Shown here: positions 1-64,000 of the stretch, in pieces | How the letters are laid out: each line of letters opens with the position of its first letter | Numbering within the stretch: the stretch's first letter is position 1 | Source of the DNA: a virus | Taxonomy: Duplodnaviria; Caudoviricetes | Length of the DNA: 64,000 nucleotides | Virus record (IMG/VR): IMGVR_UViG_3300035497_000412 | Strand: one strand, 5' to 3' | The notes under the pieces: generated by a model | The model's input: only the letters and a program-made list of their open reading frames with translations | Databases searched by the model: none | Told to the model about the DNA's origin: nothing | Made by a program: the position numbers and the translations under genes

Positions 1-1521
1 TTCAGAAGAAGATTTAGACTGACCTAAAATGTCCTCACTACTCAAAGTAGAACTCATTAAAGGCGGAATCATAATTTCGCTCAAATTCAGAATCTCATTT
101 TCAAAAACAGCTGTATTTAAGATAAAGCTCTGAGAATGCCCAAGCGCAATTTGCGGCAGCATCTTAGAGCAACCAGATTGAGCTTGCTCTTTATACATCT
201 TAGAAACTTCTTTATAGTTATATTGCGTGGTTTCCAGCATATGGAAATAAAAACTATACTTTTTACTAACTGACTTTCTTTTTAAAGCCCTGTTATAAAA
301 AGCACCTATTTGCAATAGTAAATCTCTCATCATAGATTCATCATTTAAAATTGATTTCTCCAATGATAAATTACCATCTGTATTAAATAGATTCTAAGAA
401 ATACCAAAAGAGTTAAATGCAGCTCTTTCAATTCGCTCTAAGTCATCAGTGCTTGTCGCAGTATTACTATCTGATAAATCGATAGAACTAACATCAGTAA
501 AAGTAGTTAAAACATCAGTACCGACTGCGTGTTTAAGCATTTCGACAGCATTATTATGAATATCTCTAGCTTCATCAACATCAAAAATTAAATCACCATT
601 TTTATCTAATGGAAGTGTTTGAACTACAACTTTTAAAAGCTTCTGCATTTGCTTGCGACGGTCCAACTCTTGCGCTTCATCCAAATCTAATAAAGAAGGA
701 ATTGCTGTAACAAAAGGAGGCGTATCATTACCATTTAAATTAAATTTTATTGAATACTCAGGGTCTAATAAATACCAACCAGAAGTATCAGTATAACGCC
801 ATTGACCTGGTTCAGTCCTTGTAATATCCTAAGTCAACTTTCCTTGCTTATAAAGCATATACCCTTTCTTAAATTCATTCGGAAAAAGATTCAGAACTTT
901 CATACGATAATTAATATCACTAAAAGTATCAAAAAACTTCATGTTAAATTCTACTGCTGGATTATCTCCAACATTGTACCTAGAGCGGCAATAGTTAGCT
1001 GGTAATTGCTGGATAACTATTCTATCTTTTGAATCAATTAAGTATCCATAATAACATCCATTTTTAACGACCTCTAGTGCAATTTCTCCGCAAGTTTTTT
1101 TGATATTAGAATTATCTAAATAATTAAGAACCGAAGAAAAATCTTTTAAAATCTTTTCTGTTTTAGCTGTACTATCAAATACATTTGGCTCTACATACCA
1201 ATCATATCTATATAAGAATCCAGTATAATTACACACTCGCTTATAAATACCATTAACATTATAATAATAATTTGAAATAGCTCTAAGTTCAGCAACATCA
1301 TTCCTAGCGAGACAATTTAAAATATAGTTTTTATCTCCAAACTCTCGCCTTGGCCCAGCCTTTTTATAGCTTCCAAGATTTAACACCGCATCATCAAGAG
1401 TTTTAACGCCGACTTTAACACTCTTGTATTCAGTTCCTTCCGCAGAAGAATACTGTCTAAAAGAATTCATGTCAAAACCTTTTTCATGAATTTCTTCAGA
1501 CCTTGTTTTATTTTCGTCCAA
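1..1521 (-). CDS. Portal protein (runs off window start; two in-frame TAG read as Gln)
   Basis: ORFs 829..1521 and 394..684 share a frame; the only breaks are TAG at 829-831 and 394-396, and the frame stays open to position 1 (..GISQNLFNTDGNLSLEKSILNDES..). Lies downstream of terL; portal call is from synteny and resemblance. Confidence 0.75.
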
Positions 1522-1536
1522 GCACTTTCACCCCCT

Positions 1537-1896
1537 TTACCAATCATAAGCTCGTTTCATTATATAATCATATGATATTAAATTTTCCTCATGATAAGGG
1601 ATTTCTATCAATCTAATATCATGCAGGGCGCAAAATCTTCGCTTTTTATTGTCATTAAATTGTTGTTGATAAAGGCCCTTTTTACCACCAAATTTTGGAC
1701 TAGCTTCATAATGCTATCTTCCTTGATACTCAATTAAAAAATCAAGATTTCCATCATCATCGAAAACAGCAAAATCAAAGCGTAAGGGGCGACCAGATGG
1801 ACTATTCAAACCTGGAAAAATATATTCCTCTTTAAAATTTATATTATTACTTTCAAGTATTTCATGAATTTTAATTTCTCCTCTTGAACTTTTCAT
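1537..1896 (-). CDS. PD-(D/E)xK (Vsr/DUF559-like) endonuclease, 119 aa
   Basis: LRFDFAV...IEYQGR[TAG]HY...DNKKRRFC...LIEIPY; TAG at 1714-1716 falls on the Q of the EYxGxQHY motif. Confidence 0.8.
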
Positions 1897-1974
1897 CTTC
1901 GATAAAACCTCCTTACTTATTTATCTAATATTTTTAAAAAATAAGTAAGAAGGATTTTATCTTTTCGTCCACTT

Positions 1975-4900
1975 TTAATTGAAAAAAGCCCATTCTTTTG
2001 CATTAAATTTCTTATGCTTCTTCTTACTATCTTCTTCTTGTTTTATATAATACAATCCATAACACAATGAGGAAAATTTATCTTTTCCGATTCGTTTATT
2101 AGATCGCTTTAAAATAATATTAATACCTTCTGCTTCTTCTTTAAGGTTTAACAACTCTTCTTTTAAAATATCTGTTAAAACAAAAGGCATCAAATAAGAA
2201 TCTCTTTGTTCTGGAGTCATATTCTGACCCAATCTAGTACCCATTAAGCTATTTTTAGCCAATCGTGCTTCGCGCAAGAATTTAATCTTTCCACTTTCAA
2301 TCTAACTTTTAATAGTAGAAAAAGCTTCAGTGTTAACAGGAGCATTTGCTTTCATAATATAAATAGCTTCATCTTCTGTATCATTAGTTCTGAATCTCTT
2401 ATATTCTTGCGTGGCATCATCTTGCGTTCCACCATAAACTCCAAATGGAGGATAATATTCACCACCTCGGTCTTGTGATTTAACCATGTAATCAATAAGA
2501 CCAATGCCCAGGCCGTTTCCGTCTATCACAACTCGTTTTGCCTTATATTGGTAAAATAATTTTTTAATCGTAATAGCCTAATCCTCCATGTGCATATCTT
2601 CATACACAAAGATATTCACTAAATTCTTTATTGAAGAGCCTTGCGGCTATGGTGTTACTTTCAATGCACAAATAACTGTTTGGTCTCCTTTGCGGCCTAC
2701 GTCTACAGATAGTATATAATAAGCCTATGAAGAAGACCTCCCTGAATATTCATATTCAGGCTTTTGTAAAATTCTATTTCTATCAAACTTTTCACCATCA
2801 AAGAAAGCATCCTCAACTGTTCCAGTCCATTTACTTTCCATTTTTCCTTGCGATATTTCGCTAATATCTCTCTGGCTTTCACCAGAAGGTGAGATCATAT
2901 CATCTACATAACGCCACACGAAACCTTTATATGTTTTAATTTTACCACGACAACATTCACCAATATGCGCATGGCTTTTAAGACCGAGCGCACGAGTAGC
3001 AGTTCCAACAGATGGATAAGTTGTAATATACTTTCCATTTAAATCATATTGATTTACCGCTTTAGCTCTTCCATTGTTTTTATAATTCTTAACTTCACCC
3101 AACTCTGAAGAATAAGACCAATAAAAGTTACCGCTTAAAGCTTTAACATCTTTATTTAACTCTTGTAAAATAATCGAATAATTTACTTTAGTAGCTGCGG
3201 AAGCATCGGCCGCAGTCAAATATTCAGCAACTAATTGTTTATCTTTATTAAAGCAAAAAACGTGATTATATTTTCTTAATTCATTTTCTAATGCGTCTTC
3301 TGAAGTAGCCCATTCAAGATTATCTACACAATTATTCAATTTGTTGCCATCAATATGATTAACTTGGTCCTCTTTATCATCTGTCTTTTCAATAAAAGCT
3401 TCTGCTACTAGTCTATGGGCGTAACATCTTTTTTTCTTTCCAGAAGGTAAAGTCAAATTATAAGAAAAATAACCATTTCTTTCATTTACCTGCCCTTTTA
3501 GATATTTGTTAGTGTTTGAATTAAAACATTTTCCGTCTTGTGTGATATAATATGAGGTACTGATATTATCAATAATAATATTTTTCATAATAACAACCTT
3601 TCGTTATTTTTGTAGTATTGCGCTGCTTAACGCTTTGTTAAGTCTTGATCGTTGAACCTTCTCCTTGCGGAGCTTGGCTGCTGATTGTCCAATCCAGTTT
3701 ATTTTTAAAACATTCGTGCGGATAACTGCACTGTAGTTAAACTGGCTCTAAGGAGTTCCCAGCAATTCACAATATTTAAAGAGTACAAAAGTCTATACTC
3801 TCGTTCAAAGGATGCTTCATTAAACGTTGTATCTTTCTTTAATCCCAGAATGAATGATTTAGATTGGAGGCCAGTTACTACTGGTCATTTTTTTTTGATT
3901 TAATGGACTATATCATCATTAACAAATTTCCACTTATAATTATTGCATTTTTTTTGTTTACTTAAACATACAGCACTGATACCTTTTCTATTAGAATTGG
4001 TCTATCTGGCCGCATCAGAAACGCTATCAAATATTTTAATTATTTCATCTTGTTCATTCAACTAAGCAACTCTTTTTTTTCTACCTCTATCTTCTGGAAT
4101 AAAATCTTCTTCCCATTTCCAAATAAAACCTCCGGAAGTTTTCCTTGTCCCATTAGCAACCTCTCGTATTTTAGAAGCTCCTGTAGCTCTTACAGCATCA
4201 GTTAAGCTCTAAAAAGTTTGCAAGTATTCTCCTTGTAGATTATATTGCTTTACTGGTCTTAATATGTGAGCATGGTTTAATCCATTTCCCCATGCGTGTT
4301 GATTATTTTCTGAAGAAGTATTCCATTCTAAATTTTCTAAACGATTATTTTCTTTATCCCCATCTTTATGATTTACGGTTAAATTTTCCATATTTTGAAC
4401 TGGAATAAAATTTTCAGCCACTAATCTATGTCCAGTTATATAGATAGGATTACCATTTAAATATAAATTAAATTCTATATAACCATTCTATTTCTAATTT
4501 CCTTTTATTAATTCCTTGGTAGAGTAGTTTCTTACCTATCCATCATCTGAAATTTCATAATTTAATATTTGATCTTTATAATTAATTCTTTTCCACATAA
4601 ATTTTTACAACTCCTTTCTAAAGTATATAAAAATTATTCTGGAACATGGAATGGAAGTTGTCCATTTTTTTTTGTTAATGCGAAGCGCTTCAGCCAGTGA
4701 TAAAATCTGGCTTACAGGATTACACTCATCATCCTTAGTCTCTACACTTTCTTTTACTCATCATAAAAGCTTAGCACGGGATAAAGTTATCTCTCTTCCC
4801 CCGTTAGCCCAGTTGGCTTGGACACCGCTTTTTCTTGCGTTCACTTCGTTTTAGGCGCACACCACTCTATGCGCCATGTGCCTCCCATAATATAAGCTTC

Positions 4901-6552
4901 ATCTGGTTTAACTATCATTTGAGTTAAAGTTTGAATTAATTTATCATAACTATAAGTATTTTTATAGCCTGCGGTAGTTCCTTTTATTCCACACAGCTCG
5001 CTATTTCTATGTGCGTTCTCTTATGAACTGCTATATATTCCTATATAGAGTAGACTATATCTTCACCTTCAACTTTACTTGTTAAGGGCCTCCCGCTTCG
5101 ACTCGCTTGAGTCTACGTCATTCGACTAGTCGTTGAACCTTCTCCTTGCGGAGCTTGGCTGCTGATTGTCCGTTCTGGACTTCCCAGCAATTCAAGAGGT
5201 TTGCTTTTGCTAATTTCTTAACAATGATACTAATTAAATTAATATAAATTTGACTTTGATTTAATGTTTCAGATTCTTGTGTTGTACCATCCATGCACTA
5301 ACGAGACACGTTCATTAGCAATTATATTGGACTATATCATCAACTATATAAAAATAGCTGTCACGCGCTTCGATCGGTGATAAAATCCGATCTACAAGAT
5401 TACACTCATCATCTTTAGTCTCTACACTTTCTTCTATTCAACATAGAAGCTTAGCACGGGATTCTCTTTTGAAGTTCCCCGTTAGCCCAATTAACTTGGA
5501 CACCCCTTTATCACGGGTTCACGCAATTTTCTTTAGTGATTCACACCACTAAGCCCCCTAATGTCGAGGGATAATAATTTGCTAGAGCATATCTTGGTCA
5601 ACACCAACGCATTCTTCTATAACTCCTGCGTGTTTGCGCAAGCCACGAGAACTCTCTCTAGCTGCAACGTTTTCAATATCTGAACCATTTTTAAGAATAA
5701 TTTTACACTTATCTTTACCCATTTGGGTCTAACCTCGACGCCAGTCTATTTCTCGTTTAAACGCTGGTATCTTAGCACAAATATCATTAACTTTCTCTTG
5801 CAAGATTTGAGAACTTTGTTCTTTTCCTCCAGCAGTAGTAAACTAATGAGACCCTGGATATAAAATTCCTCTAATTAATAAAATCATAACTGAAAGGAAA
5901 GATTTTGAATCTTTATATTCTAATAAGTTCGCAACGCTTATTACGTTCTCCAATGAACTGCTTATATTTTCATATAAGAATAGACTATATCACGCTTTAT
6001 TATGTTAATAAAGCCCTCCTTTTTCGATTTAAGGGGTTCTCACCCGCCGCATTAACTTCGGCCCTACTCCTATTGCTTCTATTTTTATTCCGAGGAAGCT
6101 TTCTCAGGATAGTCGTTGAAGTTTATAAATAAATCATTTATATTACCTGCGGATTCCCATATTAAAGTAACTTAGGGTTCCCGCATTTTAAGAGGTTTGT
6201 CCACAGAGATCATATGAAGCTCTCTGATTTGGCGCAATTCAATTTACGCTCTCGGATATACAGCATAAACATATTTATATCTCATGCCTATTCTTAAAAA
6301 TACCCTCTAATAAAAAAATAAATTAAAGGTTATTTTTATTTCTTTTCCGTCATGATTCTTATAATAAATGCCATCTTCTTTTTCATAAGTTGGCTTGCCA
6401 CCAGTCTACATAAAATCTACGAATAAATCAGGATATTCTCTCCAAAAGGCAAAGTATTGCCGCAAGACAGGCTTAATTGGGAGGATGCGTTCTTCGGAAA
6501 TGCCAATCTTCTTTTTATTGTTATTAATTAATAATAAATCTTCTAACGCCAT
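1975..6552 (-). CDS. terL: Terminase large subunit, 597 aa after splicing; exons 6552-6246, 5910-5567, 5318-5242, 4979-4869, 3885-3795, 2838-1975; 10 in-frame TAG
   Basis: Spliced frame gives FY[Q]RVFLR, Walker A PRAYSKS, Walker B VIEE, YITTAG, FEREYESKW, nuclease SVDVGR and KDKFSS; exon lengths sum to 1794 nt. Confidence 0.92.
2725..3588 (-). CDS. Intron-encoded HNH homing endonuclease; no stop inside the intron, frame continues into terL exon 6
   Basis: HRLVAEAF..VNHIDGNKLNNCVDNLEW plus NUMOD1-like repeats; last 37 aa are terL exon 6; first stop is TAG. Confidence 0.88.
   Translation of the reverse strand: MKNIIIDNISTSYYITQDGKCFNSNTNKYLKGQVNERNGYFSYNLTLPSGKKKRCYAHRLVAEAFIEKTDDKEDQVNHIDGNKLNNCVDNLEWATSEDALENELRKYNHVFCFNKDKQLVAEYLTAADASAATKVNYSIILQELNKDVKALSGNFYWSYSSELGEVKNYKNNGRAKAVNQYDLNGKYITTYPSVGTATRALGLKSHAHIGECCRGKIKTYKGFVWRYVDDMISPSGESQRDISEISQGKMESKWTGTVEDAFFDGEKFDRNRILQKPEYEYSGRSSS
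2839..3794 (-). mobile_element. Group I intron 5 of terL (956 nt) carrying an HNH homing endonuclease
   Basis: AATTGCTGGGAA / AATCAGCAG / TTCAACGATCA / GATATGATC (variant P7); guide ACTTTT-G-TACTC; removal restores EREY|ESKW. Confidence 0.92.
3886..4868 (-). mobile_element. Group I intron 4 of terL (983 nt) carrying an HNH homing endonuclease
   Basis: Core similar to intron 2; guide TGGT-G-TGCGCC pairs with exons ACCA and GGCGCAT; ORF lies between R and S. Confidence 0.92.
3900..4598 (-). CDS. Intron-encoded HNH homing endonuclease (NUMOD4-HNH-NUMOD1 type), 232 aa, six in-frame TAG
   Basis: SD AAAGGAG, MWKRI..YEISDDG[Q]VRN..HRLVAENF..VNHKDGDKENNRLENLEW..; ends across the intron S element (GAT ATA GTC CAT TAA). 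Confidence 0.88.
4980..5241 (-). ncRNA. Group I intron 3 of terL (262 nt)
   Basis: AATTGCTGGGAA / AATCAGCAG / TTCAACGACTA / AAGATATAGTC; removal restores YITTAGY. Confidence 0.9.
5319..5566 (-). ncRNA. Group I intron 2 of terL (248 nt)
   Basis: GCTAACGGGGAA / AATCCCGTG / TGTAGAGACTA / TGATATAGTC; guide CATTAG-GGGG pairs with 3' exon CTAATG and 5' exon CCCT. Confidence 0.92.
5911..6245 (-). ncRNA. Group I intron 1 of terL (335 nt, no ORF), inside Walker A
   Basis: Exon ends in U, intron ends in G; P AAAATGCGGGAA, Q AATCCGCAG, R TTCAACGACTA, S TGATATAGTC; guide TTGAAT-T-GCGC pairs with both exons. Confidence 0.92.
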
Positions 6553-6554
6553 AA

Positions 6555-7787
6555 TTAATCATCTCTCAACTGAATTGAATAAGTCAATTCATCTTCATCT
6601 TTCCATTTTTCTTCCAATTGTGCTAATTCCTGGAAATCCGCATCCTCTACAATAGAATCTTCACTATTGTAATCAAACAAAGCATCCTCTTCACTTTGTT
6701 CTTTTTCGCCAACTGAGAATACACTCGCTTCTTGAATAGCTTTCTTTTCGTCTTCAATAGCTTTAAGACTATTCTCAATTAACTGCCCAAGACCTTGTTC
6801 ATTTTCAACTAGCTCTCTAAGATAAATCTAATTATCTTGAATAACTCTATCAACCTTATCTTTTGGACTATCAACATAATACCTTGGAATAAAACCATCT
6901 GTTTCACAAAGCGCAACTAACTCTCCAATAGAGTCAATTAATTCAGCTTCCTCGGTTTTATTCTGAGCCGCTGTCCATTTTCCTGATTTCATAAAATTGT
7001 CATAGACTCTTGACATCTTTTGGGCGCCTTCAATATCCCCTAAGTCCAAAAGTTGGTTAGCTTTTAGACTAGATTTACACGCAAGCTTTAACGTATTAAT
7101 ATCACCTGCGGTTTGAATATCATAAGACGCCATCATTTCCTAGAACAATTGTTCTAGCTAAACCCACTCTTCAGGCTTATATAATTTACCCCATTTAATG
7201 CGCAAATAGTTGCGGTCCTCATCAGTTAAATCAATATTGGAATCCGCAGTATCACCAATATTTTCTAACTCTCGCTCGGACGCATAATTCTCTTGCGGAT
7301 CGGGTTCATCTTCATATACCGGTTGCGCAAGATCCTCAGTCGGCATGGAAAAAGTTGCCTTCTATATTACTTCTGTAATCTGCGCTGCATCATATCCCTG
7401 ACGCTTCATCGCCTGTTCTATTTTATTATTTGCTAGCTATTGGAGAAACTCGTTATCTTTCCAACGATAATCCTTAAATTGCTTCAACTTCATTTTTGAA
7501 ACATAGCGACCAATAATGGTTGTTCCACCTACTTTAGAACGGTCTTTTCCATAAGTAGCTAAAAGTTTATTCCATTCATCTGGAATATAGGGGACGTCTA
7601 TCTCTTGTAATATCCATAAGTAGGTATCAGGGTCCCAGTTATCAACGTGCATTGTTAAACACTTTTTACACTAGGTCATTTTTCCTTCATTGGGATACTT
7701 TTCCAAATTATTAGAAGTATAAAATTCGCTCCCACGCATAGTTTTACGACATTTTTCGCAATAATAAGTCATATTATTATCTGTCAT
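6555..7787 (-). CDS. Conserved phage protein with N-terminal CxxC..CxxC zinc finger, 410 aa (possible small terminase by position)
   Basis: ORFs 7437..7652, 7158..7346 and 6828..7136 join through TAG codons into one frame from ATG 7787 to TAA 6555, ending 2 nt before the terL start. Confidence 0.7.
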
Positions 7788-7802
7788 AGATTAGCCCTCC
7801 TT

Positions 7803-8852
7803 TTACTAAGTTTTCTTATTCCTACATTCTTTACAAATACTATAATATCCGTCTCTACTAGTTTTATTTTTACTAAAATATTTATTATGAGCTAATTTAA
7901 TCTTGCCGCATCTGCTGCATTTCTTATATTTGCCGCGTTTAACTTCCTGATAATACCAATTTAAGTATTCGTCTTCAGCCTCAGCCGCAATTATCTTTGG
8001 AATTTTATTTCTCCATAAGCTGGAAATATATTCTGCACTATGTTTAATTCCAAATTCTACCTGAATTGCCACTTGGATATCCATATTCTGCATTCCATCG
8101 ATTTTATATTCAACAATTCGCTCGTATAAAGGATAATCTTTCAAAGCCTTATCACTTACTTTATCAAAATCATTGATTAAATACCAAGTGTCACCATCAA
8201 AATAATCCCAACTATCTTCCTTTAACTTCGCATAATTACACAAGATAGCTGAACAGACTTTCGGATCCATGAGAGAAACACCTTTGGGAATTGGAAAGCC
8301 GTCTTCATCAAATTCCATTGTCTCATCCTCCAAGCGCACATAGTTCTTTGAGCGCACAATCTTATTAGGAACAATAGGTTTGCGGTAAGCAGCTTTAATT
8401 AAATACTGTTCTCTGTGCATATCAATTAAAGTTTTCTTAATAATATAAGCTTCTCTACCTTCTGAGACTTTCTGTAGTTGAGTCCATTTATCGATCGCGT
8501 CTTGCAGCTGCCGCAAAGGCTCAATTTCTTCCAAATCCTTCTTAGTGATTTTAACCTTTGGCTGGAAAATAATTTGTTTATCATTGGAAATTAAATTGTA
8601 AATCCCATCTTCGCCATTTTCCAGTTGAGACACTAAACCCTCAAAAGAAGTTTCTCTCTTGTTCACAGTCATCATTCTATTTTCAGTAAGAATTTTCTTT
8701 TGTTTCTTTTCTTGTTTTTCCATACATAAAATTAAATAATCAGCTAAAACTTCTAAATACTTCTCTGTTGGATTTGGGGTTTCTGCTAAAATCTACTTGA
8801 CTAGCTCATTTCTATCTTCAGGATTCTCTAAAGAATAATCAAGTTTTATCAC
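7803..8852 (-). CDS. Hypothetical protein with HTH-like segment and C-terminal zinc finger
   Basis: SD GGAGGTG then GTG 8852; one internal TAG; ends TAG-TAA; CSRCG..SICKEC. Confidence 0.7.
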
Positions 8853-9069
8853 TTATTTTTTCACCTCCAGTCATTAATAATATTATACTAAAAATTTTTC
8901 GTTTTGTCAAATTCGACCAAAAATTTTTGTTGACTTTTTAAAAAATTTTTTGTATAATATTTATAGAAAAAAGAGAGAAAAAAACATGAGGGGGCGCATA
9001 ATTTTTTCTCTCTAATAATAATAAATATAAGAGTTCTGTTAAAAAACAAATAGTAGGTAGGTTTTTACT

Positions 9070-9747
9070 ATGGAAGATGTAAAAAATTATACAAAAAAAT
9101 GGAAAGCCGCAATCTCTAAATCTATACGACCAACTAATATTCCTAGACTGGCTATTGTCCAAGTGGGAGAAGATGAAGGGTCTAATTGCTACGCAAAAGG
9201 AATTATCAAGGATTGCGTTGAAGTCGGAGTAAAATATTTCTGGCTAAAATTTAGTGCAAATATTACTAAATCTGAATTTATGGATGCTATTGTTAAATGT
9301 AGGAGTCTTTATGATAAGATTATTGTAATGGAACCACTACCGGCGCATATCCAAATTAAGGAAATTCAGAATGATATTTCCATTTCTACTCCAGAAGCAA
9401 TTGTGAGATATTTGGAAGATAGCGGCTGGGAAATTTCTGGAAAAAACATTTTGGTTATTGGGCGCGGCAATACGGTCGGTAGGCCACTCGCGCAATTGCT
9501 AACAGATAAAGATGCTACTGTGACACTGGCGCATTCTAAGAGTAGAGATATTATCGGACTGGCGAGTAAGGCTGATTTGGTTATTACTGCTGTTGGAAAA
9601 AAGAATTTTTTAGACTGCGCGCAAATTGAATGCCCTGTTATTGATGTAAATGGCGAGTGTTATAATACCGAGGGTAAAGAAATTATTAAAAATATTGGGC
9701 TACTTACTAGATGTATGCTACTGGAGAAATTGGAGGAAGAGAAATAA
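9070..9747 (+). CDS. folD: FolD-like methylenetetrahydrofolate dehydrogenase/cyclohydrolase (short, divergent)
   Basis: LAIVQVGED, VIGRGNTVGRPLAQLL..ATVTLAHS..ADLVITAVGK..VIDV. Confidence 0.85.
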   Translation: MEDVKNYTKKWKAAISKSIRPTNIPRLAIVQVGEDEGSNCYAKGIIKDCVEVGVKYFWLKFSANITKSEFMDAIVKCRSLYDKIIVMEPLPAHIQIKEIQNDISISTPEAIVRYLEDSGWEISGKNILVIGRGNTVGRPLAQLLTDKDATVTLAHSKSRDIIGLASKADLVITAVGKKNFLDCAQIECPVIDVNGECYNTEGKEIIKNIGLLTRCMLLEKLEEEK

Positions 9748-10010
9748 TGAAGTTAATTGCACAGAATGCTGTTCGTAAGGTTGATAATCTGGGTAGAGTT
9801 GTGCTACCCAAGGGACTGAGAAACCAATACACAATTAAGGAAGGCGATGAGCTGGACGCCTTTGTTCTGGTGGATGGTGATAATGAATATATTTGTTTCC
9901 AAGTTCAGGGAGAGAAGCGAGTCGATCCTAAGTATGCGGCTGCTATTGAGGTCCTGAAGGAACTGGAATGTGAAGTGCCTGAAGTCTTGGCAGCGAAGAC
10001 GGGAGACTAA
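9747..10010 (+). CDS. abrB: AbrB/SpoVT-family transcription regulator
   Basis: VRKVDNLGRVVLPKGLRNQYTIKEGDEL; ATG overlaps folD stop. Confidence 0.85.
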   Translation: MKLIAQNAVRKVDNLGRVVLPKGLRNQYTIKEGDELDAFVLVDGDNEYICFQVQGEKRVDPKYAAAIEVLKELECEVPEVLAAKTGD

Positions 10011-10549
10011 AAGGGACATAGTAAATTTTTAAAAGAAAAGAGGAAAATGGAATAGGGACGGAAAAATCCTAAATAAGGTTCCGTGTTTTGGAATTTAAAA
10101 TGGGTTTAGGATTTTTTATTGGGCAGAGCGAAGCAAAAAACAAAAATTAAAAAAATTTTTTCCCGAAACTATGCCCCCTATTTTTTTCTCCTTTGCTCTA
10201 CTGCTGGAAAAAATTGCGAGGTCTATTGTCACCTCTCTGGCGCTGGTCAGTCACGACGACACAGGCACCCCTCCCTGCGGCTACACAACGAAGCACTTCA
10301 TCGGCTCGCTGATGGCCAAAGCGAGCCGACTTTGGTAATTAAAAAAAGTATACAAACTTTTACACAATTTTTTGTGCATTTTACCAATTGACTTTTTCTC
10401 CCGGAAGTAGAGTAACACTTTGTAAAATAAATTTAATATTTTTAACCAGTTAATTTGGTAATTATTTTTAATCCTCTATTAATAATTACCAAATTATTTT
10501 TTTGCTCAATCTTTTCCTCTCTAACCCTCCTAAAAACTCCGAGGGCAGT

Positions 10550-11397
10550 ATTAGTTAGTTATAACTAACCAACTAATTTAATTAACTCTCTTGAAAATTA
10601 ATTTCAGTTAGTTATCACTAACCAAATACCCTTTTCCAAAAGATGGCAGAAAGCATTTAGTTCTTTGCCTACACCCCCAACCTGCGCGAGTAGCCTAGCA
10701 CTAGGACACTAAGCAGCAGGCAAGCGCGCAACGACAGAGAGAGAGCAAGAGATGCACAGAGCGTTAGTTAGTACTAACCAACTAATGGTCTTCGTCAACG
10801 ACTGCTAAAAACGCTAGCTTTAGCACTTTAAAGCGTTAAAGTAAATTAGTACTAACAACCAGTCAAATGGAAGAATCTACCAAAATCCTTAAACCTTTCG
10901 TCAAAATGACGAAAATAAGAAAATTCTAAAATTAGGTCTTGATAAACGCGCTATCTTGTGATATACTAACCATAGTAAGAGAAAGAAAGATCCTCAAGGG
11001 GTTAGGTAAAAAGAAAGAGGTAAGCATTATGAAGACTATGGCACACGTTATCGAGAGAGATATCTTTGGTACTAATGTAACTGCTAACTATTGGGCAGAA
11101 GTCATTCACACCTACACTACCCATTCTCCTAGTGGACTAAGAGAAATGATTGAACTGAGTAATGGTAAAAAGATGAAGGCTGACGCTGCGGAGGCTATTG
11201 TCTATGTGTTCTAACCCCCCAGCCAGCCAAGGCCAATAGAGCCGATAGAGAGAAAGTGAACAATAGATAGAAAGAGCAAGGCTTGCACAACAGAGAGGAG
11301 TGCAAGCCTTATACACAATACAGAGAGATAGAAAGACAGAGAGCACAGAGCGAGAGAGACAAGGATAGCATGAGTTAGTTAGTACTAACCAACTAAC
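10550..11397. repeat. TTAGTTAG(TA)CTAACCAACTAA palindromes interleaved with purine-rich tracts
   Basis: Copies near 10551, 10607, 10764, 10846, 11374; GTTAG-N6-CTAAC cores also near 14526, 15718, 15824. Confidence 0.7.
11029..11214 (+). CDS. Small hypothetical protein
   Basis: Own promoter, SD GAGG, ATG 11029. Confidence 0.6.
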   Translation: MKTMAHVIERDIFGTNVTANYWAEVIHTYTTHSPSGLREMIELSNGKKMKADAAEAIVYVF

Positions 11398-11978
11398 ACA
11401 ATTCTTTGTTCTATTGGATAAAGAAGGCAATAATAATAATAATTGTAAAAGATTTGATAAGCTTATTACATTATAAGAAAGAGATAAAGAATACTGGAAC
11501 AGAACTAAAAGAAGAATGAGATGTGGTTCTAGCATTAGAATGGGTGTTAGTAAATAAGATGGGCTATTACTATTAGGTATAATAAAAAAAAAGATAGCTA
11601 CCGCGCACGGATGCTACACACCCTGCTTTAACGCTTTAAGGCACTAAAGCAGAAAAGTTTAGAAGTTCATCACTTTGCACCATAACAGTTTAAATCCCTA
11701 AAGCTGCACAATATTAAATTAATAGTTGACAAATAATGTAATTATTTAAAGTGTTACCGCAAACGAATGATATTGGTCCTAACTTTAGCGTTTTAAAGTG
11801 CTAAAGTAAAATTTAGCGCACTTCAACGCTTTAAACTTTAATGTGCTAAATCCTAAAATTAGTTATGTTGCATAAAAACTAATCTAACGAATTGTGCAAC
11901 TTATTTTCAAAAAATCTTGACAAATGGAAAATAAAGCGTTATACTATAGTTGAAAATAAAAAGAAAGAGGTCTTAAAA

Positions 11979-12197
11979 ATGATGATGTACATTGTAACCC
12001 ATGTTTGCGATGAGGAGTACGGAAACACTGAAAACGTAGCAGTATTTGCTACCCGCGATCAAGCTAACGCTTTTGTGAACGCTCATAACTCCACCTATCA
12101 CGCATGGTTCATGGAGCAGAACGAAACCCGTCCTACTTTGAATGTAGAGGAATGGGAAGTCGGAACGGACGTTTGGGAAGAAATAATTGGAGATTAA
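11979..12197 (+). CDS. Small hypothetical protein (similar to 20404..20601)
   Basis: TTGACA/TATACT promoter, SD GAGG; ENVAVFATRDQANAF motif. Confidence 0.65.
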   Translation: MMMYIVTHVCDEEYGNTENVAVFATRDQANAFVNAHNSTYHAWFMEQNETRPTLNVEEWEVGTDVWEEIIGD

Positions 12198-12413
12198 AAA
12201 TCTCCAATTATTTTTATAACAGTACTTTAACACATTAAATTTTAAAAGTCGCAATGTGCAAAAACTAGGGTTTTATTTTACCCCTAGTCTTTTATCAATA
12301 GGCTTAAAAAAAATACAGAGAATTTTCAAAAAAACCTTGACAAACAACTTATAGTATGATATATTATACTCGTAAAGGATAAGAAATAAAAACCTGAAAG
12401 AGGTTGAAATATT

Positions 12414-12899
12414 ATGAAGTATGAAGTTTCGATGGTTCGTAGAGGGCAAGAAGTTAATTACTTTTTGCAGAGATCTTGGTCTGATGGTTATGATTATGAT
12501 CTTCATACTATGACGGTAGAAGCCAATGATTTTGTGGAAGCAGAGAATTTGGCATTGGTAGAAAATCCTGGTTATACGGTTGTTCATTCTGAAATTTGGA
12601 TGAGCGAAGCAGAAAAGGTTGAAGCCGAAAAAAGAGTAGAAGAATACCATGAAGTACGGAGAAAAGAACGGGAAGAAAGAATTAACCAGCAGAAAGAAAA
12701 AGAACAAGCTAAGAAAATAGCAAAAGAAACTGAAAAAGCTATTAAAAAAGGTATGACCTTAGAAGAATATCAAGCAGACAAAAAGAAGAAAGCAAAGATC
12801 GCTCGTTACAAAAGAGAAGTTCGCCAAATGGAAGAACAGATTGCAGAGCTTGAAAAGCAAATTGCGTATAAGAAAAATTGGCTTGCTGAAAATGCCTAA
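12414..12899 (+). CDS. Hypothetical coiled-coil protein
   Basis: ORF with SD, promoter and downstream terminator. Confidence 0.7.
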   Translation: MKYEVSMVRRGQEVNYFLQRSWSDGYDYDLHTMTVEANDFVEAENLALVENPGYTVVHSEIWMSEAEKVEAEKRVEEYHEVRRKEREERINQQKEKEQAKKIAKETEKAIKKGMTLEEYQADKKKKAKIARYKREVRQMEEQIAELEKQIAYKKNWLAENA

Positions 12900-12902
12900 A
12901 CT

Positions 12903-12945
12903 TTAAATTCCCCTTGAAGAATCTTTTAAGGGGAATTTAAAAAAA
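12903..12945. terminator. Rho-independent terminator-like hairpin
   Basis: TTAAATTCCCCTTGAAGA / TCTTTTAAGGGGAATTTAA. Confidence 0.6.
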
Positions 12946-12948
12946 CTC

Positions 12949-12977
12949 TTGACAATTTTTAAAAAATTTGATATAAT
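12949..12977 (+). promoter_or_regulatory. Consensus sigmaA promoter, representative of those before most genes from 11 to 62 kb
   Basis: TTGACA-17 nt-TATAAT. Confidence 0.85.
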
Positions 12978-13009
12978 AATTACAGGAATCAGGAAGGGAA
13001 TTGATAAAT

Positions 13010-13189
13010 ATGAAAACTGTAAATATTATCCTTACCCCAAATCAAGCTCAATTCTTATTCATCCTTGAAGATTCGATCCCCTGTTTTATCTATCAGGGCG
13101 ATTATACAGGAGAATGGGTAATTAAATACAGAAAAGAAGATGAAGAAACTGTAAATAAGATTTTTAAAAATATTTTAGGAAAATCTTAA
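13010..13189 (+). CDS. Small hypothetical protein
   Basis: ORF after consensus promoter and SD. Confidence 0.6.
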   Translation: MKTVNIILTPNQAQFLFILEDSIPCFIYQGDYTGEWVIKYRKEDEETVNKIFKNILGKS

Positions 13190-13240
13190 AAAACCTATTG
13201 ACAAATTAAATCGTATCTGCTATAATAAAGACAGTTAAAA

Positions 13241-13368
13241 GAGGTAGGCCAAGGTAGACAAAGTAGACGCAAGTCGAACTAAGACTACAAGGTAAGAATA
13301 AGATCGGATAAGAGAGATTGAGATGCGGCAAAGCCACTAGATGCTTAAAGCCACTTATCGCCTACCTT
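13241..13368 (+). promoter_or_regulatory. Conserved 5' leader element, copy A (copy B 16561-16695, short copy 15066-15136)
   Basis: Lies between promoter and SD; closing stem AGGTAGGC/GCCTACCT; aligns with copy B along its length. Confidence 0.6.
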
Positions 13369-13389
13369 AAAAGAAAGGAATTGATAATT

Positions 13390-13689
13390 ATGAAAATCTA
13401 TGAAGTTTTTACCGCCGATTCTACGAACAGTGACCGTAACCAAGAAGTATGCGCCTATGTTGCATCTAAAGAAATTGCAGGAAATTATATCCGCGCTAAT
13501 CTCGTTGAAATTTATAACGTCCACAAGAAAAGTCCTTTGTGGAATCATGGAATTGATATCCTCTGGTGCGCAGATTGGACAGAAAAGGAATTCCCCGGTT
13601 TTATCCCCGATCTTGTGTACGCGGGGAAAGACAGCCACGGATTAAAAGTCACCATGTTTTTTAAGGAAATTGACGTAATCGAAAAGTAA
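13390..13689 (+). CDS. Hypothetical protein
   Basis: SD AAAGGAATTGATAATTATG. Confidence 0.7.
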   Translation: MKIYEVFTADSTNSDRNQEVCAYVASKEIAGNYIRANLVEIYNVHKKSPLWNHGIDILWCADWTEKEFPGFIPDLVYAGKDSHGLKVTMFFKEIDVIEK

Positions 13690-13751
13690 CAATTAAGAGT
13701 TCTTCCCTTGGATAATGTTTTCAAGGGAAGAACTAAGTTAGAAAGGTATTA

Positions 13752-14120
13752 ATGACTATGAAAATTTTATACATGGCTGATGATGGTGAAGAATTCGAAA
13801 CCGAAGAAGAATGTAAAGAACACGAAGAAGCAATGAGAGTAAAAGATGAATTTAATTCTCGTATGAGACTTTATGACGCAAAAATGAATAGATTTGACCC
13901 TGATATTGAAGATATTGAACTTGAACAAATTACATACGCTTATTTTGCGGATGAAGAAACCTTCAACTATTTCAATGACTTTTTTAATGAGAACGGTTTG
14001 TTTTCTCCAAAAGATGATGGATGTAGTTTTTCTAGTGGACATAGTTTCATGTGGGATGGTAATGGCAAATGTTGGGTATCTGTTAATGATTTCATTAACG
14101 AGCTTATGAATCATCTTTAA
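13752..14120 (+). CDS. Hypothetical protein (paralog of 20636..21007)
   Basis: Shared xADDGxxFxxxEECKxxE N-terminus. Confidence 0.7.
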   Translation: MTMKILYMADDGEEFETEEECKEHEEAMRVKDEFNSRMRLYDAKMNRFDPDIEDIELEQITYAYFADEETFNYFNDFFNENGLFSPKDDGCSFSSGHSFMWDGNGKCWVSVNDFINELMNHL

Positions 14121-14721
14121 AATGAAAATTTGAAAAACTTGTAAAATCCAAAAGAAGCTCTAGTAAAGAAATTGCGGCCGCCCCCTAAAATTCTTTACTA
14201 GGGCTTTAGTAAATTTTTATTTTGTGCATTTTGACGAATTTAGCGCTTTAAAGCGCTACACTTTAACACTTTAAAGCATTTTCTAGTAAATATTTTTTAC
14301 TTTAACACATTAAAGCTTTAAACTTTAACACATTAAAGCTTTAAACTTTAACAGTTTAAAGCAGTGCCCGGGCGCCAAGGAATGATGCGCCCGGATTTTA
14401 CACTTTAAAGCATTAAAGCAAATTTTATTTACTAGGCAATACTTCAACACGCTAAAGCGCTAAATCCCTAAAGTTTACTTTAATACTTTAAAATATTAAA
14501 GCGAAGTTAGTTCAGACTAATTGTAGTTAGTTGCCGCTAACGGACCCCACTTTGGCACTTTAAAACATTAAAGCAAAAAAAGTTTTAAAGTTTAACGCAT
14601 TAAAGCGTAACAGTTTAAATCCTAAAACTAAAAAAGTTGAGAAAATTTTAAAATGACTATTGACAAATCGATAATATGTGATATAATGAATACAGAAATT
14701 AAGAAAAGGAAGGTGCGTCAC

Positions 14722-15006
14722 ATGAAACGCTCTGAAATGGAAAAACTGGTTGTCCTGCTGCTGAAACACAACATCCCCTTTGAACTTGGTGTTCAGTATT
14801 ATGAGAACGCTTTGCAAGTGTTCTATCCCTCTAAGACTAACCCCGTGTGTGATGTGGTTTGCAATCCTTATTCCATCGGTTTTGATAAGGGGCTGTTGGA
14901 GATGAAGGGCCTTGTTCCTTTTGATGATGATGAAGTCGAGGGGTATCTGGATGCAGAAGAAATTCTGGTTCGGATCGAATGTCACTATTTGGCACACAAA
15001 AATTAA
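14722..15006 (+). CDS. Hypothetical protein
   Basis: TTGACA/TATAAT promoter, SD AAGGTG. Confidence 0.7.
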   Translation: MKRSEMEKLVVLLLKHNIPFELGVQYYENALQVFYPSKTNPVCDVVCNPYSIGFDKGLLEMKGLVPFDDDEVEGYLDAEEILVRIECHYLAHKN

Positions 15007-15161
15007 TTTCAAAAAAGGCTTGACAAAAGCCTAAATAAGGCTTATAATGGCCATAGGAACAAACGAGGGGTCAAGGCGGATACGCCAGATAAGAGTAGAA
15101 CAGGATGAGACGTTTAAAGCCCTCTACCACCCCACCAGAAGAAAGAAAGGAATTGATAATT

Positions 15162-15455
15162 ATGATGATCGATGCTAGAGAGGCCAGAGCAATGACTTTT
15201 GCCGCCATTGAAAACCAGAAGAAGAATGAAAAGCTTGCGGCTGAGCAGTGGATCGACAGCAAAATTGCTAGTCTGGTGACAGAGGACGCAAACAAGGGCA
15301 ATGGTTCAACCACCGTTTATGTACCTGATGACGCTGGAGTAAAGGCCAATATTGTTAAGCAGATTCTTTCTGAATATGGTTACACGGTTAAGGTCACTAC
15401 AAAGGAGTATAACCGCAAGCCTGCCACATTCATTACTATCACTTGGAATTACTAA
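15162..15455 (+). CDS. Hypothetical protein
   Basis: SD AAAGGAATTGATAATTATG; terminator follows. Confidence 0.7.
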   Translation: MMIDAREARAMTFAAIENQKKNEKLAAEQWIDSKIASLVTEDANKGNGSTTVYVPDDAGVKANIVKQILSEYGYTVKVTTKEYNRKPATFITITWNY

Positions 15456-16051
15456 ATGGAAACCCCTGGAGCACCAGGGGTTTTCTTTGTGCAATTTGAC
15501 GAATTTAGTGCTTTAAAGTGTTGAATTCGTCAAATTGCACAACACTTTAGCACTTTAAAGCATTGTATTGGGCCGGCCGCCAAGGACTGGTGCGGCCGGA
15601 CTTTAGCGCTTTAAAGCGTTAAAGCGATTTTTTACGTAGTTCGGCACTTTAGCGCTTTAAAGTGTTAAATCACGAAACTATATCTTCTACAATACTTCAA
15701 TGCTTTAAAGTATTGAAGTTAGTCATCGCTAACGGACCCCACTTTAACACTTTAAAGTGTTAAAGCAAAAAAGTTCGCCGCTTTAAAGTTTTAAAGTGTA
15801 ATGCTTTAAATCCTGAAAGTGGCAGTTAGTCTATACTAACTGCACAATTTGGCCGCTCCATCTTTGTGCAATTCGACAACGTAGAAAAACTTAACCGTTT
15901 TTTGTATAATTTGACGATGTAGAAAAATCTACTCGTTTTCTACTCGTCTTTTGTGCAACTTTTTTTGAGATAATGTTTGACTTTTGAATATCCCTGTGAT
16001 ATCATGATAATAGGAATTGAACCTAAACAATTTAATAAAGGGGTGCTATCT

Positions 16052-16513
16052 ATGAAAAAGATGCTATGCTTTGACCTTGATGGAACGATCGTTGACTTCT
16101 ACGGTGTGGAAAACTGGCTTGCGATGCTAAAACAAGAAAATCCTGCTCCGTACGAAATCGCTGAACCGCTTTATGACATGGATAAGCTAAATGCTATTTT
16201 AGACAAGCTTGTAAAGATCGGCTGGGAAGTACGTGTAATTACATGGCTTGCAAAAAATAGCTCTAAGCCCTACAAAGACGCCACGCGAAAAGCAAAAAGG
16301 GAATGGCTGGAAAAGTACCATTTTCCCTACGAACATTTCCACGGCGTAATGTATGGGGCAACCAAAGCGGATAGCGTACGCAAATACCTATCTAATGACG
16401 ATATCGCGATTCTGATAGATGACAATGCGAAAGTTAGAAGTGGGTGGACTTTAGGTGCGACAATTGACCCAAGTGACGGAAAGTTACTTGAAAAACTTTT
16501 TTCACTAATTTGA
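16052..16513 (+). CDS. HAD-superfamily 5'(3')-nucleotidase-like protein
   Basis: CFDLDGTIVD motif I, ITW, K, LIDDN motif IV. Confidence 0.8.
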   Translation: MKKMLCFDLDGTIVDFYGVENWLAMLKQENPAPYEIAEPLYDMDKLNAILDKLVKIGWEVRVITWLAKNSSKPYKDATRKAKREWLEKYHFPYEHFHGVMYGATKADSVRKYLSNDDIAILIDDNAKVRSGWTLGATIDPSDGKLLEKLFSLI

Positions 16514-16716
16514 AAAAAAGGGGGTTGACAAATCCAAAAATAAGGCTTATAATGGCTACAGTGATAAGGCCAAGGCGGACAAAGTAAGCGAAAAGCCGAA
16601 ATAAGAACGCAAGGTAAGAACAAGATCGGATAAGTAAGAATGAAACGCGGCAAAGCCACTAGATAACTTAACGCCACTTGTCGCCCTTTATCAACGCAAA
16701 GAAAGGACTTGATACC

Positions 16717-17508
16717 ATGAATTTAAACCAGTTAAACATCGATCGCCGCCGCCACTACATTTTAATGGTAGATACTGAGACTGCCAATTCTCAAGATGAG
16801 AATGGTAAGGTTTGCCCTTATTCCGCGCTTGTCTATGACTTTGGATGTGCGGTCGTAGACAAGCAAGGTAATGTATACTACACTTTCAGCGCCATCAACA
16901 AGGACATTTTTATCGGTGAGCGTGACCTAATGCGTTCCGCGCACTATGCCCGGAAAATTCCCCGTTATCTAGACGATATCCAGAGCGGCAAGCGCCAGTT
17001 AATGAGTTGGGCAGATATTAAGCTCAATGTTTGGGCTATTATGGCAGCTTTTGGAATCGACACCGTTTGCGCGCACAACGCCCGGTTCGATTATTATGCC
17101 ATTCTTGCTACTGAGCGTTATATCTCTAAGTCCTATGACCGTTATTTTTTCCCATTTGGGACTATTTGGTGGGATACGCTCAAGATGAGCCGCGATGTTA
17201 TCCACAAACAACCAACTTATAAGGCTTTTTGTGAAAGTAATGGGTACATTACCAAAACTGGCCAGTGTTCCGCAACAGCACAGAACCTTTTCCGTTTTAT
17301 TTCCCATGAAAACGACTTTGAAGAAAGCCATACCGGGTTAGAGGACGTTCTGATTGAAAAGGATATTCTTGCCTATTGTTTCCGCCAGCATAAGCCGATG
17401 CGAAAAACCCTTTGGCAAGATGTGGAATTGACCGATCGGCAAATTGAAATCCTGCTGGAGCGGCAATGGGAATTTATCCCAACTTTCAATAAAAAGAACC
17501 TTTTCTAA
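16717..17508 (+). CDS. DEDDh 3'-5' exonuclease (DnaQ-like)
   Basis: VDTETA, AHNARFD, HTGLEDV. Confidence 0.85.
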   Translation: MNLNQLNIDRRRHYILMVDTETANSQDENGKVCPYSALVYDFGCAVVDKQGNVYYTFSAINKDIFIGERDLMRSAHYARKIPRYLDDIQSGKRQLMSWADIKLNVWAIMAAFGIDTVCAHNARFDYYAILATERYISKSYDRYFFPFGTIWWDTLKMSRDVIHKQPTYKAFCESNGYITKTGQCSATAQNLFRFISHENDFEESHTGLEDVLIEKDILAYCFRQHKPMRKTLWQDVELTDRQIEILLERQWEFIPTFNKKNLF

Positions 17509-17670
17509 AAAAATAGTTGACTTTCTCTTGTGAGTATGATATACTCTAAGAGTGGAAAGGCTCACAAGAGAAAATCACCACTACACTTAATATCTACGGA
17601 AAAACCCGTTGATATAAAACATTTTTAAAGGCAAGGAAAAGCCTAAAAAAACCAGAAAGGAATTGTTACT

Positions 17671-18072
17671 ATGGCTACTATGAAGATTACTAAGCGCGAT
17701 TATTTTACCACCCTGTCCACCCTCGTTCATGAGAGCGACTTCCCCCATGTCGTAGGTGATAAGGAAATCACCTACGAGCAGATGGTTGAGTTTATCAGCC
17801 ACGAGATTGAGCTTTTGAACCGCAAGAATGCCGCGGATAGCTCCAAGGGGCTAACCGCTAAGCAGATCGCCCGGCAGGAAGTCATGAATGCGATGCTGAC
17901 CCGGATGACTTTTGACAAGCCGTATTTGGTTTCTGATATTATCAAGACTTTCCCCGAATGCGAGGGCAAGAGTACCAGTGAAGTTTCCCGAATGCTCCAT
18001 GATTTGGTAAAGGCTGGTATTGTTGAACGCATTGAGGAAAAGCGCAAGGCGTATTTCATTCGCCGGGCCTAA
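17671..18072 (+). CDS. Winged-helix DNA-binding protein (paralogs 21715..22104, 35186..35635)
   Basis: TKRDYF..HEIELL..VSRMLHDLVKAGIVERIEEKRKAYF. Confidence 0.7.
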   Translation: MATMKITKRDYFTTLSTLVHESDFPHVVGDKEITYEQMVEFISHEIELLNRKNAADSSKGLTAKQIARQEVMNAMLTRMTFDKPYLVSDIIKTFPECEGKSTSEVSRMLHDLVKAGIVERIEEKRKAYFIRRA

Positions 18073-18136
18073 TTCTCCAAAATTTGGGAAGGGGGATATC
18101 CCCCTTCCCAAAGCCCCATAAAAAGGAGGTCCAAAA

Positions 18137-18493
18137 GTGAGTGAACAAATTGACACCATGCGTAAACTTGGATGGACTGAAGAAGAAATTGCCGACGTCT
18201 TAAAAAGTGATAAGGCTATTGATAAAGGTGCAAAGCTTTTTGAACTGGATGCTGAACACGAAAAAGCTAGTAAAGACGCGCGAAAGCTAGGACAGCGCAG
18301 AACGCCCACGGTTTACGACTTTTCCAAACGAGAACGCAAAAAGGATACTGATAAAGGCGATTTAATTGCGGCGGTGGTCACTGGATTGCAAGCGGCTGGA
18401 GCTAAAACGACCATTACTAATCCTGAGCGCGAAATTGAATTGGAATATAATGGGCGAAAATTTAAAATCGTGTTGAGCGCTCCGCGTAAGTAA
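18137..18493 (+). CDS. Hypothetical protein (paralog of 22163..22549)
   Basis: SD GGAGG; MRKLGWTEEE..DKAIDKG motif. Confidence 0.7.
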   Translation: MSEQIDTMRKLGWTEEEIADVLKSDKAIDKGAKLFELDAEHEKASKDARKLGQRRTPTVYDFSKRERKKDTDKGDLIAAVVTGLQAAGAKTTITNPEREIELEYNGRKFKIVLSAPRK

Positions 18494-19063
18494 CACAAAA
18501 GGGAAGAAATGGAAAATGCCATTTCTTCCCTTTTCGTCATTTTAATGAATTCAACACTTTAATGTGTTGAATTTTGTTATTTTTCACAAAACAGATCGGT
18601 GTCAAGTTGGAATATTACACAAAAATTAGCTCATTTTGGGCTGTTTTTTTATGCAATTTGCACAAAAAATTTAGCACTTTAAACTGTTAAAGCGCAGCAT
18701 AATGACGAATTTAACACTTTAGCGCTTTAAAACGCGACACTTTCACAGTTTAAAGCGTTGAATCGGCCGCTGGGGAATGAGGCGGCCGAAATTTCCATTA
18801 TATCACCCCTCCCGCCTTTTGTCAATAGGCAAATTGCACAAAGATTGTGCCACTTAGAATCCCGAATTCGTCACTTTGCACAAAGAAAAATTCATAGCTA
18901 AAATTTTGTGCATTTTGCCATTGATTTCTGGAATATATAGTGATATAATAAACTCATCAAATGAAAGAGAGGTAAATTAATTACACTAAATGAAAATTCC
19001 CTATTGACTTTTGCTAAAAATTTTGTTATAATAATTACAGGAATTAAGAAAGGAGATACCCAA

Positions 19064-19324
19064 ATGAAAAATGTATCTGAAATGACTCTGGAGGAACTGA
19101 AAGCACTAACTGAAGAAATTGAAACCCGCAGAGCTGTACTTCACGAGGAACAGAAATATATTGCCGCTTGGAAGAATGCTATAAGCGCTTTGCATGACTT
19201 CCTTGATGAGTATGGGGTATTCTACATGACCATTAATGGTGGTGATTACCAGTTTGACGCAAGTGATGTTGAAATGTGGATGTCAACCCCCGGCACGATG
19301 GAAATCAATATTGAAAACGATTAA
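19064..19324 (+). CDS. Hypothetical protein
   Basis: Promoter, SD AAGGAG. Confidence 0.65.
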   Translation: MKNVSEMTLEELKALTEEIETRRAVLHEEQKYIAAWKNAISALHDFLDEYGVFYMTINGGDYQFDASDVEMWMSTPGTMEINIEND

Positions 19325-19522
19325 AAAAAGGAGCTGATAAATATGCCTACTCACATTATTATTGCTAGTATGATTTGCATTGCTGGTGTTTCCGTTCGCA
19401 TTGTCGCAGAAGCGTCTCAGCGGAAACCGAACCTTGCAAAGCTCCTATGGAGCGCCGCCGAAATGATTTCTTTAGTTTGTATTTTCCGATTCTATCTGTA
19501 AAAAAAAAGGATTTGATTGTTT

Positions 19523-19993
19523 ATGAAATTTTTGATTGTATTTATTATCCTGTCCATTGTAAACGTGACATTCTCTACTGTCCGCTCTATTGTAACAATC
19601 AAGGGTGGAAAGCTAGTAGCAAGCTTTATCTCTGGCGGCTACTTTGCTTTTTACAATATCATGTTGATTTACACTGTGGCAGATTTTCCCATGTGGCAGA
19701 AATGTGTAATTACATTTGCGTGTAATGTGGTTGGTGTATTCATTGTAAAATGGATTGAAGAAAAAATGCGAAAAGACAAGCTGTGGCGTGTGGAAACTAC
19801 TGTTCCAGCTAGTCAAGGCGAATCCCTAGCGGAAACTGCAAAAGAAAAGGACTTATCTTTCAACTACATTAATATTCAGAAGTATTGGATTTTCAACTTC
19901 TATTGCCCTACTCAGAAAGAGAGTTCAGAAGTAAAAGAAATGCTTAAAGGCTATGACGCAAAATATTTTGTCTCTGAAACGAAAATTCTTTAA
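19523..19993 (+). CDS. Membrane protein, DUF2179/DUF5698-like
   Basis: Three hydrophobic helices then a soluble domain; NVTFSTVRSIVTIKG. Confidence 0.6.
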   Translation: MKFLIVFIILSIVNVTFSTVRSIVTIKGGKLVASFISGGYFAFYNIMLIYTVADFPMWQKCVITFACNVVGVFIVKWIEEKMRKDKLWRVETTVPASQGESLAETAKEKDLSFNYINIQKYWIFNFYCPTQKESSEVKEMLKGYDAKYFVSETKIL

Positions 19994-20060
19994 AAAGGTA
20001 TTGACATTTTAATTCTCGTCTGCTATAATAACTGTAGTAAATGAAAGAAAGGTGATTCAA

Positions 20061-20318
20061 ATGAAAATGATTATTGATAGGGGCTATAATGGGTATCATA
20101 TTCCCGATGAAGTTCTTCATTGGGAACTTCCTCCTGATGCAGAAAATGAACACCGCACCGACCCACGTTTTATTGAATGGGTGAAAACACATAAAAATAA
20201 TACTGGCCTTGCAGTTGTAGAAATTCCTGATAATGCTACTGATTGGGAACTAGAAGATTATGATGGACGAGAGAGCATTATTGCGGTTGTGGATGGAAAA
20301 ATTATTCACATTGGCTAA
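20061..20318 (+). CDS. Hypothetical protein
   Basis: RTDPRFIEWV..VVEIPD..EDYDGRESI, a common phage small-protein pattern. Confidence 0.65.
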   Translation: MKMIIDRGYNGYHIPDEVLHWELPPDAENEHRTDPRFIEWVKTHKNNTGLAVVEIPDNATDWELEDYDGRESIIAVVDGKIIHIG

Positions 20319-20403
20319 AAAATCTATTGACAAACCCTCCTCTTTATGATATACTAAAGACGTAAAGAGGAGGAAGAAACCTCAAAGAAAGCTGGTAATA
20401 AAA

Positions 20404-20601
20404 ATGAAAGTTTATTTGGTAAATGAAACTAATTACAACTATAGCCCTGAACCGATTTTGGAAAACGTTGCCATGTTTTCTACTAAAGAAAAGGCTAACG
20501 CATACGTTTCTAAATATTATGTTTGCGGCGATGATGGAGTATGGCATTCACCTTATGACCGATGTGTAGAATCCAGCATTGAAGAATGGAATGTTAATTA
20601 A
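20404..20601 (+). CDS. Small hypothetical protein
   Basis: Similar to 11979..12197. Confidence 0.6.
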   Translation: MKVYLVNETNYNYSPEPILENVAMFSTKEKANAYVSKYYVCGDDGVWHSPYDRCVESSIEEWNVN

Positions 20602-20635
20602 ACACTAAATTGTTAAAAGAAAGGAATTGGTAAAA

Positions 20636-21007
20636 ATGAAAGAGGTAAAATATTGGATTGCAGATGATGGAAAGCGCTTTGATTCTCTAGAGGAATGCAA
20701 AGTTTATGAGGAAAATCTAGAAAAAATGTTAAAAAATTTTAATGAGCTTGTTCGAATGTACGATTCAGAAATGAAACGTCATTATTTTGAAAATGAAGAT
20801 GACCTTGAGGATGTGCGCTATTTATGGGTTGCTAATGAAACAGGCTTTGGATTATTTAATAAACTTGACCTTGTATCGCCTTCACCTAGAGACTGCGGTT
20901 ATGAATTTACTGGTGAACATTGGTTTATTTGGGATGATACAACGGAAACTTGGCGTACCTTTGAAGAAGTCATTAATAAACTTGAACAGATTAAAAAGAC
21001 TCTTTAA
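20636..21007 (+). CDS. Hypothetical protein (paralog of 13752..14120)
   Basis: WIADDGKRFDSLEECKVYE. Confidence 0.7.
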   Translation: MKEVKYWIADDGKRFDSLEECKVYEENLEKMLKNFNELVRMYDSEMKRHYFENEDDLEDVRYLWVANETGFGLFNKLDLVSPSPRDCGYEFTGEHWFIWDDTTETWRTFEEVINKLEQIKKTL

Positions 21008-21714
21008 GTCTTTAAGAGAAAGGAATTGATAAAAATGTGGGGCTTGCGCGACCCCACATTTTTTTAGTAAATTTTTGTTTTCAGCAAATTGTACGAATTT
21101 TCAAATGAAAATTTGGTTATTTTGCCTATTGACAAATCCTATCAAGTGTGTTAAAATGACCGACCGCTGAGGTGCGCAGCGGTCGGAAATTCCATTATAC
21201 CACCTCCAGCCAATTTTGTCAATCGTCAAATTGCACAAAAATTTTTGCACTAAGACTCCCGAAATTCCATTTTTTTTACTATGGCCGCAAATCTTTGTGC
21301 AAAATGACGGAAAAGTTTTTCTTGATTTCTAAGGTAAGCTGTGCTATACTATAATTGTCCCAAGGGGGAAGGAAAAAACGGCGGACAGCGACAGTTACCC
21401 CGATCTCCAAAAGGACAAGAAAAAAATTTGAAAAATCTCTTGACAAGCCCAACAACGTGTGATACAATAAAGGCGTAAACAAGAGATGGAGCAGAAAACC
21501 TCAAAACAATGAACCTTGAAAATTCAAAAAAAACTCTTGACAAACCCTTCAATCGATGATATAATAAGAATACAAGATAAGGGAAAGCAAGTCAAGCGCA
21601 AGGTTAAAAAATCTCGCAAAGTTCTAAAAAAACTCTTGACAAGCTGAACCGAATCTGGTATAATAAATTTACAAAGAGGAAGGACACCTCACAAACCAGA
21701 AAGGAATTGATACT

Positions 21715-22104
21715 ATGACTACCACCAAGACTACCAAGCGCGACTACTTCACCACCCTGCTGAACAACACTGATGTTCTGGCAAACCTGTCTCTGCCCGA
21801 GGGCATGACCGCAGAAAGCATGACTGCTTTCATCGCTCATGAGATTGAGCTGCTGGATAAGAAGAATGCTACCGAGCGCAAGGCGTCTCCTATCCAGATT
21901 GCCAACGAGGAAACCAAGAACGCAATGATTGAGTTCATGGCCCTTGACAAGCCCTATCTTATCAGTGAACTGATTAAGGAGTGCCCGGCCTGTGAAGGTA
22001 TGGCTACTTCCAAGGTTTCCCGACTGGCTCATGACCTTGTAAAGGCTGGCATCGTGGAGCGGATTGAGGAAAAGCGTAAGGCGTATTTCATTCGTCGGGC
22101 CTAA
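21715..22104 (+). CDS. Winged-helix DNA-binding protein
   Basis: C-terminal 24 aa identical to 17671..18072; preceded by several tandem promoters. Confidence 0.75.
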   Translation: MTTTKTTKRDYFTTLLNNTDVLANLSLPEGMTAESMTAFIAHEIELLDKKNATERKASPIQIANEETKNAMIEFMALDKPYLISELIKECPACEGMATSKVSRLAHDLVKAGIVERIEEKRKAYFIRRA

Positions 22105-22162
22105 TTCCAGAAATAGGAAGGGGCGCAAAGCCCCTTCCTAAATCCATTAGAGAGGTGAACAC

Positions 22163-22549
22163 ATGGCACAGAACAAAGAACAAGAACTAATGGAAAAACT
22201 TGGATGTACTCTAGAAGAGGCCCAAGACATTATTAAAACAGATAGTGAAATTGACCACGGCAAAAGAGTTTATTTTGACCTATCCCCGGAACAAGAAAAA
22301 ATTGCAAAGAAGTTTATTAACTCCAGAGAACACCGTAAAAAGCCCATGACTTTTGATAACAAGCCAAGAGAGCGCAAAGCAAACGCCACAAAAGGGGGAT
22401 TAATCGCGGAAATCGCAACTTTTTTGGAACAAAACAGCCAATTTTCCATTGAAAACGTGGAAATTGTAAACAAAGAAAAGCTAATTACCTTTTCTATTGG
22501 CGGACAATCTTATAAACTTGACCTAATTCAGTCAAGAACTAAGAAATAA
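22163..22549 (+). CDS. Hypothetical protein
   Basis: Paralog of 18137..18493 in the same gene order. Confidence 0.7.
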   Translation: MAQNKEQELMEKLGCTLEEAQDIIKTDSEIDHGKRVYFDLSPEQEKIAKKFINSREHRKKPMTFDNKPRERKANATKGGLIAEIATFLEQNSQFSIENVEIVNKEKLITFSIGGQSYKLDLIQSRTKK

Positions 22550-22609
22550 TTGCGGTTTTGGCAGTTTTTTCCTTAAAAACTGCCAATTTTCTATGGAAAA
22601 GGTGATAAA

Positions 22610-22984
22610 ATGGACGAAATTTCAGCAACTATTAAGGCAAAGGCAAAGGGTAAAGAATTCTATTATGTCGGACACTACATTTCTAAAGAAGGAAAATATG
22701 TTTTAAAGCCCGGCACTACAAACGACCTAAAACGCCGACGACAGGAACACAATAGAGCCTATCACAAAACCCCAAATTTTCCCATGGATGATAAAAGCTC
22801 TTTTGAATACGATTGGTTTATTCCTCTTTCTAAATATAATACGCTGCGCGTAGAGGATAGAATGAAGGAGAAATTTCAAGCCGAAAGATTTGGAGTTTAT
22901 GTAAATAATGACCGCTTTGTCTTTGATGAAAAGCCCGAATTTGTGGAAATTACTGTAAAAAGAATTTATAAGATTGCCCTTTAA
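22610..22984 (+). CDS. GIY-YIG / T5orf172-like nuclease-domain protein
   Basis: FYYVG..KPGTTNDLKRRRQEH..LRVE. Confidence 0.55.
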   Translation: MDEISATIKAKAKGKEFYYVGHYISKEGKYVLKPGTTNDLKRRRQEHNRAYHKTPNFPMDDKSSFEYDWFIPLSKYNTLRVEDRMKEKFQAERFGVYVNNDRFVFDEKPEFVEITVKRIYKIAL

Positions 22985-23261
22985 CGAGGGCAATCTTTTT
23001 TTCGTCAAATTGCACAAATACAAAAATTAGGGTGAAAATTTGTGCAATTTACCTATTGACTTTTTGGGCCGGGCGTAGACTGATGTCACGCCCGGAATTT
23101 TCATTATACCACTGGCCCCGCATTTTGTCAATAGGCAATTTGCACAAAAATTTTTTTATTTAAAATCCCGATTTGTGCATTTCAACGAAGAAAAAAACTA
23201 TTGACATTCTATGAAGACTGTGATATACTTTAGGTAGAGTAAAGGAAAGGAGATATCAAAA

Positions 23262-23600
23262 ATGATGATGTCACTACTTGGTTTTATTATTGTTGCGATT
23301 CTTATGTCTATTACCGGAGGGGCTTTTATCTCTATGATTATTCTTGCTAATACTAAGATTAGCGGTTGGAAAGAAGTGGTTATAGGTATTATCTTATCTA
23401 TAGCTATTGGATGTGCTATTTCTGGAATGTTTGTTCTTGGAACAAAGATAAATGCAGATTCTTGGAATAATGGTAATTGCTATAATTGTAATACCCAATG
23501 GGAATTAGTAAACGTTCAGAAAATGCGTAGCACTACACATTATTATTACAGCTGTCCAAATTGTGGTGAAGTTATTGATTTAACTCAAAAACCTTATTGA
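23262..23600 (+). CDS. Membrane protein with C-terminal zinc ribbon
   Basis: Two TM segments, CYNC..CPNCG. Confidence 0.65.
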   Translation: MMMSLLGFIIVAILMSITGGAFISMIILANTKISGWKEVVIGIILSIAIGCAISGMFVLGTKINADSWNNGNCYNCNTQWELVNVQKMRSTTHYYYSCPNCGEVIDLTQKPY

Positions 23601-23657
23601 CAAATGACTTAAACCATGTTACAATAATTACAGAAGTGAAGAAAGAGGTTGATTCTA

Positions 23658-23993
23658 ATGTTTGAAGTGTCTTGGTCTGGTGGGTATCCAAGTCTTTGCT
23701 GTGGCGAATGGACAATTATTAAAAATGGAGTAGATGTGTCTGATAAAATTCCTAAAGCATACCGTCATGACAGTATGAATACTTGGGGACTTTATCAACG
23801 CTGGTGTATCAATATGGGAGATTGGGAGGAATACGAAGAAACTTATGAAGATGGGCTGGAAGAAAAAGAATGGATTACGTGTAACAGGAATTGGATTAAA
23901 GAATTTTGTGATAACGAGGAAGAAATGATTGAATTGTATTGGGCGATTTCGCAAGAAGATTGGAGAGGTGGTTCTTGTGGAGGGTGCATTTGA
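23658..23993 (+). CDS. Hypothetical protein
   Basis: YPSLCCG..GSCGGCI terminal motif. Confidence 0.65.
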   Translation: MFEVSWSGGYPSLCCGEWTIIKNGVDVSDKIPKAYRHDSMNTWGLYQRWCINMGDWEEYEETYEDGLEEKEWITCNRNWIKEFCDNEEEMIELYWAISQEDWRGGSCGGCI

Positions 23994-24114
23994 AAAAAAT
24001 CTCTTTAAATTTGAGAAAAGTCTTGACAACCATTAGATTCTATGTTATAATAATTACAGAAGTTAAGGGAACGATGGTAAACCCTTAATAATAAAAGAAA
24101 GGAATTGATAATTT

Positions 24115-24375
24115 ATGAACGTTGAAGAACTTGTTAGCGCACTTATTGCTATTGCAGAGGAAAAAGAACAGGACGAAGAAAAAGAACGAGAAGAAGCCGA
24201 ACGTAAAGACTGGAATGAATTAGTACAAGCCATGGAAAAATATCTTAACAGTTGGGGAAATATTTTAATTCAAGATATTGACACTGGGGTAATAATGGAT
24301 GAATTTTTAATTGAATCTTATGGTGAGAATGTAGAAGAACCTGGAATTATTAAAGTTTGGAATCCTAAACGCTAA
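24115..24375 (+). CDS. Hypothetical acidic protein
   Basis: SD AAAGGAATTGAT. Confidence 0.65.
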   Translation: MNVEELVSALIAIAEEKEQDEEKEREEAERKDWNELVQAMEKYLNSWGNILIQDIDTGVIMDEFLIESYGENVEEPGIIKVWNPKR

Positions 24376-24414
24376 AAAAAAAAGAATTTTTAAATAGAAA
24401 GGAATTGATAATTT

Positions 24415-24624
24415 ATGTGGGCTTTACTTAGTTGGGTTGATGGTTTTGGTGCTGATACATGGGTAAGGGGAATTTTTCCAACGAGAGAAGAAGCTGAATC
24501 TCATGCAGAGGAAAGCGATGGTTTAAAAGAATTTGATTTTGGTTTAGTTAATTTTGATATTTATCATTGTGAAAGAATTGGAAAAGCATGGTGGGAAGAG
24601 GAAGAAGAGGAGGAAGAAGCATAA
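24415..24624 (+). CDS. Hypothetical acidic protein
   Basis: SD AAAGGAATTGAT. Confidence 0.6.
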   Translation: MWALLSWVDGFGADTWVRGIFPTREEAESHAEESDGLKEFDFGLVNFDIYHCERIGKAWWEEEEEEEEA

Positions 24625-24725
24625 AAAAAATAAAACTTTATCTTGACAAATTCTCCTCTTGGTGCTATAATAATAACATCAAGAGGGGAAGAACCCCAAA
24701 AGAAAAATGAAAGGAATTGATAAAA

Positions 24726-24932
24726 ATGACGGCTTGGGAATTGAATATTGAGGGTGAAACAACTCTTGTTGAGACAAGAGAAATGGCTTTTGATACTTTA
24801 ATGAAAATCCAAAGATGGTTGTTTGAAACGCATGATACTTTTTATGATGCCGTAGATATTACAATTAGAGAAATTGAAATTTTTTCTAACGCAGAAGCCG
24901 CTTATAAAAATTTTTGTGGAGTAGGAGATTGA
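24726..24932 (+). CDS. Hypothetical protein
   Basis: Promoter and SD. Confidence 0.6.
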   Translation: MTAWELNIEGETTLVETREMAFDTLMKIQRWLFETHDTFYDAVDITIREIEIFSNAEAAYKNFCGVGD

Positions 24933-27132
24933 TAAAAAAAGGAGGCTAATTGCGGCCTCCTTTCTTTTTTACCAAAAATCTTATAAAATTTTTGTGCAAT
25001 TTGACTATTGACAAATGACTAGAAAGGTGGTATAATTGCGCCGGCCCTTGACTAGCGTGCGGGCCGGAAATTCCATTATACCACAGCTTCAGAAAAAAGT
25101 CAATTGGCAATTTATACAAAACTTTGTTTTTAAAAAATCCTAAAATTGTGGAATTTGACTATTGACATTGGGACTGGACTATGGTATACTAGAAGGGGTA
25201 CTAGACTCGCCGGTCCGAGCACCAGTGCGCTGGACCGATCTTCTATCCAAACCCCCATATGCGAATTTTTTGCTCAATCTAGGACCATATGCCATTTTTT
25301 TCCTCAATCCCGAAAACCCGATCGGTTCTTCCAATATTTTCCCAACTTTTCTCCCTCCACTCCGCCCAGCCCAACCGATCGGCCCTCATATGAAAAAATT
25401 CTGCTCAATCTAGGCTTTCTCTCCGACTTCCCTTGCTCTTCGCTAGCTAAGCTAGGACTAGCTAGAACCCTAATCATTTTGATTTTGCGAACAACTTTCC
25501 AATCTCAAGATTTTTTCAACAAAAATCGTGGCAAATTTACTTGACTTTTTATAATATATATGTTATAATTAAAAAAAAGAAAAAATTACCGATCGGCCCC
25601 TAAAACACACTTACCCTCTTTCCAAACTTCCGATCGGGTACCAGACTTCTTTCCTTTCCAAAAGGTAGAATAAAAAGGAAAATTATGGAAAGCCGCAACC
25701 CTCTTCTCCCGCTCGGCTTCCTGTTCTTTTTTCTTCTGGAATAGTCGATTCCAAAAGGCCAACAAAAAAAAAGAAGACAACAGTACTCTTGCGGCAACCC
25801 CATTTTACCGATCGGCACAAGACCTTTCTCATCCTTTCAAAAATAAGGAGAAAAAATTTCAGACGCCGTTTGAAAATATGGCACCTGGGCTAAGCTAGAA
25901 TTAGCTGTAGGCTAATTGCTTTATCTTTTCCGAACACGAATCCATTTTAAAATTTTACGAGGCAAATTCACCTCAATTCTATATAAAAACACCGATCGGC
26001 CCCTAATCGCGCCCAATTATATTGACAATTATATAAAAATATATTATAATATATATAGAAAATAAGAAAAGGAATTGATCCAAATGGAGAAAGAATCAGA
26101 GGGCTAGATTTTGATGTCCACCGCAACTTGAGTCACAGAAATTAATGAAGGCTTCACTTATAAAGATAAAAACGCGGCATACAAATCTCTGGACATTATT
26201 CAATAGTCTATCTTAGATTTTATCCATTTAATGGAAAACCGCGGCCCAATCAATTTCCTTTATATGAACCTTGAAAATTTTACATGGCCTCCCGCAGAAT
26301 CCCAGTGTACGAACATCTGCAAAATACCATTATTTGGGAATAAGCTAAAATCGTTTAAAATTAGCTTCGAAAATTTCAGGTAAAATACTAAAATCGACTT
26401 CTTGTCCATGAGAGAAAAAGTTTTAGTCGTAGAAGCTTCAATTTTATGGTTTTCACAATAAATTTTTTTGAACCTCTCTTCTCAAAATTTTCTGTCCCAA
26501 GAGCATAAGAGAAAAAAGGAGAAATGGGGGGCGGCAGCTCGTCTCGGAGATCGCATTAACGAAAAAATTTTTGTCTCTTTGGACAAATGTGAAAATTTAC
26601 TAGAGAAGTATTTTTATACATAATAGAAAGTAACAAGCGGGGGGGGTCTAGGCGCTTCGCGCCACCTTACTAAAGCAAGTTGATAGGATTTATATATAGG
26701 ATATATAATGAGCGAAGCGAATTATATATCCTATATATAAATCCTTAATAGGAAATGGGAATAAAATCTCGTAGGGGTTTTGGCGCCAAAAGGCAAAGGA
26801 TTTTCGGATGAAATTTTCAAACGTTCCTTGCCGATTTTTCAAATGAGATTTTATATTGGGTCCCATACCCCATTTTCCAAAAGAGAAAAGAAGAAAGATT
26901 AATTGCGCCCGGCCGCAAACTACTTTTCCAAAACTAGGAAGTAACCCGCTCAAATTTCCCTTCTCTCTCTCCTTTTGGAGGGAGAATTTTTTTTTATTAA
27001 GATTTTGTCCCTAATTTTATATACTTTTAGGGACAAAAAATTTTTTACTAAAATTTGTCCCTACAAAAAATTTTTTAATCATTAGGACAAAATTTGTTCA
27101 CCCATTATTTTTAAAATTTATATATAGTGAGG

Positions 27133-27280
27133 AGATGAAACTAAAGATTGTCAAATTAAAATTAGAATAACCGTAGAACAAAAAGATAAAATAATCTAGT
27201 TATTGTGAATAGCACAATACTAAAGTAAGTAAATTTATTAAAACCGCTCGTGAAAGAGCTATGAATGAGGAGAATAAATA
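27133..27280 (+). pseudogene. Frameshifted copy of the small RHH-like gene at 28134
   Basis: KDCQIKIRITVEQKDKII then a 1-nt frame change before YCE. Confidence 0.55.
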
Positions 27281-27285
27281 AATAA

Positions 27286-27456
27286 ATGAAAAATGATTTT
27301 GTAGTATATACTAAAAGATTAGCCAATAAGTTACATGAAGAAGGTTTTAGAATTATTGGTACTGGAATCGATAATAAAAAGCCTTGGTTTAATGTATATT
27401 ATTTTGAAGACACCCCTCAACTAAGAGAAGCTGTTCAACGGTTAAGTAAAAAGTAA
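27286..27456 (+). CDS. Small protein, DUF5659-like (cassette 1)
   Basis: MKNDFVVYTKRLANKLHEEGF..KPWFNVYYFEDTPQL; 56 aa, below the ORF-track cutoff. Confidence 0.65.
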   Translation: MKNDFVVYTKRLANKLHEEGFRIIGTGIDNKKPWFNVYYFEDTPQLREAVQRLSKK

Positions 27457-27493
27457 AAACTAAAAGACAGATAAACGGAGGTAGAAATACAAA

Positions 27494-28030
27494 ATGGGCA
27501 ATTATCAACAAGCCCCAAAATTATACTATAATAAATCAGAAAAAGAAAAAGGCAAAGAAAAAGGATTTACTTATAGAAGTATAGATTTTGAAAAGGCTTT
27601 AATGAATGGATGCAGCAACTTAGCAGAATTAAAATATATGCTATTCTTAACTGGAAATATTGGAGATGGTTCTTTTAGGGTTTCAGAAGCTACCTTAAAA
27701 GAAAGAACAGGTTTAAGCAACAGCTCCATTTCTAGAGCTAGGAAGTCTCTAGAAGCAAAAGGATGGATTACTTGCGTTGAAGGAGTAAGTATTACTGTTA
27801 ATTGTGCTGCGATTTTGGGTAGTCAAGTTGATACCCCATCAAATATGGGTAATCAGGTTGACACCCCACAGGGTAGTCAAGTTGATACCCCAGAGGGGTG
27901 TCAGGTTGACACCCATAATAATATAATAAATATACCAATAAATAAGAATAATTTGAATCCTCCTTCGGAGTCTTCAAATTATTCTAGAACCGCGCCCCCA
28001 GAAGAAGAGAAATCAGTATTCATATTTTGA
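27494..28030 (+). CDS. HTH replication-initiator-like protein with four intragenic palindromic repeats (cassette 1)
   Basis: SEATLKERTGLSNSSISRARKSLEAKGWI; GSQVDTP x4. Confidence 0.7.
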   Translation: MGNYQQAPKLYYNKSEKEKGKEKGFTYRSIDFEKALMNGCSNLAELKYMLFLTGNIGDGSFRVSEATLKERTGLSNSSISRARKSLEAKGWITCVEGVSITVNCAAILGSQVDTPSNMGNQVDTPQGSQVDTPEGCQVDTHNNIINIPINKNNLNPPSESSNYSRTAPPEEEKSVFIF

Positions 28031-28059
28031 AAAGATAGGGTAGTCAACTTGACTACCCT
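27817..28059. repeat. Iteron-like GGGTAGTCAAGTTGATACCC repeats plus downstream perfect palindrome
   Basis: Copies at 27817, 27847, 27871, 27896; AGGGTAGTCAA-C-TTGACTACCCT at 28037-28059. Confidence 0.85.
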
Positions 28060-28133
28060 TAAAAGCCGATCGGCCGCAAACTCTTCTCTCTTACTTTTGG
28101 AATAAAAAATTTTTTAAAGGAGATAAAAATTAA

Positions 28134-28283
28134 ATGAAAGAAAATAAAGATTGTCAAATTAAATTTAGACTGACCGCAGAACAAAAGGATAAAATTACCG
28201 AATATTGCAAAAAGCATGATATTAAAATTAGTGAATTTATTAGAAGCGCTTGTGAAAAAATTATGGACCAAGAGAAGCATTAA
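28134..28283 (+). CDS. Small ribbon-helix-helix-like protein (cassette 2)
   Basis: MKENKDCQIKFRLTAEQKDKITEYCKKHDIKISEFIRSACEK. Confidence 0.65.
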   Translation: MKENKDCQIKFRLTAEQKDKITEYCKKHDIKISEFIRSACEKIMDQEKH

Positions 28284-28340
28284 CCCATTACTTCTACTTT
28301 TGGAATGAAAAATCTATTTGTCAAAGGAGTCAAAAATCAG

Positions 28341-28511
28341 ATGAAAGAAAAAATTGTTTATATGCCTTGGATTGCTTGTGAATTAAGAAGACGAGGCTTC
28401 CCTATCGTTAGAGTTGAAGTGAATCCGCATAAGCCTTAGTTTGATTGCTATGTTTTTGAAGCAACTGAAGAGTTTCTTGCGGCATTCACTAATATTGCCA
28501 ATAAAAACTAA
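28341..28511 (+). CDS. Small protein, DUF5659-like (cassette 2), one TAG
   Basis: MKEKIVYMPWIACELRRRGF..NPHKP[Q]FDCYVFE; same length as the cassette 1 copy. Confidence 0.65.
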
Positions 28512-28532
28512 TCAGGAGGTTTTCAGTATATT

Positions 28533-29045
28533 ATGTCAGATCATCAGAATGGTAGAAAAGCGCCGTAGTTAAAATTTGATGTTGCAAAAGATAATGGAAA
28601 TAATTATTATGAAATTCCACAAAAAACTGCGGATATTGTTTTTAAAAAATTAGGAAATAGTTCAGCCCAATTAAGAATTATGCTAGTCCTCATTGGGACT
28701 AAACCAGGCTTTGCTATTAGTGAGCAATGGATATTGGAAAGAACTGGATTAAAACACGCTTCTTATATTAATGCAAGAAGAGATCTTTGCGAAATGGGTT
28801 GGCTTACATTAGACCCATCTAAAACTATTACAGTTAATTTTTCCGTAATACATGGAGAAAAAGGTAATACCACATTACCTAAAGAAAAATCATCAAATGA
28901 AAAAGGTAATACCACATTACCTAAGATAGGTAATACCACATTACCTAAGATAGGTAATACCACATTACCTATAATAAATAATAATACAACAGATAAAATA
29001 ATAGATAATAGAGAGCCGGAATCTGCGTCAATATTTGTATTCTGA
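28533..29045 (+). CDS. HTH replication-initiator-like protein with four intragenic palindromic repeats (cassette 2), one TAG
   Basis: SD GGAGG, ATG 28533 in frame with 28680; SEQWILERTGLKHASYINARRDLCEMGWL; GNTTLP x4. Confidence 0.7.
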
Positions 29046-29137
29046 ATCATAAGAAAAAGAAGAATTAAGATAAACAAAAAGAATCTATTGAAGATTGCGC
29101 TTTTGGAATATAATAGGTAATGTCATATTACCTATTA
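28862..29137. repeat. Iteron-like AGGTAAT-ACCAC-ATTACCT repeats plus downstream palindrome
   Basis: Four copies in 28862-28970; TAATAGGTAAT-GTCAT-ATTACCTATTA at 29111-29137. Confidence 0.85.
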
Positions 29138-29376
29138 TAAGAGGGTAAGGATGACGATGACGTAGAAAAAAATGTCATCATACCACATAAACCGATCGGC
29201 AGATCTCATTTTCTATTTCCCCATATTATTCTAACAATTTTTCTTTGAAATTTTATATTATCCCAATAATAGCTCCTCTCTTCTTAAATATTTAACTCCC
29301 TCCCCTATCTCCTTTCTTGACTTTTATATAAAATTTTATTATAATATACTTACAAAAAACAAGAAAGGATCATCCC

Positions 29377-29688
29377 ATGATTATCAACACAACTTCCCTT
29401 TACGAACTAGTCCAAAATGGCGCAACTCGAGACGAGCTACAAAACCTTTTCCAAGAAAACCTTGAAGACGCCTTTTGGCGCAAGCGCATTGAAACAAACG
29501 CTTCTAATAGAGACGAAGATGGAGAGCGTCTTTTCAATAATATCTCAGTCTTCATCAATAAATACTACCCAGAGGCTAGAGAAATTATTTCTACTCAAAA
29601 TCCAGAAAACTTTACTAAAACCCTCGACCTACTTCTTCCTCTAATTATAGAATTTTTAGAAAGGTTGCGGGAAGTAAAAAATCTGTAA
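29377..29688 (+). CDS. Hypothetical protein
   Basis: Promoter, SD; N-terminus resembles 30252..30605. Confidence 0.6.
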   Translation: MIINTTSLYELVQNGATRDELQNLFQENLEDAFWRKRIETNASNRDEDGERLFNNISVFINKYYPEAREIISTQNPENFTKTLDLLLPLIIEFLERLREVKNL

Positions 29689-29950
29689 TAAAATTTCTTG
29701 GACATTAACTATTAATGACACAAAAAGAAAGCTCTATATATATTGGATATAGTAATTTTATTCAAAATCTGTAAAATATACCCAAATTTTGTTTTTTATT
29801 ACAAATATCCGTTAAAAATTAAAATTTTTAACCTTCTTTCTTTTTAGGACTCCCCTGAAGCCAACCTCCTCCCTCTTCAGGAGAGTCCTAATTTTTTTAT
29901 CTCTTTCAATTTTTCTAAAATTTTATAATAAAAAAAAAAGGAGAACCCCC

Positions 29951-30193
29951 ATGACAGCACTTATTCAACTAGAATGGTCCTTTCCAAATGGAACGGAAAT
30001 TTTTTACAGCTACATGGCCATAAATAACGTGAAGAATCGCGCAGAAGCTGTTTCGACTGTAGAAAATACCTATTCTAAAGATATGAATATAATTTCCATC
30101 AAAGCCTATCTTATCTCTTATGAATTTTGCCCTCTTACCAAAGACATTTTCGCAGAAATTCTATCAAGGGCCGCAATTAAAGATTTCTCTTGA
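29951..30193 (+). CDS. Hypothetical protein
   Basis: SD AAGGAG; resembles 30673..30903. Confidence 0.55.
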   Translation: MTALIQLEWSFPNGTEIFYSYMAINNVKNRAEAVSTVENTYSKDMNIISIKAYLISYEFCPLTKDIFAEILSRAAIKDFS

Positions 30194-30251
30194 CTTTTAC
30201 AAAAAAATATTATATAATATACTTACAAAAATAAGAAAGAAGGAAACATAT

Positions 30252-30605
30252 ATGTTTGACATTCTACAGGCTCTCAAGGATGGACAGTCCGCCGATGATA
30301 TCGCAGCCTCTTTCACTACTGCGCTGAATGAAGCCATTAGTACTTACAATAAGGAACAGGAAGAGACTCAAAAGAAGACCCAAAAGCTTCTGGAAAAGAA
30401 TGAAGCCGCTTGGAAGATTTATACTTCTATCATCAACTACTATGAAACCTATTATCCAAATTATGGTATCACTACAGCTGAGTATGTTGACAAGATTGAT
30501 AAGGATTCCTTGACAAAGATTGTAATCTCTACTCTAGAAATTCCATCTTTTGACGATATCCTAAAGCTTGACGATATCCTAGAGCTTTTTGAGAAGGTCT
30601 TTTGA
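30252..30605 (+). CDS. Hypothetical protein
   Basis: Promoter, SD, terminator. Confidence 0.65.
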   Translation: MFDILQALKDGQSADDIAASFTTALNEAISTYNKEQEETQKKTQKLLEKNEAAWKIYTSIINYYETYYPNYGITTAEYVDKIDKDSLTKIVISTLEIPSFDDILKLDDILELFEKVF

Positions 30606-30672
30606 CCTTCTCTTTTTTTTTGAAAATATAAAAAAATATGGTATAATAAAAGAAAAAAGGAGATAAATTTTT

Positions 30673-30903
30673 ATGAAAGAACGCTTTACTGCCATTTGCG
30701 CAATTACCTTTTTTGACCCCGATGCAAATACCGCAAAGGAATACATTGTCCTTACCAACGTCGGTTCATTCCAAGAAGCAATGGAACAGATTGAAGAATA
30801 TTATGGCAATGACCTTGCCGCAGTAAACATTACACTAGCTCCCGATCGTTTTTATAACATTACCAAGGAGCAATACAATACTATTATTGATGCAACTATT
30901 TAA
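30673..30903 (+). CDS. Hypothetical protein
   Basis: SD AAGGAG. Confidence 0.6.
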   Translation: MKERFTAICAITFFDPDANTAKEYIVLTNVGSFQEAMEQIEEYYGNDLAAVNITLAPDRFYNITKEQYNTIIDATI

Positions 30904-31509
30904 GTCCTAAATCCCCATTTGGACTCTTTATACTAATATTATAGAATATTTTTTTAGAAAAATCAACTAAAGGAGAAAATTATTATTCTTAGCTTTAATT
31001 TACTAAAACAAAAGGAGATAAAATGGGCTTAATTCTTGCTATTGGACTTGTGATTTGCCTAATGGTAAATATTTACTTTTGCGCTATTGGAACTCAAAGC
31101 TCTTGGTCTTCTACCCTATTTTTTGCTGTTGCTCTAATAGTAGAATGCGGACGCCAATTTTTTACAAAAAAGTAAAATTTTATACTTTTAAAGATAGCTT
31201 TTTCTAAAGCTATCTTTTTTTTTGATTTTTTATAAAAATAATTATATAATATATATAACAAAAGATAAAGAAAGGAAGTAACAATTATGAAGTGGTATGA
31301 AGCAGCTAAATATCTTGAGGAAACATATGATACAGTGGTTGATTACGATCAAGAGTATTTCATTTGCCCAGAATGTCAAGAGCCTATCTATTTTGATGAC
31401 TATCCAGAGGTCCCCGATGAGTATTGTCCCATCTGCGAATGCCCATGGTGATTTTTATACTTAGCAGATATCGTTCCAATTCAAGATAATTAATTTATGA
31501 TAAAAGGAG

Positions 31510-31992
31510 TTGATATCTATAATTGCTAAAATTATTGTTATTATCTTTATCGCTATGAACGCATATGCAATTTACAGAACAATCAAAAGCAATAAAAAGA
31601 AAAATGATAGCTTTGACGGTATTGTATTGACATATGAAGACTTCTTAAATTTTTATTCACTAAATCCTAACCGATGGCATTTGGAACCATATAATGTTAC
31701 AGTTATTAAAACTATGAATCCTTATGGTATTGGGAATGTATACTACCATGTAAAATTTAAAACCGCTATAGACGCCGCGAGATATAGGAAATTTTACTCT
31801 AATAAGGAAGAAAGAGATAGACAAATTGAACGGAACAAAAAGAATGCGGCCTTCCTAAATTTAATGCAAGAAGATATCAATGCCGCAAGAAAGCGAGCTA
31901 GCGAAGAAATCGCAACTGCTGCTACTATTAGCGAAAGACTAATCAAAGAAACAATTGACCAGCAAATTAATAATGCGCTTAGTCGTTTATAA
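31510..31992 (+). CDS. Membrane-anchored hypothetical protein
   Basis: N-terminal TM; FLNFYSLNPNRW motif resembles next gene. Confidence 0.6.
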   Translation: MISIIAKIIVIIFIAMNAYAIYRTIKSNKKKNDSFDGIVLTYEDFLNFYSLNPNRWHLEPYNVTVIKTMNPYGIGNVYYHVKFKTAIDAARYRKFYSNKEERDRQIERNKKNAAFLNLMQEDINAARKRASEEIATAATISERLIKETIDQQINNALSRL

Positions 31993-32008
31993 AAGGAAGT
32001 GTAATGAA

Positions 32009-32395
32009 ATGTCGATAATCCATATATTAGTATTTACCTTAAAATTAGCTGCTATATTCATTATTCCTTTAATTTGTATATATATTAGTTTTATTCTTGA
32101 TTACATCGTAGATGATTATAAAGCTAATTATCGTTATAATCATTACGATGATAAACCTATCTATATATCTTTTGGAAAATTTTTGAAATTTTATAATAAG
32201 CATCCAGACAAATGCCACTGCTATTTATATAACGTATATATAAAAGAAAAACGTTTTAAATATGTTGTTTTTTTTAAATCTAATCTTAGCATCTTACTAT
32301 ATTATGAATGGTATAGCATAAAACACCCTCATCTAAAAGAAAAAAAAGTAGAAAGACCAAATTATACTAAAGAATTTTTAAATAAGTTTAAATAA
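32009..32395 (+). CDS. Membrane-anchored hypothetical protein
   Basis: N-terminal TM; FLKFYNKHPDK. Confidence 0.55.
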   Translation: MSIIHILVFTLKLAAIFIIPLICIYISFILDYIVDDYKANYRYNHYDDKPIYISFGKFLKFYNKHPDKCHCYLYNVYIKEKRFKYVVFFKSNLSILLYYEWYSIKHPHLKEKKVERPNYTKEFLNKFK

Positions 32396-32489
32396 CAAAA
32401 AGCTCTCTTATATCATTATAAGAGAGCTTTTTTGATTTTTATATATAAATATTGTATAATATTTATAGAAACTTAAAGGAGTGGTAGAT

Positions 32490-41601: not shown

Positions 41602-41718
41602 AAGACGCAACCAGCAATTTATTTTTTTTAATGGAGTTATATGTCACAAGTTCGAGTCTTGTCAATCAGCGGGATTGTAGCTCAGAAGGTAGAGCAATAA
41701 CATAAAAAATGTGTCTTG
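41602..41718 (+). ncRNA. Circularly permuted tRNA-like RNA on a CAGCAA-bulge stem (YrlA/Y-RNA-like topology)
   Basis: Outer stem AAGACGCA/TGTGTCTT; T arm ACAAG-TTCGAGT-CTTGT precedes D arm GCTC-AGAAGGTA-GAGC; acceptor CAATC/GATTG closed by a loop. Confidence 0.8.
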
Positions 41719-41726
41719 TTTCATAT

Positions 41727-41801
41727 AGGGGTGTAGCATAAAGGCTAGTGCGGCAGGCTTTGACCCTGAAGATAAGTGTTCGATTCACTTCATCCCTGCC
41801 A
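41727..41801 (+). tRNA. tRNA-Gln(UUG)
   Basis: CAGG-CTTTGAC-CCTG, G73, CCA. Confidence 0.88.
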
Positions 41802-41832
41802 TACAAAGATAAAAATAGAAAGGAAGAGAGAT

Positions 41833-42582
41833 GTGGCCGCAATTACTTTTAATGGCGCTGTATCAACTTGGTACAGTGGTTCCGCAAGAGTGTGGAGTTG
41901 CAGTAGTAGTTCTAATATAACCTATTCAAATCTTAGTGAAGGTTATATTGGTTATTATAAACCTAGTTCTACTGGATACCCATATGTTACTTGTATTCGA
42001 TTCACAGTAAGTGACTCAGGTTCTTTGGCCTTTTCTCCATCTTCACTTACGTTATGCCGGTAGAGCGGATATCCAACTTCTGGAACTGTTCGATGGCTTG
42101 TAAGTAAGACTGGAATAAGTTCTAGTAATGTTGATAGTATCTCAAGTTTAAGCAATAAGATTATCACAGAGCAAACCGCTTCCTGGAGTAGTAGCGATTT
42201 AGAAAAGTTTACTTTAAATATTGGTACTGCGACGGGCACTTTTGCTACTGATACTACTTACTATTTATGGATATATGGTTCATCTACATCAGATGGACGT
42301 CTTTAGATTTATAATCCGACAAGTGCCACTTATTAGACAGTAACAACTCGTCCGGCTTTTACTTGGTCCAGTCTTACTGCGACAGATGCTAACACGTTAG
42401 CTGGATATGTTAATACTTATGTCAAATCTGGAGGAGCCACCACAGTTACGCAAGGCAGTAAGATTACAGCAACTTGGTATAATAAAATTGCAGGAACTCT
42501 TGGGGTTTCCACAGTTACTACTGGCACGAAAATCACTAAAACTTTGCTGACTGCGTTAGCAACTGCATACAATTCCTATTAA
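41833..42582 (+). CDS. Ser/Thr-rich probable virion protein, three in-frame TAG
   Basis: Single frame GTG 41833 to TAA 42582 when TAG is sense. Confidence 0.65.
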
Positions 42583-42594
42583 GGAGGCACGTAC

Positions 42595-43986
42595 ATGAGT
42601 TTACAAATTTGGATGCCTCTTAATGGACATTTAAAAAATTTTGGATTAAGTAATGTAACTATAACCAACCATGGAGCAACGGCTAATAGCGATGGAAAAA
42701 CTGGTTCATGTTACTATTTTGATGGAACCGACGATTATATAGAGATTTCCATCCCATCAACTATCACTTCTTTAAAGAACACTTCTTTAGCTATGTGGGT
42801 TAAAGGTAATTAGGCTTTTGGAGGTTTCTCCACTGATGGTACTGGAGTAGCTATTATGACCGCTTTTAATGCCAATTGGCATTTTTATGCTTCTACTTGG
42901 GCCTATGTATCGGGTGGCAATATCGTAGATGGCGATTGGCATCATATAGCTTGCACGGTTGATGATGATACAATTACGACTTATCGCGATGGTGTAAAAG
43001 TCGCAACTGCTTCAATCGCTTCTACTGGAATTTTAACTGATTTAACTTCTTCTAATTTTATTGAACTTGGTGCCGATCACCCAGGCGGTGATGAGTTTGG
43101 TACTGATTATATTAATGATTTTAGAGTATATGATCATTGTTTGTCTCCAAAAGAAGTGAAAGAACTTAGTAAAGGATTAATATTGCATTACAAACTTGCG
43201 GACGCCGGCACTACTGAATATGATTGTTCTGGCTATATGCGTAATGGAACTAAATCTAGCGCTATTACTGCGAGTACCGACTCTCCTAGATATGATGGTT
43301 GCTGTGTTTTTGATGGGTCTAGTACATATATTGCCGCAGGTGAAGATGCAAAAGTTACAGATGAGATTTCAGTTTGCTGGTGGGGTTATATGAGTGATTG
43401 GAGCGCATATCAAACTGCTATCAGTTGCACTGAAAATGCTGGTTGGAACTTTCAGCCATACAGTAATAATACTTTACTCTGTTGGATGGCGGGAACAGGT
43501 TCTTCTTCTAATACGTATAAACAAACCACTTACTCTCTTTCTAAATTGAGTTCTGGCTGGCATCATATCGTTGGCACTTATGATGGTTTACTTTTAAAAT
43601 TATATGTAGATGGTGCTTTAGTTTCCTCTCTTACCGCTTATACGACAAAAACTCCGCTTTATTATAATTCTGCTAATGGCATTTTTGTCGGCAGCGAAGC
43701 TGGAAGTAATACGACAACACCAACAGGCCCTTATTTTAGTGGAAGCCTATCTGACTTCCGTATTTACGCTACAGCACTTTCCGCAGATGATGTGGCAGAG
43801 TTATATCATACTTCTGCCATTGCGGATAATTCAGGAAATTTTTATGGTTATGAATTATCCGAAGGTGATAACTTAAATATTAGTAAAACTGGTGTTATAA
43901 ATGGTTCCGTCTTCCAAGAAGAAGATGGAAAGACAAAAATTGGTAGCGATGGAACTATTTATGCGAACATTTTTTATGAATATTAA
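42595..43986 (+). CDS. Tandem LamG/concanavalin-like domain protein (probable tail or adhesin), one TAG
   Basis: YFDGTDDYI, WHHIACT, INDFRVYDHCLS, WHHIVGTYDG, LSDFRIYATALS; ORFs join through TAG 42811-42813. Confidence 0.85.
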
Positions 43987-44054
43987 TTTGACTTTTTAAA
44001 AATTTTTTGATATAATATATATACAGTTAAGGAAGAAATTATTCTTCCTTACAT

Positions 44055-44128
44055 GGTCGATTAGTTTAATGGTAGAACAGGATACTTGTAATATTCAGGC
44101 GCGGGTCCGATTCCTGCATTGACCTCCA
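44055..44128 (+). tRNA. tRNA-Thr(UGU)
   Basis: GGATA-CTTGTAA-TATTC, CCA. Confidence 0.88.
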
Positions 44129-44173
44129 TGTGGTTACGTAATCTAAAAAATAAGAGAAAGAAGGCTTATACTA

Positions 44174-44527
44174 ATGGGCAATTATCCCATCGACAAGTAT
44201 AAATTTGTTGAAAGGACAACTAAGGAAGGAGTCCAGTAGGTTATAGCAATCTCTACATATGCGGGCAAGACAGTGAAAGGTGTCGCTAATTGCGATCCAA
44301 GTGATAGATATTCATTTGAAGCAGGTAAAGCTCTAGCGGCGGCCCGCTGTGACTTAAAGGTTGCTACGAAGAGGGCTGCTCACGCAGAGCAGAGACGCCA
44401 AGAGGCACTTGAAGCATTAATTGTTGCGGAGAACGATGTTTCTCGTATGACAGATTATGTAAATGACGCTATTGTTGAAGCCGCGGTTGCGGAAGAGCGA
44501 TTAAAGTCATTGATTGAAAAGTATTAA
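44174..44527 (+). CDS. Hypothetical protein, one TAG
   Basis: ATG 44174 in frame with 44273; VIAISTYAGKTVKGVANCDPSD. Confidence 0.65.
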
Positions 44528-44573
44528 TAATTTTATAAGGGATAAGTATTACCTTATCCCTTATAAATCTTAT

Positions 44574-44887
44574 AGTGGCATGGTGTAATGGTAGCACAGC
44601 GGTCTCTTGAAAATTGGACACCTAGCGTCGAAAGTGCTAGTGTGAATGGAGCCTAAAACGGGGAAACCCTAAGTGAATTTTTCATATGGCAATCCCGTGC
44701 TAAACTTCTACTTGTCAGTAGAAGAAATGTGTAGAGACTATATAGTTCCAATCTAACCCAAATTTTGGTATGATTAAGAGATAGTCCAGACCACAACAAT
44801 TATTTTGGCTATGGAAACATAGTGTGGTAAGAAAACCGTATCCCCCTGAAGGAGTAAGTGAAAGTTCGAATCTTTCTGCCACTGCCA
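44574..44887 (+). tRNA. Amber suppressor tRNA(CUA) split by a group I intron
   Basis: AGTGGCA/TGCCACT-G-CCA; spliced arm GCGGT-CTCT|AAA-ACCGT gives a 7-nt loop with anticodon CTA. Confidence 0.88.
44608..44831 (+). ncRNA. Group I intron in tRNA-Sup(CUA), 224 nt
   Basis: AAAACGGGGAA / AATCCCGTG / TGTAGAGACTA / AAGAGATAGTC; guide GGACACC pairs with exon GGTCTCT; terminal G. Confidence 0.9.
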
Positions 44888-45192
44888 GAAGTCTTCACGT
44901 TGGCGATGATGTTTTGACTAATTCTGTTAAAATAGATAGTTTTTGTCCTGAGTATGACATTAAACTGCTCATATTTATAAAAAGACTTGAAAAAAAAATA
45001 AAATTTGATTTTTCTTAAAATTTATAGTATAATATATATAGAAAGTGAGAGAGAGGATAAGATTTATATGAGAACTGTAGAATCTATTCAGAATAGAATT
45101 CATCTCCTTGAGAGTCGCGATCCGGTAACTAACGCAAATATTATTCGTAAGCTAAAGCGACAACTGAGAAAGCTTTCTTAATATAATATTTA

Positions 45193-45250
45193 AAGGCGCA
45201 ACCAGCAAATTTATTGTTATTTTATTAAGGGTTATAAATAACGCGCCTTG
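45193..45250 (+). ncRNA. CAGCAA-bulge stem RNA, copy 3
   Basis: AAGGCGC-AACCAGCAAAT...GCGCCTTG. Confidence 0.6.
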
Positions 45251-45260
45251 TTTTTTATAT

Positions 45261-45611
45261 GCCGCCGTGGTGGAATAGGTAGACACCACAGACTTTTTGG
45301 AATACACAAGGACAACTTCATTAAAATCTTCCAAAAAAGTGTATTCTTAATAGAGCCATAAGATAGGAAACTTCTTATGGGATGTGCGCTAATTCGGCGA
45401 AACTCTCTTTGAGACAACGCCGAGCTAAGTTCAGATTTATCTGATAAATGTGTAGAGATCATATACGCACCTCCTAAGTCAGTATAACTGATATGGAGAA
45501 GACATGATCCAGACTACAACGGTTTTGTCCAACCGGCTATGGCGACATAGAGTAGTAGGAAAATCTGTTATTGGAAACAATGTGCCGATTCGAATTCGGC
45601 CGGCGGCACCA
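45261..45611 (+). tRNA. tRNA-Leu(UAA) split by a group I intron
   Basis: GCCGCCG/CGGCGGC-A-CCA, Leu-type D loop and long arm; ACAGA-CTT|AAAA-TCTGT. Confidence 0.85.
45296..45559 (+). ncRNA. Group I intron in tRNA-Leu(UAA), 264 nt
   Basis: AATTCGGCGAA / AACGCCGAG / TGTAGAGATCA / AAGACATGATC. Confidence 0.88.
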
Positions 45612-45730
45612 GCCCCTTGGGTCGGGGTATGAAAATAATACTTCACACAGTTACCTCTGTCCTGAGCATGACATTAAACTGCTCTTCGGGTTTATTAAAT
45701 CCTGAACAAAGGAGCGTTACCTCTGTATAT

Positions 45731-45806
45731 GCGGTAGTAGTTCAATTGGTAGAGCACTTGCCTTCCAAGCAAGTTGTTGCGAGTTCAAGTCTCGTCTATC
45801 GCTCCA
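45731..45806 (+). tRNA. tRNA-Gly(UCC)
   Basis: CTTGC-CTTCCAA-GCAAG, U73, CCA. Confidence 0.92.
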
Positions 45807-45834
45807 AATGAAAAAAAGAAAGGAGCCGTTTTTA

Positions 45835-46131
45835 ATGAGTAGATCCTATAAAAAGACTCCTCGGGCAGGAGATACTAAAAATAAGTTCTTGAAGCATTAT
45901 GCTAATAAGCAGCTGCGAAAAAAAGATTTTGATACAGATTTATCCCATAATAACTATAAGAAGTTTTCTGAAAGCTGGAATATTTGCGATTTCGAAGTCG
46001 TTGGAACTGATTTTAGTGACTATTGGAGAAACGTCGTACGCCAGTGGCATAGTTGGAAATATAGATATGATTCTTTCCCAGATAAAAAGCAAGCTTATAA
46101 AGAATGGTATAAGCATTTTAGGCGTAAGTGA
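45835..46131 (+). CDS. Basic hypothetical protein
   Basis: SD AAGGAG, MSRSYKKTP. Confidence 0.65.
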   Translation: MSRSYKKTPRAGDTKNKFLKHYANKQLRKKDFDTDLSHNNYKKFSESWNICDFEVVGTDFSDYWRNVVRQWHSWKYRYDSFPDKKQAYKEWYKHFRRK

Positions 46132-46144
46132 GAAGGTCTGTTAA

Positions 46145-46357
46145 GTGGAAAATCAAGATAGTTGGTTAGCAACTTTAGCTAATCTTTGTTAGATTGCTTC
46201 ATTTGATATGAATGTTACTGAAGTATCAAATGATGAAATTATGAAAAGACTTGAAAAATAGGATTTAGTTTTAGATCAATAGACTAATGATTATTTAAAG
46301 AAAATAATCGAATAGAATGAGGAAATTTTAGAAATATTGCGGTCTTCCAGAAAATAA
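46145..46357 (+). CDS. Small coiled-coil protein with four in-frame TAG
   Basis: 70-aa frame open only under TAG=sense: ..RLEK[Q]DLVLDQ[Q]TNDYLKKIIE[Q]NEEILEIL. Confidence 0.55.
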
Positions 46358-46768
46358 CCAATAAAAAGGAAAATTTTTGGAAGATCGCATTTTTTTTGTA
46401 ATTATTATATTATAGAAAATAAAATAGGAGTTATTACTATGACAATCAAGGAATTGATAGATGTGTTATCTAAAATGCCTCCAAATGTAGAGGTAGTTAT
46501 TTTCAACGAAGATGGATTGCAAGACGAGTTTGATGTTGAGCTTTTTTATGGAGGAACTACTTGCATAATTACTCCTTATTCATATGATTAATGGTTGCGG
46601 TTTTCCAGAAAAGAGTCAGTAAAAAGGAAATATTCTGGAAAACCGCAGTTTTTTGATTTTTTTGTAAAATTATTATATAATATATATAGAAAAAGAGATA
46701 TTGCAGCAATTTAATAATCAATTTACAGTCTTGCAAAAGACCAAGAGAAAAAGGAGATAATTATTATA

Positions 46769-48322
46769 ATGAATAGTTTTATTAATGGATTGAAGAACGC
46801 TACTAATTTCACTTTTACGGAAAATCATGCAATCACACATAAAACCTCTAACTCTGATCTTCTGGATATGTTTGCTATGGGTGGCGCATATAGAACCCGT
46901 TCTGATGAAGATTGTATTCTTCTTTTTAAGAACGCTCTTGAAGAAAATGAAGAGTATGCTATGAAGTGTTTGTTTTACCTCAGAGACGTTCGCGGAGGCC
47001 AGGGCGAACGCAGATTTTTCCGGGTATGTATGCGCTGGCTGGTCTCTGCGCGCCCTGAGACCGCTCGCCGCAATCTTCAGTATATTAGTGAGTATGGTAG
47101 ATGGGATGATTTGATTTATATTTGCTATAAAACTCCTCTTTGGAAGGATTGCGTAGCTATTGTCAAGCATCAGCTGGCTTTGGATTGTGAAGATGTAATT
47201 ATGAACAATGGCGCCGTGAGCCTGCTTGCAAAGTGGATGCCGAGTGAAAATACTTCTAGTGCCAAAACTAGAGAAGTAGCTTCTGCTCTGAGAAAGGGTC
47301 TTGGTATGACTTCTAAGCAGTACCGCAAGACTCTTTCTACCCTGCGTGAGCGTATCAATGTTCTTGAGCGTCTTATGTCCGCTGGAGAATGGGATAAAAT
47401 CGACTTTTCTAAGATTCCTTCTAAGGCTGGATTGAAGTATAAGAACGCTTTTGCAAAGCATGATCTTGACCGTATGGCTCTTGGAAAGCAGACTTATGAA
47501 GATTTTGCTAAAGATAAGAATACTACAGTAAATGCTGATACTCTTTATCCTTATGAAGTTGTTGCAGAAGTTATGAAGGTTTTTGGCGGCGTATATTCTC
47601 TTCGTTTTAATGCAGGCAAAGTTCCTTTGAATGACACTAATCGTTTGATGGTTAACAAATACTGGGACAATCTTTATGACTATTTCCAAGGGGCATCTTT
47701 GAATGCTATGGCGGTGGTTGATGTGTCTGGAAGTATGTTCGGTGATTGCGCTTCTGCCCCTCTCAATGTAGCTATTTCTCTTGGAATGTATTGCGCCGAG
47801 AAAGCAAAAGGTCCTTATGCTGGTCATTTTATGACTTTTAGTTCTAAGCCCGACTTCGTAAAAGTAGAAGGTGTTGATTTTTACGATAAGGTTGTTAGAA
47901 TGACTAGAACTGATTGGGGTGGATCTACCAATATTGAAGCTTGTTTTGACTTGATGCTGAAGGTCGCTATTGATAATAATCTTTCTCAAGACGAAATTCC
48001 GGCAAGTTTGATTATTATCAGCGATATGGAATTTGACGACTGCGCTACTTCAAAAAGATGTAGACTCCGTCATGTCGGTGATACAGCCACGTTGATGGAA
48101 ATGATTGAAAAGAGATGGAATCAAGCTGGTTATAAAATGCCTTGCCTTACTTTCTGGAATGTTGATGCTCGTCACAACAATATTCCTATGAAAGTTAAAG
48201 ATGGCGTTCAGTTCGTTTCTGGTATGTCTCCTTCAATTTTCCAGATGGTGATGGAAAACAAGAATGCTTTCGATTTGATGTACTCTGTACTTGATTCTGA
48301 AAGATATTCTGCAATTAAGTAA
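46769..48322 (+). CDS. DUF2828 / TROVE-like protein with C-terminal vWA domain (Ro60-related)
   Basis: TENHA, LRDVRGGQGERR, YGRWDDL, AKWMPSE, MIDAS VDVSGSM, IISDMEFD, FWNV, VSG. Confidence 0.85.
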   Translation: MNSFINGLKNATNFTFTENHAITHKTSNSDLLDMFAMGGAYRTRSDEDCILLFKNALEENEEYAMKCLFYLRDVRGGQGERRFFRVCMRWLVSARPETARRNLQYISEYGRWDDLIYICYKTPLWKDCVAIVKHQLALDCEDVIMNNGAVSLLAKWMPSENTSSAKTREVASALRKGLGMTSKQYRKTLSTLRERINVLERLMSAGEWDKIDFSKIPSKAGLKYKNAFAKHDLDRMALGKQTYEDFAKDKNTTVNADTLYPYEVVAEVMKVFGGVYSLRFNAGKVPLNDTNRLMVNKYWDNLYDYFQGASLNAMAVVDVSGSMFGDCASAPLNVAISLGMYCAEKAKGPYAGHFMTFSSKPDFVKVEGVDFYDKVVRMTRTDWGGSTNIEACFDLMLKVAIDNNLSQDEIPASLIIISDMEFDDCATSKRCRLRHVGDTATLMEMIEKRWNQAGYKMPCLTFWNVDARHNNIPMKVKDGVQFVSGMSPSIFQMVMENKNAFDLMYSVLDSERYSAIK

Positions 48323-48370
48323 AAAAAAATAAGCCCGTTGAGTTAATTCTCAACGGGCTTTTAATTTTTA

Positions 48371-49897
48371 TTATGAAATAACTTTGTATCTCAAATTTGT
48401 ATAAGTAATAGTAACGGGGAAAGATCCACCATTTGAACTAAAACGAGAAGAAGAGTTAAATTGAATACCAGGATAAGTTGAACTCAATCCTGCGGTTACA
48501 CCACTTGTATTATCATAATTAGAACCATTATAGATACCAATATAGGTCTTAGCTGTATCTGTTAAAGTCTGACTATATGTCACTTCATCAAAATATACCT
48601 TAACAGTTTCGCTACCAGTTAGACTTCCATCCGTAAAGAGGACGCCTTGAGACTTTGCAGTAAAGGTGATTGTTAAAGTATGAGTATCATCATCAACAGT
48701 AAATGATTCACCACCGGCTTTTTCAGTATTGGTAGAAATCATGCTAGTAGTAACATATACGCTGTCATCAGTAGGAGTTTCAGTACCAGAATCCCCTCCG
48801 CTAGAAGTTTCAGTCTCAGGTTCTGTATATAATCTATATTGACCAATAGGGATATACTTTTTAGAATAGTCTGTATCTCCAGTGTCTTTAAAAACAATTG
48901 CTCTAATGTCAATATAATCTTCATATACATCAATTATAGCACCCTCAGACTCATTTGGCATACTCACTCGGGTTGAAGAAAGAGAAGAATTACCAACACT
49001 TGAATCAATAGGATAAGCGCAAGAAGGTATATGAACGCACCAAGCAGAAGTTCTATTTACATTAGTGAGAGGCCAGACATTTGCTTTCTCCTCCCAATTT
49101 TGCAAATACCATTTCCAGTGACTATGACCATTAAACCATATAACTCTAGGGTAGGCGTCTCTTAATGCTTTTAATGACGTCAGCATGGTGCCGCTTAACC
49201 AGTTGCCGCTGGGGTAAATTTGCTAAAAATTTCCAGAAGCGTCTGGGAAAAACATATGCGTAATAACAAAACATCTATCATTTTTATAAGCTTCTAATTT
49301 ATTTCCAAGCCAAGTGATATCAGCTGTGGCATATGTATTAGAACTAAATTCATATCTCTTCATTCCTAAAAATAGGAAATGATCAGTAACATTATTGTGC
49401 GTTTTTGTAACTTCGTAAGAGTAAGTCGCGTCTGTAGACGTATATAAATCCGCAGTTCCAGTATACGTTTTCCAAGTAGCAATATCAATATCGCTACTAT
49501 TAGGACAATCATGATTACCGGTTGTAGGATAAACTGGAGTATTATTTGAAATTGCATTTAAGTTCTCTTGATATAAAGCTAATTCAGAACTTAAATCGCC
49601 AGTGCTATAACTTGTTTGAGTGAGGTCGCCGCAAATTACTGTAAATTCTACATCTTCTTTTTCGTTGAAGAAAGTTAGAGCATTACGAATGTCGTCCTGG
49701 TTTTCGTCAGCCTGACTTGTCTCATTATGGACGTCAGAAAGAACACCAAAACGATATAATCTTTCTCCAAAAGAGGGCTTAAATGAGCTGAGCGGGATCG
49801 CTCCAACTCGATTTCCATTTGAGTCATATACACCAATCTTTTTGGCAGCATATGGCGCAATATTTTGTTTATTAAAACCAGTGTAAGTATTCGCCAT
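48371..49897 (-). CDS. Calcineurin-like metallophosphoesterase, one TAG
   Basis: SDVH, CGD, GNHD, ITH, NGHSH; ORFs join through TAG 49223-49225. Confidence 0.85.
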
Positions 49898-50298
49898 TAT
49901 GACACCTCCATAGTAGTGATTGGCTTCCAATCCTCTAGTTTTTCATTATTATCATCTTCGTAATACAAAGTGTAAGTTCCTGCATCTAGGTTTTCAAGAG
50001 TAATAACATTCTCAGAAGAGATATTACCAATATCTTTAGTATTTTGGAGATAAGATTGAAGATAAGCCTGAATGGCCTATTGGACAAAAGCAGTAGTAGC
50101 AATTTGCTCACTACTATCATCTGCGGCAGGTGTTGGAGCTTTTGGAGTTCCAGTTAAGGTGGGGCTATCTAAATCAGCCTTAGCCTCATCAACTGCCTCA
50201 ACGACTGCGGTTAGCTCATCTCCGGTTACGAAATTTCCAGAAATCTTATTCCATAATAAACCTAAACCAGTCTAATCTAAAAATTTCTTAATTTCCAA
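49897..50298 (-). CDS. Tail-fibre-repeat protein, two TAG
   Basis: SPTLTGTPKAPTPAADDSSEQIATTAFV; N-terminus KKFLD[TAG]TG aligns with KKFLDQTG of the neighbouring gene. Confidence 0.75.
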
Positions 50299-50363
50299 TA
50301 TTTATACCTCCTAAATGGGAAAAAATAAAGGGGAAAATAATTCCCCTTTATTTAATACTCATA

Positions 50364-51044
50364 TTAGTTAGTGGCAGTTTGATCTGTAACTGCATCAATT
50401 TCAGCGGAAGAAAGGGCAATAATGTTATTATAAACAGCTTCAGCGGAGCCAGCAGAATCGTAAGAGCCAGCAGCGACAGTATCCCAATTAGAAATCTTCT
50501 CAGCAGTAATACCAAGGTCTTCAATAGCTTTGACTCGAGCGGCTAACGCAGTCAACTCAGAAGCCAGCGCATATTTGTCAACACCATCAGTTTGTAGAGC
50601 CGCAGTAATCTGTGCGGCAACACTAGTGCTACCAACTAAATCCTGTAAAGCTTCAATTGCGGTGCCATTGGCAGTGATATCACTACTCATTTTAGCAGCG
50701 CCAGTGGTGTCACTGACAATCCAAGCAGCAATTTCGTTTAGAGTATCAATAGAACCGTTATTATTCTCATTAACGATTTCAGCAATTTGATAAGCCACAG
50801 AGCCTTCAGTGGTACTACCAGCATTTAACTTTGTAATTGCATTGGTGTTATCTTGAATTAACGCACGGACCGCAGTATCATCATATGTGCCCTTTTCCAG
50901 AGCATCAATTTTCCCCTCGGCCACAGTAACTCTTTCGTCAATAGCAGAAACAGTGGCGGTGTCAGCTTTATTACTCAGCTTAGACTGAATCTTTTGCCAT
51001 AAATAACCAGTACCGGTTTGGTCTAAAAACTTCTTAGTATCCAT
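50364..51044 (-). CDS. Probable virion fibre protein
   Basis: DTLNEIAAWI motif, coiled coil, ALSSAEID end. Confidence 0.7.
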   Translation of the reverse strand: MDTKKFLDQTGTGYLWQKIQSKLSNKADTATVSAIDERVTVAEGKIDALEKGTYDDTAVRALIQDNTNAITKLNAGSTTEGSVAYQIAEIVNENNNGSIDTLNEIAAWIVSDTTGAAKMSSDITANGTAIEALQDLVGSTSVAAQITAALQTDGVDKYALASELTALAARVKAIEDLGITAEKISNWDTVAAGSYDSAGSAEAVYNNIIALSSAEIDAVTDQTATN

Positions 51045-51065
51045 TTAAATTATTTCCTCCTTAAA

Positions 51066-51551
51066 TTACTCAAATAATTTATCAATGTCATCTTCACTCA
51101 TCGCCGCAATTTCACTCTTTTTAACATAATCAGTTAAATCGAAAGTGGCTCCAAGAGCATCCCAAGCAAGAGCATCATCTTCTGAGATAATCGCCGCATA
51201 ATTCATTCCATCAGACAGCACATTATATACGTCGCCATTTTTAACGTCTACTTCTGGAAGATCTTCATAAGTATCAACAGAACCTTTATAACTATACACA
51301 CTATTAATTGCGGCAGCCAGGTCATCTTGAGAAACAAGATTAGCTTTCTCAATAGCAGTAATGGTAGCATTAGTTACATCTGTGGCGGTTAAGAAAGAAG
51401 GTTTATTAGCGACACTTTCCCAATCAATTTCAGTAGTAACAAGTTTGCCATCTTTAATTTTTAGGCCATCGCCAAGGTTTGATTTGCTAATAAATAGCTC
51501 ATCTAAGTTAGCTTTGAACCTAGCTAAGTTTGCATCTGAAACAAAAGCCAT
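51066..51551 (-). CDS. Probable virion fibre protein
   Basis: YKGSVDTYEDLP..GDVYNV..WDALG..DLTDY. Confidence 0.7.
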   Translation of the reverse strand: MAFVSDANLARFKANLDELFISKSNLGDGLKIKDGKLVTTEIDWESVANKPSFLTATDVTNATITAIEKANLVSQDDLAAAINSVYSYKGSVDTYEDLPEVDVKNGDVYNVLSDGMNYAAIISEDDALAWDALGATFDLTDYVKKSEIAAMSEDDIDKLFE

Positions 51552-51916
51552 TATTCATTTTCCTCCTTTTCAAATAGGGTATCTACATCAGAGTTTGTCA
51601 TAGAAGTAATACCTATATCAGAAATATCTAAATCGCCTTTTAATTCGGCGCCATTGATAGTGGGAGTATCGGTTAATGTATCATAACTAATTGATGGAGT
51701 AGCTGTAACTCCAGTATCCTCTTCTCCAACATACCAATTACCATTTTCTCCGATATAAGGCTGTAAACTTTTAAGCCAAGTTTTTTCATCTCCAACAAAG
51801 CCGTTATTCACAGCAATTTCATAGGCAGAGAGACCGGGATCGCCTTTAAGCACACCAGATTCCGATAGAGCGGCCTATATATTTTTTTTCATTAAAGCTA
51901 AAGTAATAATATCCAT
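51551..51916 (-). CDS. Probable virion protein, one TAG
   Basis: GLSAYEIAVNNGFVG, PYIGENGNWYVG, PTINGAELKG. Confidence 0.7.
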
Positions 51917-52101
51917 TATATTTCAATCCATTCCCCTGAGCTATTTAACATATATACAGCGCCAGTGGAGATAACAATGGCAGAACTGCCCATAGCAGCA
52001 TTAGTTGGTAAAGATGTTAAGTCTTGTGGTGTATCAATGACAAATTCTTTTACATCGTAGGAGGTTTTGCCGTTTTGCGAAATGATGTTAATCATATACA
52101 T
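51916..52101 (-). CDS. Small virion-associated hypothetical protein
   Basis: LPT..AMGSSA..YMLNSSGEW. Confidence 0.6.
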   Translation of the reverse strand: MYMINIISQNGKTSYDVKEFVIDTPQDLTSLPTNAAMGSSAIVISTGAVYMLNSSGEWIEI

Positions 52102-52258
52102 ACTCTCCTTTCTTCCTTAAACTTAAAAATCTTTAAAGTTAAATTTTCCCTATCCAACCAAAAATTTCAATTTGATTTTTAATGTTATTTATGGTATAAT
52201 ATTTATATTCTGCTAAGCTCCTTTACTTTTTTTTAGTTAAAAGGAGGAAGATAAAATA

Positions 52259-53122
52259 ATGAAGAGACTATTTAATCTTGGAATTATATTAACAGTATTA
52301 CTGAGTATACTTACTATGCAATGTTATGCAGAGAATCTTAGAGAAAATCCAAATTTTGAAGCAAATATTATAGATAATTTACCCGAAGAGGCCGAGGTAA
52401 AAGTCTTATCTATGGATGGGCACTGGTATTATATTTTTTATAATGGTAATTATGGATATCTTTATAATCCATATGCAGAGACTGTTAAACTAACAGGAAC
52501 TGTTAGCGCCCAAATAGCATTAATTCGTCAGAGTCCCGATGATGAAAGCGAGATTATTGGAGTCTTAGCAGAAAATGAAGTTGTTGTAATTGAAGAAATT
52601 ACAGACGATTGGTATAAATTGGAAGATGGATATATACGACGAGATTTTCTTTAGTTAGAAGAAAATGATAATGATACCGCAGAGCAAGAAATAATTACTA
52701 TAGTAGAAGAAGACTTCGTTCCAATAGAAGAATTAATTGATCCTAATATAAACATTATAATTACTCCTAAAATAGTATCTATAACTAAGAAATATTTAGG
52801 AGTCCCTTATATTTGGGGTGGAACTACTCCAACAGGATTTGATTGTTCAGGATTTACTCAATATGTAATGCGCCAATGCGGTTACTCGATCAATCGAACG
52901 GCCGCAAACCAGTATAGCAATGGGACATATGTTGCTTATAGTGATTTACAGGCAGGAGATTTAGTATTTTTCTCTTCTGGAGGTAAAATTAATCACGTTG
53001 GCATCTATATTGGAGATGGACAATTTATCCACTCGCCGCATACTGGAGACGTAGTAAAAATTTCTAGTTTATCTGAAACATATTATACCAATCACTATTA
53101 TGGTGCAAGACGAGTATCATAA
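52259..53122 (+). CDS. Secreted SH3b-NlpC/P60 peptidoglycan endopeptidase, one TAG
   Basis: Signal peptide, two SH3b-like repeats, TAG 52652-52654, PYIWGG..FDCSG..GDLVFF..HVGIYIG. Confidence 0.88.
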
Positions 53123-53532
53123 CTTTAAAGAGGACCAAATAAGGTCCTCTTTTTTGATTTTTCATAAAAAATATAATATAATATTTATATGAATAAAATA
53201 AAAACAATTGAAATTAAACCAGAAGTAACGGTTGAGATTAAAGATTGTAAAGTTTGCGGTCAGGGAAAAATTTATAAGTTTTTATGGGATAAAAATAGAA
53301 AAAGCGCAATATTCTTGAGGTGTAAGTGTGTATAATAAACTAGTAGAAGAAATTATATTATATAAGCCAGATTTTTCCATTAAAAATGACATTACCATTT
53401 GGACATATGAAATGATTAAAACACTGGTAGAAAGAGAAAAAGATTAATCTTTTTCTCTTCCTTGATTTTTTCATAAAAATTTGTTATAATATATATAGAA
53501 AGTTAAGGAATAACTTACTTGGAGGTGTTCAT

Positions 53533-53805
53533 ATGGCTTATAAGAAAAGCAAATACTCAGCCACTGCTAATGGAGATTTGAGATTTAGAACTATCGATGT
53601 TTTAGTTAGCACGCAAGACGCTCTATGTATTGCAGATATTCAACAGTCTGATATTATTTTAGGACAGCAAACTTCACAAAAACTTACTAGAGTTCTTGGT
53701 GAGCTTATTGAAATGGGACTTGTAGTAAAAAGCAAGTCAAAGGCAAAAAATAGAATGGTTTATAAATCTGTCGCTGTAATGGAACAACAGGGGTATGAAG
53801 TATGA
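53533..53805 (+). CDS. Winged-helix protein
   Basis: TSQKLTRVLGELIEMGLV. Confidence 0.6.
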   Translation: MAYKKSKYSATANGDLRFRTIDVLVSTQDALCIADIQQSDIILGQQTSQKLTRVLGELIEMGLVVKSKSKAKNRMVYKSVAVMEQQGYEV

Positions 53806-54134
53806 TTAAGGTAAAGATGCACGTTGAAAAAGATATCGAGATGGAAGTCTCTTATCCTTTAAATATTCATGATGAAATCTCCAAATGGGAGCAAGAACAT
53901 GGACTAAAAGATTCTGTTGTCTATTTTGAATACAATGAGCCTTTTGTTGTTAAAATTAATGATATTGATTTGGGTATTTGTATTCCTGACAATAATGTAG
54001 TATATACGCCTGAAGCTTTTGGCTATGTTCAAACCAGAGATGCTTACAATGACGCTTATCTATATAATCCTAAAGATTCTTCAGAAAAAATGTATTTTGA
54101 AGGAGATACTATTCCTTTTATAGAAAGAGAGTGA
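53802..54134 (+). CDS. Hypothetical protein
   Basis: Translationally coupled ORF. Confidence 0.55.
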   Translation: MIKVKMHVEKDIEMEVSYPLNIHDEISKWEQEHGLKDSVVYFEYNEPFVVKINDIDLGICIPDNNVVYTPEAFGYVQTRDAYNDAYLYNPKDSSEKMYFEGDTIPFIERE

Positions 54135-54140
54135 TATACT

Positions 54141-55436
54141 ATGGCTTATTTTGCATATGTAACTACTTTACAGAATCTGCGGCCACATCCTAATGCTGAT
54201 CGTCTTCAGTTAGGAGATTGCTTTGGTAATACTGTTTGCGTTAGCATGGAATATACTGAGGGGCAGATTGGAATTTATTTTCCGGTAGATGGACAGTTGT
54301 CTGAGGAGTTTGCTGAAAAGAATAATTTGATTCGACACAAGGATGAAAATGGCAATAACATTGGTGGCTATATGTCGGATAAGCGCAATGTTACTGCAAT
54401 CAAGCTGCGAGGTCAGAAGTCCGATGGACTGTTTCTTCCGATTTCTTGCTTAGCATATGCTGGTAATACTTCCAAGTTGCAAATTGGCGATGCTATTAGT
54501 GTATTCAATGGGCATGAGATTTGTCAGAAGTATATTCCTAAGAAGAATTCTCGACAGAATGTTTCTGCTGGCAACCGCACCCGTAAGAAGAAGGTTCCTA
54601 TGGCCCCTCTTTTTATTGAACACGTTGATACTGAACAGCTTGCTTATCATATGAGCGACTTCCAGCCTGGTGATGATGTAGAAATTACTTTGAAGATGCA
54701 CGGAAGTTCACAGCGAACTGGGCATTTGCCTGTTTTCAAGGGATATAAGCGTTCTTTCTGGGACAAGATTACCCATAAGGAAGGAACTCCTATTTATGAC
54801 TGGGGTTATGTGACTGGAACTCGGCGTACTGTCCTTAATGAGGATTCTGAAGGATACTATGGTTCTAATGAATTTCGTAAGGTTCATAGCGATTTCCTAG
54901 AAGGTAAGCTTTGGAAAAATGAGGAAATCTTTTACGAAGTGGTTGGTTATATTGACGATAGAATTTCTATTATGCCTTCTGGAACCGTTCCTAATGAATA
55001 TCGCCAACAATATGGAAAGATTATGGAATTCTCTTATGGTATGACTGCACCCAACTCTGATATGTATGTATATAGAATGACTATGACCTCCCCCGATGGA
55101 GAAATTGTTGAGTACTCTCCTGAGTTTATGCGTTATCGCTGTAAGCAGATTGGAGTAAAGTGCGTTCCCGTCTTATGGCGCGGACGTATTCCAGAAGACA
55201 TTGATATTCCTGCTGGTGAGTGGATTAAGAATATCGCTGAGCGGTATTATGATGGTCCTGATCCTATTGGTAAGACTCATGTGCGCGAAGGTGTCGTCTG
55301 CCGCATTGTGAATCGTCCGAAGTTTGCTGGTTACAAGCATAAGAATTGGCTGTTTAAGTACGTATCTGGTATTATTGTAGAAAAAATTGCTGATAGCGAT
55401 GAAACTTATGATGCAGATATTCTTTCGGAGATGTAA
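54141..55436 (+). CDS. ATP-dependent RNA ligase (DRB0094/Rnl2-like) with N-terminal OB-like domain
   Basis: PHPNADRL, KLRGQKSDG, motif I TLKMHGSS, FYEVVG, motif IV REGVV, motif V KHKN. Confidence 0.85.
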   Translation: MAYFAYVTTLQNLRPHPNADRLQLGDCFGNTVCVSMEYTEGQIGIYFPVDGQLSEEFAEKNNLIRHKDENGNNIGGYMSDKRNVTAIKLRGQKSDGLFLPISCLAYAGNTSKLQIGDAISVFNGHEICQKYIPKKNSRQNVSAGNRTRKKKVPMAPLFIEHVDTEQLAYHMSDFQPGDDVEITLKMHGSSQRTGHLPVFKGYKRSFWDKITHKEGTPIYDWGYVTGTRRTVLNEDSEGYYGSNEFRKVHSDFLEGKLWKNEEIFYEVVGYIDDRISIMPSGTVPNEYRQQYGKIMEFSYGMTAPNSDMYVYRMTMTSPDGEIVEYSPEFMRYRCKQIGVKCVPVLWRGRIPEDIDIPAGEWIKNIAERYYDGPDPIGKTHVREGVVCRIVNRPKFAGYKHKNWLFKYVSGIIVEKIADSDETYDADILSEM

Positions 55437-55438
55437 TA

Positions 55439-55753
55439 ATGAAAATGAAAATTGATAAAGCTAGTTTTGCTAATATGATAAAGGTTATGGAAAAATACAA
55501 AGAGCAATCTGAGAACTTGTCTAAAATAGGTATTAGTGTTTGGAATCCTGTAATGAATAATTTAGAGGCTTATTATCTAATTACGTTAAAAGTTATTATG
55601 AACGACACAGGAGATTTAATTAGGTACTTTTGTTACACTTTGAATTTTGGTAAAAATTGGAAACCTGGTTGCTATCTTGGTAGAGGTGGAAAAGATATCT
55701 CTTTGAAGGATTCAAATGATTTATGGAATGCGCTAGTAGGAGAAAATGAATGA
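55439..55753 (+). CDS. Hypothetical protein
   Basis: ORF in operon. Confidence 0.55.
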   Translation: MKMKIDKASFANMIKVMEKYKEQSENLSKIGISVWNPVMNNLEAYYLITLKVIMNDTGDLIRYFCYTLNFGKNWKPGCYLGRGGKDISLKDSNDLWNALVGENE

Positions 55754-55844
55754 AGATGATTATTATTGCAGTAGTTGCTTTTATCGTTGGGTTTGGCTTT
55801 GGTGCTATGATTATGTCACTGATGGCAGTAAAGGAGGAAAATTA

Positions 55845-56090
55845 ATGAACGAAAATAATAATAATAGTATTTTTGAAGTTCTTACGGAAGCACTTGCATC
55901 TGTTATTGCTGGAATTATTATTTTATTTGTTGACGCTGCACTTGCGACATGGCTTTGGAATCTTATTGTAGTTTTAGTGTTTCATGCCCCCGCACTCGTT
56001 TTTTGGCAGGCATTTGGCCTTATCGCTTTGGTAAGAATTATTTTAAATTTGGAGACTATTACGTTCAGTACAGATACAAATGAAGAATAA
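55845..56090 (+). CDS. Small membrane protein
   Basis: SD GGAGG; WLWN..FWQAFGL. Confidence 0.55.
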   Translation: MNENNNNSIFEVLTEALASVIAGIIILFVDAALATWLWNLIVVLVFHAPALVFWQAFGLIALVRIILNLETITFSTDTNEE

Positions 56091-56183
56091 TAAAAAAATC
56101 AAGGATTCTAATAAAAAGAGAATCCTTGTTTTTTTTATAAAAATATGCTATAATATATATATAAAATAAAGGAGATGTTAAGT

Positions 56184-56537
56184 ATGAAATTTAAGCATCG
56201 AAAGAGTGCTCAGCGCAAGATTAACAAGGCAGTTAAGAATATGAATAAGAGCATTGCCGTTGACCCTCTGTGGAGAGGAAGATTTTGTGCCCATCAGACT
56301 TACTCAAGTTGGGAGAGTTTTACAGATGGCTCTGGTGGAATTCTAAATGTAAATATTGAGTTTAAGGATAAAAAGACTGGTTACACAAAGTTGTTTCTTT
56401 TTGATAGCTGCGGTAGAATTGAATGGTATCTTTTTCTTGCTATGAATGATTTCATTGTAACAGATTGTCACGATTCTACTTGGGGCGATAGAGAGGCTAT
56501 TTTAGCAGATACTACTGATTATACAAAGATTAATTAA
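56184..56537 (+). CDS. Hypothetical protein
   Basis: Promoter, SD; DPLWRGRF. Confidence 0.6.
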   Translation: MKFKHRKSAQRKINKAVKNMNKSIAVDPLWRGRFCAHQTYSSWESFTDGSGGILNVNIEFKDKKTGYTKLFLFDSCGRIEWYLFLAMNDFIVTDCHDSTWGDREAILADTTDYTKIN

Positions 56538-56538
56538 T

Positions 56539-57231
56539 ATGATATATGTAACTTCAGATTGGCATGGTTATTTAGCTTTATATGACGAAGCTAAAAAAAT
56601 ATTATCTCCAGATGATACCGTGTATTTTTTAGGAGATATTATTGATAGAGGTCCAGAGCCTTGGAAAATTTTTAAAACCCTTTATAAAGACCCCCAATTT
56701 ATTCTGCTTTGCGGTAATCATGAAGATATGCTTATTAAAGCTTTGAATAATCAATTAAAGTCTATAGAACTTCTCCGTCAAAATGGAGGATATGAAACTT
56801 ATATGCAAGTTCTTCAAGAAAAAGACGTTGAAAAGTGGGTAAAGCGTTTACAGTCTTTACCATTAATGACATCTTTAAACAATGAAAAAGGACAAAATTT
56901 GATTTTATGTCATGCAGGGTATACTCCAAAAGAAGGCTTCATTCCCACCTCAGATGATTTGTTATGGAATCGAAATCATATTTACAATAATTGGAGTGGT
57001 GATGATAATACCATTGTAATTCATGGACACACCCCCATTGCAAGTATGAATAAAAGATTTAAAAAAGCAAATGACTTTTATGAAACAGAAAGATTTACCA
57101 CATTGCAAACTTCAGCAGTTTTATATTATTGTGACAAGCATAAAATCGATGTAGATATGGGCACAGTAAAAACTCATATGGCAGTTCTTCTAAATATAGA
57201 CACTTTTGAAGAAATTATTTTAAAAATCTAA
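56539..57231 (+). CDS. Ser/Thr phosphatase-family metallophosphoesterase
   Basis: SDWHG, GDIIDRG, GNHE, HAG, HGHTP. Confidence 0.88.
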   Translation: MIYVTSDWHGYLALYDEAKKILSPDDTVYFLGDIIDRGPEPWKIFKTLYKDPQFILLCGNHEDMLIKALNNQLKSIELLRQNGGYETYMQVLQEKDVEKWVKRLQSLPLMTSLNNEKGQNLILCHAGYTPKEGFIPTSDDLLWNRNHIYNNWSGDDNTIVIHGHTPIASMNKRFKKANDFYETERFTTLQTSAVLYYCDKHKIDVDMGTVKTHMAVLLNIDTFEEIILKI

Positions 57232-57251
57232 ATATAGAGTAGGTGGTTTAT

Positions 57252-57521
57252 ATGGCTAGGAAAAACATTGTTGAGCATGATTTTTATTGTCTGAATTGCG
57301 GCAAGCGCGCTTTGACTCTCCCGCGCAAGCAAGGACATCAGCATGAGAGATTTCATAGAAAAAAACTTTATTGCCCTTGGTGCCAAATGAAAGTCAATGC
57401 GATTGAATGTAAAACTTGGGAAGATAGAATTGAATTTCAGGAAAATTTTGAAAAAGGAATTTATAAGGAAGAGGCTGCCGCAAGTATTGAGTATGCGCTA
57501 AATGAGAGGAAATATGATTAA
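57252..57521 (+). CDS. Zinc-ribbon protein
   Basis: CLNCG..HRKKLYCPWC. Confidence 0.6.
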   Translation: MARKNIVEHDFYCLNCGKRALTLPRKQGHQHERFHRKKLYCPWCQMKVNAIECKTWEDRIEFQENFEKGIYKEEAAASIEYALNERKYD

Positions 57522-57987
57522 AACGTCCAAGAATTTATATTTACTTTGCGGGATTCCAGGATCTGGGAAATCGACTTTTGTTAAGAACGACCTTGCGCGT
57601 ACTCATGGCAAATGGATTTCACGAGATGAGGTAAGATTCAGTATTGTTAATGATGATGAAGAATACTTTTCTCATGAGGATGAAGTTTTTAATACTTTTA
57701 TCATTTGGATTAATGAAGCTCTTAATAATTATGATGATGTCTATGTAGATGCTACTCATTTAAATGAAAGAGCTAGAAATAAAGTTCTGAAGCGTCTTAA
57801 CTTATTTGATGTAAATATTATTGCTGTCAACTTTAATGTAAATGTTAATATCTGTTTAGAACGTAATTCCAAGCGAGAAGGTAGAGCTTGCGTTCCTGAG
57901 AAGGCCATCCGCAATATGTATGCAAGTTGGCATCCTGCTAAAAAGGGAGAGCTATTTAATTATACAGAAATTATTAATATTGAGTAA
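57514..57987 (+). CDS. P-loop polynucleotide kinase-like protein (AAA_33)
   Basis: GIPGSGKST, SRDEVR, VDATHL, RNSKR. Confidence 0.85.
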   Translation: MIKTSKNLYLLCGIPGSGKSTFVKNDLARTHGKWISRDEVRFSIVNDDEEYFSHEDEVFNTFIIWINEALNNYDDVYVDATHLNERARNKVLKRLNLFDVNIIAVNFNVNVNICLERNSKREGRACVPEKAIRNMYASWHPAKKGELFNYTEIINIE

Positions 57988-57994
57988 AAAGAGG

Positions 57995-58571
57995 GTGATT
58001 TTTACGATCTGGTTTACTTCAGATTGGCATTAGCCACTTTAATCATAACAAGGACTTCATTTGGAAATCAAGAGGATTTTCAAGCGTTGAAGAGATGAAT
58101 AAGGAAATTGTGTTTCGACATAATCTTTTTGTTTCTCTGTGGGATGATGTCTATGTACTTGGTGATCTTTGTCTTGGCGCGGATGACGTTTATGAAGATA
58201 ATAAACGTCTTATTGAATCTTTGAATGGCAGACTTCATATTGTGCTGGGAAACCATGATAGCCAAAAGCGCATTGAAATGTATAAAACTTGCAAGAATGT
58301 TGTTGAAATTTGCGGCTATGCTACAATGCTAAAGTATAAGAAATACATTTTTTATATTAGCCATTATCCAACTTTGACAAGTAACTTTGATAATACTAAG
58401 CCGCTAAAAGCAAAAACTATCAATCTGTGTGGACATGGTCATGTTGAAGACAAGTTTGCGGATATTGATAAAGGCTTGATTTATCATGTGGAAATGGACG
58501 CACACAGTTGCTACCCTATTGCCCTTGATGATATTATTGAACAACTTAAATATAGATATTTAGAGGTATGA
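57995..58571 (+). CDS. Metallophosphoesterase with a +1 frame break in the first metal motif
   Basis: IWFTSDWH in one frame; HFNHNK..LGD..GNHD..SHYP..GHGH in the +1 frame; junction CAT TAG C CAC. Confidence 0.65.
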
Positions 58572-58737
58572 GCTTTTCTCATACCTCTTTTTTTTTAATT
58601 CAATTTTCGTTAGGCTAGACACGCTCGCTTGCTGATTTTTCACCCGTATAGCATTTTTTTAACCAAAAAGTTGGATTTGCTTTTTCCGGTTTTTTTTAGT
58701 ATAATAATATTAATAGATTAGAAGAAAGGAGAATCTT

Positions 58738-59178
58738 ATGGTAAAGGAAAAAATTGAATTTAACTGGATTGAAGAATTGAGTATGGCTACTTGCAACCTT
58801 GAAGTTAATGGCCATGTTTTCCATGGATCTGCTACTTGCCATCCAAAAGATAAAGATATGTGTAGTGAAAAAACTGGAGAAGAAATTGCCTATCGTCGTG
58901 CCACAATTAGTTATCTGTAGTATTTAAAGGAAAATTACCAAGGACGAATTCAAGGTTTAAAACAATTTTATTATTCAATTAATCAAAGTAAAAAATATAA
59001 TGCGGATAGTTATGAAGCTATTATGCTACGGCGTCAAATACGTCTTCTTGAAGAAGAATTAGATATTATTAAAGAAATGATTATTGAAGAAAAACATGGT
59101 TTAAGAACTTATATTTCTTTAAAAGATGATTTTTATAATACAGTTCGTTCTATTAGGGGTAAGGACAAGAACTATTAA
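58738..59178 (+). CDS. Hypothetical protein, one TAG
   Basis: Frame continues after TAG 58918-58920 to TAA 59176-59178. Confidence 0.6.
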
Positions 59179-59240
59179 TTTTATATTAATAAAATACTAC
59201 TATTAATAGAAGGATTCATATCTTCAAGTAAAAAAGGAGT

Positions 59241-59483
59241 GTGGTTTATATCGTTTCGTTATTATTTTTTTTACTGGGGATAATTTTTATTATTTTTGTT
59301 TATCCTATAATTGACGGAGTGTGTTCTATTATATTAACGCAAATAGAATACATTAAGGGGATATATGCTCTTAAAATTTCTAAGTTAAATTTGCAGATAT
59401 CGTCTTTGGATGAAGACAAAGAAACAATGAATCCAATAGGTTTTGTGATTAGTTCAGACAAAGATGAAGGAGGAAACAAATGA
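59241..59483 (+). CDS. Small membrane protein
   Basis: Hydrophobic N-terminus; coupled to phoH. Confidence 0.5.
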   Translation: MVYIVSLLFFLLGIIFIIFVYPIIDGVCSIILTQIEYIKGIYALKISKLNLQISSLDEDKETMNPIGFVISSDKDEGGNK

Positions 59484-61016
59484 AACGCAATTTCTATGAT
59501 ACAAGCAGTCTACTATTAAGAGCTGATGATTTATTTTCAAAAGAAGAAAATATAGCCTTTTCTTCCATAACTTTACAAGAATTGGAAAGCATTAAAAGTT
59601 CAACGAGTAAAGATTTAGATATAAAATTTGCAGCTCGAAAACTTCTTCATCTTTTTATTAGACATCCAAACGAATATGAAGTTTTTATTTATAATGATAA
59701 TATGAATACTCCTATTTGCAAAAAGGGGCTAGAATTAACAAATGATACCAAAATTCTAGCAACTGCTATAGCATATGATCAAGCATATCCAGATGAAGTT
59801 ATATTTATTACTAATGATTTAGCTTTATACAATATTGCCAATCTATTTTTTGGTAATGATAGTATTGATATGGTTGAAGAGGATAAAGCAGATGATTACA
59901 CTGGATATTTACAGGTCAATATGAGTGAATAGGAAATGGAATATTTTTATTCTAATATGAATAAAAATATTTATGATTTATTAGTAAATCAATATTTAGT
60001 CATTTGTGATAAAGATAATAATTTTGTTGATAGCTATTGCTGGACGGGTGAAAATTATCGTCCTTTAAATTATGATGCTTTTAATTCTATTTGGTTTGGT
60101 AAGGTTAAACCTTATAAGAATGATGTATATCAAAGACTGCTATTTGATAGCTTATATAATAATGATATGACTATCATTAGAGGTCCAGCTGGATGCGGTA
60201 AGAGTTTTTGCGCAATGAGCTATTTAATGTATGCGCTTGATAAAGGCATTATTGATAAGATTTATATTTTTTGTAATCCAGTAGCTACAAAAGATTCCGC
60301 TCGACTTGGGTTAATTTAAATTAGGGTAAGGCTCAAGTATAAAACTCCGTGAATTGCTGGAACCTCCTTAGAGCTATACAAACCACAACATAAACATGAA
60401 ATAAGGTTAAATGTGAAGGTTTAAGAATTGTGTAGATTGGACAATCAGCAGCGAAGCCTCGAATAGAGGAACGTTCATCGACTATCGAAAAGCGCATATG
60501 CGAACTTAGTAGAGTAGGATAATTATCCGAAGCGCGGAGATTCTATTTTTAGAATAAGATATAGTCAGGCTTTTGATGAAAGTCAAAAGGTTAAATGTTT
60601 ACCCTGGCGATAAGAACATGAAGCTTTTAGATTCTCAGATTGGAAATTTTTTAGTCGGTAAATTTGGAGGAATGGAAGCCGTAGATGAATTAATTGAAAA
60701 AGGTCAATTGATTTTAGCACCAATTTCAGATTGCAGAGGAACCGATTTAAGTGGAAAAATTGGAGTTTATATGACTGAAGCGCAAAATACAACTGTTGAT
60801 ATAATGCAATTAGTTCTCCAAAGAGTTGGCAGTAATTGTAAAGTTATCATTGAAGGTGACGATAAAGCACAAGTTGATTTAAATGCTTACTCCAATGGAA
60901 ACAATGGTCTAAGAAAAGCTTCTCAAGTTTTTAGAGGACAAGATTATTATGGAGAAATTACACTAAATGCTTGCCATAGATCAAAAATTGCTAGACAAGC
61001 AGAATTAATGACCTAA
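59480..61016 (+). CDS. phoH: PIN-PhoH protein; exons 59480-60311 and 60598-61016; one TAG
   Basis: PIN YDTSSLL..NDTKIL..ITND; Walker A GPAGCGKS; spliced LGFYPGD; RG, EAQN, GDDKAQVD, HRS. Confidence 0.88.
60312..60597 (+). ncRNA. Group I intron in phoH (286 nt)
   Basis: AATTGCTGGAA / AATCAGCAG / TTCATCGACTA / AAGATATAGTC; guide AGGGTAAG-G-CTCAAGT pairs with both exons. Confidence 0.92.
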
Positions 61017-61076
61017 CCAAAAGAAGGCAATTATTTGCCTTCTTTTATTTTTTCGATTTTTAAGGAGAGATTAGTT

Positions 61077-62153
61077 ATGAAATATACTTCAAGTAATAAA
61101 CCTTTAGTTTGTATGTAGACTAATTCTACTTGTTACAAAGGAACAAAAACTATGACTATTAAAGGAGTACTTTGGCATAGCACAGGGGCTGCTAACCCTA
61201 CTTTAAAGCGTTATGTACAACCTAGTTCCGACGATGCAAATTATGATAAGTTAATTAAACTTTTGGGGAAAAATACAAACGGAAATGACTGGAATCACAT
61301 TTCTCATAGTGCAGGATTAAATTGTTGGATTGGTCAACTAGCTGATGGGACTGTTACAACAGTACAAACCATGCCTTGGAATTATCGTCCTTGGGGGTGC
61401 GGTTCTGGCTCTAAAGGTAGTTGTAATGACGGTTGGATTCAATTTGAGATCTGTGAGCCGACCGCATTAACTGATGCAACTTATTTTAATAAAGTTTATA
61501 CAGAAGCTTGTGAAATTACTGCTTATTTATGCAAGCTTTATAATATTGACCCAAAAGGCACCGCAACTGTTAATGGAGTAAAGGTTCCTACTATTTTATG
61601 CCATCAGGATAGCTATAAACTCGGTCTTGGCACGAACCATTCTGATGTCTATAACTGGTTTAATAAACATGGAAAGACTATGGACGATGCGCGATCGGAC
61701 GTCGCAAAATTAATGGGAGTTTCTACTTCTGAAAATAAGGACTCTAGCTCATCTGGGACTAGTTCTAGCGAAGTTACAGTTAATTATACGGTTACTGTAT
61801 CATCTAGCTCAAATTTAAACTGTAGAAAAGGGCCAGGAACTAATTTTGCTATTGTGACATCTTATCCAAAAGGAACCAAATTAACCATCACTAAGGAAAA
61901 TAACGGCTGGGGATATACTGGCAAAGGCTGGGTTTCATTATCTTATGTTACTAAAGTTGTTACTTCTTCTAGCTATCAAGTGCGCGTGACCGCAAGTTCT
62001 TTAAATATTCGTAAAGGCCCAGGCACCTCATACGCAATTACTGGGGTTATTAAAGATAAAGGAACTTATACTATTACTAAGACTTCTGGCGGATGGGGAT
62101 ATTTGCGTAGTGGTGCTGGATGGATTAATCTTAGCTATACTAAAAAGGTATAA
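61077..62153 (+). CDS. Endolysin: N-acetylmuramoyl-L-alanine amidase with two SH3b domains; TAG at codon 14
   Basis: SD AAGGAG at ATG 61077; WHSTG, QFEICE, HSDV; LNCRKGPGT and LNIRKGPGT. Confidence 0.88.
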
Positions 62154-62155
62154 TT

Positions 62156-62566
62156 ATGGATACCGAAAAAGAGATTACTAAAGAAGAAGAAAAATGGTCA
62201 CAAGAAAAAGAAATTCTTGAAAGAAAATATAAATTAAAGCAAGATAAAGCAGAATTTCATAAATCTTTTAAGAAAAAACCTTCTACTTCAAAACTTTTAG
62301 TTGCTTTTTTGTTTTTAAACTGCGTTATTGTTGAAATTTTTACTGGTTGGGTTACTATCCAAAGTATTAGATTGGCAGAAATTAATGAAATCATGCCAGA
62401 TTTTACCCCATTAGTAACTTTAATTGGGGCTGTAATTGGAGAGGTAATTGGATTTGCGGTTTATGCTTTAAAGGCAGCAAAAGAGAATAGCGCGGGCGGA
62501 TTAATATATGAAACTACTATGTCAGAATTAAAAAGTTTTGAAGACGACACAGATAGTGTTGGTTAA
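62156..62566 (+). CDS. Probable holin
   Basis: Two TM helices, directly after the endolysin. Confidence 0.55.
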   Translation: MDTEKEITKEEEKWSQEKEILERKYKLKQDKAEFHKSFKKKPSTSKLLVAFLFLNCVIVEIFTGWVTIQSIRLAEINEIMPDFTPLVTLIGAVIGEVIGFAVYALKAAKENSAGGLIYETTMSELKSFEDDTDSVG

Positions 62567-62707
62567 AATTATAAAGGCTTCTGAGTGTAATAGCTCAGAA
62601 GCCTTTTATTTTTTTTCTCAAAAACTTGACTTTTACAAAAAATTTTAGTATAATTATAATAGTAAATATGAAAAGTTATTTATATAATACTTTAATTAGG
62701 AGGAAAT

Positions 62708-64000: not shown

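Follow-up and report, generated by a model that had tools for sequence, protein, structure and literature searches.

The window analysed here, a stretch of 64,000 nt from a Caudoviricetes record of IMG/VR (IMGVR_UViG_3300035497_000412), carries a split tRNA gene on the plus strand at positions 44574-44887. The gene consists of a 34 nt first exon, a 224 nt group I intron and a 56 nt second exon (Table 1). After in silico splicing at the group I junction, ARAGORN called a 90 nt tRNA(cta), the cloverleaf of which has a 7 nt D loop, a 5 bp anticodon stem and the 7 nt anticodon loop CUCUAAA, with U33 followed by the anticodon CUA. Each of the gene elements that a preliminary description of this DNA had placed at 44574-44887 was recovered there, including the 20 nt variable region and G73 of the tRNA body.

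The unspliced gene was not called by ARAGORN in default mode, and whole-window Rfam scans at both thresholds gave no match at 44574-44887, the intron being lost to speed filters. ARAGORN in intron mode found both ends of the gene (44574 and 44887) correctly, but misplaced the junction and labelled the product Leu(aag). The suspicion voiced in the preliminary description that ordinary tRNA scans may miss the gene is borne out by these results. They also agree with its central proposal, as the CUA tRNA was recognizable only in the spliced form, and an amber suppressor would be expected to exist only after group I splicing. The default ARAGORN label for this product, tRNA-Pyl, is merely the name that the tool gives to a CUA anticodon. 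Genuine tRNA-Pyl has a 3 nt variable loop, a short D loop and a 6 bp anticodon stem, and was ruled out as an identity for the spliced molecule by the 20 nt variable region, 7 nt D loop and 5 bp anticodon stem.

A sigma-70-like promoter match lies upstream of a tRNA-Thr gene, a small ORF and the split gene. It is a weak candidate for a host RNA polymerase promoter, possibly serving that part of the tRNA array, and the count of such sites was not above that in shuffled sequence.

Table 1. Coordinates of the split tRNA gene, its intron and associated features within the window
Feature	Position	Strand	Details and basis
tRNA-Gln(UUG)	41727-41801		phage's own; A1:U72 and G73
Sigma-70-like promoter match	43988..44016	+	TTGACT, 17 nt, TG-n-TATAAT; 11/12; consensus scan
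tRNA exon 1	44574..44607	+	sequence; ARAGORN call on spliced form
Acceptor 5' strand AGUGGCA	44574-44580	+	exon 1
D arm GUGU/AAUGGUA/GCAC	44583-44597	+	exon 1
Anticodon stem 5' strand GCGGU	44599-44603	+	exon 1; then C32 U33 C34 U35
U35, -1 nucleotide of 5' splice site	44607	+	end of exon 1
Group I intron, 224 nt, no ORF	44608..44831	+	Rfam RF00028 Intron_gpI, 54.5 bits, E 3.2e-13
Internal guide GGACACC	44616-44622	+	forms P1 with exon GGUCUCU, 44601-44607
P2 with GAAA loop	44622-44640	+	alignment with L050 and L051
P3 UGGAG/UUCCA	44647-44651 / 44746-44750	+	alignment
P4 ACGGGG/UCCCGU	44658-44663 / 44693-44698	+	alignment
P5 with 11 nt tetraloop-receptor motif CCUAAG...UAUGG	44668-44689	+	alignment; motif coordinates
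P6, 8 bp	44705-44724	+	alignment
P7 GACUAU/AUAGUC (G-binding helix)	44736-44741 / 44781-44786	+	alignment
P8, receptor-like	44750-44775	+	alignment
P9 ACCACA/UGUGGU	44790-44795 / 44823-44828	+	alignment; encloses hairpin CUAUG-GAAA-CAUAG, 44809-44822
Omega G	44831	+	followed by AAAACC
tRNA exon 2	44832..44887	+	sequence; partial tRNA model match, 18.6 bits; ARAGORN on spliced form
A36 A37 A38, then anticodon stem 3' strand ACCGU	44835-44839 (stem)	+	start of exon 2
Variable region, 20 nt	44840-44859	+	exon 2
Hairpin UCC[CCCUGAA]GGA	44841..44853	+	loop 44844-44850; CUG at 44846-44848; copies tRNA-Gln anticodon loop
T arm GAAAG/UUCGAAU/CUUUC	44860-44876	+	exon 2
Acceptor 3' strand UGCCACU	44877-44883	+	exon 2
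G73	44884	+	exon 2
Encoded CCA	44885-44887	+	end of exon 2
Split tRNA-Leu(UAA)	45261..45611	+	ARAGORN intron mode and spliced form; 374 nt downstream of the split CUA gene
Sister group I intron, 264 nt, U34|A35 (classical tRNA-Leu position)	45296-45559	+	nhmmer E 2.8e-9 (suppressor intron), E 2.2e-16 (core profile)

The group I intron and its splice junction

The score of the intron against RF00028 was obtained in a local scan of the region alone and lies above the gathering score of 50, and the intron fold has a z-score of -3.46. Homologous introns in the same kind of tRNA were found at two further IMG/VR loci, L050 and L051. Comparison of the window intron with L050 and L051, three sequences only, revealed compensatory changes in P2, P3, P4 and P6, and P7 and P9 were invariant in the same three. 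As P2, P3, P4 and P6 are altered on both strands, the structure appears to be under selection. A conserved C.C mismatch lies within P1, and P10 is merely 2 bp in length (UU with AA). The intron carries GAAA on L9, a GAAA-type L2, the CCUAAG...UAUGG motif in P5 and a receptor-like P8, assignments that were made independently of any subgroup-specific model. Introns of subgroup IC3 are small, lack the P5abc extension, carry GAAA tetraloops on P2 and P9 with receptors in P8 and P5, and are sited in tRNA anticodon loops.

Eight junctions leave a 7 nt anticodon loop, and these were screened for U at the -1 position and G at the omega position, a combination present at two of the eight. CUCU|AAA is the sole junction at which this U takes part in the only wobble pair of P1 (U44607.G44616) and U33 is kept. 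The other of the two, after U31, was rejected: it gives the loop UAAGAAA, which lacks U33, and its U pairs with A rather than G in P1. Splicing at CUCU|AAA yields GCGGUCUCUAAAACCGU, a sequence that matches at every position the anticodon arm of intronless CUA tRNAs at 107 IMG/VR loci. The L050 and L051 introns begin with G where the window intron has U, leaving no ambiguity about the junction there; they end in ...GGUAAAG before the same exon, and have the same U.G wobble in P1.

The preliminary description had claimed a CU|A junction. The P1 wobble, the omega G and the match to intronless homologues agree on this position, and no other junction fits. As far as sequence can settle the matter, the intron divides the anticodon between nucleotides 35 and 36, and the predicted spliced join runs from ...GGUCUCU to AAAACCGU...

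Amino acid identity and the hairpin of the variable region

Two phage proteins, a YonG-like protein and the portal, were translated with X at TAG and aligned to full-length homologues, giving eight TAG sites. At two of the six sites in the YonG-like protein, glutamine was found in 39/47 and 41/47 homologues; the remaining sites held mainly E, N, R, K or Q, and one also had V in 10/47. One of the two portal sites corresponded to glutamine in 29/39 homologues. Glutamine was the most frequent residue at three of the eight sites, in 74-87% of homologues, and serine was present in three sequences at most at any of the eight. Summed BLOSUM62 scores over the eight sites were 16.8 for Q, 5.7 for K and 0.0 for S, and the six YonG-like sites summed to -12.5 for L and -9.4 for Y. 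Glutamate gave the second-best score over the eight sites, at 12.2.

The identity set of GlnRS in Escherichia coli comprises a weak 1:72 pair, G73, G2:C71, G10, G3:C70 and the anticodon nucleotides Y34 U35 G36, and E. coli tRNA-Gln likewise combines a weak 1:72 pair with G73. The A1:U72, G2:C71, G10 and G73 of the suppressor are features of the phage's own tRNA-Gln(UUG), to which its acceptor and D arm are also similar. The suppressor has U3:A70 instead of G3:C70, and A36 in its anticodon, with YUG solely in an extra hairpin. Any amber suppressor that arose from a tRNA-Gln would be expected to have A36 in place of G36. G73 had been thought unusual for a glutamine acceptor in the preliminary description, a view contradicted by the phage's own tRNA-Gln(UUG), in which G73 accompanies the weak A1:U72 pair. 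By its sequence features the tRNA is of the Gln type, and the alignments carry a TAG=Gln signal.

Charging with serine, or with another class II amino acid such as leucine or tyrosine, was considered as an alternative and is very unlikely. The 20 nt variable region and the G73 discriminator would suit it, SerRS ignores the anticodon, and CUA tRNAs of the Ser type are found on other phage contigs (13 unique sequences in the same IMG/VR collection). Bacterial tRNA-Ser of the supD type has a 3 bp D stem with a large loop, a long variable stem directly next to the T stem, and G73. However, the Ser-type CUA tRNAs have the D arm GGCAGAGUGGUUUAUUGC and a variable arm that differs from that of the suppressor. 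The suppressor has a Gln-like D arm, and its variable hairpin, which bears a Gln anticodon loop and is followed by six unpaired nucleotides, is unlike a serine variable arm. Homologues have Q, E, N, K or R at the TAG sites and rarely S, and the BLOSUM62 sums for serine, leucine and tyrosine also speak against these amino acids. The hint of serine identity in the preliminary description is thus not upheld by the alignments, by the D arm or by the long arm itself.

The hairpin within the variable region has a 3 bp stem (UCC/GGA) and a 7 nt loop, in which, in the window, the counterpart of U33 is a C. Relatives were collected from IMG/VR as genes that combine the same anticodon arm with a long variable region, the interior of which was left unspecified, and 77 unique sequences were obtained. 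In 59/77 relatives, the variable region forms a hairpin of 2-5 bp with a 7 nt loop of the profile C/U, U, C/U, U, G, A, A, which is that of the anticodon loop of tRNA-Gln(CUG) or tRNA-Gln(UUG). Of these 59 loops, 55 retain U33 and 52 retain A37; the search required neither. The hairpin stems covary (UCC/GGA, CUC/GAG, GCC/GGC, UAUC/GAUG, CCA/UGG and others). Among the remaining 18, 13 are simple suppressors of the Ser type, in which both the D arm and the variable arm differ from those of the 59; the tRNA of the window falls in the class of 59 with the YUG hairpin, not in the Ser-type class. The tip of the variable arm is not where the anticodon sits in a normal L-shaped tRNA.

We infer that the YUG hairpin may offer a glutamine anticodon to the host charging enzyme once the true anticodon has become CUA. 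Alternatively, the hairpin could be a remnant of the original anticodon arm, an option that arises from the 5-7 unpaired bases behind it. The hairpin with these bases behind it resembles an anticodon arm followed by a 5 nt variable loop, which would also suit a different cloverleaf, one in which decoding is done by the YUG hairpin, as in an ordinary tRNA-Gln, and in which the CUCUAAA hairpin has been inserted as an additional arm with another role. Such a cloverleaf is barely conceivable, given that the YUG stem has only 2-5 bp (3 bp here), whereas the CUA arm, with its canonical stem of 5 bp, begins one nucleotide past the D stem and presents a 7 nt loop with U33. Furthermore, tRNAs of this kind are found in phages full of in-frame TAG, and this phage already has a tRNA-Gln(UUG).

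For the CUA-decoding form of the tRNA, we tentatively propose a wider model, which we regard as a real possibility and not yet as the expected one. The molecule would be a two-armed adaptor in which the CUA arm reads UAG and the YUG hairpin is shown to GlnRS, or to a non-discriminating GluRS acting with GatCAB, restoring the identity lost with the change of G36 to A36. In this phage the adaptor would be assembled by a ribozyme, and hidden split genes of this type would be among the suppressors that recoded phages seem to be 'missing'.

TAG recoding and the part played by the intron

The window is part of a 155,969 bp JGI contig (Ga0376451_0000032), from which it differs at two bases. Pfam matches to YonG, YonD, YonB, YomW, YorF and YorH in the contig point to an SPbeta-like phage, and therefore to a host that is probably a member of the Bacillota. 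In 144 kb of the contig, approximately 265 in-frame TAGs were found in about 60 of 125 ORFs, at a density per 1000 codons of 10-23 in the structural block on the minus strand versus 0-2 in the replication block. The genes for the portal, the terminase exons, tail proteins and lysin, among others, are open solely when TAG is read as sense.

The part of the contig that was read spans 143,991 of 155,969 bp (92%), with record positions 1-875 and 144,867-155,969, about 12 kb, lying outside it. Within the 143,991 bp, no other CUA tRNA was detected by ARAGORN, Rfam or a CUA-hairpin search, and no tRNA was found outside the array of the window, where all eight other tRNAs reside. The preliminary description had named an intronless suppressor elsewhere as evidence that would count against its reading, and none is present in this 92% of the source contig. 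The split gene, both tRNA and intron, is identical in a second sample. Exact exon searches of IMG/VR gave no hits, and hence no intronless allele of this exact tRNA, and no match to the gene was obtained by BLASTN among GenBank phages. Among species genomes, the Gln-type long-arm suppressor was found on four MAG contigs only, in Bacillota, Mollicutes, Erysipelotrichaceae and Nanosyncoccus bins, which constitutes weak evidence on the host.

It might be argued that the split gene is decaying or poorly spliced and is not a working suppressor, TAG being read instead through a host suppressor, another phage tRNA or a loss of RF1 action. The 8% of the contig beyond the sequence read leaves some space for a second tRNA, and many recoded phages have no detectable suppressor. 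We nevertheless consider this highly improbable: the ribozyme retains every helix and neither exon is damaged, the compensatory changes indicate selection on structure, the sequence is the same in two samples, and the eight other tRNAs share its array, no further tRNA being found elsewhere in the 144 kb.

The explanation that we favour, and consider likely, is that the locus encodes a Gln-type amber suppressor tRNA(CUA) split between nucleotides 35 and 36 by a compact, ORF-less group I ribozyme of the type found in tRNA-Leu(UAA) and Azoarcus tRNA-Ile genes, and that the intron is a mobile, tolerated passenger rather than an evolved timer. The precursor would be transcribed together with the tRNA array, and GGUCUCU, on the 5' side of the anticodon arm, would pair with the guide GGACACC to form P1. 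Free guanosine would then attack after U35, held in the U.G wobble; the terminal G at 44831 would enter the G site, and the exons would be joined with the aid of the 2 bp P10. The resulting tRNA would be charged by an enzyme of the host glutamine pathway and would read the in-frame UAGs. With these codons concentrated in structural and packaging genes, splicing would be obligatory for late gene expression. We infer from sequence features that splicing takes place, and likewise the enzyme that charges the tRNA and the function of the pseudo-anticodon arm.

The relatives of the intron are consistent with spread by homing among phage tRNA genes, which we propose as its origin. L050 has no ORF, and the L051 intron contains a 130-codon HNH ORF (homing endonuclease) in its P5 loop. 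The spliced tRNA of L050 is the same as intronless genes at two other loci (L063 and L087), with identity over 85 nt; this presence/absence polymorphism was seen for the tRNA allele of L050, not for that of the window. The intron family also occurs in tRNA-Leu(UAA) at U|AA (L016, L057 and L078), in short-armed UAA tRNAs (L047 and L058) and in tRNA-Arg(UCU) (L048). Comparable search patterns gave approximately 107 intronless loci versus two intron-bearing loci in IMG/VR. A search for the P1 pattern in metagenome contigs returned L050 and L051 again (as L180 and L174), and its other 29 hits were chance matches outside tRNAs, as were L053-L055 in the IMG/VR scan.

One member of the family lies in the window itself, in the split tRNA-Leu(UAA) gene downstream. 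This sister intron reached 28.1 bits in a local Rfam scan, and the whole gene was missed by default scans. The two insertion sites are alike, CUU|AAAA in the leucine tRNA and CUCU|AAAA in the suppressor, and this similarity makes a move of the family into the suppressor site plausible. A recent copy of the resident tRNA-Leu intron is not supported as the source: over a core of only about 125 nt, the suppressor intron is 64% identical to the resident leucine intron versus 74-75% to L050, L051 and the L048 arginine intron.

The preliminary description had proposed that guanosine-dependent splicing could gate the code switch and, with it, packaging and lysis. In such a scheme, the rate of self-splicing or its dependence on guanosine nucleotides would time the suppressor and thus packaging, virion assembly and lysis. 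Splicing is needed before any of the TAGs becomes readable, and the split gene is the only suppressor found in 144 kb. In addition, ribozymes beside suppressor tRNAs have been speculated to trigger the switch (theta ribozymes, PMC10879173), and recoding has been suggested to time late genes (10.1101/2021.08.26.457843). However, the L050 tRNA exists in identical form with and without the intron, intronless loci far outnumber intron-bearing ones, the L051 copy carries a homing-endonuclease gene, and the same family sits in leucine and arginine tRNAs that are unrelated to the code. No feature of the sequence suggests regulated splicing, and the complete tertiary contacts of the ribozyme are what a fast, constitutively splicing intron would be expected to have. 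We therefore regard an evolved splicing gate as unlikely. The distribution is, by these comparisons, the pattern of a homing intron, with which a kinetic effect of splicing is still compatible, and obligatory splicing could delay the appearance of the suppressor.

Comparison with known systems

The supE suppressor of E. coli is a tRNA-Gln with the anticodon CUA and is charged with glutamine. The suppressor described here shares with supE and the GlnRS identity set the weak 1:72 pair, G73, G2:C71, G10, U35 and the CUA anticodon. It differs in having U3:A70 in place of G3:C70, and in its 20 nt extra arm. In contrast to E. coli, the probable Bacillota host may use a non-discriminating GluRS with GatCAB, not GlnRS.

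Group I introns of subgroup IC3 are known from the anticodon loops of tRNA-Leu(UAA) ('Leu.3Ug'), Azoarcus tRNA-Ile ('Ile2.5Ug'), tRNA-Arg(CCU) and tRNA-fMet, in bacteria and plastids. The survey by Williams (2020, bioRxiv 10.1101/2020.01.27.920355) brought the bacterial list to 21 settings, and in its numbering the 35|36 insertion would be '4Ug'. The window intron has in common with these its place in the anticodon loop and a ribozyme size of approximately 200-260 nt, together with GAAA tetraloops and receptor motifs, a U at -1 held in the U.G wobble of an anticodon-stem P1, and the omega G. An optional homing-endonuclease ORF is a further shared trait, at the level of the intron family, and the classical U|AA intron of tRNA-Leu(UAA) is present in the window itself (45261-45611). 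What differs is the host gene, a stop-codon suppressor of a recoded phage, on the spliced product of which the late proteome would depend. The whole late proteome of a phage can, in this arrangement, hang on one ribozyme reaction.

Amber suppressor tRNA(CUA) genes with TAG-to-Gln recoding have been described in crAss-like phages, Lak phages, phAss-1 and others (10.1101/2021.08.26.457843; PMC7886860; PMC10607447). The phage studied here shares with them the CUA anticodon, TAG=Gln, a high density of TAG in structural and packaging genes, the location in a tRNA array and the lack of a phage-encoded aminoacyl-tRNA synthetase. Unlike theirs, its suppressor gene is split by a ribozyme and invisible to surveys of the tRNAscan-SE or ARAGORN type; the same three papers make no mention of a long extra arm with a glutamine pseudo-anticodon. 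A matching suppressor has been found in only about 35-40% of recoded phage genomes, and the rest have been attributed to undetectable tRNAs (10.1101/2021.08.26.457843; PMC7886860; PMC12386605). Default finders skip the split gene and intron-aware ARAGORN assigns it a wrong anticodon, which gives a concrete reason for missing suppressors. Split suppressors may account for a share of the 60% of TAG-recoded genomes for which no suppressor has been reported, and a rule for group I splice sites (U.G at -1, omega G), if added to phage annotation, would recover such genes and correct the code.

Theta (HDV-like) ribozymes adjoin the suppressor tRNAs of recoded gut phages and have been proposed as triggers (PMC10879173). 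Both there and here, a recoded phage has a ribozyme physically coupled to the process by which its suppressor tRNA matures, and the same speculation about a trigger applies. Theta ribozymes cleave at the 3' end of the tRNA, whereas the window intron would be excised, and its exons ligated, inside the anticodon. The idea of a ribozyme-coupled code switch becomes directly testable with intron-plus and intron-less alleles.

Anticodon-loop group I introns and phage suppressor tRNAs are each already known. Our literature search, incomplete in coverage, returned no description of a group I-split suppressor tRNA or of a natural pseudo-anticodon arm. The sole published analogue that we found for the latter is engineered: a copy of the anticodon arm placed in the variable arm of an amber suppressor raised charging by the matching synthetase (Mukai 2020, PMC7590224). 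That system is synthetic, of the histidine type (GUG), and uses a synthetase fused to an extra anticodon-binding domain, whereas the arm described here is natural, of the Gln type, and would be presented to an unmodified host enzyme. If functional, the glutamine pseudo-anticodon arm would represent a new natural way of keeping amino acid identity after a change of anticodon, and would be of interest to genetic-code engineering.

Split and insert-bearing tRNA genes

Besides the amber suppressor, the window encodes a second split tRNA gene, tRNA-Leu(UAA), in which we located the intron insertion point between U34 and A35. The gene was called neither by default ARAGORN nor by Rfam at the gathering threshold, and the intron mode of ARAGORN wrongly labelled it Phe(gaa). 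The anticodon loop of a further tRNA gene holds a structured insert of 73-76 nt, too short to be a group I intron. Homologues in other phages carry inserts of differing lengths. Judged from the exon ends (CUU...UUAA or GUAA), the predicted anticodon would be UUU or UGU. The weak tRNA-like match was not called by ARAGORN.

Additional RNA elements

Many additional group I introns were observed, sited in the PhoH-like gene, the terminase region and, to the left of the window, the structural block; some of those in the terminase region carry HNH ORFs, which themselves contain TAG. The YrlA-like Y RNA match lies within the tRNA array, close to the DUF2828/DUF7788 protein gene, and a related phage has the tmRNA-like gene within its own tRNA array. 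The hairpin preceding the suppressor weakly matched the ssNA-helicase RNA motif (27 bits; gathering score 41.5); on the + strand, no T run comes after it.

Coordinates of RNA features and associated genes (L-numbers denote other contigs)
Feature	Location	Strand	Details
Split tRNA-Leu(UAA)	45261-45611	+	264-nt group I intron, 45296-45559
tRNA with anticodon-loop insert	40810-40957	+	58 bits
Its homologues	L058:9995-10170; L030:1209-1386; L113:2854-2981		
tRNA-like match	41473-41541	+	32 bits; UGG anticodon loop, aberrant T arm
Group I intron	60262-60588	+	
Group I introns	3615-3777; 5031-5251; 5315-5576; 5961-6255	-	
Group I introns	L204:12557-12898; L204:17819-18120		
YrlA-like Y RNA match	41624-41712	+	39.4 bits, below gathering score (69)
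DUF2828/DUF7788 (TROVE/Ro-like) protein gene	46769-48322	+	
RNA ligase-like gene	54135-55436		
tmRNA-like gene (ARAGORN)	L025:1570-1869; L019:1380-1679		tag ARYQYQMAA*
Perfect hairpin	44532-44567		15 bp; immediately 5' of suppressor
Ser-type CUA tRNAs	L057, L073, L079, L082, L083, L098, L103, L116, L122, L140, others		

Two types of phage CUA tRNA

A survey of IMG/VR loci L056-L161, together with the window's own hairpin (44841-44853), revealed a covarying hairpin whose loop copies the tRNA-Gln anticodon loop (YUG) in 59 of the 77 unique phage long-arm CUA suppressor tRNAs; we found no published description of this hairpin. Phage contigs also encode Ser-type CUA tRNAs (13 unique), which resemble supD, and some phages may read TAG as Ser or possess bacterial-type suppressors.
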